Positions 1 to 64,000 of a stretch of DNA of 64,000 nucleotides are shown piece after piece. The DNA comes from an uncultured Nitrososphaeraceae archaeon (GTDB taxonomy: Archaea > Thermoproteota > Nitrososphaeria > Nitrososphaerales > Nitrososphaeraceae): contig CAVXZB010000042.1 in the NCBI GenBank assembly GCA_963765895.1, forward strand, positions 1 through 64,000, read 5' to 3'. The notes beneath the pieces are model-generated. The model was given only the letters and a program-made list of their open reading frames with translations, ran no database searches and had not been told where the DNA came from. The position numbers and the translations under genes were made by a program. Every line of letters begins with the position of its first letter. Position 1 is the stretch's first letter.

Positions 1-193
1 CAGAAGGGCACACAAATAGAGAGCAATACCGAGACGTCAATCTGCACCTAGCACGCAGCATTTTTGATAATGTTTATAATATGGCATACCGCATATCTTA
101 TTAGAAGCACTTTTTCCGATATAATCATCCCGGGTTGATGAAAAATCTGGCATTGTCCGATATACTGCTTGATGTATGCACTGATGTCTATGT

Positions 194-466
194 TCAATTT
201 ATTAGATTGCCTTTCATCTTTACAAACTCTGCTTCTGAAATTACACCTTGGTCGCTCAGCTTTGCAAGTTTAGATAATTCATCAGCTATGGATGTTACTG
301 TAAGTTTACTCGATTGAATTTTATTAGTCTTCTCCTCTTCCTTTTCTACAGCCAGAGATGGCTTGAACTGATGACCCTTATCGTTTATACGATATATAGG
401 AAGCAAGTTTTTATACTTGCATTCCAGATCTTGAGATTTATTGATAAACCATATGATAGCGGGCAC
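194..466 (-). CDS. SHOCT-domain small protein (N-terminus uncertain)
   Basis: C-terminus SIADELSKLAKLSDQGVISEAEFVKMKGNLI matches the SHOCT pattern. Confidence 0.6.
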   Translation of the reverse strand: MPAIIWFINKSQDLECKYKNLLPIYRINDKGHQFKPSLAVEKEEEKTNKIQSSKLTVTSIADELSKLAKLSDQGVISEAEFVKMKGNLIN

Positions 467-848
467 ACAGAATAACTCGCTTCAGAATTCTATTCAGAGC
501 TCTATTAAGCTTATCTTTCGACGCAAAGTCCTTTAGATCGATATGTATCATTAGAAAACTTGGTGGAGTTCTATTAATGCCATCATATTTAGTAAACGAA
601 GGATATGCATTGATTCTGCAATCTTCATAGTTAGATGCTCTAAAATATTCAATAACTTCCTGGGGGTTGAATACCTCTTTCTGATAGCCACGAGCCTTAG
701 TCATAATATTCCTTGGAAAAATGGGCTCTTGGAAATGTGACAGTATGAAGTTTAGACTCTGTTCTACCTCACTTAATTTCTGACTACTAGGGGAGGTAAA
801 TTTCTTTCTGTGAGGGGGGTGAAAGAAAAATTCCCCCTTGTACCTCAT
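438..848 (-). pseudogene. Truncated primase-like (PriX/AEP-associated, Nitrososphaera type) protein
   Basis: LNFILSHFQEPIFPRNIMTK...FRASNYEDCRINAYPSFT...PSFLMIHIDLKDF resembles the N-terminus of this family as I recall it; stops after 136 aa. Confidence 0.5.
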
Positions 849-1033
849 TATTTTTATAGCACTATGCTGAATCAGTGTTTTAATATGATCATATGACCAA
901 TATTAATTTGATTCATTTTCATCTTATTCTTCCATTCTGTACCTGAACTAAAAATTCAGACTACTAGGGGAGTAAATTTCTTTCAGACCAGATTCTAGGG
1001 ACACAATCACTGAAAGAAAAATTCCCCCCTTGT
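782..1033. repeat. Two copies of an imperfect hairpin with conserved arms and different loops
   Basis: gactactagggga(g)gtaaatttctttc-[loop]-tgaaagaaaaattccccc(c)ttgt at ~782-841 and ~959-1033. Confidence 0.8.
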
Positions 1034-1092
1034 CGTGATAATATGTTAGAATGCTACCCAAAGATGTGCGAGCGATTATTTTCTGGATTATT

Positions 1093-2403
1093 CTATTTAG
1101 CGGTAGAGTTAGTGGATGGTGTAGCAGGCGGATGTGTGGATGGAAGGACTGCATGATTTGTAAATCCAGAGTGAGCTTCAAGCCATGCATACAGATCAGC
1201 TAAGACATACTGCTGAATCGGTCCATTTTCAGTCTCCCACTGAGATGAAGGATAGAACAAATGTCCAAGATTGGGATATGTGATCAACGTATGATCGGGA
1301 TGATTTACTTCAGTCAGTCTTTGTTGCAAGAGAAACGCTTGTTGGATTGGAGTATCAGTATCATTTTCCCCATTGAGCAGTAGAATGTTAGTAGAATTGG
1401 GTACATTACCTATAATATTTAATGTGGGTACAAGACTAAAGTGTGACCTATACCATACAGGACATCCTTCCAGACTGTTACATTTGGACTTGTTGAAAGC
1501 TGTCACGTTTTCATATGAATTTACGAGTGCGGGTTTAAGTTGTTTGTCAATATCTACGTAACCTGGTTTAGTGGTATTATTTCCGAATTTGTTTAAGAGA
1601 TGATTGGTTATAACTTTAGTATCATTGGTACGTAAAAAGGTAAGCAAGACTGAAGATGGTACAAATATATGACTTAGCACAGGATCCTTTGCTATTTGTT
1701 GTATTGATATCAGCCCAGTATGATTTTTATCCAGTACTTGCCTAGCATATGTTTCTGGTATGGATACCATTTGATAGTGGAGTAAATATCGAAGGTTCTG
1801 AGCTACCGTGCCCATAAGTATAATGTTCTTTACCTTTGTCGGATTATCTATTGCTATTCTGGGAGCAATAGCCGTACTTCGCTATGACCAATTATACTTA
1901 TTTTCTTTGGATATACTTCAGGTTGAGTTGTAAGTACATTCATAGCTTTCTCTGCGTCATGAATTAAATCATTGATAGTAGAATTTCCCCATACGTTCTG
2001 GTTAATTGTAAAATTTGCACCTATGCCTCTCTTATCATATCTAAGTACCAGCAAAGCCTCTTTCTGTTAGATATTTAGCAATTTGCCAAAGTGGTGTTGG
2101 TGGTTTAGGTCCATTTTTGTGAATAAATCCCAAAGTTCCATTCTTATCATTAGCACCAAATCCGTGAATAAGAAGAACACCAGGAAATGGTCCTTTTCCA
2201 ATAGCAGGAAGAGTTAACTGAGCCTTAGTCTTTACTCCATTTCCTAGATCTATTACCAGATTTCTATATTTTATTGTCGGAATGTACTGTTGAGCAAGTG
2301 CTTGGTCTTGTTGTTTGAAAATACTAGTAGATAAACAAGACAATCCAAGTATACCAATCAATAATAAGCCCGTAGACAGCATCATAGTTTTTGGTTCATG
2401 CAA
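1093..2403 (-). CDS. Secreted alpha/beta hydrolase, split by two frameshifts
   Basis: Signal-like N-terminus; GPFPGVLLIHG, VLRYDKRG, IGHSE(G) nucleophile motif, LLLNGENDTDTP, YPNLGHLF across ORFs 2041-2403, 1854-2054 and 1093-1815. Confidence 0.8.
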
Positions 2404-2799
2404 TTCGGGATGCAGTTGTTAATTATGAATCTGGTATTTAAGAATACATGGTGAGCTGAAGCTCTAAAGAAAGTTGAACAGTAGGAAGGAGGGATTAGTC
2501 TGGACACGACAGCAGCAAATAACCTTTATGCTGGATTTGGGCTTGGAACTGTAAATGCTTATAGGAATCTCCGTATCCATCGGATGGTAGCTTTGGGGGC
2601 GCTTGGATTGCTCGAGCTTTCAAGTATTGCAACCTTCTAAAATTGCACAACAAATATTTTATTGAGTGTCATTTCCACCTAATCGTTGATTATCTTAACT
2701 TCCCGTTACCAAAGGAATGGGGCCCGCTAATCGTTAGGTGTGGAGTCAGGGGACTTTATGACACGACTCAATTAGAAGCTGTATTGTATTTTCATTTTG

Positions 2800-3174
2800 C
2801 TATATGCTGCTATCCATCAGTCTGCATAAAGTGTTTCCTGCATGGTTCACAATGTTCGCTGATAAATGGGATGTATTCAGTACGCTGTTTTTAGACGTTG
2901 CAACATCTGAAGCCTTCACATCAATGAACACATAATGTCGAAATAAATCTGGATGGGCTACGATTTTCACAAGTGCGACAAGTGATCCTTGCCTTCTATC
3001 TAGTTGAGATAATTCTACGTGTGCATCATAACGATATGGCCCCATAATAAGTCCGACAAAATCCTTATCAGAATGTGCCATTCGGCTCACTAATTCCTTG
3101 ACTTTTGAATTTGGGTCATCTGGACAGAATACTAAGTTAAACACTAAGTTAGACTCTCTCCTAGTATCAGTCAT
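2800..3174 (-). CDS. Hypothetical protein
   Basis: 124-aa ATG ORF, protein-like composition, no motif recognised. Confidence 0.45.
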   Translation of the reverse strand: MTDTRRESNLVFNLVFCPDDPNSKVKELVSRMAHSDKDFVGLIMGPYRYDAHVELSQLDRRQGSLVALVKIVAHPDLFRHYVFIDVKASDVATSKNSVLNTSHLSANIVNHAGNTLCRLMDSSI

Positions 3175-3586
3175 ATCATCATTTTCGATGTGTGCTTTAA
3201 GGAATATGTGGCCAAACGCCGCGCTTATCTGATTAAAGTGATGATAACAGCTAATGCAAAACTGTGGCTAGTTTAGGACATGATCTGGAAGAAGCAGGGT
3301 AGATTCGTTATAATAGAGATCTATAGCGGAGCTCCTCTAATCTGGCTGAGTTCTATATTTGGGAACTAACCATCATATGATATGAAAGCAAAATGGCGCT
3401 CGTATTCTGAATACTAAAGTGTTCATTTACACTTATCAAAATATAAATGTGGCCGAGCTCCTCTGAGTAGTATGAATACAGTAACGCCAAATACAGAAAC
3501 AGAACTGACACAAATGGACAGGATATATGCTGACATGCTTAACTTAGCAGAGTACAACATGCACAATAGACCATGCATTCGTTCCT

Positions 3587-3937
3587 ATGATGCTCGCCGA
3601 TCATCAAATATCATATATGGCCATCCCTACTCTAGAAGACTTGAAACAAACACTGTTCCCAGCAGGCAATCTGATAATAGAACTAGGATATCCATTCAAA
3701 GTAACTACTAAGGGAGATATAGAAACAGCAGCATTTCTGGCGGAGTATCCTCGTGGGGCAGTTGGTCACTACAGTATGATAACTCTTATAATATCTTCGG
3801 CAACCAAGATGGTGACAAGGCAGATCCATAGTTTTACTGATGCATGTACAAGTCAAGGAGGAACGACAAAGATATTTGACGCTAATGGAACCGAGCTATC
3901 GCCGGAAGGTCTGCTTAAGAAATATTACGTAAATTAG
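3587..3937 (+). CDS. Hypothetical protein (may join 3472 ORF via a frameshift)
   Basis: 116-aa ORF overlapping 3472-3711 in another frame. Confidence 0.4.
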   Translation: MMLADHQISYMAIPTLEDLKQTLFPAGNLIIELGYPFKVTTKGDIETAAFLAEYPRGAVGHYSMITLIISSATKMVTRQIHSFTDACTSQGGTTKIFDANGTELSPEGLLKKYYVN

Positions 3938-5145
3938 TATGGAAATACAAGTTTTATAGTCAGACCACAAAGGTTGAGTAGTGTGCTTCTTGGGGCATAT
4001 GCCCCTTAGCTGCAAGCCATCATCTATCACTTATCGGCAGGTTTTTTTCATTCTTTCCGGTGCATTTTGCAAAAATAGGCCTCGTCATAGATGTCAGGGT
4101 ATCCATAGTGCTATATTGGGTTCTACATTATGCATTAAGCTGATGACATGCTTTTTTTGCAGCATCGTCTCTCTTGCAGAATGAATATGGTACTATGGAT
4201 ACTATGGATACAATATTACTAAAGACTTGAGCGTGAAAATCTAAGAACATAGATAACAGAACCTAATCCGTCAGGGTTGATTTTCTATACATGAGCAACG
4301 ATAAAAAAAGAGACAAGATGTCTACTTATAGAAAAATCCTAGTCTAAGAAATTGAGTTCACCAGTATTGCAATTCAGGCTGCAACATTTTCTGCCCGTCC
4401 TCTATTTTATACATATTGGTGAATCTGACTCCTTTTTATATTGTTCGCGTAATTGTATACTAGCACTTGGCTACTTATAGTATCCACGAAATTGGAACAG
4501 TAAATACATATGAATTTACAGCTTGGTTCTGGTGTTGGAGTGATATCTGTTTAAATGTCTTCGTGTGCATGAATGACTTGTAGTCCTGTAACTATACGTT
4601 TATCAAATTAACTTTTTTACTGCTCAAAGATAGATTCTAGTAAGCCAAAACAATGTTGACAACCTTCCTTATCTGCATGTTTCTGAACCAGATCAAGTAG
4701 TTTAAGCAAATCATTCATTACCTCATTTTGGTCATTAACTTTAATGGTGGTGGCATGATTTTCTCATTTTCTATATCAGTCATTAGTTTCATCATTGGAA
4801 TGGTGATCAATGGTAACCTGCACATACGCCTTGCTTAGCCTCTGCATTTAGCAAGAGGCGCAAGGTTTTGCGCCTACCCATGTTAACAAAAGTCTAACCT
4901 CTTAATGACTTCTCCATATTGATAAAGTCCTATTAAATGTTCTAATATTCTATAAAATTGTTTTATAATAAACAAAAACATATTCGTTCTGTCTAATTCT
5001 ATCATTGTAAAAGCATGGATTATTTTGGGGCAAACCAATCAACTCTCTAAAATCACATAGAGGAATGGTATAGGTACAATGTATTAATGGATTAATATGC
5101 GATATTTTAAATTAGGCGCAAAAAGTGAGAATATAACATCTCATC

Positions 5146-6478
5146 ATGAATGCCCTTGAGTCATATAACAAGATTTTGCATTTAATGAAAGAACACCACA
5201 CCTGGTTTGATAAATCTATACCTCTCATCGCCAGTGAAAATATACCTAGCACTGCAGTAAGAGAAGCAATAATTTCTGATTTCGGCAACAGATATGCCGA
5301 AGGCTGGCCCGGAGAGAGGGTATATGCTGGATGCAAATACATAGATCAAGTGGAGATTAATTTGTAACGATTTGGCGAAGGTCGTATTTGGAGCAGAATT
5401 TGCAGATTGTAGAGCAACTTCGGGTGTAGTTGCCAACCTTGCTATTTATGCTGCATTTTCCAAACCTGGTGATTATATGCTAGCATCATCCATTCCCTCA
5501 GGTGGTCATATTTCCCATGGTAAGAAAGAGCATTCGGGTACAGCTGGGCTTGTACATGGATTAAGTATTGAACATTACCCCTTTTCAAAAGAAGAAATGA
5601 CTATAGATGTGGATGCTACGAAAAAGAAAATTGAAGAAATGTGTAAGGATAACAGAGCTCCAAGTATAGGAATGTTTGGTGGTAGTCTATTTCTATTTCC
5701 ACATCCTGTAAAGGAATTGGCAGATTTTATGCACGATCATAATATGTATATAAACTACGATGGGGCGCATGTTGCGGGATTGATTGCTGGAGGTCAGTTC
5801 CAAGATCCTCTAAAAGAGGGAGCAGATTCAATCACTATGAGCTCACACAAAACGTTGTGGGGTCCCCAAGGAGGAATTATAGTATCACTACAAAAATATG
5901 CTGAATCTATCAAGAAGGCAGTATTTCCTGGCATCACAAGTAGTCATCATCTGCATCACGTTGCTGGCAAAGCTATTGCCCTAGCTGAATCATTAGAATT
6001 TGGAAAAGATTATGCAATACAAGTGATCAAAAATGCCAAAGCTATTGCAGGGGATTTAGCTAATTTAGGGTTCGATGTTCTGGGAGAAAAAAAAGGTTAT
6101 ACAGCATCGCATCAACTTGCGGTAGATGTTTCAAAATTTGGTGACGGCGGTACAATAGAAAGAGATTTGGAAAAAGCTAACATAATCTTAAATAGGCAAT
6201 TACTGCCCGGAGATATCAAAGCTGGCAGGCATTACATGCATCCTAGTGGAATAAGGATCGGGGTTCCAGAAATAACAAGATTAGGAATGAAAGAAAGCGA
6301 AATGAAAGAAATTGCGAATTTTATTAAACGTGTGGTAATAGATAAACAAGACCCCAATTCTATAGCAAATGATGTGACAGAGTTCAGAAAACAATTCCAA
6401 AAAATACATTATGCATTTGATAATGCTGTTGACGCGTACGAATACATAGATGTCATTCACCATCGAAAAGCAAGTTAG
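5146..6478 (+). CDS. glyA: Serine hydroxymethyltransferase, one frameshift near 5357
   Basis: [55 protein letters not shown]; deleting one A in gtggagattaatttgtaac gives [10 protein letters not shown]. Confidence 0.95.
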
Positions 6479-6943
6479 TCGAATTAATTGAGGAGGAATT
6501 AACATGAATCGTCTGGTAAGGCACCATGAATGAACATCTAGTCAGTTCACATATAACATACGCGAAAGTCTAAATTCCCTATATTTTTAGCCGATTGTCT
6601 AATGAAACTACAAACTTGACAATATTAGCATTGTCACTATATTCATAGTCTTATGGTTTGAATTAATCTCACTGATCAGTTAAGTAAAATTCTCTAAAAT
6701 AAATAAAAAGATTAATCCGCTATCAATTTTAAAGCATTAATTGATTTCTAAGATTGTAAATCAGTATAAGATATAATTGCGACAGCTGCTCCTGATCCTA
6801 CATCTTCCATAACCCATCAGTATCATCATAATCATAAGATTTTGATTATTTTTCTAAAACCTGTTCGTTCCTAATTGTGGAAATTCATAAATTTGATAAA
6901 GATTACATTCCCTAAATTTATTTATTAATATGTTGACGGAATG

Positions 6944-7255
6944 TTAATCTGAAGTATATTCAACGCATCGATAATATATCAAGCCATTTATTGTAATGTC
7001 CTCTATTTTGGCCATTGTGAGTTTTTTGTCGATACGATCAGATTTTTTTGATATTAATCCCGCCGTAATATTACTAAATAACTCTGTCAAGCCGAGTTTA
7101 ACCATTGCATGATTGACTTCATCTTCTTTTATCCCAATCGCGTCAGCAATTTCCTTTGCTGAAAACCCCTTTCCTTTGTTATGACACAAAAATTGAATTA
7201 TCACCATATTAATATTTTTGTGCGCATCAAATTCAGCTGCATCTATCGGTGCCAT
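6944..7255 (-). CDS. Small winged-HTH-like protein
   Basis: IIQFLCHNKGKGFSAKEIADAIGIKEDEVNHAM helix-turn-helix pattern. Confidence 0.6.
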   Translation of the reverse strand: MAPIDAAEFDAHKNINMVIIQFLCHNKGKGFSAKEIADAIGIKEDEVNHAMVKLGLTELFSNITAGLISKKSDRIDKKLTMAKIEDITINGLIYYRCVEYTSD

Positions 7256-7439
7256 AATATATGATTAAATGTACTCATATAACAAACATACTGTTATACC
7301 ATTATGTAACATGTAATATAAAACCAGGTTTATTAGTTGGACTTTTTTCGAAGATTTTATAGGAGATATTAAAAGATCTGACATAATATATATTTCCTAA
7401 ATTGAAATATCGTATAAATATCAAAACTGTTTATTATAA

Positions 7440-7865
7440 TCACTTTTTGTATATGTACTCTTCAATTTTATGTAGTTGAATGTGATGATCATCTGAAACT
7501 TTGATAAGTTCTTATAGATAGAGCGAATTTACTTGATGTAACTTCAAATTCTTTACACTTTTGTATGTATCTACGATCAATTATGCGGATGCGTCTGCAT
7601 CTATGTTCTGCTCGCGTAGCAATGTCATAGTTCGAAAGCAATGGCACATTGAGCCGGAGAAAGACCAGCAGAATTCAATACTTTTTGATAACTCCCGGAG
7701 TGCATCCACTTCGGATTTTCCAAAAGCAATACTCTAATCGTTAATAATGTTGCTAACTGATCCTGCATCTATGTTGTTGTCCTGTGCTATAATGTCTCTG
7801 CGAAGGCCTAGAAGCCATTGACTTATTACTTTCGATTTTATTGTTTCAGGAATAACTGCTGGCAT
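7440..7865 (-). pseudogene. Degraded paralog of the HTH/coiled-coil gene at 14704
   Basis: Manual translation MPAVIPETIKSKVISQWLLGLRRDIIAQDNNIDAGSVSNIIND*SIAFGKSEVDALRELSK...FRTMTLL...KCKEFEV aligns by eye with MALSFSKPLKEGIIKDWLRGKNRDTIAHENGLSTGTVSNIV; several stops and frameshifts. Confidence 0.75.
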
Positions 7866-7927
7866 ATTAATATCTACTACATAAAAAAATACATTAAGAA
7901 TATATAAAATGTCTTTTATTTAGATGT

Positions 7928-7990
7928 GTCAAATAAACAGTCAAATGGGTCAAATACGTCCTCAAATAGTCTTGTCAAATTGCGTCAAAT
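7928..7990 (-). promoter_or_regulatory. Array of six ATTTGAC/ATTTGAG heptamers upstream of a TATA-like box
   Basis: gtcaaat starts at 7928, 7940, 7949, 7974, 7984 and ctcaaat at 7961; TTTATATA on the minus strand ~7901-7908. Confidence 0.7.
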
Positions 7991-8221
7991 GGCATTAGAA
8001 CATTGAATACATATTTCTTCAACTATGTGATCTAGATTAAATGCAGGCTCAGCCTACCTTGAAGACGACAGCCTAGGTGAGTCGAAGATCCAAATATCCG
8101 GGTAATAAAAACTTACTGAATATCTGTTTGATGCGCAAAGAGTAAACCAGCCAGATATCATTGCCTCATAGAATATAATGAATTAGAGATGGATAACTCA
8201 TCAAAGACTCATTAGCATATA

Positions 8222-8818
8222 TTGAACATTATTGAAAATACAGATATGAATAAAGAAAATATATATTCTGCAATTGAGAAAAAAGTAAATGAAGAATATT
8301 TTACTGGGCAAGTTACTTTACGAGAGATCTTTAGCGAACAAGTACATAATGAACAAGAAATGTATCATGTAACATTTCATAACGGAGCAAGAACCACATT
8401 ACATTATCATGAATCGGATCAAATACTTGTTGCCACGAGTGGAAAAGGAGTAGTTGGTTTAATCAAAGGAACAAAGGTTAGCAATTTTGAAATTGACGAA
8501 AAGGATATAATATTTTTTGAAGAAGAGGGAGATACTGTTTACATACCAGCAAACAGATTACATTTTCATGGTGCAATTAATGGATCAAGTGGTAAAGGAG
8601 ATTTTTCACATTTGGCCATAAGAAAAATGTATTTAAATAATATAACACCGGCCGTCAAGGCAAAAAATGAATGGGAATATGATCTAATTGCAAAAGAAAT
8701 AGGAAATAAGGATCCTGTAATCATAAAGCAAATCGCAAAAAATATTTCAGAGAAGATTCAAGCAGCTATATTAATGAGATTAGAACGAGAAAAAAATAAA
8801 CCTAATAGTTTATCATAA
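8222..8818 (+). CDS. Cupin-domain protein
   Basis: VTFHNGARTTLHYHESDQILVATSGKG and GDTVYIPANRLHFHGA cupin motifs. Confidence 0.85.
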   Translation: MNIIENTDMNKENIYSAIEKKVNEEYFTGQVTLREIFSEQVHNEQEMYHVTFHNGARTTLHYHESDQILVATSGKGVVGLIKGTKVSNFEIDEKDIIFFEEEGDTVYIPANRLHFHGAINGSSGKGDFSHLAIRKMYLNNITPAVKAKNEWEYDLIAKEIGNKDPVIIKQIAKNISEKIQAAILMRLEREKNKPNSLS

Positions 8819-8943
8819 TTAGTATTATTTCCCTCTTGGATCGCATGATATTTTCTTAACGACCATATTGAAGTACCTTTGATATTCTTCATCCTATTTC
8901 CAAGTTTACTAAATTAGAAAAATAAGTGGATCACAGAATAAAG

Positions 8944-9876
8944 TTAACAGTTGACAATTACCCTTACCGACGCTCCAATGCATGTCGATCCCATTTTGCA
9001 TTCGTCGGCAGCTGCTTCATATGTGCTCTGCAGGAATGAGAGCAAGACATCATCAGGTGACTTTGCGGTACGGACCACATTGTAAGGTAAGACAAACTCT
9101 CTCATAGTAGTATGATAGAATGCCTCTGGTGGTTGTAGTTGGTATTCCGTAAAGCCCTTAGGCTCTGGATAAGCATATGAGTAGAAGATTGGTTCATCAA
9201 TAGGGCCGCCTCCTGGCCAGAAACCGCAACTACTCACTTCGTGAGAATAAGCTTCTACAGCTACAAATCTAGCCAAGTTTGGCGCACCCGGATGAGCAGG
9301 CGCGGGACGTCCTGAAAAGCGTGTGACAGCCAGATCAAAAGCTCCCCAGAAAAAATGGACTGGACTAACTTTGCCGGTAAACCTGCAACGAAACTCTGTA
9401 AACACCCTGCTAGCCTGAGCTAGAATACGCCAGAATCGCTGGGCATAGTTGGGATCATATGCAGAGTGTTTTTGATCCTTCTCAAATGGAATTCGATCTG
9501 ACACTTCCACAGGTGTGGTCCAAATGGTTAATGGCATTCCTAGCGATCCTAGGGCTGCCATTACTTCTTTATAAAAATCGGCTACTGAGCGAGGCCTGAG
9601 AACGATTATCTTGGTAGACCCATCAGCAGTTTCGATTATTAGTAGGTGATCGATGAAATCAAAGTTTATTTGAAATAATCGACTGTTGTAAGACATAGCT
9701 GATGTCGTGAGTCCCCTAGGTGATACATACAGGGTAGAATTCCACCAATGATTTTCTAGATGAGTTAGTGCTAGTCTGATCTTGCCGACTATTTGGGTCC
9801 ACATGTGCAATGTTTCATAGGTGTCTTTCCATTCTGCTAGCGGCAATTCTGGCCACAGATTTGTTGTAGTTGTCAT
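8944..9876 (-). CDS. DUF5996-like protein (C-terminal frameshift; likely true stop ~8964)
   Basis: WPELPLAEWKDTYETLHMWTQIVGKIR, SPVHFFWGAFDLAVTRFSGR, YSHEVSSCGFWPG; alternative frame gives AKWDRHALERR*. Confidence 0.8.
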   Translation of the reverse strand: MTTTTNLWPELPLAEWKDTYETLHMWTQIVGKIRLALTHLENHWWNSTLYVSPRGLTTSAMSYNSRLFQINFDFIDHLLIIETADGSTKIIVLRPRSVADFYKEVMAALGSLGMPLTIWTTPVEVSDRIPFEKDQKHSAYDPNYAQRFWRILAQASRVFTEFRCRFTGKVSPVHFFWGAFDLAVTRFSGRPAPAHPGAPNLARFVAVEAYSHEVSSCGFWPGGGPIDEPIFYSYAYPEPKGFTEYQLQPPEAFYHTTMREFVLPYNVVRTAKSPDDVLLSFLQSTYEAAADECKMGSTCIGASVRVIVNC

Positions 9877-11032
9877 TTCGTTAATTCCCTATTATATCGA
9901 ACTGAAACGCCTTGCAATAAAAAACAATAGCTCTCAATCCAGAGAGTTTCGTTATGAACTGAAATAAGTTTTGTTAATCGAGGCTCAGGGACATGTTTCA
10001 TATTAATATATTACAGAATAAGATATGTAAGAATTTATTCATGAACAGGTATAGCGTAGTGTAGGGAGATGTTCATGTATATGTATATAATGTTTGGTCA
10101 TGATAAAAGGTTATACCGGATATTCTAGAAAAAACAAACGAATGCTTATGCGATACTTTATATGTTTGTTACATTTGCAATTGTCTATACTAGGCGACTA
10201 GGTCATCGTCAAACACTAGCCATTACATGGCGGCTTCAAGTTTTTCCCACTAACATCTGCTTAAGCCAGCAACAACTACAGAATTAACTCGAATTCGAAT
10301 TTTTTACTGATATCTTCAGTTGTCTTCAGCTCATTCTGGAATACGGTTATCTATATTAGACAAGTTACTAACTTCAGTTATGGTGCATATTACCTGTTTT
10401 TCATATGACGTAAATGTATCAATGTATCAATTGTTGCAATTTGAATAGTTGGTTCGCTCAAATAATAGGCCAAGTGTTTTTATCCTGACGATCTCTTCTT
10501 TCTCGTTTAACAAGACCTCATCTTTCTATCTAGTAAATACCGTAAACTATATCCATTTGCTGTAATATAATAAAATATTATTTACTTCCTTTACTAGAAA
10601 TTATCGAATTCTGATCGAATCAGGATATGTTAATCTTCTAAAGGCGCATCTAGACTGTCATCTAGGTAGTGAAGGCCAACAAATTCAAAATATGGCATAC
10701 TAGATTTTGAAGAACAAGCCAACTCTGAACTCAAATCGTTGATTGTTGATCTAAGTACCAGAAATACTGAAATCGTGCGGCGGCAAAAATGGTCCGTGAT
10801 TTTATGTGGATCAAAATGCAGATAGACTAGTTGTATATAAATAAAAAAGACAAGATTTGTTTATTATAGTCACTAATACCACCATTTCGTATCAACCGAG
10901 TATGTTTTGTGACTATCAGGAGCACTACTTTTAGTTATTGACAAACCAGTCATCTGTAAGGTGTTCCAATGGAATAGTAATACTAGACTAAAGTCACCTT
11001 ATGAAAATATACGGGTTAGTTAATATAATAAT

Positions 11033-11281
11033 TCATACGTTTGCTACAAGTTTATGATTATTCTTTGACTGGCCTTTCCAAGAATTGCTCTCATCCAAGA
11101 GTTGCATATGCTCTTCCAGGGTATTATACCTAGAGAAGTCCATCGTTGTATCCTCATAATCCTTTATGGTCTGTAATTCTGCGAGAATGTAGTCAAATCT
11201 CTTGGGATTTCTTTCCGTATGTTTCCTCTTATTACGTGATGTTGTTTTCTTTACTGCGGCTGACGATGTTGTGGGCGTCAT
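11033..11281 (-). CDS. Hypothetical protein
   Basis: 82-aa ATG ORF with basic N-terminus. Confidence 0.45.
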   Translation of the reverse strand: MTPTTSSAAVKKTTSRNKRKHTERNPKRFDYILAELQTIKDYEDTTMDFSRYNTLEEHMQLLDESNSWKGQSKNNHKLVANV

Positions 11282-11966
11282 GGCCTATGTATTTATGATA
11301 TATCGTAAATCGCGATATATAATCTCATTCAATCAATCTACAGAATGATAATGCATAATGAATGAATGAATGAATCAGTTAGATAGGGCTATTTAATGCC
11401 TGTGCCAATACTATCGTAGGTTTTTGTTAGATACACCAAGAATGGCTATAGATTAGATTTATAGAACAAAAATCTGAATCCTTCATAATTTTCTGTGTCG
11501 ATTATGGCTATACACATAATATGACTGTGCATATACTGAATGTTGGCCTGTCTCACTACTAGGCTATTGACTATCCTAGCCTGGACTCAATACCATCAGG
11601 TTCAGAAAAATGATATGGACCTGGAATCTATCTTCATAGCCCTAGAGGAATACGACAGAAATATTAGATGATGAGAAGGCCGCTCTTTATGTCAAACTTA
11701 TGGATAGGATAGTGCATCATCATTCATCCTATTTCATAGTAATATTACATTCTCGTTAAAAGGTAAATTGATTTATTAAGTATTCAATTTTTATGCTATT
11801 TAGTATAATATATTGTAAATATATTCCTGAAACGTTACAGTTTTAAATGAATACGTTCTGTGCGTAGAGCGGCAGAAATATCTCATAATAGTAGATAGAG
11901 ACATTGCAGCTTTTAATATGATTTGATGATGTTACAAATTATATGTACATTGGACTAATTCAACCA

Positions 11967-12236
11967 TCACCAATATGCACTTTCTGACTCGATATCAGAA
12001 TCAGTGTTATTTCTCTTCAATGAAATATATTCATTAATTTTCTCTAAACCTTTAAAGATTCCTTCAACTGCAAAAACTGCGGGAGCTTTGGTTGTGGGTA
12101 GCTCACCGCAACAACCTTCTTCAAATTTCTTAATATCATATTCTACATAATCAATACCCAATTTTTTGAAAAGATCAATGGCTTTTATAGAATCATCAGA
12201 CTTATCTAAAAGTAGAATTGGTTTTCGCTTAACCAC
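11967..12236 (-). CDS. Small glutaredoxin-like-fold protein without CxxC
   Basis: AIDLFKKLGIDYVEYDI...GCCGELPTTKAPAVFAVEGIFKGLEKI resembles Grx topology. Confidence 0.55.
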   Translation of the reverse strand: MVKRKPILLLDKSDDSIKAIDLFKKLGIDYVEYDIKKFEEGCCGELPTTKAPAVFAVEGIFKGLEKINEYISLKRNNTDSDIESESAYW

Positions 12237-13812
12237 GGAAATTTAAAAGGAACTCGCAAGATAAAATTGTATCAGTTCTGTATTAGTGCATAATATGCAC
12301 TGGACAGGATTACACCAATGGCTTAGCTTGTAAAGGGCCATCCATAGCAGTGATATCACATCTATTAATAATCTTGTCTAGTATGATTTATTTGCCTATG
12401 ACTTATCCTCAACGAAAATACAATCTAGCAGTATATATTTACAACACAAACAGATAACCGTTATGACAATCCAGCAGTCTTAGAGGATATCTACTATCTA
12501 TGATACAACCGACTAGATTCAATTAACCAATATATGAATCGAACAAGTCATTAAATGATGCATTGTAGATTCAGAAAATTTAAAATGAGTGATTTCTAAC
12601 TAGGAAATTAATTTATAAATATAATTAAGCATATATGGTAGTTTGTAGCTTAGGAAAAGACTACTAATGCTTCAAATACATGTACATAGTGCATATAGCT
12701 ACTATAATAGGGTAAATTAACTCATTATTTTATGAACTGTGCTGACTATCATAATGTTTCATGAAGTCAGATTCACTTTCAAATGTTGAATTGCATCTGC
12801 TACACAAGACAGGTTCTCCACGTGTATCTCTACTTGTAGACATCAATATTTATTTAAATATAACATCATTATTATAAATATCAAATAATATACAATATTA
12901 CTGGTTTGGAGCAGATGATCAGATCTACCTTAAGTTATCTGATCAATCTTCTATCCCTTTCTATTTGTGCCTATTATCCCACCTGTAGCGCGTCCTTCTG
13001 AATACAATATTTTTCACAAATTATTAGATAGGCATAACCAGTCAATTATTAGATTGGATCTAGAAGTATGAGATCCTAGGAGGAGATACACTGCTGATAC
13101 AGGAGTGTAACCCACATTTAAAGGAATCTATTCATGTATCATTAGGATAGTCAGCACATTCATAAATCAATGAGATTTCACCTTATAATAATGCACTATG
13201 ATACATGAGATTTAAATGGTTGAACTACTAAGAGAAGTTGTATGATATATTTCTTCTGAGGGATTAAATGATATATTCTTCTGGAGGGAGGTAATTAACA
13301 TTAGATTCATGTTACCTCCAAAAAGTGAGCAATTAATAAAAACTCCGTTAACTAAAGTATTATCACTTCGTTCGAATAAGACCAGGGGTGCTAACGAGTC
13401 TGGATTTTTACTGGTGGTGATGATCCAGACTTTAACGTAGGCGGCATTTTGACTAAGTTGCCGCCTAAATCCTTTATCATGCACTTACTATACTATCTAA
13501 CATATTCCTATTAAATACAAAAGCGTTTAAACAGATAGTTAATAGGTTGATTGATTTTGACGAATCTATGTTAATGGGTATGGATTCAACCTAGATTCTA
13601 TCACTTAATCCTTACCGGGTTGAATTCCCACCAATGAGAGCTCAAAAACATATAAGAAGAGATAATGTATTATTATGAGTCCTAATCGTGCTGTCGCTGA
13701 CGGTGCTGTGTAAATGGATTCAGTCCACAATCCACCCTGTATCATGGGACTGAATCTCTATCAGCGACCAATTTTTAACTTACATTTAAATATTTTAGCC
13801 AGATGAATATGG

Positions 13813-14425
13813 TTGATGTCGATGTGGGATCCAAACATGGATACTCTCTACAGTTGGGCTCTTGACTATCCTAAACCTAAATCGATATCATCAAGTCTAG
13901 AAATGGATAGAGAGAAATTAATTGAGATAGTAGATATGGTTAATTCGTGCATTAGCAAAGAATTTGAAAAAGATGGACATGCATTTAGGGTTATAAAAGG
14001 GCGTGATCCTACAGCCGAAGAAAGACCAGACATTCATCCACTAATCAGGGAATATGATCCTCTTAGAAAACAAGTATTGCTAGAGTGTTTCAAACGATGT
14101 CTACAAATCGAAATTGATGAAAAATATAAGCTAAACCTGTCCCTTAGACTTTGGGCTGGTTGTTTGGATGCTGCAAAGACACTATCACTAAAGACTCAAT
14201 CTGGACCAAACACAAGAGAAATAAGAAGGTCAGTGTTTACTGAGAGGATAGATATTCTTGCATCTAAGGATCCATGTTTATAGGAAAGGAGTGGAAATCG
14301 CATGCATGTGGCGACCCGATCCTACTATTTCATTTGACGGCGTCCATGGCGCATCGCCTGCAAGAAGATATGAAAAAGATTGGATTAGAAGAAAAGGAAC
14401 AAGACAAGTGAAATCTTGCGAATAA
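13813..14425 (+). CDS. Hypothetical protein, probable frameshift near 14275
   Basis: 156-aa ORF continues in another frame as YRKGVEIACMWRPDPTISFDG...KSCE*. Confidence 0.5.
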
Positions 14426-14610
14426 TAAAAGCGATCCAATAGTACAGACGTTTCTTTGTATTCTATACAAATCATTAGTGACTTATCATTATAAGTGAAA
14501 ATTTCTGGGCAATATCATGTTTATTACTTTTATTTTAGTAGTATGTACTTGTCGGTTACTGTTATAAGTAATGTCCAACTATTGCTAATATAGAGTAACT
14601 ACCATATTCA

Positions 14611-14676
14611 TGACACAGATGACCAGGATTTTGACGCAATACATGACGTATATGACTAAAGAAAAATGATAAATAC
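14611..14676 (+). promoter_or_regulatory. Five phased TGAC motifs followed by BRE/TATA-like gaaaaatgataaata
   Basis: TGAC at 14611, 14620, 14632, 14644, 14653; TATA-like box ~30 nt before ATG 14704. Confidence 0.6.
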
Positions 14677-14703
14677 TGCGTTACCTCACTAAAGACCATA
14701 GTA

Positions 14704-16375
14704 ATGGCATTAAGCTTTTCTAAACCTCTAAAAGAAGGCATCATAAAGGACTGGCTAAGAGGTAAAAATCGCGACACTATAGCTCATGAGAACGGTCTGA
14801 GTACGGGAACAGTTAGTAATATAGTAAAATGAGTGGAAAGAAGAAATAGGAAGTTTATCAGCAGACCAGTTAAGAGAATTTGCAGTTACTTTACGAAATG
14901 TTGGTATTTCACCTTTGCAATGTGGACAAGGTTTTCGAATACTAAACATTTTATGTGATCTAGGATTTTCTGAAGATAATATAGAAATGTTTGCACTAGA
15001 CGTATGCAAGATGTGTAAAAATATTGGTTTAATGCCTGACAAAATTGCACTGCACATTAAAGAATTAATAGACCTAATAGAAAAAGTACCTTTAGACCAG
15101 CTTTCAGGCCATATAGAAAGGAACAAAATAATGCTGGAAGAATCAGAAGAAGAGCTTAGAAATGCTAAAGTGCAATTAAAAGATACACATGCTGAACTTG
15201 ATAATGCCTTTTCAAAATATAACTCAAACTCAAACATATCAGAAATTAGATGGACACACTGGTTAAAAAGAGAACTTGCAGATCATGGTCTTGAATTTGA
15301 TAGTATTCCCGCATTGGTAAACACCATCGAAGATATCCACACATTAGGTTTTGACGCCAAAAAAATAATCTCCAAGGTTTCTGAAATAGACAATTTAGAA
15401 ACAAGGAAAAATGCTCTCAAAGTTGAGATAACGAAATTGCAAAAAGAGCAAGAAAGACAAGCTATAAAGCTAGAAATGCTGAAACAAAGCTCTTCTACAC
15501 ATACACAGGCAATCTCTGTATACGAACAGCTAGCCTCTATGGGATTGGGGCTTGGAGAACTGACCATCTTGGTTAATACTATTACAGAATTAGCTAAAGA
15601 AAATGGTATTTCAGAATCAATGGCTGTTAACAAATTCCTCGATGATGTTACACAACGGTATAAGTATATTAGCGGTTTTGAGTCTAGACTTGAAGAGCTA
15701 AAAAATGAGACAGAAGATACAGAGTCTGGCCTGATAATATTACGTCAGTCAGGTTCAGAATTGGACAAAGTCACAGATTCATTGAGAAAACTGTGGGCAA
15801 TGGGCATAAAGTCTGAAGATATTATAGATCTAGCAAAGGCTCCAGACAAGGAGATCACAGATAATGTTAATTATGATAACAGAGCAATTAATAATAATGA
15901 AACTATTCCATCAGATTTGAAAAAGTATCGAAATCTTAAAACCGACATCGAGGATTTGAGTAAAGCCAAGGATGAATTGATAGCAGAAATGGCATCTCTT
16001 ATGTCAATAAGACAGTGCCTTGCGGCATCAGTAGTGTCATCTACCTTTAGAGTCTTTCAGTATCTTAATTTCATGGTTGATGTTATTAAATGCACAAGAG
16101 TACAAATTCAGGTACATGTTTTGCATTTGTATTTGTATTTGCTATATCATGAACCACCTATAATGTATAACAAAGAACAAGAATTAAATATAGACAAAAT
16201 ATCAATTCAATCAGATAATTATCAAAAATTCTTACCATTTATAGATGCTGCAAACGGCGATGATATTGAGTTTAGGATACTGAAGAATGTGTTAATTGAT
16301 GCTATTCAAATTGGATTAGATAAACTGAAGTCTAGTAACAGTCAGGGTAGAGATAATGATAATAGTACCTACTAG
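14704..16375 (+). CDS. N-terminal HTH plus long coiled-coil protein (frameshift ~14829; C-terminus may extend to 16446)
   Basis: ATG 14704 gives WLRGKNRDTIAHENGLSTGTVSNIV; removing one A from gtaaaatgag joins ORF 14915-16375, which is rich in heptad-like E/K/L runs. Confidence 0.75.
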
Positions 16376-16694
16376 TACCTACTACTACGATGGTTGCTTT
16401 AAACCAAGCAAAAACTGTATTAGGACAGTTCCAGGAACAAATCTAATTGTTAATGTCTTACCTGTTCTATTATCAAGAACACTTTGTATCTTCACTCTCC
16501 CAGTACTATACTCATTTGTATTTTATCATTATCCGTTGCAGTTTAATCATTATATTTGTTAGACAATCCTTACTGACTGGCTGGGATCTTAGCATAAACA
16601 GCAGAAGATACTATTCAGTTATTCTTCGTCTTATTGATACTAACAAAAAATAGTTTATGTAAAACTTTTGTTGTCTACTTGGTTATTTCAGATT

Positions 16695-16850
16695 TTATGC
16701 AGGTTCTTCAGACTCATCGCCAGTATCAGTTCTTTCTGCGGCTTCTTCACGTAGACTCTCCGATGGGCCAGTAGTTTGCGGGTTAGAACCTGCCTTTCCT
16801 ATCTTTTTTTGGTCCTTCTGTGCTGAATCAAGATTTTCTTCATTACTCAA
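16695..16850 (-). CDS. 51-aa hydrophilic (hydrophilin-like) protein, not in the ORF track
   Basis: TTG start; MSNEENLDSAQKDQKKIGKAGSNPQTTGPSESLREEAAERTDTGDESEEPA*. Confidence 0.55.
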   Translation of the reverse strand: MSNEENLDSAQKDQKKIGKAGSNPQTTGPSESLREEAAERTDTGDESEEPA

Positions 16851-17481
16851 TTGTATCGTAATTATATTAATCATTATAGTTAATAGCGATTATACATTTT
16901 ATTATCAAATGAGTTATCTGCAATGTCATCATCTAATCTAACGTAGTAGAAAGTTAGAAAACTTCAATTCCGAAGTAACTATAAATAATAGATTAATATT
17001 ACAAAGTTTAAAAATAGAGGATATTACGAATAAACGTTAGCTTCATGAAAGTGGGTCTTCTCTTCAATCTAGAATTTGCCATTTGTAGTTTTCTATCATC
17101 GAATTCGTCATCTCATCCGAATAATCATTCTCATTATCCAAATTATCTCTATTTTTGGATTCAGTCTTGTTCCTCATAGGTAAAGGTCTTTTGAATGTTT
17201 AGTATTATTTCTATTTCTATTAAGTTATAAATTTAAGAGGCCAATTATAAAAGACTGATACAATAAACAAGTTATTTAGATAAATTAAATTATAACTATA
17301 TTCAAATAATTACAATTTTTTATTTGTTTATTGTATAATAAATTAAATAAACTAATTCAGAATTTATTTTAGATTCACTCAACGAGACAAGAATATTACT
17401 AAGAAATGCAGATTCGGAGGAAAGGAAGTTCTTTTTGAATGTAAGAATAATATATCATCCTGTTCATATTAAATCAGCAGA

Positions 17482-17715
17482 ATGAGTAATAATACTGACA
17501 TGAATCATAAGAGCGCTCCAAGTCATTGGGCTCAAATAATGGGTGAGATTGTAGACAAATTTATGGGTACCAATATGTCTACTACAATTAGCTTTGATAA
17601 TCTTGAAATAGAGGTTCCACAAGCAAAGGGTCCTAACGGTAAGGATCTAGGTAGTGCTAAATGGGTAATTAATGGTAAAATACTATGGACATCTGTTGCA
17701 TCCAACAAAGAATGA
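17482..17715 (+). CDS. Hypothetical protein
   Basis: 77-aa ATG ORF, co-oriented with the next gene. Confidence 0.6.
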   Translation: MSNNTDMNHKSAPSHWAQIMGEIVDKFMGTNMSTTISFDNLEIEVPQAKGPNGKDLGSAKWVINGKILWTSVASNKE

Positions 17716-17829
17716 TAAAAAAAGATAGGCATATTCTATCAGAATATTCATTACAACTGGATGCCCAAGACGACCAGAAAAAGGAGCGAATCGTAACTAC
17801 ATTAATGATAGTAGATAGATAGATAGACT

Positions 17830-18258
17830 ATGGCAGATAATGATAATAATGACAAGACTGAGCAAATAATACTAGAGTTGCTTGCTAAATCACTTAAAAC
17901 AGTAAAAGGTGGTGCAATTGATGTTGACATGGAAGGGCAATCCGCACTCAGGATAGAAATGGATAAAAAAGAAGAAAGGATAAGTATTGATTTTATTCAC
18001 CCTACTGTTATCCAAATAGCAGAATTGGAAAGCGAAGATAGGAGCGGATTATTTGATAAATTAAAAACCGCAAAAGAGTTTTCCCATCAGCTTACCGATA
18101 ATGGTTTGACATTGTCGTTTCTCAGAAAAGGAAAAGAAGCAATAACCTTAGGAAAAAAAGCTCATCCTACACTTTCAAAACTGATAACAAGAAGTAATGA
18201 TATACAAGTAGATAGCGTAAGAGAATCCATTAAATTGGGTCGTGATCTAAAAAAGTAG
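17830..18258 (+). CDS. Hypothetical protein
   Basis: 142-aa ATG ORF. Confidence 0.65.
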   Translation: MADNDNNDKTEQIILELLAKSLKTVKGGAIDVDMEGQSALRIEMDKKEERISIDFIHPTVIQIAELESEDRSGLFDKLKTAKEFSHQLTDNGLTLSFLRKGKEAITLGKKAHPTLSKLITRSNDIQVDSVRESIKLGRDLKK

Positions 18259-18940
18259 AGAACTAATGCATTCTATAACTAATTATTAACTAGAAATGCT
18301 TCTCCAAGAAACGATAAACATGGAACAAGACTAAATAAAAATAACTTCAGTTTTTTCGAGGTTTAGTCCTACTCTTATTATTAATAATCATCCACCTTTT
18401 CTTGCCATTAGGATTCGTCGGTATCTCAATTTTGTTTACTTCCCTACACAATCTACAATAATATCGCCATGACAAGCATTTGCCTGTAGATAGTGGATCA
18501 CATAATCTATTTAGACTTGTAATATTTCATCAGATGCTGAATTGTCATAAACGGAGACATTTATGGGTACTAGACAGCCAGTTTTAATATTGATTTAACT
18601 CTAAACATATTATTAATACTAGCAATTAATTCTTGAAATATCTACTACAATGCCTAAAGCTTTTCAGATACTTCGAAAACGTGATATTGATTTGATCTTT
18701 AAAAGGTCATATTTGCGATAAAACGGCAAACCAGAATAGTTAAAAAGTAGATACTTCTAAGATGCCAGAAGCTAAAAGTCGTGAAAAGAGGTCTCCCAGA
18801 ATTAGATACAGAATTTAAGAAGTTAGTACAACTAATAATCCATATGCAAACACCAGGTGAATAAAGAAAACCATTCTTGTAAAATTTCTTATAGTCTGAC
18901 TGCTGATGCGCATATAAAGGGTTTTGTACAATAACAAATA

Positions 18941-19201
18941 ATGTCACAAAATATACCACAAGAGGCCACCAAACTAAAGAAACTAACAAAGGCTACAGTA
19001 AAGTATATTGAAATGGAGCAATTCAAAGATTCGGATCATCATACTGGTTACTTTTGCTACAATTGTATATATTTTATGAAACCAAATCATTGCGCTATAG
19101 TATCTGATGAAGGGCAGGATGTAAAAGGTAATGTCTCAGGTGAAATAGCAGCTCATGGAATATGTGCTGTCTGGGAACCTAATGAACAAGAGATGCGATG
19201 A
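18941..19201 (+). CDS. HiPIP-like four-cysteine protein without signal peptide
   Basis: KLTKATVKY...CYNCIYFMKPNHCAIV...GEIAAHGICAVW follows the HiPIP Y..CxxCxxF..C..V.G.I...G.C..W pattern. Confidence 0.6.
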   Translation: MSQNIPQEATKLKKLTKATVKYIEMEQFKDSDHHTGYFCYNCIYFMKPNHCAIVSDEGQDVKGNVSGEIAAHGICAVWEPNEQEMR

Positions 19202-19394
19202 GAATTCTTGAACAAGAATATATTAATGGTAAGCCGTTTATATCTCTTGTTATATTTGGAAAAGGTAAATGATAACACTAAACCGACATTTCTTATTGAT
19301 ATGAAATACAACACAATGTCTGAGAATCCTATTGAAAGAAACAATTCGTTAGCTCGTTTTACTTTAGGACAATTGATATTCTAAAATACAGAAA

Positions 19395-21281
19395 ATGAAT
19401 ATGGACAAAGGCAATAGTATAACAACAGAAATCATATATGGTGTTGATAATGTAGTGTCTACTCTGCTGAAAGTGATATCTAATGCAAGTCATAGAATAG
19501 ATGTCTGTGTAGATAGTACTAGGCCTATTTTACTATCAGATATTTCACAATTAAGACAAGCGTTTCTTGATGCAAAGAGTAGAGGAATTAAACTGAGATA
19601 TTTGACAGAAATCACCGATGACAACCGTCACTATTGTAAAGAATTGTTATCGATAGTAGACGAACTACGCCATTTATGTGCTATTAGAGGAAACTTTTAT
19701 ATAACTGAAGGCGAGTATGCCGCACCATCTACATATCACGAGAAACGTAAATCCGCAGACATGATGATTTATAGCCGTATGAAGCAAGTAGTACAACATC
19801 AACAATCTATTTTCGAGAGTCTTTGGAATGCCTCTACTTCTGCGGAAAGAAAGATAAAAGAAATCGAAGAAAATATCAATTTAGGTACAACAGAAATAAT
19901 CGATAGTCCCTTAAAGACTCAGACACTATTCCTTAATTTAATAAAGTCTACAAAACACGAAATATTATTAATTTTACCCACAGTTAATGCTTTTTTGCGT
20001 GAATACAGGATTGGGGCACTGCAATTGATAAAAGAACTAGCGACCAAGGGAAGTAAAGTGGCCTTAGAGAACGATAACGAATATAAAGTAAAAGAAAATA
20101 GAACAAATACAAAACATATTAACATTAAGATTTTGACTCCTACTAATGACTTGGTCGGTAAGATTATTGATGAATTGGACACAGGCCCAACTGTCGTAGA
20201 TAACGATATTGATGTTAGCTCAACGGTGACGAATTCAAAAGAAAGTAAGTCATCGGCCCCTTCATCTTTTCCTTCTCATTATGAGGATAATATTAATCCT
20301 CTTCAAATTAGACAATTAGAATCGCGACCAATGTATAATGTAACTACTGTGACCATACTAATAATAGATAGAAAAATTGCTCTAGCGATAGAAAAAATTG
20401 ATGATTCCAAAATCGAGTTTATTGAGGCAGTAGGATTATCAACCTATTCAACTAGCCCACCTACTATTGCTTCCTACGTTTCCATCTTTGAAAACTTCTG
20501 GAGCCAGCTAGAATTATATGAAAGACTTAGGGCAAATGAGCGAATAGAAAGAGAATTTATCAATTTGGCAGCCCACGAGTTAAGAACACCAGCGCAAGCA
20601 ATTTTAGGCTATATAGAATTAGCAATGATGGAAGCAAACGATGACGGTACAACTAACAGTGAGAAAAGAGGATACATAGCAGCTGCATATAGAAATGCAT
20701 TAAGGCTTCAAAGACTGGCAAAGGATATTTTAGATGTAGCAAGAATTGAAAGCAATACACTAAAGTTAAATAAAGATCGATTTGATCTAGTGGAAAGAAT
20801 AAATGATGTTATCAATGATACAATACACGCACAGCTGGTAGATACAAGGACAAGGAATAACACAGAAATTGTGTTTGACAAACCAGACTCGACTTTATTT
20901 GTAAAGGCCGACAAGGGGAGGATAACTGAAGTCATATCAAATTTATTATCTAATGCAATTAATGCGACCAGAAATAGTAATACTGGTAGAGTTACAGTGT
21001 CTACTCAAGTTGTTGAATATTCAAAAAATGATACCATCTGTCCTGATGAAAATGGCAATAAAACATGCGTTATCATTAGCTTAAAGGATAATGGGGTTGG
21101 AATAGATCCTAAAATAGAACCCAGACTATTTACTAAATTTGTAACTGCATCTGAATCAGGTTTAGGTTTGGGATTATACGTCTCTAAAAGTATTATCAAT
21201 GCTCACAAAGGCAAAATATGGGGAGGAAATAATCAGAATGAAATTGGGGCTACCTTTGGCTTTAGCCTACCAGTAGAATAG
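19395..21281 (+). CDS. Soluble sensor histidine kinase
   Basis: H-box FINLAAHELRTPAQAILG, N-box EVISNLLSNAI, DNGVGID, GLGLGLYVSKSII; no transmembrane segment seen. Confidence 0.92.
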   Translation: MNMDKGNSITTEIIYGVDNVVSTLLKVISNASHRIDVCVDSTRPILLSDISQLRQAFLDAKSRGIKLRYLTEITDDNRHYCKELLSIVDELRHLCAIRGNFYITEGEYAAPSTYHEKRKSADMMIYSRMKQVVQHQQSIFESLWNASTSAERKIKEIEENINLGTTEIIDSPLKTQTLFLNLIKSTKHEILLILPTVNAFLREYRIGALQLIKELATKGSKVALENDNEYKVKENRTNTKHINIKILTPTNDLVGKIIDELDTGPTVVDNDIDVSSTVTNSKESKSSAPSSFPSHYEDNINPLQIRQLESRPMYNVTTVTILIIDRKIALAIEKIDDSKIEFIEAVGLSTYSTSPPTIASYVSIFENFWSQLELYERLRANERIEREFINLAAHELRTPAQAILGYIELAMMEANDDGTTNSEKRGYIAAAYRNALRLQRLAKDILDVARIESNTLKLNKDRFDLVERINDVINDTIHAQLVDTRTRNNTEIVFDKPDSTLFVKADKGRITEVISNLLSNAINATRNSNTGRVTVSTQVVEYSKNDTICPDENGNKTCVIISLKDNGVGIDPKIEPRLFTKFVTASESGLGLGLYVSKSIINAHKGKIWGGNNQNEIGATFGFSLPVE

Positions 21282-22095
21282 CTGATGATGATCCGTTGCC
21301 CAATGTCTAATGGTAGTTAGATCAACTAAAACAAACATCGACCACTCGATCGATTGAAGACTATCAAAAGGATCTTACAAATGGGAAGTACAGCAGTTTC
21401 TGCGGGTTTTATCAGAAGATCATTTTATTATATAAGGAGGATGAGACAAGTGATTTACTTATCCCTTGTCACGTTAACACAAACAATATTATTTTTAATA
21501 TCTGTAATATTCAGAAATAACTAACATACATGAATAATTTTCCATGCAATTGTATACACTGGCGTTTTTGACGTGACATATGTACTTTCCCCTGAGGTAT
21601 GCTTAGGCCATTATTGAATAATGATGTCGCACAGCAATTACAGGTAGTGACAAGCTTATGAATCACCCTATATCTCAATATGGAATAGCAATACACGGTA
21701 GTTGAAGTCTACACCATACAAGATATAGTAATAATTATTACCAATATATCTGGTATCGCAATAATGTTAACATACATAACCTATATTTGGATAAATTGCT
21801 GGCCGGCAAAACACGCTATCGCTGAACAATACAATGACAATAATAACTGACAAGGGATAGATTATATAGTACGATATTTTTACAATGTTATAGTACTTTG
21901 GAAATTCAAATTTCGGAATTCATTTGTTAAAACGGGATAGACTTTGTCTCGACTGAACAACTACGTGGTTATGGCATAATTGACTACTACTGTAGAATTT
22001 ACTAACAATTATGATGTGTTTGATAAGCTCTGATGTATAAAAAAAAGGTTTACTAGTTAATTGCTATAGTTACTAATTGGCTGCGACTTCTTTAG

Positions 22096-22572
22096 CTAAT
22101 GTATACACAGTTTGAGATGTTTTTGTTCTTGTCTTAAAATAGAATTGAGTGTAGTGAATATTTGTTTATTTTTATTTAATTTTACTTTTTTTGCTATGGC
22201 TGCGAGAACTTCATAGTGTGTCACTTCGCCACCTTCAGCAAGACACAAGAATTCTATTGCTTCAGATGAATCAGGATCTTGGCCAAGATAAGTTTTCATC
22301 ATCTCAGATGCTTTCTGTTCTGTTTCTTGAGCTGCTTCTTGTATTGTTGCAGAATCTAGTGATCCGGATAATTTCTGAACCAGCTGCTCAAGCTTTGATT
22401 GATGATTTCCTGCTTCCTTTTGCATATTCTTAAGCTTCGATAACATCCCTCTTTTATCTAGTAATCCCATTGAGGATAATTCTTGCACTGCCTTTTGCGC
22501 GGCCATTTCCAAACCTAGACATTCTCCTATCTTCTGTTCAAATTTTTCTTTTTTATCGTTTTGTTTCGACAT
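22096..22572 (-). CDS. Ferritin-like (DUF892/YciF-like) protein; probable C-terminal frameshift
   Basis: LGLEMAAQ...EAGNH...EGGEVTHYEVL...QEQKH di-iron ExxH pattern. Confidence 0.7.
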   Translation of the reverse strand: MSKQNDKKEKFEQKIGECLGLEMAAQKAVQELSSMGLLDKRGMLSKLKNMQKEAGNHQSKLEQLVQKLSGSLDSATIQEAAQETEQKASEMMKTYLGQDPDSSEAIEFLCLAEGGEVTHYEVLAAIAKKVKLNKNKQIFTTLNSILRQEQKHLKLCIH

Positions 22573-22846
22573 GTCAAATGTAGTACAATATACATTTTAG
22601 AGATATCTATTGAACGACACTTGACAATACTAGAATGTCAGCAGGTGATGTTTAAGTACCATGCATGAAAGACTATTACTACCTTACTATCGATAAACAT
22701 ATGAAACGCGTGACTAACTTAGGTAAGACAGTTAAGAAATTGGAGTCTGAACGAGAATTGGTAAACACGAACAAGTAATTAACTTGCTAGTCACATCGAT
22801 TAGTACGAAAAAACAAAATCTATTTTATCACATATTATTTTTACGT

Positions 22847-23266
22847 TTATTTTAGATCTCTGATATTCTTGTAATTTTCTATAATCCTTATTCTTTCCTC
22901 AAAGCTGGGGCTATATTCACCTTTCTGGCCTGAAGGCGAGCTCTTAAAGGACTCTAATCCCTTTGTATATTCATCTCCTCTAGGTGATTCATCTCCATAT
23001 ACATGCTTTGAATGAACTTCTTCCTCATTTATCAAAAGCCACAGATGCTTTCCATCATATGCATCAGCAGTATACTTTGGAATCCAGAATTTGTCTTTCT
23101 TTATTGAACCCTTCTCTAAACGAATATAGTTATCAGATATATCTTTAATTTCTCCAATATCTTTTCCGTCATTTGTTATTACTTTTTTACCTTTAAGCAT
23201 GCTCCATAAAATGGTAGGACCTATCCTACTGCCACTTTCATCACCAACATCAGCATCTGAAGACAT
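22847..23266 (-). CDS. PRC-barrel/DUF2171-like single-domain protein
   Basis: GKKVITNDGKDIGEIKDI...IPKYTADAYDGKHLWL; same repeat as in 25811. Confidence 0.7.
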   Translation of the reverse strand: MSSDADVGDESGSRIGPTILWSMLKGKKVITNDGKDIGEIKDISDNYIRLEKGSIKKDKFWIPKYTADAYDGKHLWLLINEEEVHSKHVYGDESPRGDEYTKGLESFKSSPSGQKGEYSPSFEERIRIIENYKNIRDLK

Positions 23267-24085
23267 TAATATACATGATCTTTATCGGAATTATGCCTAA
23301 TGAATGTTACATGTTTTTAAATCAAATTCTTATAATAAGGGTAAGTAGTAGATTTCCAACACCAGACAGATGTCATCTTAACTCCAGTCTGACGACAGTT
23401 GCGAAATTTATATAATATTAATATAATATAGTTATTTAATTCAATATTATTGCAACATCATTGAGTTACTTTCGTAAACCCAAAATCTAATAGGCTTCCT
23501 TTAACTAATTACTGCAATATGAGTATTACCAAGGAATACCGCTATATGATGTATCTATCTATCTATCTATCAATCTTTTATCATATCCTTTATTCATTAA
23601 ATGCCTCATGCGGATCTGGGGATGTGACGGAATTCTTACCATTGGCCGGTCGAAATTTGATAATGTCTTGAAATCTTGCTTTGTTTATTCTAACACTGAT
23701 AGTGTTTTTTCTGGACGACCTGTTGAATCCCAAAAGACTTTTGCAACTTTAATCTTTTCATAGGATTCAACTTAGAGTAACAGAAGTCTTTTTGCATTTC
23801 AGAAAAAATAAATCCTAACTTCTCGAATACGTCAATAGATTCTTCATTTAGTTTCCATGCGGTAGGTATAAAGACTTCAAATTCTATTTTTATGGCTTGA
23901 AATATTAAGACCAGCTCGGATTTCCTCTTCTGCGGCGGCTTTTGTTACAATGTGAAAATTTACGATGAATTGTTTCCAATCCATCAATACGTCAATACTA
24001 AGACAATTTGAATATAATGTTACTATTAATTTTATCATAAAATCTAAGGTCAACCATTAAATAATATTGTGCCTACAATCGGCAT

Positions 24086-24259
24086 ATGGTTTTAGGGTTG
24101 TTATGGAGTATAGTCATCATATTAGTGGTCATCATAGTCATAATTGTATTATTAAAGCTCGTCTTTGCTATTATAGCAATTGGCCCAGTTGCTATAGAAC
24201 AACAACAGGAGTTGCATACTATAACTTACATATTGGGACAAATACCGCTGAAATTGTGA
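24086..24259 (+). CDS. 57-aa membrane protein, paralog 1 (not in the ORF track)
   Basis: MVLGLLWSIVIILVVIIVIIVLLKLVFAIIAIGPVAIEQQQELHTITYILGQIPLKL*; paralog at 27161. Confidence 0.8.
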   Translation: MVLGLLWSIVIILVVIIVIIVLLKLVFAIIAIGPVAIEQQQELHTITYILGQIPLKL

Positions 24260-25202
24260 CAGTATCATATTACTCCTATGCCGTTTTATTCACCTGAACA
24301 ATTTTCAAAATCTATGTACATCTTGTTGAGGTATCGCCGTAACGTTACAGGTTCTTACCTGGACTAGAAAACTATTATCTTAATCAAAATTAGATCTATT
24401 CTGTGCAAGTTCCTAACACATATCTTTATCACGAGGCTCAAAAACCTCGAATCGAGGTCTATATTGATCCCTCAAATTGGTATATATGTTCAAACTCAAT
24501 GATATGCTAATATGCTGCCAAGAGTACGTCTTTAATATTGAAGTTATAAAGCCTGCAAATATTAATCCAGAAATACACTATAACAGACTATTCTATAGCA
24601 AATAATTAAGTTGGTTTCATAGTTGAAATTATTCCCTGTGCTCGTAACACGTTTTATACCCTTGGATCCATGTTTGTTTTATATTCTCGATCAGATTCTC
24701 GAGCTCATAATGTCATTTAGATCATTTATGTTTTTCACACTTATATCAAGTGATTGAAGCTCATCTATTAGCCTTCCAATAAAAACCATCTCCTTACATC
24801 CATTGCAATGCGGCTTTTCCAACCAATAATGCAGATAGCCAAAATTCATTTGATAGAGTTAGAGAATACACTAAATATCTTTATTTTGAGCAGGGGTATA
24901 AAATATTCATCCTATACTATTTAACAACTTAATTCTTGGCGTCATGTTTTCAATTGATCTAACTGACTTGTACAAGTCTAATCGCCTACTGAATGTATTT
25001 AATTACCAGATAAATAAAAGAACGATTATAGCTTAGCTTAGTTTTTACTTAAACGTAGTTACAGCCACATTTAATCAATATTTATATCGCTTGACACTCT
25101 TTCATTTACAATTAAACCTGTTTCAGGTCTTCGGCTCAATCCTTCCTATACTTAATAACCTATCACTGATATCAATCCTTATCCTGCTAAGCCATGAAAT
25201 AA

Positions 25203-25343
25203 CTACGACTCTTCAATTCTAGTCGGTGGGAGGCTACCTGGATGACAATCACATTGACATTTTGGATATTCATAGTCATCTTTTTGTTCGACTGGGCATT
25301 CCTCATGCTGTCCATCTTCACAAGATTTTGAAATCCTGGCCAT
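25203..25343 (-). CDS. 46-aa Cys/His metal-binding microprotein
   Basis: MARISKSCEDGQHEECPVEQKDDYEYPKCQCDCHPGSLPPTRIEES* (C-x4-H-x2-C...CxCxCH). Confidence 0.65.
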   Translation of the reverse strand: MARISKSCEDGQHEECPVEQKDDYEYPKCQCDCHPGSLPPTRIEES

Positions 25344-25810
25344 ATTTAACAAATGCATTCTATTCTATTTATACGGTTACTGTGAACGAGCTATAAACTC
25401 CTCTTGTAATATTTTTCTTCCAACACAACTTTTAACTGCAGGATTTAATATGACGAGAGAACCTGGTCTGACCAAAGTTTTTTCTATGAAAAGCACTTTA
25501 AAAGACAAGATGAAGGTTGAGTGTAAGCACTGAAGACAAGTAGTGTTTAGGCATACATAACGAATAATATAGCCCGTATGTCCGAAATTAGGCAGAACGG
25601 GTTAGTTGTTTTGCCATACTTTCTCTAGATCATCTCGATGTACACTGCTGCATTTGATGCACTAGTTGAGCCATATTATTTAACAATATTTGACGATGTC
25701 GGATAATTTAATGATATGGTTTTTCGCGGGCAGATAATTCGGTGTTATAAAACCTTTCCCGTAACTGATAAATCCTATATGGTGAAGTAATGGATTGGTA
25801 AGGAAAAATA

Positions 25811-26902
25811 TTGTCCGATATAATTTCATGGGATAAAGCTATTGACAAAAAAGTCAAGTCTAAAGACGATAAGGATCTGGGTAAAATTCAATCTATAACC
25901 AATGAATATATTCAGACAAAGGATGGAACAATAAGTAAGAATTATTATTATATTCCCAAATACTATATGGAAGGATATGATGGAGATCATCTATGGGTAT
26001 CTCTTACAAAGGATGAAGTAAAGACTAGATTTGAAAAAGAAAATGCTCCTTCTTCAGTAGAATTTGAAACACCAGAATATAATGAAAGACGAACCACGGT
26101 ACAAAAACAGTATCCAGATTTTGCCACTAATATTCCCAGCTATACAACGACAGGTAGTAGTAGCGCTGCTCCAAGTTCACAAGGAAAACAACAACAACAA
26201 CAACAACAAGAAAATATGGTAGGCATGAGTTGGGATAATGTCATTGATAAAGAAGTCAAATCTGCAGATAAACAAGATTTAGGCAAAGTCGAAAGTATAG
26301 CTAAACACTATGTTGAAATAAAAGAGGGAACAATATCAAAAAAACATTACTTTATTCCAAAATACTATATCCAAGGATACGATGGACACAAGTTATGGGT
26401 TTCACTAACAAAAGATGAAATTAAACACAAGTATGAAAGAGAAAATCCTCCACTAGAATCAGAGTTTGAAACATCAGAATATCTAGAACATAAACGACAG
26501 ATGGATACCCAATATCCTCAATTCTTACATGGTATCCCATGGATGGCCAAAGAACCCGGAGTGGCATTACAGACACCTGTTACACATGAGCCGCTACACA
26601 TAGCCTGGGAACAGGTGGTACACAAGCGTGTCATGACAAGTGATACTATTGATATAGGTGATGTTGACCAAGTTGGAAATGGATTCATTGTAGTAAGACA
26701 GGGAGTAGCAAAGTCAACTCTATACTATATCCCTAAATCCTATATTGACAACTACGATGGGAGTTGCTTGTACGTAGCGGTACCAAGTGGATTAGTTGCT
26801 GCCAAGTTTGCAAGAGATACTGACCCTACACCAGAAGAGTTGGAAAGATTAGGACAAGAAAAGCCTGGTAAATCTACTGCTGGAAGTACTGTAACAGAGT
26901 AG
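25811..26902 (+). CDS. Protein with three tandem PRC-barrel/DUF2171-like repeats and a poly-Gln linker
   Basis: Three copies of W..vi.K.V.s.D..DlG.v......G..K..Y.IPK.y...YDG..L.V. Confidence 0.8.
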   Translation: MSDIISWDKAIDKKVKSKDDKDLGKIQSITNEYIQTKDGTISKNYYYIPKYYMEGYDGDHLWVSLTKDEVKTRFEKENAPSSVEFETPEYNERRTTVQKQYPDFATNIPSYTTTGSSSAAPSSQGKQQQQQQQENMVGMSWDNVIDKEVKSADKQDLGKVESIAKHYVEIKEGTISKKHYFIPKYYIQGYDGHKLWVSLTKDEIKHKYERENPPLESEFETSEYLEHKRQMDTQYPQFLHGIPWMAKEPGVALQTPVTHEPLHIAWEQVVHKRVMTSDTIDIGDVDQVGNGFIVVRQGVAKSTLYYIPKSYIDNYDGSCLYVAVPSGLVAAKFARDTDPTPEELERLGQEKPGKSTAGSTVTE

Positions 26903-27160
26903 CCTACTGGTTACGTTACCAGAGGTAAAGTAAAATTGCGTAAACTTTTTTTACTAAAACATTACACCTTCAAATATAGATATGATGTCAATAGGTATAT
27001 ACGATATGAGGATTGTATTATTCCTGTCACAGGACATGGAATACGAACGCTCTGAAATATCCAATAATCTTTTTGAAGATAATATAAAATAATGTTACTT
27101 TCATTTTCATCATAAAATTGAATGGCTAATCGCTAAATACTATTGTGCTCAAGATAGGAT

Positions 27161-27340
27161 ATGGTGTTAGGTATGTTATGGACCATCGTAACCATAATAG
27201 TAGTTATAATTATCATAATAGTCCTACTGAAGGTAGTCTTTGCAATAATAGCAATCGGTCCTCTCGCAATAGAACAACAACAGCAAGAATTACACATAAT
27301 GACTAATATGTTAACACATACGTTGCCGAGATTCTGGTAG
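27161..27340 (+). CDS. 59-aa membrane protein, paralog 2 (not in the ORF track)
   Basis: MVLGMLWTIVTIIVVIIIIIVLLKVVFAIIAIGPLAIEQQQQELHIMTNMLTHTLPRFW*. Confidence 0.8.
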   Translation: MVLGMLWTIVTIIVVIIIIIVLLKVVFAIIAIGPLAIEQQQQELHIMTNMLTHTLPRFW

Positions 27341-27474
27341 TTAGACTTTACGGTAGGTAAGACTATATAAGGAGGAAATTACTGGCTATGTCTCTAATAT
27401 TATCTCAAAACTAAAGATATTAAATATAGTTGTACATTAAATAATAGTTTGCACACCAAATAATAATGACTAGG

Positions 27475-27576
27475 ATGATCTCTAATTGGTTCGTGGCTTT
27501 AGGATTTCTTTGGGTTATGCTGGCAAGTGCCAGTGTGGCTACCACATTTCTTGGTGCTATTTTGTCAGCAGGATAG
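27475..27576 (+). CDS. Possible 33-aa hydrophobic peptide
   Basis: MISNWFVALGFLWVMLASASVATTFLGAILSAG*; no charged residues. Confidence 0.35.
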   Translation: MISNWFVALGFLWVMLASASVATTFLGAILSAG

Positions 27577-27981
27577 ACGAGCCACACTCTACGAAATCAG
27601 GTTAAGTTTAATTCTTGATATTATGTCTTATATTTTTGTAATCCAGTAAATAAAGGTCTGTAAAGTAGGACTAATTGCATTTAAATGCTCTATCTTATAG
27701 TCACAATATTCGTAACCTTCTCCAAAGATTCAAAAAGATCTAGGCTAATTATAATTTGATTAAAAAGCTTCACAAGTCTATGGCTGAGAGCAATAATGGG
27801 GATAAACTCGATCCTAACAATATTAAACATGTCATAATCAATATACCTCAGATTATTCTTGAATGTTATGGTAATGGGATAGATAGTATCTGCACCTGTT
27901 AATCGCATGGATAATTAGAATAGAACAATTCAACTACCAATTTATATCAAGGACCATTATTTTTAACAATATACAAAATAA

Positions 27982-28953
27982 ATGCAGACTAGTATTGCAT
28001 ATAATGACAATGAAGTAAAACAATCTGGTACCAAAGAAGATATCAATAAGGGTTACAAGCTTTGGCTCGATGTAGTTGACCCAACATCATCTGAAATACA
28101 GGATATACAACAGATGTATGGTTTAGATAAAAATACTTTAGAAATATTTACCAGTAAATCAAAGAAGCCACAAATTCGTATGTCAAATGCTCAAATATTT
28201 ACATTGATTCTAGATATAAAGTATAAAGATCTTAGGACACTAGCAACGGAAGCGTTGTATATATTCAAAGGTAAAGACTGGTTGATAACTATTCATTCTT
28301 CTAAGGTGGACCTGATACCAAATGTAAATGCGTTGTTTGAGCAAAAGAACGTAAGAATTATGGAGGCGACTATTGATGCCCTTTATTATAGTATTATGAC
28401 CGAAGTTATAGGCAAATACGAACAATTATTGACATCGATCGAGATGACAGTAACTAATTTTGAACAAAAGTCATTGTATAAACCATCCCGAAAGATGCTT
28501 GATTATCTTGATACACTGTCTCGGCAAATAATAATTCTAAGAAGACACTTCTGGCATACTAGAGACATTATTAACTATTTGAAGCATATGGAAAAGGACA
28601 CTGAAGAAATAATGTATATTGAGATTGCTTACGATAACATAACTCAATTAATAGAATTAGTAGAATCATATCGTGATACTTTAAATTCTACTAGGGATTT
28701 ATACATTGCAAATGTGTCTTTACAGATGAATGATACAATGAGGCTTTTGACACTATTTTCAGCAATATTGTTACCATTAAGCTTTATTGTCGGTTTATTT
28801 GGCATGAACGGAATTGATCTAAACGATCTCAGTCATATTTCTGTCGGCGTAATAACAGTTGCAATAGTCATGAGTGCAATAGTTCTAGTTATGTTCTTGT
28901 ATTTTAAGAAGAAAGAATGGATCTTGCACAAGGAACAAAATATTGATCAGTAG
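27982..28953 (+). CDS. corA: CorA-family Mg2+/Co2+ transporter
   Basis: LWLDVVDPT, MNDTMRLLTLFSAILLPLSFIVGLFGMN signature, two C-terminal TM helices. Confidence 0.92.
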   Translation: MQTSIAYNDNEVKQSGTKEDINKGYKLWLDVVDPTSSEIQDIQQMYGLDKNTLEIFTSKSKKPQIRMSNAQIFTLILDIKYKDLRTLATEALYIFKGKDWLITIHSSKVDLIPNVNALFEQKNVRIMEATIDALYYSIMTEVIGKYEQLLTSIEMTVTNFEQKSLYKPSRKMLDYLDTLSRQIIILRRHFWHTRDIINYLKHMEKDTEEIMYIEIAYDNITQLIELVESYRDTLNSTRDLYIANVSLQMNDTMRLLTLFSAILLPLSFIVGLFGMNGIDLNDLSHISVGVITVAIVMSAIVLVMFLYFKKKEWILHKEQNIDQ

Positions 28954-28961
28954 TGATTATA

Positions 28962-28994
28962 GAGCGACATAGTCAGAGCAACGATATGTCGCTC
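28962..28994 (+). terminator. 10-bp stem hairpin just after corA
   Basis: gagcgacata (28962-28971) pairs with tatgtcgctc (28985-28994); terminator role is inferred. Confidence 0.45.
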
Positions 28995-29511
28995 AACTTT
29001 GCTAGTGGTAATTCATCTATTTTGGCCACTGCGTATGTACGATCTTGCCTTCATTTATTACTGTCTCAATCTTGTTTGTATTATATTTCTAGTGAGATTT
29101 AGTACTAAACTATTTGTTGTGTTTTGAAGATACGAGAGAATTTTTGTTTCGGTCAAAATATTTGACTGCGTTACTTACATTGTCTATCTTGTTACCATCA
29201 ATAACGATAGCTGAATTATGCACTGAAGATTTGGTAGTGCTATCTTTTAGGCCAGCTCACTCAAGAATTGTAATTCTTTTTTGTTGTATGTGTTGTTATA
29301 ATATATAGGAAATTCTTTACTTGTGTGTTATAGTCCCAGAAGCATCTAGCAGGCCTCATGTCTCAGAATAGTTACTAGTATACCACTGTTTAGAAGGGAT
29401 ACCACTAGAGTAAAGGCTGCAAAGTCATAGATAGTATTACGAAAGAGTTTACCCATTGGCATCTTCTGCTTTTTCATCAGATATATCGACCTATCAAAAA
29501 TTTCGAATATT

Positions 29512-29649
29512 TCAACAGAGGATTATATTAGTAGGCTGTATCTCAAAGTCCCCACAATAAGGACAATATCTAGGCCTACTTTTAGTTGAAATATTGATTA
29601 CCTGAAATTTAATTTTACAATGATTGCAAGAAAATGTTATTGCATTCAT
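29512..29649 (-). CDS. 45-aa zinc-ribbon microprotein
   Basis: MNAITFSCNHCKIKFQ...RYCPYCGD (CxxC...CxxC). Confidence 0.6.
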   Translation of the reverse strand: MNAITFSCNHCKIKFQVINISTKSRPRYCPYCGDFEIQPTNIILC

Positions 29650-30020
29650 TATACCAAAACATATTGGCAAGTATAGTAATAAAGATTGATATTCCACATA
29701 GCATTTAAATAATTTTTAAATTAGAAACCAGATATTATCTGGTGTTCAAAAATTGATGGATTGGATGAATCAGCACATTCTTCAAATATACCTGACTCAA
29801 GGATTCAAACCCTTTACTACATTATCTATTATAAAGAACAAGTTCAGATGATTCAGCTCCTGCATCTGTCTATTGAATAGAAATTAAAAATTCTATAATA
29901 ATACAATTAGATTGTCGTGGGTAGACTCATATACTAGTCAATGTCGACCTGACCATAGAGAATAAAATGCTTATCGGACTAATGTTTTAAAGAGCTCAAA
30001 AAATAGGAGGAAAAATAAAT

Positions 30021-30215
30021 TTAAGAACTTTTTATGAGTTTGCGGAAATGATCTTTATTTTTGGATACTTCTTCGTCCCAAGTCTGCTCATTATATCCAT
30101 GGACTTCGACACCGTGCTTTTTTGCATTTTGTAATAACTCTTCTTCGGTTTCACCATACATAGTATGTGTACAAACGGGATCGCCCGCATCCTTACAGTT
30201 CAAGCTTAGAGTCAT
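30021..30215 (-). CDS. DUF1059-like small metal-binding protein
   Basis: LNCKDAGDPVCTHTMYGETEEELLQNAKKHGVEVHG. Confidence 0.85.
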   Translation of the reverse strand: MTLSLNCKDAGDPVCTHTMYGETEEELLQNAKKHGVEVHGYNEQTWDEEVSKNKDHFRKLIKSS

Positions 30216-30274
30216 TAAAGAGTAATAATCTATCCAGGAGTTAAGCTTTACGCTTTGTGGGAGAACTATACAGT

Positions 30275-30620
30275 TTAGTGTTGTACCTGAGTTCCGTCGA
30301 CTCTTCCAAAGAAAGATAAAGGCATGATCCCTCGAGCTTTTAGTTGCCGAGGGGCAGACAAGAGGTCGTTAATTCCTGTCACCTCAAAGGCCGCATGAAG
30401 AGTCATATCTATTGGTGGTGCAGTATCAACTGACCATGCATAGCTTCTAATGTCTAGAAGAATAATAAGAAGGGTCACCTATTCAGAAGAAAGCAGTACC
30501 ACTCTCAGGTGCCTTAAAGTGAGATAACGGCCTACTACATCACGGTAGAAGATGATAGACAGATATCTGAAGATTACTTACAGTCAGATGCGCCTTAAAA
30601 AATTCGCATAGTGGAACAAG
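30275..30620 (-). pseudogene. Degraded VOC/glyoxalase-family gene
   Basis: Fragments AHLTVSNLQIS..FYRDVVG, GTAFF*IG, LHAAFEV..DLLSAPRQLKARGIMPLSFFG in shifting frames. Confidence 0.55.
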
Positions 30621-30665
30621 TCTATTTCTTGTAATATACTCATACCAAGTACTTAAGCTCGTTTG

Positions 30666-31262
30666 TCATTTCTGTGTCTTAAATGACTTTAGCCATTCCA
30701 TATATAACTGAGTTAGCTTGGGTGAGGAATCCTTAATCATTGTAAGTATTTTATGATGAAACAGTATACGTGCTAATACTAAATCGTATTCAAATGACAA
30801 ATAATTCAAATATGATTCAACAATTTTATTTGCTACTTCAATTACTGGAATAATTTGTTCTTTGGAGACTATGCCATTTTTAGAATACTCTTCAATCAAA
30901 TCCACCTGATTTTTCACCAAACTATTACAAGAGCCTAGCATGTCATATTGCAGATTTGCAGTGGCCTGTAGATATTCAAACTGCTTTTTATTTATCTTGC
31001 TATATATCATAGAACAGGTTTTAGAAAATGTTTGCAAAGCATCTTCCTTACTATCAACGGTATTATTCTGATCATCACTAATTGCTGTCGACAAATGTAT
31101 TTTACTCTCATACATTTGCATTTCCATCAAAAAAACCTTTACATTAATTAGCTTACAGAGTAAATCTGTCAGATGACCTAAACCATATGATACCTTCATC
31201 AAGCGAGTTTGTTGTTGACACATTTCTGATATTCTTGCAGATATAATTGTCATAGTTATCAA
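30666..31262 (-). CDS. Hypothetical helical protein (start probably internal)
   Basis: Long ORF with helical Q/N/K/L-rich composition. Confidence 0.5.
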   Translation of the reverse strand: MITMTIISARISEMCQQQTRLMKVSYGLGHLTDLLCKLINVKVFLMEMQMYESKIHLSTAISDDQNNTVDSKEDALQTFSKTCSMIYSKINKKQFEYLQATANLQYDMLGSCNSLVKNQVDLIEEYSKNGIVSKEQIIPVIEVANKIVESYLNYLSFEYDLVLARILFHHKILTMIKDSSPKLTQLYMEWLKSFKTQK

Positions 31263-32011
31263 TCATCCTTTCTTACCATAAGTACACATAAGTTCTAGAT
31301 ATAATCTGTCATCCACCACAATTAAATAGATAAAATTTGTTCATTTCTATTTGTTATTACTTGATTAGTCTATTCGTTATTTCTATCTACATTTAGACGC
31401 AATGAACATGATGTTATTTATCTTTATGATTTACTTTCATGCCTAATGCAAATTACAATTGGAGGAAATATGCCCAATTTGGATACCGGGACGGCAGGAC
31501 TCATCTTTGCAGGCACAATATGCACTCTCTAAAATGATTGGAGAATTTGCGTCCTTGCAGACAGTAAGAAGACAGGTAGTGGCGACGCCAACTGACTTTT
31601 AACAATAGACATCAGTCTGTCTAAAAAATGCATAGTTCGAATTATCCTTCATCGTCATATAGTTACAGGGCTTTCCATCACCAGTGAACTAATAAATAAT
31701 AGACAATAAAAATAATCTAACCATTTATTAATCAATTGAGGTACAGGTATACTTAGCTTCTGAACCCCGTGGTTTTCGAGATGCGAATTTCATCCTTTGT
31801 CAAACTGATAGCTGCCTCCATAGTATATGTACGAGAATTAGGTCTTGATAAGAGAACATACTCATCAGATGATTTACTATACATATCCACATCATTGCTA
31901 AAGCTAAACTATTAGCTGGGTAGCGAATAATATACAAAAAGGATGAATAAAGCTAACCCTTATCGACAATCTAACAATTAATAAATATCATTAGCTATAA
32001 TATTCAGCAAG

Positions 32012-32236
32012 ATGAAGTTTATAATAGAAGGTCAACACAGGGATCATGAATTCAAGCTAGTAGGATCTGTTAATGGATTTCATCTGGAATTGAATAATCG
32101 TGTCATATTGTACGCGGACAACATAGAAAAAGATGGATGTGTAACAATTGACGAATCAGCCTTTTACAAGATGGACTCAATTAATAAGAAATCGCATGAT
32201 TACCATATTAAGGATTTACAAACATACGGTAATTAA
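32012..32236 (+). CDS. Hypothetical protein
   Basis: 74-aa ATG ORF preceded by TAAATA ~30 nt upstream. Confidence 0.5.
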   Translation: MKFIIEGQHRDHEFKLVGSVNGFHLELNNRVILYADNIEKDGCVTIDESAFYKMDSINKKSHDYHIKDLQTYGN

Positions 32237-32956
32237 TTAAGATAAGCCTGTACCATTTACTGTTAGCGTTAACACGAAATATGAATAACCGCTCGCTTAG
32301 TCTTGAAAATAATAATTAATATATTCTAACTTTTCATGTTCAAGCCATTATGGGGTAAAGGATTATTGAGTCATTTGATGAGAATATTTTTAAAAAATAT
32401 GCGTACAGATTATAAATATCATAAGATCCATGGACTAGACAGTTGATCTTACAACTCACTTCATTAGGAACCGATGACCAATTGATCAATAAATAAATGA
32501 ATAAAAGACCAACTTCCATAAACGTATTGGTATGTACTTCGGCTTTCTTGATGTATATATGAACGCATGAAAGATTTACTAGAAATATTATTCTAATTTT
32601 AATGCGGTTGCTACTAGAATCAGATTTGATATGTTATAATAGGATATGTTAATTACATATGGATCCTCTTCATGCCTTCGCCAGCCTCAAGATTAATTTC
32701 TATAATCCATTAATTTTTGATAAGCCCAAACGGAATTTTTCTGTTATAGGTGGTCCGGAAACAAATAAAAATATGAAAATATATTTTTTCAGCCCAAGAA
32801 AATCGATTATGGAATATTATTATATACTTTCGTCATTACTGGCCCCTTGTTTATTACTAAACATAAACAAATGAAGAACTCTTAAAGCATATAGGAAGTA
32901 ATGTGTAGTGGCCGTGAAAATTATTAATCGGTATGCCTATCAGATAAGTAAAGAAG

Positions 32957-34258
32957 GTGTCTTCTCTTAAAAAAATGGCATATCAACAAAACCAGTATTT
33001 TATACTGGCAATAATTGTTGCTCCCGTAGTAGGAATAGCACTCTTTTCATATCAATATTCTACTTTTACTTCTCACAAAATTGTTGATATATCTCTACAG
33101 GATGTAAAATCAGAGACCAGAATTGAAGCACACGACATTTCACAAATATTTACAAACAAGATACAAACTGTTGACACTCTTTTACAAACACTTGTTGATG
33201 CTCCTGCCATACATAACAATGAATACAAAAGAGCGAACATTATTATTGATAATAGACAACACTCTTCAAGTGATATTACTGACTTTTACATGTGGCTTAA
33301 TAAAGATGGCAAAATAAATTGGATAAGCAATATTAATGAAAGTAGCTATCAAAAATATAATGGAAAAGATCTAAGTTTTAGACCATATTATACTATTCCG
33401 AAAAAAACTCACACAGTATACTACAGTAGTTTGATAGAATCGAATGACAAGATTCCCAGACTTTACATATCATATCCTGTCATCAATAGGACTGGCATTG
33501 GTAGTGATAACGGGATAGTTACCGGTGTAGTAGTTGCTTCAATTAGACTCGATAGTTTGGGTAACTTCTTGAAAAACCAGTTATTTCCGCAATTTAATAG
33601 TACTATAGGATTATTGGACAAAAATGGAATAATTCTATACACTACTGGTGCTCAGCAATACGTAGGAGAATATATTTTTGGCAATAAATTTCAATCTGTT
33701 CTCTCATCTCTGTTACACCCTCCTGAATCGAAGAGTCTCCTAAATGACTTGATAAAGGATTCGTTGCAAGGAAATACAGGCTCTAGAGATATTCCCATCA
33801 ATGGTAAAATGAGCACTATTGCATATCAGCCTGTAGTAGTTAACGGTAAGGACTTTCTAATTTAGTATGTTAGTGCACAGCAGAACCTTGCAAGTTACGT
33901 AAGTGCATTAATTAATCAACAGCAAGCCTTTATAGTATCGATTGTAGCAGTTATAAGAGGAGTAGCATTTATCATTGTGTTCTTAGTTTTCTCATGGAAT
34001 AAGAGATTGAAGACGATTGTAAATGCAAGAATAGGTGAGTTAAAAATAGCAAATGATTCTTTAGCAGAATCTAATCAACAGCTTGTACTAGCTAACCAGC
34101 AATTGAAAATCCATGATAAAATGCAAAATGAATTTATCAATATAGCAAGCCATGAAATGAAGACGCCTTGGGCTTTGAACAACCATTCTTTAGATGAAAA
34201 TGGTGGCAGAGGAGCTGTATTTACCTTCAGTATCCCATTAAGCCAAGAGGCGAACTAG
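32957..34258 (+). pseudogene. Cache-domain membrane histidine kinase, inactivated
   Basis: TM plus Cache motifs (DLSFRPYY, LYISYPV); in-frame TAG at 33863; H-box IASHEMKTP runs directly into the terminal GAVFTFSIP, so most of the ATPase domain is deleted. Confidence 0.8.
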
Positions 34259-34270
34259 TTCTCTATAGAT

Positions 34271-34715
34271 ATGGCCACAAATAACAACAACGACGATAAC
34301 AAATAATAATAATAATAATAGGATACTACTAGTAGACGATGAGATCGATATTACAATTGTTTATACCCTGGGTCTTCAGGATCATGGTTTTAAGGTTGAT
34401 GCTTTTAACGATCCCATACAAGCCTTATCAGACTTTAAGAGTGGCTCCTACGACTTCGTGCTTATAGACTATAAAATGCCAAAAATGAATGGATCAAAGC
34501 TATATCAAGAGATAAGGAAGGCAGATACCAAAGTTAAGATCTGCTTTATCACAGCATTTGATGTATATCATGGAGAGATGAAGAAAGAACTTCTGAATGA
34601 TTTGAATATGCTGCATCAAGATAAAGAAGAAAGACTAGATGCAGAATGCTTCATTCAAAAGCCCATCGATATAGACGAGTTAGTAAAACGAATAAAGGTA
34701 GAATTGAATTCATGA
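34271..34715 (+). CDS. Stand-alone response regulator receiver (frameshift in poly-Asn N-terminus)
   Basis: RILLVDDE...YDFVLIDYKMPKMNG...ICFITA...IQKPID. Confidence 0.8.
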
Positions 34716-34784
34716 TATTAATAACATGTATATTACTGGTTACCAGTAATGTTGCTGTTACTGTTAGTGGAGGAGTAGATGTTA

Positions 34785-35180
34785 ATGACAAGTCATGACA
34801 ATCGTACTATAACAAGAATATTGCTCGCCGATAACGAACCTGATTACACTTCAATTTTAAGTATGGGCCTAGAAGGCGAGGGTTTTAAAGTTGATGCATT
34901 TAATGATCCCTGCGGTAGCACTCAATAATTTTAGACCTAACTGCTATTCTTTGGGAATTCTTGATATTAATATGCCCTAAAATGAATGGATATGACTTGA
35001 ATAAAGAAATATGGAAATTGGACAATCCGATAAAGATATGTTTCATGACTGCATCTGAACTATATAATACCTTAACGATCCTACCAGAGGAAATATGGCG
35101 TTATACTAAAATGGTTTATATCAAAGCCTATAGATTTAGATAAGATAGTAAAAGAAATAAGGAAAGAATTGGCTCTATAA
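34785..35180 (+). pseudogene. Second receiver-domain gene, frameshifted
   Basis: RILLADNEPD...FKVDAFNDP / PKMNGYDL...ICFMTA / IKPIDLDKIVKEIRKEL in different frames. Confidence 0.7.
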
Positions 35181-35878
35181 CTAAAGTATCCGAATTTGCT
35201 AGGTCTATAAAAGCTCTTGAGACAGAGTATTAGATGAGACCTTCATTGTCACGAATTGTGGCAGCATTTCAGTAATATAGGCAAGGGCCTGACGGAGTGT
35301 TTACTGCCAAACTCCTGTCTTCAATATCCAAGATTGCAGCAGCGTGCCGGCGATGCCGGTGAGAAGACTACCTTTGGAGAATTGCAGGTATCGAAGCCCA
35401 TGAGACCCCATCCTCATCTTGTTCTTTCATACTACTGGTTGCAGCATGTCAGAGCTGCCGGCGACTGACCTGAGTCGAGCAGGGCTCACTTTACTTGCAA
35501 CAAATTGTAGCTTCGTCGGCGATGCCCACGATGGACCCTCGGAATTGACTGACTCTAGCAGTCATTACTACTTTAACGACATGATTATGAAATTGCATTA
35601 TAAGACCGCTCGTAGAGTCAGTCAAGTGCTCTACTAAAGTCACCTTTAGCTCAGCGTGGTAGTTGACTAGTTTGTTAATTTTATCCTCGGAACTAGGAAT
35701 ACCAAAATGTTTAGGTCTGAAATAACTATGTAAAGGGGGTTTTGAAATCGTTTATATCAATTATTGCACAGACATAACTTTGAACAATAGAGTGTTTGAA
35801 AAGAACAATCATATCTTGGCTGTATATACTAATAAAGATAATGAACTGGAAGATGCTTTGCACTTTTTAAAAATTGGT

Positions 35879-36901
35879 GCTCTGTTGCATGATCAATTAG
35901 GATTTAATTCATTTATGCAGATGATTATGATTATGCCATTTGATTGAACATGTTATACAGAGTTGCCTTTAGAAAGATCTCCTTTACCATGTTAGGAAAT
36001 TTTCTAGCTGTTACATGTTCACCAAACATTCTTTTAATAGATGAAAAGGCAGTTTCTGCCATCCATCTGTACCCATAATTCACTCTGCGCTTCCATCTTT
36101 TGAGGTTTGCATGTTGTCTCATTACAGACATATTCCTAGCATGACAGTTAGTCGGTCTAACCTTGGAATTACTTCTTGTCTTTATACCAGGCTTAATGTG
36201 GTTCTTTGATAGGTATCTAAAATTGTTATTGCTGTCGTACATACCATCTGCTAATATGCCTTTTACATGATTACCTCCAGCAGCAGAAGAAGAAGAAGAA
36301 GCATTGTCTACCAACTTACTTAACATCTTACCATCATGTACTTCTTCACTTGTTACTTCCAAGGACAGGATTCTTTTCCTCTTGATGTCAACTGCCACAT
36401 GTATCTTTAGATATCCTTTTCTAACATGCCATTTATGCCGCATCCATTCTCCACGATTAGCTACTTTAATGCCAGTGCTGTCTAAAGCATTGACAATATC
36501 ATTTCCCAATCTTTCATTGATTTTAATTTCCAGTTTGTTTATACGTCTATTGATGGTACTATAATCTGGTATGCATGGTACTTTAGTACTTGCGTGAGCT
36601 ATGACTACACCCTGTGTTTGTCTATATGGTAGATGGAAATATGCTCTCATGTAGCCTAGGAGCTGAATAAATGAATCTGGGTAGGCGTATGGTTCACCAA
36701 CCTTACCATGGTTCATTTGAGATAATTCATGATCCCAACCATCAAGTACATCATAATCCAAGAGTACATTGACCACGTCTTACTAGTGATTCATTGTACG
36801 AAGGCCAGTCAATCAAATTATTACATAATTACTACTGGTAAGCTAAATGCAGATTGGTCAAATAAGCAATACCTACAACATAATAAATCATGCAACAAAG
36901 C
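35879..36901 (-). mobile_element. IS5-family insertion sequence, ~1023 bp
   Basis: Inverted repeats gctctgttgcatgat / atcatgcaacaaagc; flanking direct repeat aaaaattggt at 35869-35878 and 36902-36911 (8-10 bp depending on end assignment). Confidence 0.92.
35931..36816 (-). CDS. IS5-family DDE transposase (frameshift near 36770)
   Basis: LDSTGIK, KIHVAVD, LADGMYD, RWMAETAFSSIKRMFG; N-terminus MIDWPSYNESLVRRGQ lies in another frame from TTG 36816. Confidence 0.9.
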
Positions 36902-38459
36902 AAAAATTGGTTTAGATAACAATGAGGCATCTCTGCTTATCATTAACGAGCAAGGTACAAGCAAGGACGAGATTCAAGAAAGAATTCATAGGAAATACAA
37001 TATGACTTATGATTATATAGAAAAGCTTCAATCGAAAGGCGATTTATCTATCGTGACTTCTTCTGAATGGTATCTTTCTAATCATGGTAGCGAATCCAGC
37101 GGTGTTGGCGGCCACATTGGAGGTAAAAGTAGCATCCAAAACAAATCGATGGTAGATAAAGAAAAGGTTAGACAATCGTGGATCAATTTAGTCAATAACG
37201 CCGTGAGCAGAGGAAAGATAGGAGCCAGGGTATTTGTAAGTACAAATCTATTCTTTAGACTTGGATTAACAAAGGAATTTTTAGATTATGAATTCATGCT
37301 TCCAGTTAACTTTGATTTTCCGATTGTTGTAATGTGCGCATATCAAGCTAGTGATTTATCATCATCATGTACAAGCAGTGAAGAAACTAGGAAGCTTTCA
37401 TTACATCATTCATATATACAGATAGGTGCCAAATATGATGTAATTGAAAATCCTCCCGCACACGGACATATCGCTATTCTATATGATAATGAGGATTATC
37501 GAGACACATTAGTTACAGATTATATCAATGAGGGATTAAAAAGAAGACAGTTATGCGTTTATGCTAGCATACAATTCCGAAATAATGCGCATCTAAGAAA
37601 AATTAAGTCAAGGATTATTAATTTTGATGACAATATTAAAGTCGAGTATCAAAATAAGCATTTTGATGAATGCATCGAACTAGAAGAATGGTGGCATAAA
37701 AGACCAGTCGAAGCATCTGTTCTATGCCCTTATCGTAAATCATTAATAGATAAATTTCCATATGATTATCACAGATATCGTGTGTTTGCTAATCATGATA
37801 CAATCATAGATGAACGTGCACAAGTAATCGGTTCCTTTATTTGGAGGCCACACAACAATAGTAACTATAGTAATAATAACACCGCCAAGTTAACTACTTA
37901 CAGTAAAGTAAAAACGTCCGCAACATCCGTAACATAACAATAGGGTATGTATCCATACTGTCGCAATACTGACTAAAAAATGAGAAAGATTTATTTGGTA
38001 TCAATTCATCTATTTGCCGCAGACAGAATTAAATGCAGCATATACTATGAAAGGCAATGGGAGACGAATTACTTATAATCGCCTGCATACAAGAAAAAGA
38101 GCAAATGTTACCAATAGCTTCACTCACGTAACAGTCCCTTTTCCAACTAATATCTAATTGTGGTTACCTATACAAACTATAACCATGAATGCGTGGTTCA
38201 GTTCTAATAAAGCAGTACAAGTGATAGATTCATTTTCCCACAAGCCTACGCAAGACCTCATTTTATTTCCAATTGTAAATGAAAGTTTTCTAGAGATGAT
38301 CTGACTTATTTATGGATTAGGATGATAAGTCCTTGCATAACTGGCAATACGCAAATATAATTGGAAATAATATTAATTTTGTATTGTACGATTAATATGG
38401 TGTCCTAGATATTTGAAATTCTAATTTATGGAATTTTCGCTAGATTGCCGTTACGGTAT

Positions 38460-38699
38460 CTAATCAAAGAGATTTCCAATGACCTGTAACGTGAATCCAA
38501 CGACAAGTAATAGTGCTCCGGCCTGTGCAATTTGAGTTTCTATAAGCCTATGCTTTTCTTCATGCACATTATAAGATTCGTCAGTTTCTGATTCCTTCCT
38601 TATAGTTCTCTTACTACGAAATATCCTTCCATACGCGATTAACACTGATGCTATTAGATTAAAACCAAGTCAGATAATTGTTATTGAATTAACTGACAT
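38460..38699 (-). pseudogene. Small two-TM protein with an early in-frame TGA
   Basis: MSVNSITII*LGFNLIASVLIAYGRIFR...AQAGALLLVVGFTLQVIG. Confidence 0.5.
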
Positions 38700-39201
38700 T
38701 ATATCTCACTAGATCTTTTATCTAGGTTAGTTATTTTAATTAGGCGCAACTTGCAGTATTTTTATCAATTGATTTAATGTTTTTCTTAATTAGAGCATAG
38801 GAAATGAATTTATGATCATGTCATACAATATCACTAGCCAGAAATGGTCTTGGCAATGCTATCGAGACAAGATTCTATGAGCCAATAGATGAGTAGTTTA
38901 ACAGGTGCTAGGAATTCACAACGTCATCTTAAGTAGACATAATGTCTTTCATAGAATCTATAAAGCAGATAATGGACCTTAGAGACTAAAAACCCATGGA
39001 ACTAGCAATTTAATTACACGGTATAAATATTGTCTGGATCTAGAAGATGTAAGACAAAAAGACGAAGAGCGAAATCATACACAATGGTCTACAGACCTGT
39101 TATTATTCCAAAATTTGAGATTAGGTGGTGGATTTCTTTTTATACAGTGCAGTAAATATGTCATATTAATATACCATATAGTATAACATAATTTCGTTCT
39201 A

Positions 39202-39330
39202 ATGATTGGAAAATGTGATAATTGTGGTCTGGAAAATGTCGAGATAATGAGTATTAGAAAGGAGAATTCATCGGATAAATTAAATTTATGCAATCAATGT
39301 AGACCCGCCGATGGTGCATATGGATATTGA
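39202..39330 (+). CDS. 42-aa zinc-finger microprotein (not in the ORF track)
   Basis: MIGKCDNCGLENVEIMSIRKENSSDKLNLCNQCRPADGAYGY*. Confidence 0.6.
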   Translation: MIGKCDNCGLENVEIMSIRKENSSDKLNLCNQCRPADGAYGY

Positions 39331-39518
39331 AAATTTTAATATCCTTTTACATAATGAACTTCGTATACCGTTCTGAGATATTATATAATATATTTAGATG
39401 AATCTGAAGCCAAACCGAGATTATACATGCCTGTCACATACAACACTTGATGGTTCTTGTTTTGTGCTATATTCAGGTCATCTCATAATTAGCCTAAGAG
39501 ACTATTTAATACATCGAA

Positions 39519-39926
39519 TTACGTTATCGGCCCGCTCAGCAGGCGTATATCTTTGTGGCTTAAAATGGGATCATGAATCATGCATCCAAGGATTATTTTA
39601 TTTAATTTGCATATTGATATGTGTTTTTCTATAACGCCTTCTATTTCTGAGGATAACGAGGTTGGTAAGTCGCTATATTCAAATGCACTCATTAGGAGGA
39701 TCTTTACACTAGACTTTATCTTTTTTATTTCCTTGACGAATTCACAGCCGTTCATACGAGGCATCTTAATATCTGAGATTACAAGATCGTAATCAGCGAA
39801 ACCCGACCTAAACGTTTCTAAGGCTTCTAATGGATTGATAAAAGGTAACGCAGATAGACCTACTTTAACTAGACTAACCTTGATTAGAGATGCGATATCA
39901 AAATCGTCATCCACCATTAATATCAA
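39519..39926 (-). CDS. Stand-alone response regulator receiver
   Basis: ILMVDDD...YDLVISDIKMPRMNG...ILLMSAF. Confidence 0.8.
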   Translation of the reverse strand: MILMVDDDFDIASLIKVSLVKVGLSALPFINPLEALETFRSGFADYDLVISDIKMPRMNGCEFVKEIKKIKSSVKILLMSAFEYSDLPTSLSSEIEGVIEKHISICKLNKIILGCMIHDPILSHKDIRLLSGPIT

Positions 39927-40726
39927 CCGTGCATGGTATTACTTATTACCAACTTATTTAATGTCTACCTTGACTTAATTAACTAAATAATGAAAAAATA
40001 GTACATAATAGCTGATAATGAAGATTTTTATTCTATTTCTGATTTCAGTGATTAAATACCTAAATTAAGGACTTGTCTGACTTTTTAGAGTAATATATTA
40101 ATTCCGCAGATTTTTACTAGTATTATGTATACTATATTCATAATTATAATTATAATTATAACACAATTATTCGGCCAGATCTACTTAGAGGTGGAAAACC
40201 AAAACAAATAGGCCTAGTATAGGTTGTAATGATGTCGTATACTTTCCGAACGAACACTAATTGAATTATTTTCCTAATACAGATTAGTACTTGATTTCAA
40301 ACTAATATATTGTAGGGTACTGGTGACTGCTAACAGATACGTTTGTTTTATAATCCATTCATAAGTATTTTGTATAAATTACGAACTTTCTCAATACGAA
40401 ATAAAATCATCCGAACTAGACTCAGTCAAAAAAATGGATTACCACTTGTAACCACTATCTACATAGATTTAAGCATCTGTTTAGATGGCTCTACAATCAG
40501 AGGGACAAAGATGATGCAATATCACGATCAGAATTGGTATTGTCAATTTCACTTCGCTTAGATTGAGTTTTCTTCTATCTGTATTTCATCATAGCAGACT
40601 TAGTATATCCATTGTCTAACGAGCTCTTGTGTTAGTTACATTGGCAAAGTTATTCATCAACCAGACATGATACATCAATAATTCCTGAATCATACAAAAA
40701 ATAGTGATGGTAGCAATCATTACGTC

Positions 40727-41156
40727 TTAAGTAGATATTCCTCCTCTTTTACTCATATCATGGATAACTCTGTTGCGATTAGCAGGTTGTCTAGTGTGCT
40801 GGGTAACACCTCCAACCGAAATCCGGTCATTTTCATTTTGCTTGTTGTACCAATCTCCCAAGGTATTTTCTGGACTATCACCTGAGTATGATGTTGCAAT
40901 GTCACCAAGGTTCCTATCACGAAGCTCAGTGGCAACTAACCCTCTAATTTGACCAGCAGTTACAGTTTTATCTTCTGTTTGTTCTTGTGTCTGTTGCTTT
41001 TCATTATCACCACCAACATTTCGACCTATGCCACGTTGATTATTCCTTTTTTTAGATTGTGAATCTTGATCAGTGGATACCTGTTTTGTGATTTTGTTGA
41101 GCGCACTACAGATAGCAAGGGCTATTGCTATAGTGCTTACTGCGATATATCTCCAC
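40727..41156 (-). pseudogene. Open frame of ~140 codons with hydrophobic start region but no start codon
   Basis: WRYIAVSTIAIALAICSALNKITKQ...ELRDRNLGDIATSYSGDSPENTLGDWYNKQ...RGGIST*. Confidence 0.3.
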
Positions 41157-41526
41157 TACGTGCCTTTTTAAAGTACAATTTCAATTGCAATACCTATCTA
41201 TACATAGAAAGCCATTTCTAAGATGAAAATTAGTAGAAATTACTAGATATGCTTATGATAGTGTATCTGTGTTGGCACAAATTATATTACAAAATATAAT
41301 GCTATTACCCGTTCCTTGGATTTGGCTTTGATAGAATTGCCTTCTCTTTATTTACTTGTCATTTTGCTGAAGTTAAGTTGTATATTACGGTGTTGTATGT
41401 TTGTTTTTCTATACGTTGGAGTTGCATGTGTTTTATCAATGGTGCTGCTTACTCCATTATGGATTTTGGATGAGATAGTATAATATTTACTGTCCCAAAT
41501 ATCCAATAAAGTAGATAATTAAAGGC

Positions 41527-42500
41527 ATGGTTAGGACTACTACCACTAAAATAAGAATACTTTGTATTACTCATGAACAAGATGTAGATGGTTTGTTCTG
41601 TGGAGCAATTTTGAAGAATGCTTTTCCGGATACACTAGTCTTCCTTACAAATTATGGACATGAAAACATAAAAAGAATCGCTGATGTAATAAGATTTAAT
41701 GTGAATAGATCAAGCAAGAGTGGCACAATTGTAATTTCTGATTTAGCACTTAACAACAACAATTTAGAAGATGTCAAATCAATCGAAGAAGCTGCCAATC
41801 AATCGAAGAGAAAAGGATGGAATTTAGTTTGGTTAGACCATCATTGTTGGCAAGGAGAAATAAGAAGAAGAGTACAATCCTTTGCTACTCTTATCTTATC
41901 AGAAGGTCAGGAACAAAATTGTGCTTCTGAACTTGTAGTCAAAAATTTTGATTTAAAGAAAAGAACTGCATGTGAAAGAATGGCAAAGTTTGCACACGTT
42001 TTCGACTTCAGATTACCAGAATCAATACTTTGCCGCCACTGCCTGAGATTATTACATTTTATCGTAGTCTCCCTGATAGATACGGAAAGTTACAGTTGAT
42101 AATAAAGAAGGCATCAAAAGGGATATTTTGGGACGAAGAGTTACAGGAAGAGTACGAAAAACAGTATCTGCCTCTCAAAGAATGTGCTATATTATCTGCG
42201 ATGAAATCACTTTCAATACATAATATACAGGGTTTAATTGTTGCTATAACTGAAGCCCCAAGAATATTGTCTAAAAGCTTATTGGCAGACAAAATATTTC
42301 AAGATAGAACAAATGTGACACTTGTAGTATTATATGCCAAAGACGGAAAAATAAGTATCAGAAGAAGAACTGGAACAGATATAAGATGTGATTTGATCGC
42401 CTATAAATTAGGTGGCGGAGGTCATAGTTATGCCGCAGCTGGAATTATAAAAAGTTACGGAGAAGCAGCAACAACATTGACCGCTCCAAGAATAGTATAA
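41527..42500 (+). CDS. DHH/DHHA1-family phosphoesterase, frameshifted near 42030
   Basis: THEQDVDG, ISDL, WLDHH, CASELV, KISIR, GGGGHSYAAAG. Confidence 0.85.
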
Positions 42501-44514
42501 GAATTACAAAATACTCTGAAAGATATAGTCTCTAGACATTAATGTTTTTAGTCTTACTGGATATTTTGTGAATAGTAAAAGTCGACTAGTTATCATATTA
42601 TTATCCCAATGAAATAACTATCATGAACATTTGATCAAACATTGATAGGCAACAACATTGAACTCCTCTACATGCAGGGACCTAACCCCTTGGACCCACC
42701 ATAAAGTTGTTTCAAAGTTCAAAAACAGAAAGAGATCTCACTAGGCTCGTTACTACGTTATGTTTATGCATAATCATATAAGGGAGCCTCAAATGTTTAG
42801 AAACAAAGTATTTCAACCAGCATTAACAGGTACAAAATGTTGTACATGATGTAAATCTGTACAAAATAAACAGAAACGATCTACAAAATTATTGATGAAT
42901 GCGAATCGAATAATAAAATTATTATCAAATGCCACTGCTGTAGCTATCAAACTAATATTGAAAGAGAATATGCACATCATAGAATATTGATACATTCGTG
43001 TAAATTCGCTTATCCATCACAAATAGACATGGAAAATATTGGAATTAGAAAGTTGGAAGTGAGAAGATATGAGCAAACAGCTAATTGAACGAAATGAAGG
43101 AGGATACCCTATAGCACAAGCAAACAGTTTGGTCAAGAGGAACGGCAACCCAGCAAATGTAATCATCGGTGATTTAATCGCATCCCATATTATCTTATTT
43201 GCGAAAGGTTTATCCTGAGAAATTAGGGAGATGATGTTTTTACAGGTTCCTTATCTTTTTATAGTGATAATTAAGGATGATATCTTCTGGCTGGCATTTT
43301 AAATGTAATAATGCGGTCTCCGAACATTTCTTAGGTCTCCTATTCTAACACTACACTGAATTAGGAAACAACCCAGCTATCATGGTGTTTATGTGATGCC
43401 ACATCCAACTCTATAGATCACTGACAAATTGTATCACATCCGATTCCTATTATGACCACCACCAACAGTGATCCAAAGGGAAAAATGGTATTGATCATAG
43501 GAGGAGGCGCGCATGCTCATATTTCAGGTCACAAACCAAGCTATCTATACACATACAAGACAAAATTAGTCTGAGCTCGATAAACGCTAAAATTATCAGT
43601 ACTTATGATAGATTCACTGGCTCAGAAACAATCTGGCGACAGTACAAATTCAGATATCTATAGATAGTAGCAATTAGTGAATGTAAAGCAAAAAGTATAT
43701 AGTTCATAAGCAGGTTTTAACATATCGGATAATATTTGATTCGAATCCGGTTTAGTTATATCGGAAAAACTGTTCTAAGTGGATATGCGAGCATACCACA
43801 TTATAAATATTTTCAAAAATGAGACATTATAAGTATAGACGGACTGTTCTATATACATAGACATTGATGAGAACATTTCATTTATAAAAGCCATGGGTGC
43901 TTGTTATGTACTGCCTGCCATACATCAGATCATGCTAGGTTAATATGTGGTTGCTCATGATGGCGTGCCAATTCATGCACTTGTACAGTTCCAACAATTC
44001 TCTCTATTAGTAATTCAATCGCTAACACGCCCAGGAATTTTGCAATTAATTAGCCGGGGTCTAATCAAGTGTTCTACCATGGTTACCATACCATGTTATG
44101 AGAAAAGCGATGATCTGACCATCGGGTTTAACGGCTTTGCATATAGCGCGGGACTATAGTAGTGACGGACTTAAATTCATGCTTAGTCTTGCAGTGGGGT
44201 AGAGGCAAGAGTGGATTTTACGTCCAAGTGAAAAAGAAGTATATCCCACAACCGGGTACAGCAGGCTTAGGCAGGGGCTAACTTGGCCAGAGGTGGTACG
44301 TACGGTACAGGTCACCAATTAAGTAGACGGTATATACAATTACGAATCACGAATGGTAAGTTATTATTAGATATTATCTATTTTTTAATCGCCGTTCGTT
44401 TGCATTACATTGCAAGAGAATGCAATATTTTGCAGTATACTCCACTTATTGTATATTATATGCGTTATTTAGTTGTTTATATAGTATTTTATATAATGCT
44501 GCGCAATCTTTAGT

Positions 44515-45374
44515 ATGAGAGCTGCACGGATTATAAAACCGAAAGAAGCACTGAAGGTACAGGAACTTGAGACTCCAAAACCAAAAGGTTCTCAAGTGTT
44601 AGTTAAAGTGTTGTCATCAGGTGTATGTCACAGTGATATTCACTTATGGGAAGGAGGGTATGAAGGACCAGGAGGCACGTTTCTAAAAACCACGGACAGA
44701 GGTGTGAAATATCCGGTAACACCTGGACACGAGATTGCAGGAACTGTAGAAAGTATAGGTGAAGAGGCAGAAGATCGATTTGTCAAAAATGATAAAGTTC
44801 TGGTATATCCTTGGATTGGCGAAGGAACATGTCCTGCATGCAGAATTGGAGAAGAAAATCTATGCGATAAACCCAGATCATTAGGAATATATAATGATGG
44901 AGGATACTCAGATCATGTTCTTATTCCAAGCTATAGATATCTCGTAAAAATAGAAGATGATCTTGATATCAACGAAGCTGCCACACTATCGTGCTCTGCT
45001 CTTACAGCATACAATGCCGTAAAGAATGCTAGATTACGACCAGATGATAATGTTGTAATCGTTGGAACAGGAGGATTGGATTTAATGGCTATGCAGCTAG
45101 CCAAGGCCATCGCTGGAGCGAAGATAATTGCAATAGATTTAGAAGATGACAAATTAAAGGTCGCAAGAAAGGATGGACATGCCGATAATATAATTAATTC
45201 AAAAAAAGAAGATCCAGTAAAAACAGTAAGGAGATGGATGAATTAGTATCATTGGCAAAAAGAAAGATAATCAAACCAGTAGTTTCAGATAAATTCAAAT
45301 TGGATCAAGCAACGGAGGCACTCTCAAAACTAAAAGATGGTAAAATCATGGGAAGAGGAGTGATAACTCCTTGA
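44515..45374 (+). pseudogene. adh: Zn-dependent alcohol dehydrogenase with internal deletion
   Basis: GVCHSDIH, GHEIAG, CPACRIGEENLC; KEDPVKTV jumps to DELVSLAKRKIIKPVV...GKIMGRGVITP*, so part of the Rossmann fold is missing. Confidence 0.8.
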
Positions 45375-46811
45375 TTCAGCAAGAGCAGAAACGATACGAA
45401 GAGTCAAATAAAAAAACGGTCAAGACCAAAAATCCTGTAACCGAGGAGATCTTAGATGAATATGATATCCTAAATAAACAACAAACTAATGAAGCGACTA
45501 AGAAAGCAAAGGATGCATTTGTTCGAGAATGGAGTACTCTAAATATTGATAAAAGGACCGGCTTCCTTCATGATTTTGCTGCCGAACTAAGGAAAAATAA
45601 AGAACATCTCGCTAAAACTGCAACACTTGAAATGGGAAAGGTAATAAAAGAATCTAAATCTGAGGTCGAAAAATGTGCATGGGCAATAGAATATTTTGCC
45701 GATAATGGAAAATCAATTTTAAATGACGAGATAATTAATACTGATGCTAGAAAAACCTTCATAACTTTTCAGCCTGTTGGGGTAATAGGAAGTATTATGC
45801 CCTGGAATTTTCCCTATTGGCAAGCTTTACGGTTTGCCGCCCCTTCACTGATGGTTGGTAATACAATTGTTTTAAAGCCTGCAAGTGCAACGATGCAATG
45901 TGGATTAGAAATCCAAAACATGTTTACAGCTGTTGGGTTACCAGATGGGGTATTTCAATCATTAACAGGTGATTCAAGTGTTGCAGAAAATCTGATAGAT
46001 TCTCCAGACGTTAATGCTGTGACCTTTACTGGTAGCGTATATGCCGGAACAAAGGTGGCCCAAAGAGCAACATCGCAAATTAAGAAGTGTGTTCTCGAAC
46101 TTGGTGGAAGTGATCCGTTCATAGTTTGTGATGACGCGGATATTGAAAAAGCATCTGATGGAGCCGTGAAGGGAAGATTTATCAATTGCGGTCAGAGTTG
46201 TATTGCTTCAAAACGGTTTATCCTCGACAAGAAGATCTCAAATGAATTTGTCGAAAAGTTTGTACAAAAAAGCTGAGAAACTTAAGTTGGGAGATCCTAT
46301 GTCTAAAGATACTGACATCGGGCCTTTGGTCAACGAACAAGGATTAAAAAATATAGAATCTATCGTTAATGAATCCATCAAGGAAGGTGCTGAGCTATTA
46401 ACAGGTGGCGAACGTTCTGGAACCAGTGGATATTTTTATCGTCCAACTATAATAAAAAACGTTTCACCAAAGATGCGTATATCCAAAGAAGAAGTGTTTG
46501 GTCCTGTGGACTCGGTACTCACTGTTAATGATGAAGATGAAGGCATTAGACTAGCAAATGACACTCAGTATGGTCTTGGAGCAAGCATATGGACACAAGA
46601 CTTAGAAAAGGCAGAAAAATTATCGAGAAAGGTTTCTTCTGGCATAGTATCTGTCAATAATGTTGTTGCATCAGACCCCAGAGTACCATTTGGCGGTGTA
46701 AAGAAAAGCGGCTTTGGAAGAGAGCTATCAAGATATGGAATGCTAGAGTTTGTTAATATAAAATCAGTCCGATTTTATGATGACTTGGTGCATCACCATC
46801 ATGTGGAGTAA
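45371..46811 (+). CDS. NAD(P)-dependent aldehyde dehydrogenase (succinate-semialdehyde DH-like), frameshift in A-run ~46266-46271
   Basis: IMPWNFP, FTGS, LELGGSDP, NCGQSCIA, EEVFGPV, PFGGVKKSGFGRE. Confidence 0.88.
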
Positions 46812-46840
46812 ATAAGTGGTATTTACTAAGGGATGAAAAG

Positions 46841-48292
46841 ATGTTGCCAAAGTCAGATAATATGAATGGTTTCGCTCAGTATCAAGAGCAACAACACCAA
46901 CACCAACAAAGTCGTAACACCAAACAAGTACTAATTCTGGGTAGCGGCTTTGCTGGAATAGAGGTTCTAAAAAGGGTTCAAAAGAAATTTAAAAATGATA
47001 AAAAAGTTCAAATTACTCTGGTAAGTAAAGACAACTTTCTTCTCTTCACTCCAATGCTTCCGGAAGTTGCATCTGGTATGATCGAAACAAGACACATAGT
47101 AACGCCTATACGGGAATTTTGTAAACAGGCCAAATTTTATGAGGCTAGTGTAAAGTCGATCGATTTCGATAATAAACAAGTAGTAATAATGCATGCAATT
47201 GGTAGACAGTCTAATCCAACCGCTTGGGATCAACACATACTAAAATATGACTACCTGGTAATTGCCTTAGGAAGTGAAAATAACTTCTTTAAAATGGCAG
47301 ATATAGAGAAACACTCCTTTACCATGAAGGATATTGGAGATGCCATTATTCTAAGAAATCATATTATAAACATGCTCGAACAAGCAAATCTCGAAGAACA
47401 CAATAAAGAATTAAGAAAAAGTCTTTTAACTTTTGTTGTGGTCGGCGGAGGATTCAATGGTGTTGAAACAGTGGGAACGATTAATGATTTTGTACGCGAA
47501 TCCATTAAGGATTTCTACAAAAATATCTATATGACAGAAGTAAAGATAATACTTGTTCACACGGGTGATAAATTACTTGAACAAATAGATGAGGATTTAG
47601 GTGAATTTGCATTAGAAAAGCTAAAGGCCAAGGATGTAGAGTTTATAATGAATACTCATGTTGTTGGAGCGACTCAAAATGCTGTAAAGTTGGATGATAA
47701 TAATACTACTACAATTCCTAGTCATACTCTTATTTGGGCTGCAGGCGTTAGCCCAAGTAAGCTAGTCAGTGAGCTTGGTTGTGAACATGATAAAAAACAT
47801 CGAATAATAGCAAACAACTATTTAGAAGTACCCGATCATGACGGTGTTTATGCACTTGGTGATTGTGCATCTATAACCGATCCCAATACCGGAAAGCCTT
47901 ATCCTCCTACGGCTCAGCATGCAATAAGACAAGGAAAAGTAGCTGCAAAAAATATCATTTTTGCAATTAAAGGAAAAACCAAGAAAACAAAATTTGATTA
48001 TAAAACAAAAGGAATGATGGCAGAATTAGGAAAAAGGACAGGTGTGGCAACGATATTTGGGATCAAATTGCATGGATTTATATCATGGTGGCTCTGGCGT
48101 ACTTACTATTTAGGTAATCTCCCAACTCTAAATAAAAAACTAAAGGTTATGGGTGATTGGACTCTAGATTTAATATTTAAACCAGGTGTAGCCATGATAA
48201 AGAGATCTGAAATGGGAAGCAGTTCTGAAAAAATTGAGAAGGAGATGACTGATGCTACGACCACCACCAACAACAGACAGGATGCTCAATAA
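46841..48292 (+). CDS. ndh: Type II NADH dehydrogenase-like FAD oxidoreductase
   Basis: ILGSGFAG, YDYLVIALGS, VVVGGGFNGVE, YALGDCA, PPTAQHA. Confidence 0.85.
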   Translation: MLPKSDNMNGFAQYQEQQHQHQQSRNTKQVLILGSGFAGIEVLKRVQKKFKNDKKVQITLVSKDNFLLFTPMLPEVASGMIETRHIVTPIREFCKQAKFYEASVKSIDFDNKQVVIMHAIGRQSNPTAWDQHILKYDYLVIALGSENNFFKMADIEKHSFTMKDIGDAIILRNHIINMLEQANLEEHNKELRKSLLTFVVVGGGFNGVETVGTINDFVRESIKDFYKNIYMTEVKIILVHTGDKLLEQIDEDLGEFALEKLKAKDVEFIMNTHVVGATQNAVKLDDNNTTTIPSHTLIWAAGVSPSKLVSELGCEHDKKHRIIANNYLEVPDHDGVYALGDCASITDPNTGKPYPPTAQHAIRQGKVAAKNIIFAIKGKTKKTKFDYKTKGMMAELGKRTGVATIFGIKLHGFISWWLWRTYYLGNLPTLNKKLKVMGDWTLDLIFKPGVAMIKRSEMGSSSEKIEKEMTDATTTTNNRQDAQ

Positions 48293-49134
48293 ATAATGCG
48301 TCTCATGACAAACAGAATATGGTGCGCGACTTTTTTAATTCTAACCAATAACAACCTTACCATGGTACATCTGCTATTCACGACCTACATCTGATAGGTA
48401 TAGATGTTCGTTTAATAATTTTCATCTATAAAACTAGTGCTCTCTAGAGAGATTCGTAAAACGTAGATCTATCAAAAATTTTATGTGGGTAGAACAAACA
48501 TGATTAAAATAATCTTAATCAATGAAAGTTTTAATCCTTATCTGGCTATCTGATACCTATAAATAAGTGCAGAATTTGTTCAACACTTGCATAACCTGAA
48601 ATTAACAGTCCATTGTACTATGCTAACTAAAAAATATTGGTCAAATTCTGAATGACTATTGTGCATAAATTCTATTAGAAACTATTCTATGCTACCTTTG
48701 TATTTAATGAAGTGAATATTCATATATGAAGTGTCCCTTAAGTGATAGCTGTTACTTGATTTGGGGGTAACTAAAATAATCTTCAGAACTCTGAAGATTA
48801 AATAGACCTTCCCAGCAGCTGAGTGCTGTGTCACTAAGATCAAAAAGCCTTATCTCTAGGCCTATGTAATTTTTATCTAATCTTAAATGTTAAGCCCGTA
48901 ATACTACAATATATCTAAATTACGACTGAAAAAAGGTAACATGACATGACATGACGCTGCTACCGTGGATACTTTTAAGGTTATTTTGACAATTTGTGAG
49001 GGGCTTAATTGGAAATTAATTTAGGTAAGATAATGTTGAATATTACTCTGGTTAATAAGAACTTCTCTAAAAGTAAATACTGGATTCGAAATCAATAACG
49101 ATACTCTGTTTGTGTGTCTCCATAATATAGGATA

Positions 49135-50595
49135 TCAAATTCCAGCACGTGGACTATAGTACATATGATCTTCTCTATGCCCCCCCTGGCCCATGCCTAT
49201 GTTCTTGTAATCATTTACAAATTCTATCGATCTAAGCCACTTGACCATTTTATATCCCAGTTGTGTCTCAGCTCTCAACCTCAATGGGGCACCATGTCCT
49301 ACAGTCAGGGGTTCACCATTCATTTCGTAAGCAAGTATCGTTTGCTGATGCTTTACGATATCTAAATCTAGTACTTCATAGAATTCATCTCCGTCAGTGT
49401 ATTGAAAAGAGCGAAATACAACATAGCGAGCTTGTGGAAGCGGGTTACATAACGATATAATGTACTGCATGGGCACACCAGCCCATTCTCCTATGGCCGT
49501 CCATCCCTGAATACAATAATGCTCAGTAACTTGTTCTTGCTTACTCATAGCATAGAGCTCCGAGAGCGAGAGTTCAAGTTGGCTTTGTACCAGTCCATAA
49601 ATCTTAAGCTTATAAGTATCGAATTTATTCTTTAAAAGTTCTGTGTATTCATTAATGTCAGGAGGATACCCATTAATTCGGAAAAAGGAGGAAACTTCTG
49701 ATTTGGGAAATTGTTGTTTAGATACCGCATTGCGCAACAAAAGCCATTTTGTAGGGACCAGCATCATATCAAGAATATTTTGAATATTCCTTGGTTTTTG
49801 TAACGATATTCCTGTTACCCAAATGTGAATTATTATGACAGACAAGACAATAAGTGTAAATAGACCAGCTGCAACTCCAAAACTAGTTGTATGGCCTAAT
49901 ACAATATTTCCCATATTTTCTGAAAAACGCTCTGATATTATCATAGTTAGGTGGATAATGATAAATAAAACAAATGCAATCATGCCAAGAAAATGAAGAC
50001 TTCTTGCTACTTGTCGTCCTCGAAATATCCTTGGATATCTTGGAAATCTTGCATCAATCGCTGGTGACATAGCTGCTCCAGTTGCAATCATAAATGGACC
50101 TAGGATAAAAATCACTACAAAATAGGTGAGTTGCTGCAGAGCATTATAAGGATGCCCGGCTGGAGGAAAGTGAAACGAGGTATATAACATTGCATCATGA
50201 AAAGCCTGCGGAAAGATTGACCAAGTTGTCGGAACTAATCGCTGCCATTCATCGCTTGTAAAAAGCAACAAATAGTATGCAGCTCCATTTACTATCCAAA
50301 AAATGATAGAAAAGAAATGCCAGTGTCTTCCCAATCCAAGATTTTTGCGACCTGGTAATGCTATCCAAGAAGAGAACGACTCTTCTTCTTCCAAAGATAT
50401 CCATAGTCTATCTTTGGGGATTTTCTTTTTTGTAAATTTGATCCATTCGGTACCAGGTCTAGCATGATCATTCCAGTACAGCTTCGGAAGGGCACTTAGG
50501 ATTTCGATGCCACTACGTATCAATAATGTAATGAATACGATATTGATAAAATGGGCAAATCGCAACCAGAATGGAAAATTATCAAATCCTTCCAC
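49135..50595 (-). CDS. Cytochrome b-like membrane domain fused to a sulfite-oxidase-family molybdopterin domain (MsrPQ-like)
   Basis: TM helices with His (RFAHFIN, RHWHFF, RSLHF, IIHL); HYCIQGW, LAYEMNGEPL, HGAPLRL, GYKMVKW. Confidence 0.85.
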   Translation of the reverse strand: MEGFDNFPFWLRFAHFINIVFITLLIRSGIEILSALPKLYWNDHARPGTEWIKFTKKKIPKDRLWISLEEEESFSSWIALPGRKNLGLGRHWHFFSIIFWIVNGAAYYLLLFTSDEWQRLVPTTWSIFPQAFHDAMLYTSFHFPPAGHPYNALQQLTYFVVIFILGPFMIATGAAMSPAIDARFPRYPRIFRGRQVARSLHFLGMIAFVLFIIIHLTMIISERFSENMGNIVLGHTTSFGVAAGLFTLIVLSVIIIHIWVTGISLQKPRNIQNILDMMLVPTKWLLLRNAVSKQQFPKSEVSSFFRINGYPPDINEYTELLKNKFDTYKLKIYGLVQSQLELSLSELYAMSKQEQVTEHYCIQGWTAIGEWAGVPMQYIISLCNPLPQARYVVFRSFQYTDGDEFYEVLDLDIVKHQQTILAYEMNGEPLTVGHGAPLRLRAETQLGYKMVKWLRSIEFVNDYKNIGMGQGGHREDHMYYSPRAGI

Positions 50596-50672
50596 ACGAA
50601 TGACCTCTTTTATTCATATTTAAAGTGAATGCATAAATGAAAGCAGATCGCGAATACAAACAAAGTATCAAC

Positions 50673-51877
50673 CTAGTCCTGTTTTGCTAGAACGTGGTCT
50701 ACGTCTTTTTCTCCTTCTGCTATCAACTTTTTAATTCTGTAAGTAGAAAAATCTGCATCTTCAAATAGATAATGTAGGCTTCCTTCTCTTCTACCAATTC
50801 TAACTAAATCTGTTATAGATGCACCATGCTTTTGATTTAACGAGTGATATTCCAATTCAATTTGTTTGAGTTTATTTGTTGTTATCTGATCAACCTTTGC
50901 AGCATCATCATGTAATATGCCATATATAGTCTTAATAAGAGATAGGTATTTTTCAGTAACTTTCAGCATTTCAATATTCTTATCAGTTTTATCCATAAAC
51001 ACAATATCTCTAGCCCTATGCCACACTTCTATCATATTCGTTGGAAGCTCTTTTTGTTGACGTGGAAAGACATCAACGATATAAAATTTCTTATTTATCT
51101 GTGGCGAACGTCTTAATACTTCCAACATGGGCGTATTCGTAAGCAAACTTCCATCCCACAGATATTTGCCATCTTTCTCAGTCCATCTTAAACCGTAGAA
51201 TGGATATCCGGCACATGCGACTATTTTATCTATATCTATATCAGAATAAGCACTATCGAAAATAACAGGTTCTCCTTTCTGTATATCTGTAGAGGTTATT
51301 ATGAATCTGGAATGCGCTTTATTATCTTTATTATTATTATTATTGTTTATGTGACGGTCGATTTTTTTAAGTTTGTCAATATCTATATATTGTTTCAATG
51401 TTTTTTTAGGGGTGCTTTATCGTATAGATATGTCCATTTGTAAGGCATAAAGTAATCTTTGGAATCTGGGTTGAACCACCTAGGTAGGAATGCCTTTGGA
51501 TTGCCATAAAGCATAGAATAAAATGAAGACCATACCGCCATCATTTCATCTGATGACATGAATGGAAATGGTGACTGCAAGAACTGATTCGGAAAGCTCA
51601 TATTCTCAGACAATGATAACCAGAAGTCTTCAAGAATAGACGATGGTTCGTCAATATCTGCATTTTGGGCAGACGCTATAATGGAGGTATTTATAGCCCC
51701 AATGGAAGAACCTGCCAGAACGTCAAAAATGATGCCATTCTTATTAAAGCCCTTATAGACACCACATTCGTATGCTCCCAAAGAGCCACCGCCTTGTAAC
51801 ACAAGAACAGTTTCAGATTCAAGTGTAGGTGAGTGGTGTACACTTTTTCTCGTAGACATGATCCTACTGTCTTTCAA
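50673..51877 (-). CDS. Patatin-like phospholipase (DUF3734-type), frameshift in homopolymer ~51400
   Basis: LVLQGGGSLGAYECG, GSSIGA, WDGSLLTNTP, ADFS. Confidence 0.85.
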
Positions 51878-53226
51878 TGGTTCAACTTAGTATCTATATA
51901 TTTCTAGTTTTAAGACTACTTTCAAATTGTTATATTTATCTTAAGTTCTTAGAACCCACTTTATAAGCAATAGATCGAGTTGATCTGAGATTGTATTGGG
52001 CTGGACTTTGAATTTATTAGCTACGATAGTAAGATGGTGGAATTACTTCATAATAGATTAATAAAAACTTAACACACAATTTGCATTCTTGAAGCAAGAG
52101 CATTTACTAATATAAATCTAACCTTGTCAATAAACGTTTACTATCATAGTGATACTGAATTTTAGCGGTTACATAGATTCTTCCACTTCCAATCGAACCT
52201 CTTGAGAGACCATTTAATAAGATGATTGCAGATTTCCAATACAAAAGATAAGTCTTTACACAGATCCTTCGCTCATGGGAGTTATAACCTTTATTCGCTA
52301 ACAGGTTTATACATCGGAGATTTCATGGAACCATGAGCGTTGCAGAGTCTGAACAATCAGCCAGCAGTGTTGTAAAGACATGCGGCTATAAGAAGGGGAG
52401 AACAAAAGTAACTTAATCTTTTATTGATGCGTATCATAGTCTTTGTGATGACAAAAGGAATATAATCTCTACCACTAATATTTGGGAAAAGTGCATGACA
52501 AATATATTCCAGACATTCAACCATACGACATTTGTTTAATATCTTTTTTATCCTTGTCACTTGTTACAAATTCTTGAATTTTAATCTCTAGTACTTAGTA
52601 CAAGGTAAAAGTAAATCCCTCCTAGTCAGACATTAAAAGAAAATGCTAGAATTAAGAGTAAATATATAATTTTCATTGTCTTATAAATTAAGAAATTCAA
52701 TAGAAAACCATAATAGATATAGGACCAGAATGAAAATGGTTTTAATATTGAGTGAGGATTTTGTTAAAATCGCTGACACAAAGCATATTCAACCTTCTTG
52801 TTTAAAAGAAGTTCAGGTTGATGGTGAGAATATCTGTATAGTTAACGTTGAGGGAAAGTACTATGCGATCGGCAGCATCTGCACACATGAAGGTGGCCCT
52901 TTAGCTGATGGCACGCTTGAAGGTTATGAGGTTGAATGTCCATGGCATGGCTCCAAATTTGATGTAAGAACAGGAGAAGTGACAAGCCCCCCGGCAAGTG
53001 AACCAGAACCAGCCTATGAAGTAAAAGTAGATGGCAATAGCATACTAATTAAAAAACAAGGTAAAAGTAAATCTTCACAGATTGAGCTAACACTATTGGA
53101 AAAAGATAAAGTTGAAGGTACTGATGTAATGTCATTTAAATTTAGTAAACAGAATAATCAACTACAAGACCAAACACTATTGGATTATGCTGCAGGTCAA
53201 TTTGCCTTTTTTGATATCGGTGGAGT

Positions 53227-54174
53227 GGCTATGTAGAAAACATCATCAATATTACAAGATTAGTCAGTCTATGCATATTGTAGGTGATACATCTAAATGA
53301 TAACTCTCTGTTCTGCATTCTAGTCAATCTAGACATAAGATTCTCTCCAAATAGTCGTTTTATAACTGATATTATGGTTTCATCTTTGTTTCGTTGATTG
53401 TACAGCAATTTGGAGTAACCACGCTTCATCTGCTTTCTGTACTTACCATGTGTTCTCCACATCGGTACATGTTCATATCGAGCAGGAATAATACTGAATG
53501 CATGTAAGTCCTCTCTTACGAGAAGGTGATTATCTTCACTATCGTAACCCTTATCAGCTGTAACTACAGATAATGGAAGAATATTTGATGTCCTTGTTAT
53601 AATTGGCCTGAAATCTACATTATCATGCCTTGTTGGAGCTCGTCTTATCTTAATTGTACATATGATTTGTTGTAATACATCTACTCCAATAGATAATTTC
53701 GCATATTTTCTTCTCAATTCTGTTCGATCAGTATAATATTGTGATGCATGAGTTATCTTAAATCCTGTTGAATCTATTCCTGCAAAGATATGCTTGGTAC
53801 CACTAATTACAATGAATGACGAAATTATCTTTTCAAGCAATGAATTATTGATTCTATCTGTAAACTTTTGCAATGTTGTAAAATGAGGAATACGTGACAA
53901 CCGTAGAAATGACCTTAGGTAATAGGCTTCAATTAACCACTCGACAAACATTCTATAACTCTTACCTTCATACTGTCGTATAGCAACTAGAACTATGTGC
54001 TGCCATATTGTAAATATGTGATTACTTTTCCTGTTAGAAAATAGAGGAATCTTTGCATGCTTCAAAACACGGAACATAGGACCTGCAAGTCTGACGTACA
54101 TTGATTCTTTCAATAGACTATTGGTATTATACTCTTACAAAGCTTTGACTGTATGAGATGGTTTCTACACAGCC
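53227..54174 (-). mobile_element. IS5-family insertion sequence, 948 bp, 9-bp target duplication
   Basis: Inverted repeats ggctatgtagaaa / tttctacacagcc; cggtggagt at 53218-53226 and 54175-54183. Confidence 0.93.
53229..54113 (-). CDS. IS5-family DDE transposase
   Basis: IPHFTTLQKF, GIDSTGF, TADKGYDSE, YNQRNKDETIISVIKRLFG. Confidence 0.92.
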   Translation of the reverse strand: MKESMYVRLAGPMFRVLKHAKIPLFSNRKSNHIFTIWQHIVLVAIRQYEGKSYRMFVEWLIEAYYLRSFLRLSRIPHFTTLQKFTDRINNSLLEKIISSFIVISGTKHIFAGIDSTGFKITHASQYYTDRTELRRKYAKLSIGVDVLQQIICTIKIRRAPTRHDNVDFRPIITRTSNILPLSVVTADKGYDSEDNHLLVREDLHAFSIIPARYEHVPMWRTHGKYRKQMKRGYSKLLYNQRNKDETIISVIKRLFGENLMSRLTRMQNRELSFRCITYNMHRLTNLVILMMFST

Positions 54175-55559
54175 CGGTGGAGTCTATAATGATCCCAAAG
54201 GCCCAATCAGGCACTTCACTATTTCATCTTCCCCAACCGAGGATTTTATAATGTTCAGCACTAGAATCAGAGATTCTCCATATAAGAAGAGACTTTCAAC
54301 CTTAGAGGTTGGTACAAAAGTCAAGGTAAGAGGTCCTGAAGGGCAATTTGTATTACATCAAGATCACTCAAAGCCTGCTGTATTTCTTTCTGGTGGAATT
54401 GGTGTTACTCCATTTAGAACTATGATAAAGTACGCTACAGATAAGCAACTGCCAGTAAATATAGTGATGTTTGATTCTAATAGGAACAGTAACAACATTT
54501 TATTCAAAAAAGAGTTTGATGACTGGGCGAACATTAATAGAAATCTAAAGATTATCTATACAATTAGTGAAGGAGAAGATAGACAAGATGAGCGATTGTC
54601 AATATCTACTGCAAAAAGTGATTGGAAAGGAGAATATGGCAGAATAGACAAAGCAATGATTCTGAAGTATCTAGATACTAACGAACTGAACAATTCCCTA
54701 TTCTATATCTGTGGCCCTCCTAGCATGATACAATCTATGCAAACTTTGCTCCAAGAGGCCTTACAAATTCCAAAAGAAAGAATCAAAGTTGAAGAGTTTA
54801 CTGGATATTAAGAGATGAACGACTTGATGCCTAGAACAAATAATTGTCCTGAACCAGCTCTGGAAATATGAAATCTTTAGCATGAACATATTCTGCCTCG
54901 TAGTATAAGCTTTTTATAAAAGCATATCCGCCTAATTTATTGATGTTTTCTAAAAACTGTGACCTCCTTTCTGATACTCATTACGAACCAACAGCTTTTT
55001 AATAAATTCAATAATCAAGGATGATCACATGCCTGAGCATTGACAAAACCCATCCTCTCAACGCATGGGGATTGCCTATGCTCTTTGCTGACAATTTGAA
55101 AAGGAAATATTTTTAATAATGTATATCAATCTTGAAAGAAAACAAGAAACTGAATTTAATCATCAACTTAGAATCAACCGCTTGGATTGTTTATTGTGTA
55201 TTTAATAGGAATAGTAGAAAGGTTATTAGACATAAAACATAATTAACAGAGTAAGCAAAAATATGAATAATATTCAAGATACCACAGCGGCCAGCCAATA
55301 ATATATTTCAGAATTCCTTTCAGGAATTAGCGCACTTTTGTCTACGTGAATAACTGTACAAATCATTCTTGGTTTGAAGAATGGATGTTAAACCGAGCTA
55401 CTAATTGAATTATTATAATTATTTATTATTTATTATTATTACTATTATCATTCTATACCTAGATTCAATTAATTCAGTATGAATAACAATAATGATGACA
55501 AGAAATGATGCCAAATTGCTAGGTAGATATTATATGATACGCTTTGATAGTATATACAT

Positions 55560-57345
55560 ATGAGTGAATATGAAAATATGCGAACGGCTGATATTGTGGC
55601 TGAAGCATTACTTGATTGGAAAGTTGAAGTCATTTTTGGCTTACCTGGTGATGGAATAAATGGATTCATGGAAGCCTTAAGGCGCCGTAAGGATAAAAAT
55701 CAGATTTGTTCTTGTTCGCCATGAAGAGTCAGCAGCGTTTATGGCATGCGCGTATGCAAAGTATACCGGAAGACTCGGCGCATGTGTTGCTACTTCTGGC
55801 CCCGGTGCAATTCATCTTTTGAATGGACTGTATGACGCCAAATTAGATAACACACCTGTTATCGCAGTCACAGGAACAACTTATTCTGATATGATGAATT
55901 CAAATTATCAGCAAGATGTCAATCTGATACAGCTGTTTTCTGATGTATCAGTCTATAATAGTATGATAAACGTACCAGAGCAAGCTGAGATGGTGGTGGA
56001 CTTTGCATGCAGAACAGCACTTTCACGTAGAGGAGTAAGTCATATAACGATACCAATAGACATTCAAGAAAGAAAATTGAAAGGAGATTATTCAAGACAT
56101 AAGGTTGCAGGACATGCTTCTGATATCTATAACCCCTTAATCATACCCGATAAAAAAATGATAGAAGATGCGGCATATATTTTGAATTTGGGAGAAAAAG
56201 TTGTAATACTTGCGGGACAAGGAGCTCTTGGCGCCGAAGATGAGCTTGTTTCTGTCGCACAAAAATTGGGTGCCCCAATAGTTAAGGCACTTTTAGGGAA
56301 AGCCGTAGTTCCAGATGATAACTCTTACAGCATAGGAGGTATTGGCTTATTGGGCACAGGACCAGCCAGTGATGCGATGAGCGAGGCAGATACATTATTC
56401 ATGATAGGGACCTCATTTCCGTACATAGACTATCTGCCTAGACCAGGGCAGGCAAAAGGAATTCAAATTGATATCAAACAAGAGAAAGTAGGGATGCGTT
56501 ATCCAGTCGATATTGGATTAGTAGGTGACTCAAAACTTACTCTATCCGCATTAATTCCGTTATTACATCAAAAAACAAAGCTTGAATTTTTGAAATCCAA
56601 ACAGGAGGCAATGAAGCACTGGAACAAGTTGATAAAAGAAAGAAGTAGCAGGACAGATAGACAGATAAAGCCACAATATATAGCCGATATATTATCTGAT
56701 GAGTTGGAAGATAACGCTATAATTTCTGTCGATAGTGGTACTATTACTACATGGGCTGCTCGCCATATCAATTTACGAAAAGGGATGAAGTTTTCTGTTT
56801 CTGGAACACTAGCTTCAATGGCATGTGGTTTGCCGTACGCAATTGCTGCACAGATTGCATTTCCTGATAGACAATCAGTAGCATTTGTTGGAGATGGAGG
56901 ATTTGCGATGCTTATGGGTGAATTTGCGACCGCAGTACAATATGATCTTCCAATCAAGGTATTTATTATAAAGAATGATACTCTGGGCATGATTAGATGG
57001 GAGCAGATGGCTTTTCTAGGCAACCCTGAGTTTGGAGTAGAATTTACGCCGATTGATTTTGCAAAATTTGCTGAGGCATGCGGCGGTATAGGTTACTCTA
57101 TCAAAGAACCTAATCAGGTACGATCCACAGTTCGGAATGCAATGAAGGAAAGCAAGCCTACTCTGATCGAAGCTTATGTTGATCCATTTGAACCCCCAAT
57201 GCCTCCAAAGACCGATATAGTATTTGTAAATAATTTAGCTAAGTCATTTGCTAAAGGCCAACCATACAAAGGAAGAATAGGTTTAACTTTATTTAGAGAT
57301 AAAGTACACGAGGTATTAAAGGATATTCATTCTCACCCTGACTGA
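55560..57345 (+). CDS. TPP-dependent pyruvate oxidase/dehydrogenase-like enzyme, frameshift ~55699
   Basis: IFGLPGDGINGFMEAL / VRHEESAAFMACAYAK, ATSGPGAIHLLNGLYDAK, GDGGFAM...N TPP motif. Confidence 0.88.
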
Positions 57346-57962
57346 TGAATAGCACGGCTTGGTAGCCTTGCCTACCGGTAATAACTTGAATTCTGCTTCA
57401 TTGGCTAGGTCTACTTAATGCCATGTTAGTGTTAGCCCTAGTTTTATTTTTCTGCAGCTGGTGATTGATAAAATTGGTATGCCTATAATAATAAAGGAAA
57501 GCATGAGCAGCTTGATCTGCTCTCTTCTTGACGACGTATAGTAAGAAGTTATTATCAATGCTAATTTCATAAGAAAAAGGAGATACGGAAGCTAATTATT
57601 TCTCTTGCTAGCAGAAATGCAATGTTTTGCTCAGGTGCTGCAAAAACAAAATACCATAAGATACTATTTAAACCTCCTCTAATTTAGTATGCTTCTGAAT
57701 AGGACGGTTTCTGATACATTTATCTGCAAACTTGATTGGTTAATCTCTCTAAGTTTTCCAATCAGACATAGTTTAACATGTTTACCATCGAGTCATCATA
57801 AGGCACGAAAAATGAGGATATAAAAAAGATAAATGCTTTCATTACCGTAGCTATGATTACTCCGTTGTCTACTAACATTCGTGATTCCAATTTAATGCTA
57901 ACAGTAAAGAATAATCCACTAATGAGGATATTCTAAGCGGCTTTAATATGAGGAATCCTATT

Positions 57963-58094
57963 TCACATATCGTGTGCCATTTTTTGATGTTCTCCTAACT
58001 TGTCCAAACTATCAAACTTTTGCTTGCAGAGATCGCATTCCAATGGATTCAAGTTAGGATCGTTGTAGTCTAATCCGGGTTCGCCCTGGTCCAT
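57963..58094 (-). CDS. 43-aa C2H2 zinc-finger microprotein (not in the ORF track)
   Basis: MDQGEPGLDYNDPNLNPLECDLCKQKFDSLDKLGEHQKMAHDM*. Confidence 0.75.
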   Translation of the reverse strand: MDQGEPGLDYNDPNLNPLECDLCKQKFDSLDKLGEHQKMAHDM

Positions 58095-58313
58095 TCATAT
58101 AAATTGTCTTAGATACTATTTAACAATTCCATTATTTATTAACGTCAATAATGATTAAACGGTGCTTCAAATAAGAGCTAATAATTTCTACCTACTCACC
58201 ATTAGTATGGTTGACAATCGGTTTTGATCTCCCATTACTGACTCCATTCTATATGAATACGGCTTATTTGGTTCTTGTTTTCTATTCAGAGATATGAATT
58301 AATCAGTTAAATA

Positions 58314-58620
58314 TGATGGCGCCAGGTGAATTATAGAGCGGAAAGGCTACAAGAAATGACAATGAAGTTGAAGCAAAAGTCCCATCTCGTAAAAAGATAG
58401 AAACTTTATCTATATCGTCAATATCTGCAGCTGCAATTTCAAAGTTTTAGCAGGAATCCACTTTCCAACAATAAAGAGCATTTAAGGAGGATTATGCAAG
58501 GAAAAATATGTCTAAAATTAATTAGTTCTGCAGATTCAAATGAGATTCTTAATATGTTAAATAGGTTCCATATAAATTACAATGATATGGCAGCTGTTCG
58601 ATCGAATAGTAACCTAATAT
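58314..58620 (+). pseudogene. Possible DUF2795-like relic
   Basis: Fragments SAAAI/KVLAGIHFPT/SNEILNMLN/YNDMAAV across frames. Confidence 0.35.
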
Positions 58621-58851
58621 GAAAAGAAATGGATAATTTGTCAAATCAAAATTATTCTTTTTAAGATGGAGATCTGAAAATAAAAGAGCTCGTATTTTTC
58701 AGGCGCGATTATTTACTATATAGAGCAATACCTACCAATTCTAGAAATCAAATTAATTTTAGTTTATTATATTTCAAAGTACTTCAGGTTTATGTATTTA
58801 TTGTTTAGTTAGTTAACTTAAAATTAAAATAATATATTATTTATTCTGGTT

Positions 58852-59101
58852 ATGGAGTCAGTTAACAACATCAATACTTCCAATGTTAATAGGACATTAA
58901 AAGTAGAAATCTATTCAAAAACAGCATTATTAGTACAAATATTGGAAGATCTTGATTTTCCATCAAGTAAAGAAAAGTAGAACTTATACTACAGAAATCT
59001 CCAATGGTAAAGAAAACACGTTGTCTATTCTTTAAAAGATAGATGATAAGACATATGAGTACATTTCCAATATCAGCCGAGCTGCGGGGTTAGTCTACTG
59101 A
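58852..59101 (+). pseudogene. DUF2795-like gene, degraded
   Basis: VEIYSKTALLVQILEDLDFPSSKEK*...KIDDKTYEYISNISRAAGLVY*. Confidence 0.6.
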
Positions 59102-59491
59102 CAAAAAGATCACACTCTACTAGAAATCAGATATGCGACCATAATGTCACGATATCTATGGAGATTATGATTCCAATAAACGTCTACTGTCAGTAAATAT
59201 ATTGTAACTTCATTGGTACTGGCTATACCGAGACTAGCAATGCTAAGGGGTGAACAAATTTCAAATTAATCCATTCAAAGTCGATATAAAATTAGATAAA
59301 CTATCAACCCTTATAGATTGTTTACTATGGCCAGCTTTACTAATCTAGGTAATTGATATCTACAAATAAAGATAAAATCACGATGAAACTAAGTGTACGC
59401 CAAAATTATGCATATCCAAAAATAAAGGAATTTATTTGAAGCAGATTAAAAGGTTAAGATCCGGTGCTATAAACAATATAGCCCAAAATTA

Positions 59492-59914
59492 TTACTTTCC
59501 ACCTGTCATGAGATTACCTAGACCCTTAAGACCTCCTCCCACTGTTTTGCCAAGGTTTTTCAGAACTCCACTTCCAGCTTTTGAAACACCGCCAGCTACT
59601 TTTGACATATTATCGCTAGTTGCTTGACCTGCCTTTGACATATTACCGCTAGTTGCTTGACCTGCCTTTGACATATTACCGCTAGTTGCTTGACCTGCCT
59701 TTGACATATTACCGCTAGTTGCTTGACCTGCCTTTGACATATTACCGCTAGTTGCTTGACCTGCCTTTGACATATTACCGCTAGTTGCTTGACCTGCCTT
59801 TGACATATTAGCGCTAGCGCCAAGTACCGACGAAGTAGCGCCTGCAGTAGCAACCAAAATGCCCAAGGAGGCGACTATAGTTAGGAGTAACATGTTGGAT
59901 TTGATTTTTGCCAT
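59492..59914 (-). CDS. Secreted/surface protein with 11-aa tandem repeats
   Basis: Signal-like MAKIKSNMLLLTIVASLGILVATAGA, then NMSKAGQATSG x5 plus NMSKAGQATSD. Confidence 0.8.
   Translation of the reverse strand: MAKIKSNMLLLTIVASLGILVATAGATSSVLGASANMSKAGQATSGNMSKAGQATSGNMSKAGQATSGNMSKAGQATSGNMSKAGQATSGNMSKAGQATSDNMSKVAGGVSKAGSGVLKNLGKTVGGGLKGLGNLMTGGK
59601..59810. repeat. 33-bp coding tandem repeat, six copies plus partial
   Basis: tttgacatattaccgctagttgcttgacctgcc head-to-tail, no spacers. Confidence 0.95.
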
Positions 59915-62401
59915 CCAATATATATAGCACACATCTTGTTTAAGCCTTTCAAGCCTGGATGACATAAATCAGGTAATAATATTTTAAATCATTCAGACCA
60001 ATCTAAGGTTCGATAAATTTAGATATTTTAGTAGATAACTACACTTGTCGTGACATAATATGATATTGGTAAGGTCGAAATGGGGAATCATGAATAAAGT
60101 AATAAAAACAAGTATATAAAGAAAATCGAATCAATGACTAAGTCTCGATTCATAATCCTGGATAGAGAAAACGTCACTATAAACATAGGAAATATGGTGC
60201 TTACCAATAATAATGCCTTATAATTCGAGCTATTATAGAATTTCGGTACAAGTACTTACGTAAGTATTCATAAACAATTTAAACCTCTAATGCTGCTGAC
60301 AAACTGAACTGAAAACACCATAGCCTTCAATTGCTCAAATGCAACAGCAAGCATATCCTATTTGGTGATCTCGTTTTAATTTGATATCGATCGATTGTAG
60401 GCGTCATTGGTAATACCTAAATCTAGAGGTATCCTACTACCTAAAGGGGAAAATGATTCTAAAACTTCTGTCCAACAAGCGTTTCTCTTACAACAAGGAC
60501 TAACTGAAGGAAATCGTCTTGATCATATGTTGTAATATGTCCAAATCTAGGACATGTATTCTATCCTTCATCTCGGTGATTGACTGGGATTGAGACATTG
60601 GAGCAATATATTATAGCAGATCTTAACGCATGGCTTGAAACTCGTACCGAATTTACTAATCCTGCCATCGTGCACATATCTATTATTAGGCAGACTAATT
60701 CTATCGCCAAATAAAATAATTCATAGAACAGTTTGCATATAGACATCTTGACTCTTGGTCCAATCTTTCTTTTATTTAAGCTTGGATGTAATAATATTAT
60801 GTGTTGATTCTGCAAGAAGGCTTTTGACTAAACATCGTATAATGAGATTCCGAAATCTGAAATAAATATATAGTAAGTTAGATAATCTTTCAATCGTAAA
60901 AGTATTCATTTTGTAGGAGTATTATACTGTATAGTGAGCTAGAGAATTAGAGATCCCTCTTGTCCAATTGTAACGATACGATCACTCTGAAAATATCACT
61001 CAACTATTTTAGCTTGGTAGCCTATATTAAATCATATATTCTAAACCTTTACGTATTTTTTTACAGATTCTAATAACCTATATTGGTAAAAAAGGAATCA
61101 CCGCCCCCACAATCACTAATCAAGGGTCCCAATATTTACCTTAACCCTCTTTCCTATCATCGAGGCAGGAAGGATAATATGTGATGACGTACCACATTCT
61201 CTTACAGTATATTCAAATGTCATAGAATCTATTTTTCTATTCTGTTTTGACATTGTACTTTCTTCATCCTAAATTAATTCAATCTACTATTCTTGATATT
61301 ATTATTTTAGCATTTTCTTAAAATCTTCGCTGCTACATCGAGTAGGGCAGCGATGTAATATTGACGATCCTTGAGTGGAATCCTATTCTTTGTTTTGTTC
61401 TGGTGAACACTACGCTAGTTCAAACCTCGATATCGATTTGGCATATCTTGACAATATTTTTGAATGTGAGTTCATAAGTATATCCTACCAGCTTTTGCAT
61501 TACCCATTTTGGCAATCATCTGCAAGATTCACATTTGTCTGTTTCATTCAACACTTTTACAAGATAACCAACCCTACTTGATATATCATATAGGTAAACC
61601 TTTGTCCGATTGTCTGTTCATTCATAATAACCCGCTACATCAGTATTAAATACTGATAGACATATAAATATACCGTTCTCGTAGTGCTTGATTCTAATAT
61701 TGTACACATTTCTATAATTGTGAACAAAGACTGGCGAAATAACACGACCAGATATCTTGCAGTTCTTAATCAAATATTCCAAACTCAAAATAATAACAAT
61801 AGGTATCATACAAATTAGATTTGGTACTGGAAATATTGGTAAATACTTGTGTTAGTCAATGATTGAAATCAGATAACCAAATTACGATAATAATCAACAT
61901 CGTTAATGGGTAGATAGAACCAGTTTATTACATAGGTTAAAAATAGAGATAATTGATATGGCAATAGTATGGTAGATAATGATGAACACATTGTTAGATG
62001 TAGTATTTGCAGACGAGGATTAATAGTTAAGGATACTGTTAATGATGGGTTGCTTTCCTAAGCCATTTGGAACTAGATCATAGAATTATGTTACATTTCA
62101 AAGAATGGCCACAGAAGAGAAGCCAGTATTGAGAATTAGGATGAAAACTGTACAAGATTATGAAATACTGCATTAAATTATCGCACAATCATACAAACTG
62201 TGATAATATACAGAAGCATTCTATTCTGTCGATGGATACAGCTAATGCTTTACAGTATTACATCATATGAAGAGGCCAGAAGAAGCAGAGCGCATGCTAT
62301 TTGACTGTCTTGGAAAATAAATATCACATATCAGTCCGATAATCAAGCAAATACACAAATATCAGTTGAATTGGGCCGTACCACATATAACACTTGCAAG
62401 A

Positions 62402-63004
62402 TTATTTCTCTAATCTTGTGCTTATTTCTAGTGCATCTTCGATATTCTTATTAAATTCTAGAGTAGTTTGAGTCGTTTGGCTTTTATACAATCCAGTATT
62501 ACGAACATATACCAGATAATCTGTCATTTCGTTTTCATACAACTTTACATTATCTGCTACCACAACTGCATTTTTTTTAATTAGTTTGTTAGCCTCTAAT
62601 TGTTTGAGATATTGTAGGTATTCGCTTTTAATTGCATCTAAAAACACCAGATCAAATTTGTAGGTATTGAGTGTCGGGATAATCTTAAGCGCATTACCAC
62701 AAATTACTTCTATCCTTTTCGATAATCCTGCCTTATCTATATTTTTTCTTGCGATGTCTGCAAGGTTCTTATTTATTTCAATAGTGATTAGTTTTCCATC
62801 ATCAGGCAGTAAATCTCCCATTACTATTGCAGAATAACCATGCAAGGTTCCGACCTCCAGTATCGAGGTAGGTCCATAATTTCGAATAATGTCAGATACT
62901 ATTTTACCTTTAATAGGCCCAATTGACGGAAGATTTTCTGTTTTTGATATCCGCTCTAATTCCTTTAGAGTGCTCCGCGTCTTTTCGTTTGTATATCTGG
63001 CCAT
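62402..63004 (-). CDS. Class I SAM-dependent O-methyltransferase
   Basis: ILEVGTLHGYSAI, LITIEIN, FDLVFLDA, VVVADNV. Confidence 0.9.
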   Translation of the reverse strand: MARYTNEKTRSTLKELERISKTENLPSIGPIKGKIVSDIIRNYGPTSILEVGTLHGYSAIVMGDLLPDDGKLITIEINKNLADIARKNIDKAGLSKRIEVICGNALKIIPTLNTYKFDLVFLDAIKSEYLQYLKQLEANKLIKKNAVVVADNVKLYENEMTDYLVYVRNTGLYKSQTTQTTLEFNKNIEDALEISTRLEK

Positions 63005-63135
63005 AAATATTGTTAGTGAAGAATTGTCTATGCCATACTTAAAAGATACTATTTCCCAAATCTAATCTATTAATTCAGAAATATATACACACTTATGAAT
63101 CTCTTGCTATATAACTACATGGAGGTCTTGAACAT

Positions 63136-63351
63136 ATGGTTAAAACACTTCGAATCGATAAAGATAACAATGTCATAACTTTAGAAGTTACTGAGAACGA
63201 ACTTCGGAATATAATATCTTCAATAGAGAATATGGTTTACAAACAGAAAAGGGATCTGCTAGGAAATCTTCCCTCTGACGAAGAAGGTAGACGAAAGTTA
63301 GATGCTTATTTGGCATTAAAAGAGGATCTTCGTAAAATCGTAGAGATGTAG
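63136..63351 (+). CDS. Hypothetical protein
   Basis: 71-aa ATG ORF with ggagg upstream. Confidence 0.6.
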   Translation: MVKTLRIDKDNNVITLEVTENELRNIISSIENMVYKQKRDLLGNLPSDEEGRRKLDAYLALKEDLRKIVEM

Positions 63352-64000
63352 AGTAATTCAATTCCATCGCAAATAATTCTTTATAGAATGTAGAGTAAAT
63401 AGAGAAACTCACTTCTGAATTCCCTATGAATGTAATATGGATGCACTTTCATCGTTTAGTTTTTAATTCCTCCTATTTCATCTAAACTACTTAGCATAGA
63501 ACAAAGTGGAGGGCTATCATTGTTTCAAAATTCTTGAATAAGAATCATCTAACATCAAAACAATTTTATGGTACTATTCATGAAATGAAATGAATCTATA
63601 GAACACAAATTCAAATATTCTTTAGAGACAGCAAAACAGAATTCAAATTCAAATTGTAGAGCAAGGATAATCATACGATCTTAAACTATACTTAAATCCT
63701 TTAATAGTGATTATTAGAAAGACAGTTGCAAAGGTAATAAGATACAATCAATGAAGCAAACAAATTGCTATTGAACCTAATACTGAATAACTAGACCAAG
63801 TTCATGTATCTTAATCTTTATTGTAATAGCATTGTATTCGGATAGCATTGAAATGGAAAAACGTGAATCCACGAATTAGGCAACTGTTATTGAGGATACT
63901 TGCTTGTTACTCTACGATTTTTATTACCTTACAATCTTAGCTAAGATCTGGAGTCATTAAATAGTTATAGTGCATCGTGAAATGACCCTTATCTACATGT

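Follow-up and report, generated by a model that had tools for sequence, protein, structure and literature searches.

A family of helix-turn-helix and coiled-coil genes preceded by phased TGAC rows in Nitrososphaeraceae

Two arrays and their genes in the window

The window, by which we mean the whole 64-kb stretch of DNA analysed, carries two homologous genes (29% identity over 143 aa, E 1e-4), each preceded by an array of short direct repeats built on TGAC and by a TATA-like box. The first-pass annotation had drawn attention to these two loci; both arrays lie at the coordinates it gave, their spacings are reproduced and a TATA-like box stands near each of them. The features are the following:

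14611..14656, plus strand: array A, predicted binding row of the downstream protein, five TGAC units with spacing 9,12,12,9
14657..14675, plus strand: A-rich BRE-like stretch and TATA-like box, the latter being GATAAATA at 14668-14675
14704..16446, plus strand: helix-turn-helix (HTH)/coiled-coil gene of about 580 aa, with extra bases at 14832 and 16369/16378 that are probably assembly errors
14704..14847, plus strand: three-helix HTH (aa 1-48), resolvase/homeodomain-like according to the model of a homolog
14578..16491, plus strand: unit of array, promoter and gene, 96.5% common to contig C66, with different flanks, both right flanks being present in public runs
7928..7990, minus strand: array B, five TGAC units and one TGAG unit with spacing 12,9,12,13,10
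7901..7909, minus strand: TATA-like box of the paralog, from the sequence
7443..7865, minus strand: truncated, stop-bearing paralog of subfamily B, beside glyA

The TGAC units of array A start at 14611, 14620, 14632, 14644 and 14653, and their offsets from the ATG are preserved in 70%-identical homologs. Array B reads as six ATTTGA(C/G) units on the minus strand (TCAAAT at 7929-7985), and the words TTTGACGCAAT and GACGTATnTGAC, reported as common to both arrays, were located in each. Clusters of at least five TGAC, with gaps of up to 22 bp, number two in the window and occurred in none of 60 order-3 Markov simulations; by coordinates, array A is one of the large clusters of the window, the other being a coding tandem repeat at 59603. 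Since the count itself is not tied to coordinates and the tandem repeat is among the large clusters, the family-wide control given below is the stronger one. The 59603-59804 repeat has a 33-bp unit with TGAC every 11 and 22 bp, is apparently coding on the minus strand and is unrelated to the family. Two short non-coding repeats were also observed, at 12930-13050 with many matching places in another genome (G005), and at 13489-13572, recurring in the genome assembly to which the window belongs (G000), including just downstream of the C66 copy. A word at the left end, CTACCATATTCA, was considered and showed no tie to the family.

The gene at 14704 had been presented as needing repair. It is indeed split in the assembly by a single extra base at 14832, but three soil runs gave short-read contigs without this base, and the contig of one run covers 14458-14979, including the upstream flank unique to the locus, with a difference at one other letter; the frameshift thus probably arose in assembly. 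Likewise, the bases inserted at 16369/16378 do not occur in the two best short-read runs, which may be the window's own source, and contig C66 carries an intact copy, 97% identical to the window gene. The paralog at 7865 had been called broken, and in the assembly sequence, to which this description applies, it ends at about 7443 and carries stops. Congeners also have a family gene at the glyA-adjacent locus; a link to glyA across genera was rejected, the orientation being different in G050. The glyA gene itself occupies two frames (5146-6478), split near 5367 by what is probably another assembly indel.

Protein, row and recognition word across the family

The family is large, unnamed and undescribed in the literature searched. 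A search of G000 by tblastn found 14 start regions and one 3' piece, and TGAC units lie within about 150 bp upstream of all 14 start regions, three times on the opposite strand. Independent loci are fewer, about nine, because near-identical contigs carry several of the copies as twins; 12.5% of the bases of the assembly have a twin of at least 94% on another contig, which suggests mixed strains. An N-terminal profile matched 128 of 238 Nitrososphaeraceae genomes, with 1-21 matches each and 669 in total, and 8 in a phylum-wide sample of 401 genomes, six of these lying outside Nitrososphaeraceae. The full-length profile gathered 656 clusters (50% identity) at E under 1e-30, the Atlas search gave hypothetical Nitrososphaerota clusters only and a scan of genome contigs returned one locus. 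Beyond weak HTH and coiled-coil matches, none of the curated families among the matches listed fits; no plasmid or phage match was found, nor any viral contig with the patterns used. The literature search, which did not cover subscription journals, found no description of the family, and none was seen in three related studies (PMC6563490, PMC4158269, PMC5120986).

The protein has the predicted architecture of an N-terminal HTH followed by a long coiled coil. Modelled at full length, an intact paralog is helical throughout (pLDDT 73), a pTM of 0.22 making this model no guide to domain packing, and aa 1-135 of a homolog were modelled with a pLDDT of 86.7. For aa 1-48 the best fold match is the HTH of Tn3 resolvase, with a Z of 7.1 and an rmsd of 1.5 over 46; the score is moderate and indicates an HTH in the model and nothing further; HTH_23 is found in 17 of 32 members. 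Fold searches returned nothing past the HTH, and a PDB sequence search gave weak coiled-coil-like matches and no others. In the tail, short helix-Gly-helix knuckles separate long heptad helices, three of which have a hydrophobicity of 0.83, 0.92 and 0.73 at heptad positions a/d. The family is under purifying selection, with a median dN/dS of 0.19 for aa 1-135 (253 pairs) and 0.32 for aa 136-330 (205 pairs), the pairs being not independent in either set. A count of intact copies (101 of 164) was set aside, since it lumps together short members, duplicates and assembly indels. No transposase or catalytic family was recognized in 24 full-length members among the 25 of 57 Pfam and 25 of 33 NCBIfam families listed, and no Rep, primase or helicase family among the Pfam and NCBIfam matches listed. 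An SMC-type ABC ATPase head is likewise missing from the full-length model, which contains no strands; the SMC-type matches among those listed are weak and consistent with coiled-coil similarity. Two members (P0077 and P0119) carry an extra C-terminal domain of discoidin-like appearance.

The row proved to be a trait of the family, as the first-pass annotation had proposed for the pairing of protein and repeat. Removal of near-duplicates reduced 126 starts to 103 distinct homologs, of which 75 have at least three TGAC within 300 bp upstream (68 forward, 7 reversed), against 20 of 2,280 control ORFs, all from G000, and TGAC ranks first of all 256 4-mers upstream of homologs. In a held-out set fetched afterwards (80 metagenome loci, 50 of them distinct with enough upstream DNA and mostly of one subfamily), 45 of the 50 have at least three units and the remaining five have two.

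The arrays had been described as phased at about one helical turn per unit. This does not describe the actual pattern, in which steps of 9 and 12 bp alternate to give a period of 21 bp, or two turns. Adjacent spacings are concentrated at 9 (87), 12 (97) and 11 (18) with none at 14-17, pair distances peak at 21 (89), and the successions 9-12 and 12-9 occur 39 times each, 9-9 being outside the 15 commonest. Long members have forward rows of this alternating type. In 58 of 95 rows, a gap of 4-7 bp separates the last TGAC from the best TATA-like box (11 bp in array A), and the 3' flank of the last unit is GAA-rich. Members of a short-protein clade (about 170-310 aa) have reversed rows with an 11-bp period, lying about 60-265 bp upstream; these being limited to that clade, row geometry tracks protein clade. 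Distant members (L129-L132) have TGAAC rows. A coding reading of the row was rejected because spacings of 11 and 13 disrupt the frame, although in some copies a frame stays open across the row. A divergent gene as the target of the reversed rows was rejected as well: a divergent orientation was found for 17 of the 29 ORFs lying nearest upstream, but the ORFs fall into 20 clusters. The promoter rows of L106, L111, L119 and L177 (G069) are homogenised tandem arrays of 20-29 units, for instance (TGACGGT)n.

The repeat word covaries with the protein encoded beside it. Scoring of the short clade required at least 250 bp upstream, which left 85 rows and dropped eight for short upstream DNA. With Arg at one position of the recognition helix, 9 of 11 rows read TGGA, as against none of 74 with another residue; among those dropped, L205 (Gly) contains both words and, scored as TGGA, would have been a contrary case. 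The two Arg rows that keep TGAC are L255, which is mixed, and L263, and 16 non-Arg rows have other words or none, some of them (L197, L214 and L231) being clean rows of another word. The genomes G234 and G180, on which one row and part of the tallies depend, are unpublished. A contact between arginine and guanine is the textbook reading of such a change. Both types occur within single genomes (G054, G007, G055 and G079) and both states at one syntenic site (L080 and L086 versus L090), so that a single host factor is not an easy explanation. The Arg/TGGA rows belong mostly to one clade and occupy three places on a quick tree; their monophyly is rejected at p-AU 0.045 for a group named after the tree was seen, with p 0.11 once the long branch L090 is left out, and independent origins are only weakly shown. 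No residue is clearly linked to the TGAAC word among the distant members L129-L132. Other short-clade rows are homogenised to GGCTTT, GCCAAA, GCCGG or forward GACAGA (L197, L214, L224, L231 and L269), and no matching residue change was seen there.

A proposed mechanism and its parallels

Because the word covaries with the recognition helix, the covariation points to self-recognition by the cis-encoded protein, and binding of the protein to its own row appears probable from the sequences compared. We propose that the family consists of solo cassettes, each made of row, promoter and gene, and that the encoded protein likely occupies this row cooperatively and thereby likely regulates its own transcription, a reading to which we give a probability of roughly 0.65. 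The N-terminal HTHs would read (A/T)TTGAC(G), and would be paired by the coiled coils, a dimer thereby spanning two units at a spacing of 9 bp. The next dimer would start 12 bp further on, laying a strip of protein along one face of the DNA in a 21-bp register. A filled row would most likely block TFB since its last unit meets the BRE, and repression at the cassette's own promoter is, if anything, favoured over activation. In the short clade, where rows are reversed and about 60-265 bp upstream, simple occlusion of TFB is impossible. The tail of 300-450 residues may then extend away from the DNA, tethering it or linking copies to each other; this is the least supported step, a doubtful one guessed from the plasmid protein KfrA. 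RNA-library contigs of relatives span the ORF, though they could stem from DNA.

KfrA is the closest working model, showing the same logic in an unrelated protein. As described for plasmids of the IncU and IncP groups (RA3, RK2 and R751), it combines an N-terminal HTH with a long alpha-helical tail, has no ATPase and binds, at its own promoter, an operator made up of some five short repeats, with a tightness that rises with repeat number (PMC7783346). The family shares the HTH, the long helical tail, the lack of an ATPase and the short repeats at its own promoter. It differs in showing no homology (hhalign against RA3 KfrA gives a probability of 0.8% over 38 coiled-coil columns only), KfrA_N (PF11740) being over cut-off in none of five genomes and at no family locus. 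It is moreover chromosomal, multi-copy and solo, without KfrC, IncC or KorB; its units are 4-5 bp cores phased 9/12 or 11 instead of abutting 9-mers, and its tail is interrupted by the repeated knuckles. The earlier remark that this pairing had not been described thus stands for the family in the literature searched, but not for its logic, which the non-homologous plasmid KfrA shares as far as that source describes it (PMC7783346).

Archaeal regulators offer a second parallel, and with it the best surviving alternative, namely that the row is a self-activating switch on which the protein recruits TFB/TBP, as EarA or TFB-RF1 do, positive feedback producing the long helical protein in bursts. 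In Methanococcus maripaludis, EarA binds several short direct sites immediately 5' of the BRE/TATA and activates its target operon, rows just 5' of the BRE being typical of archaeal activators in that account (PMC5512572). The family rows are likewise short direct repeats directly before the BRE/TATA, and stop just short of the BRE in 58 of 95 cases, a geometry similar to that reported for activators (PMC5512572, PMC4158304). They differ from the EarA system in that the single gene behind the row is the protein's own. Against activation, the GAA-rich 3' flank of the last unit is the BRE itself, making overlap likely, and the short clade has its rows in reverse orientation, well away from the TATA box. 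A self-activating switch is possible, but we hold it to be the less probable reading.

The archaeal partition adaptors SegB and AspA are also site-specific binders with a site upstream of their own gene, AspA spreading along DNA (PMC5120986). The position of the row is comparable; their sites differ in being palindromic and in serving proteins with ParA/ParB partners, those of the family being direct repeats without a recurring partner. Multi-site anchoring without an ATPase can nevertheless be envisaged, in which each cassette would resemble a point centromere on which the protein polymerises, and the 1-20 copies, their word codes kept distinct by a single residue of the helix, would organise or segregate the chromosome of soil ammonia-oxidising archaea. 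We regard this extension as unlikely.

Genomic setting, mobility and significance

No partner recurs within 8 kb of the 49 wide loci apart from generic kinases and IS genes, and in particular no ParA, integrase or Rep; none recurs at the 80 metagenome loci either. Pfam analysis of the 121 nearest neighbours among 682 ORFs at the 49 loci gave no recurring partner and a single ParA-like protein, although a motor could act in trans. Flanking integrases were seen at 3 of the 49 wide loci and at 1 of the 80 from metagenomes, and a tRNA was called in 9 of the 49 wide loci. None of the 14 copies in G000 lies within 8 kb of a called tRNA, one having an 18-bp tRNA-like match. The family resembles the cryptic integrated elements of Thaumarchaeota (PMC6563490) in that a few members, L184 and L007 among them, stand beside a tyrosine integrase, and differs from them in that an integrase, an att-tRNA and replication genes are all missing within 8 kb of most loci; the term 'coiled-coil' is absent from the main text of that study. 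In L184, from a complete genome outside Nitrososphaeraceae, positions 4924-10663 hold an integrase, a wHTH-like gene, a small Cys-rich ORF with a TGAAC row inside its 3' end, the family gene, a small ORF and a ParA-like ATPase. This arrangement possibly represents the ancestral setting. The family probably descends from integrated elements and has settled at many chromosomal sites, where some copies are old fixed loci.

These data bear on a further alternative, a non-autonomous mobile element in which the row would be the end site of a transposase or recombinase and the gene its cargo. In its favour, matches number 1-21 per genome in unrelated neighbourhoods, near-identical copies have sharp edges (96.5% and 98.6%), and a short-clade cassette (L004, at about 8284) interrupts a tiny ORF that is whole at four homologous loci in three congeners. 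Against it, the row stands at a single end, old fixed loci exist and neither terminal repeats nor target duplication were seen by eye at the A-type and short-clade junctions read, which are rearranged; the suggestion that the unit might be self-mobile finds no support at these junctions. The window copy and the C66 copy, both A-type, have their flanks swapped in a congener assembly (L277 and L282 of G004 against window 12500-18500 and C66), and both loci are older than the split from the congener. Recombination or conversion between copies, or a mis-join, thus accounts for the sharp edges without transposition. Part of the displaced empty-site sequence of L004 lies on another contig near a twin copy. 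The interrupted ORF is presumably zinc-finger-like, judging from its Cys/His pattern. Altogether a mobile element seems quite improbable.

Elements encoding MCM helicases form a separate set of repeats in G000. The MCM genes of C59:22700-26460, C25, C26, C27 and C61 (L009-L012) end in triads of the 9-bp word TATCTGAC, with inverted non-coding copies nearby, and another MCM family (C1, C3 and C33) has TGTGAT-type repeats; these repeats look like origin iterons. The least probable alternative, that the row is read in trans by another factor such as those of MCM elements, the cassette being a relic of such a replicon, draws on the resemblance between TATCTGAC (102 units in G000) and the family unit ATTTGACG, which have the TGAC core in common, but the triads are spaced 9,9 instead of 9/12 or 11, occur in 38 of 238 genomes of which 7 have no family match, and are missing from 97 of 128 family-bearing genomes (many incomplete), an MGE-type MCM lies near only 1 of 49 loci (and there beyond a tRNA) and none of the 80 metagenome loci, and the word follows the cis-linked gene within a single genome.

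The family sits in the dominant nitrifying archaea of soil and has neither a name nor a solved relative. It provides a natural recognition code from residue to base, with paralogs as internal controls, its strict phasing rules predict the shape of the complex, and cultured family members make the system testable. The organisation and segregation of archaeal chromosomes are listed as an open question (PMC5120986); if the tail tethers DNA, the family would bear on these processes in soil ammonia-oxidising archaea. If the protein only regulates itself, the family would represent an unusual, near-selfish autoregulated cassette maintained under purifying selection.
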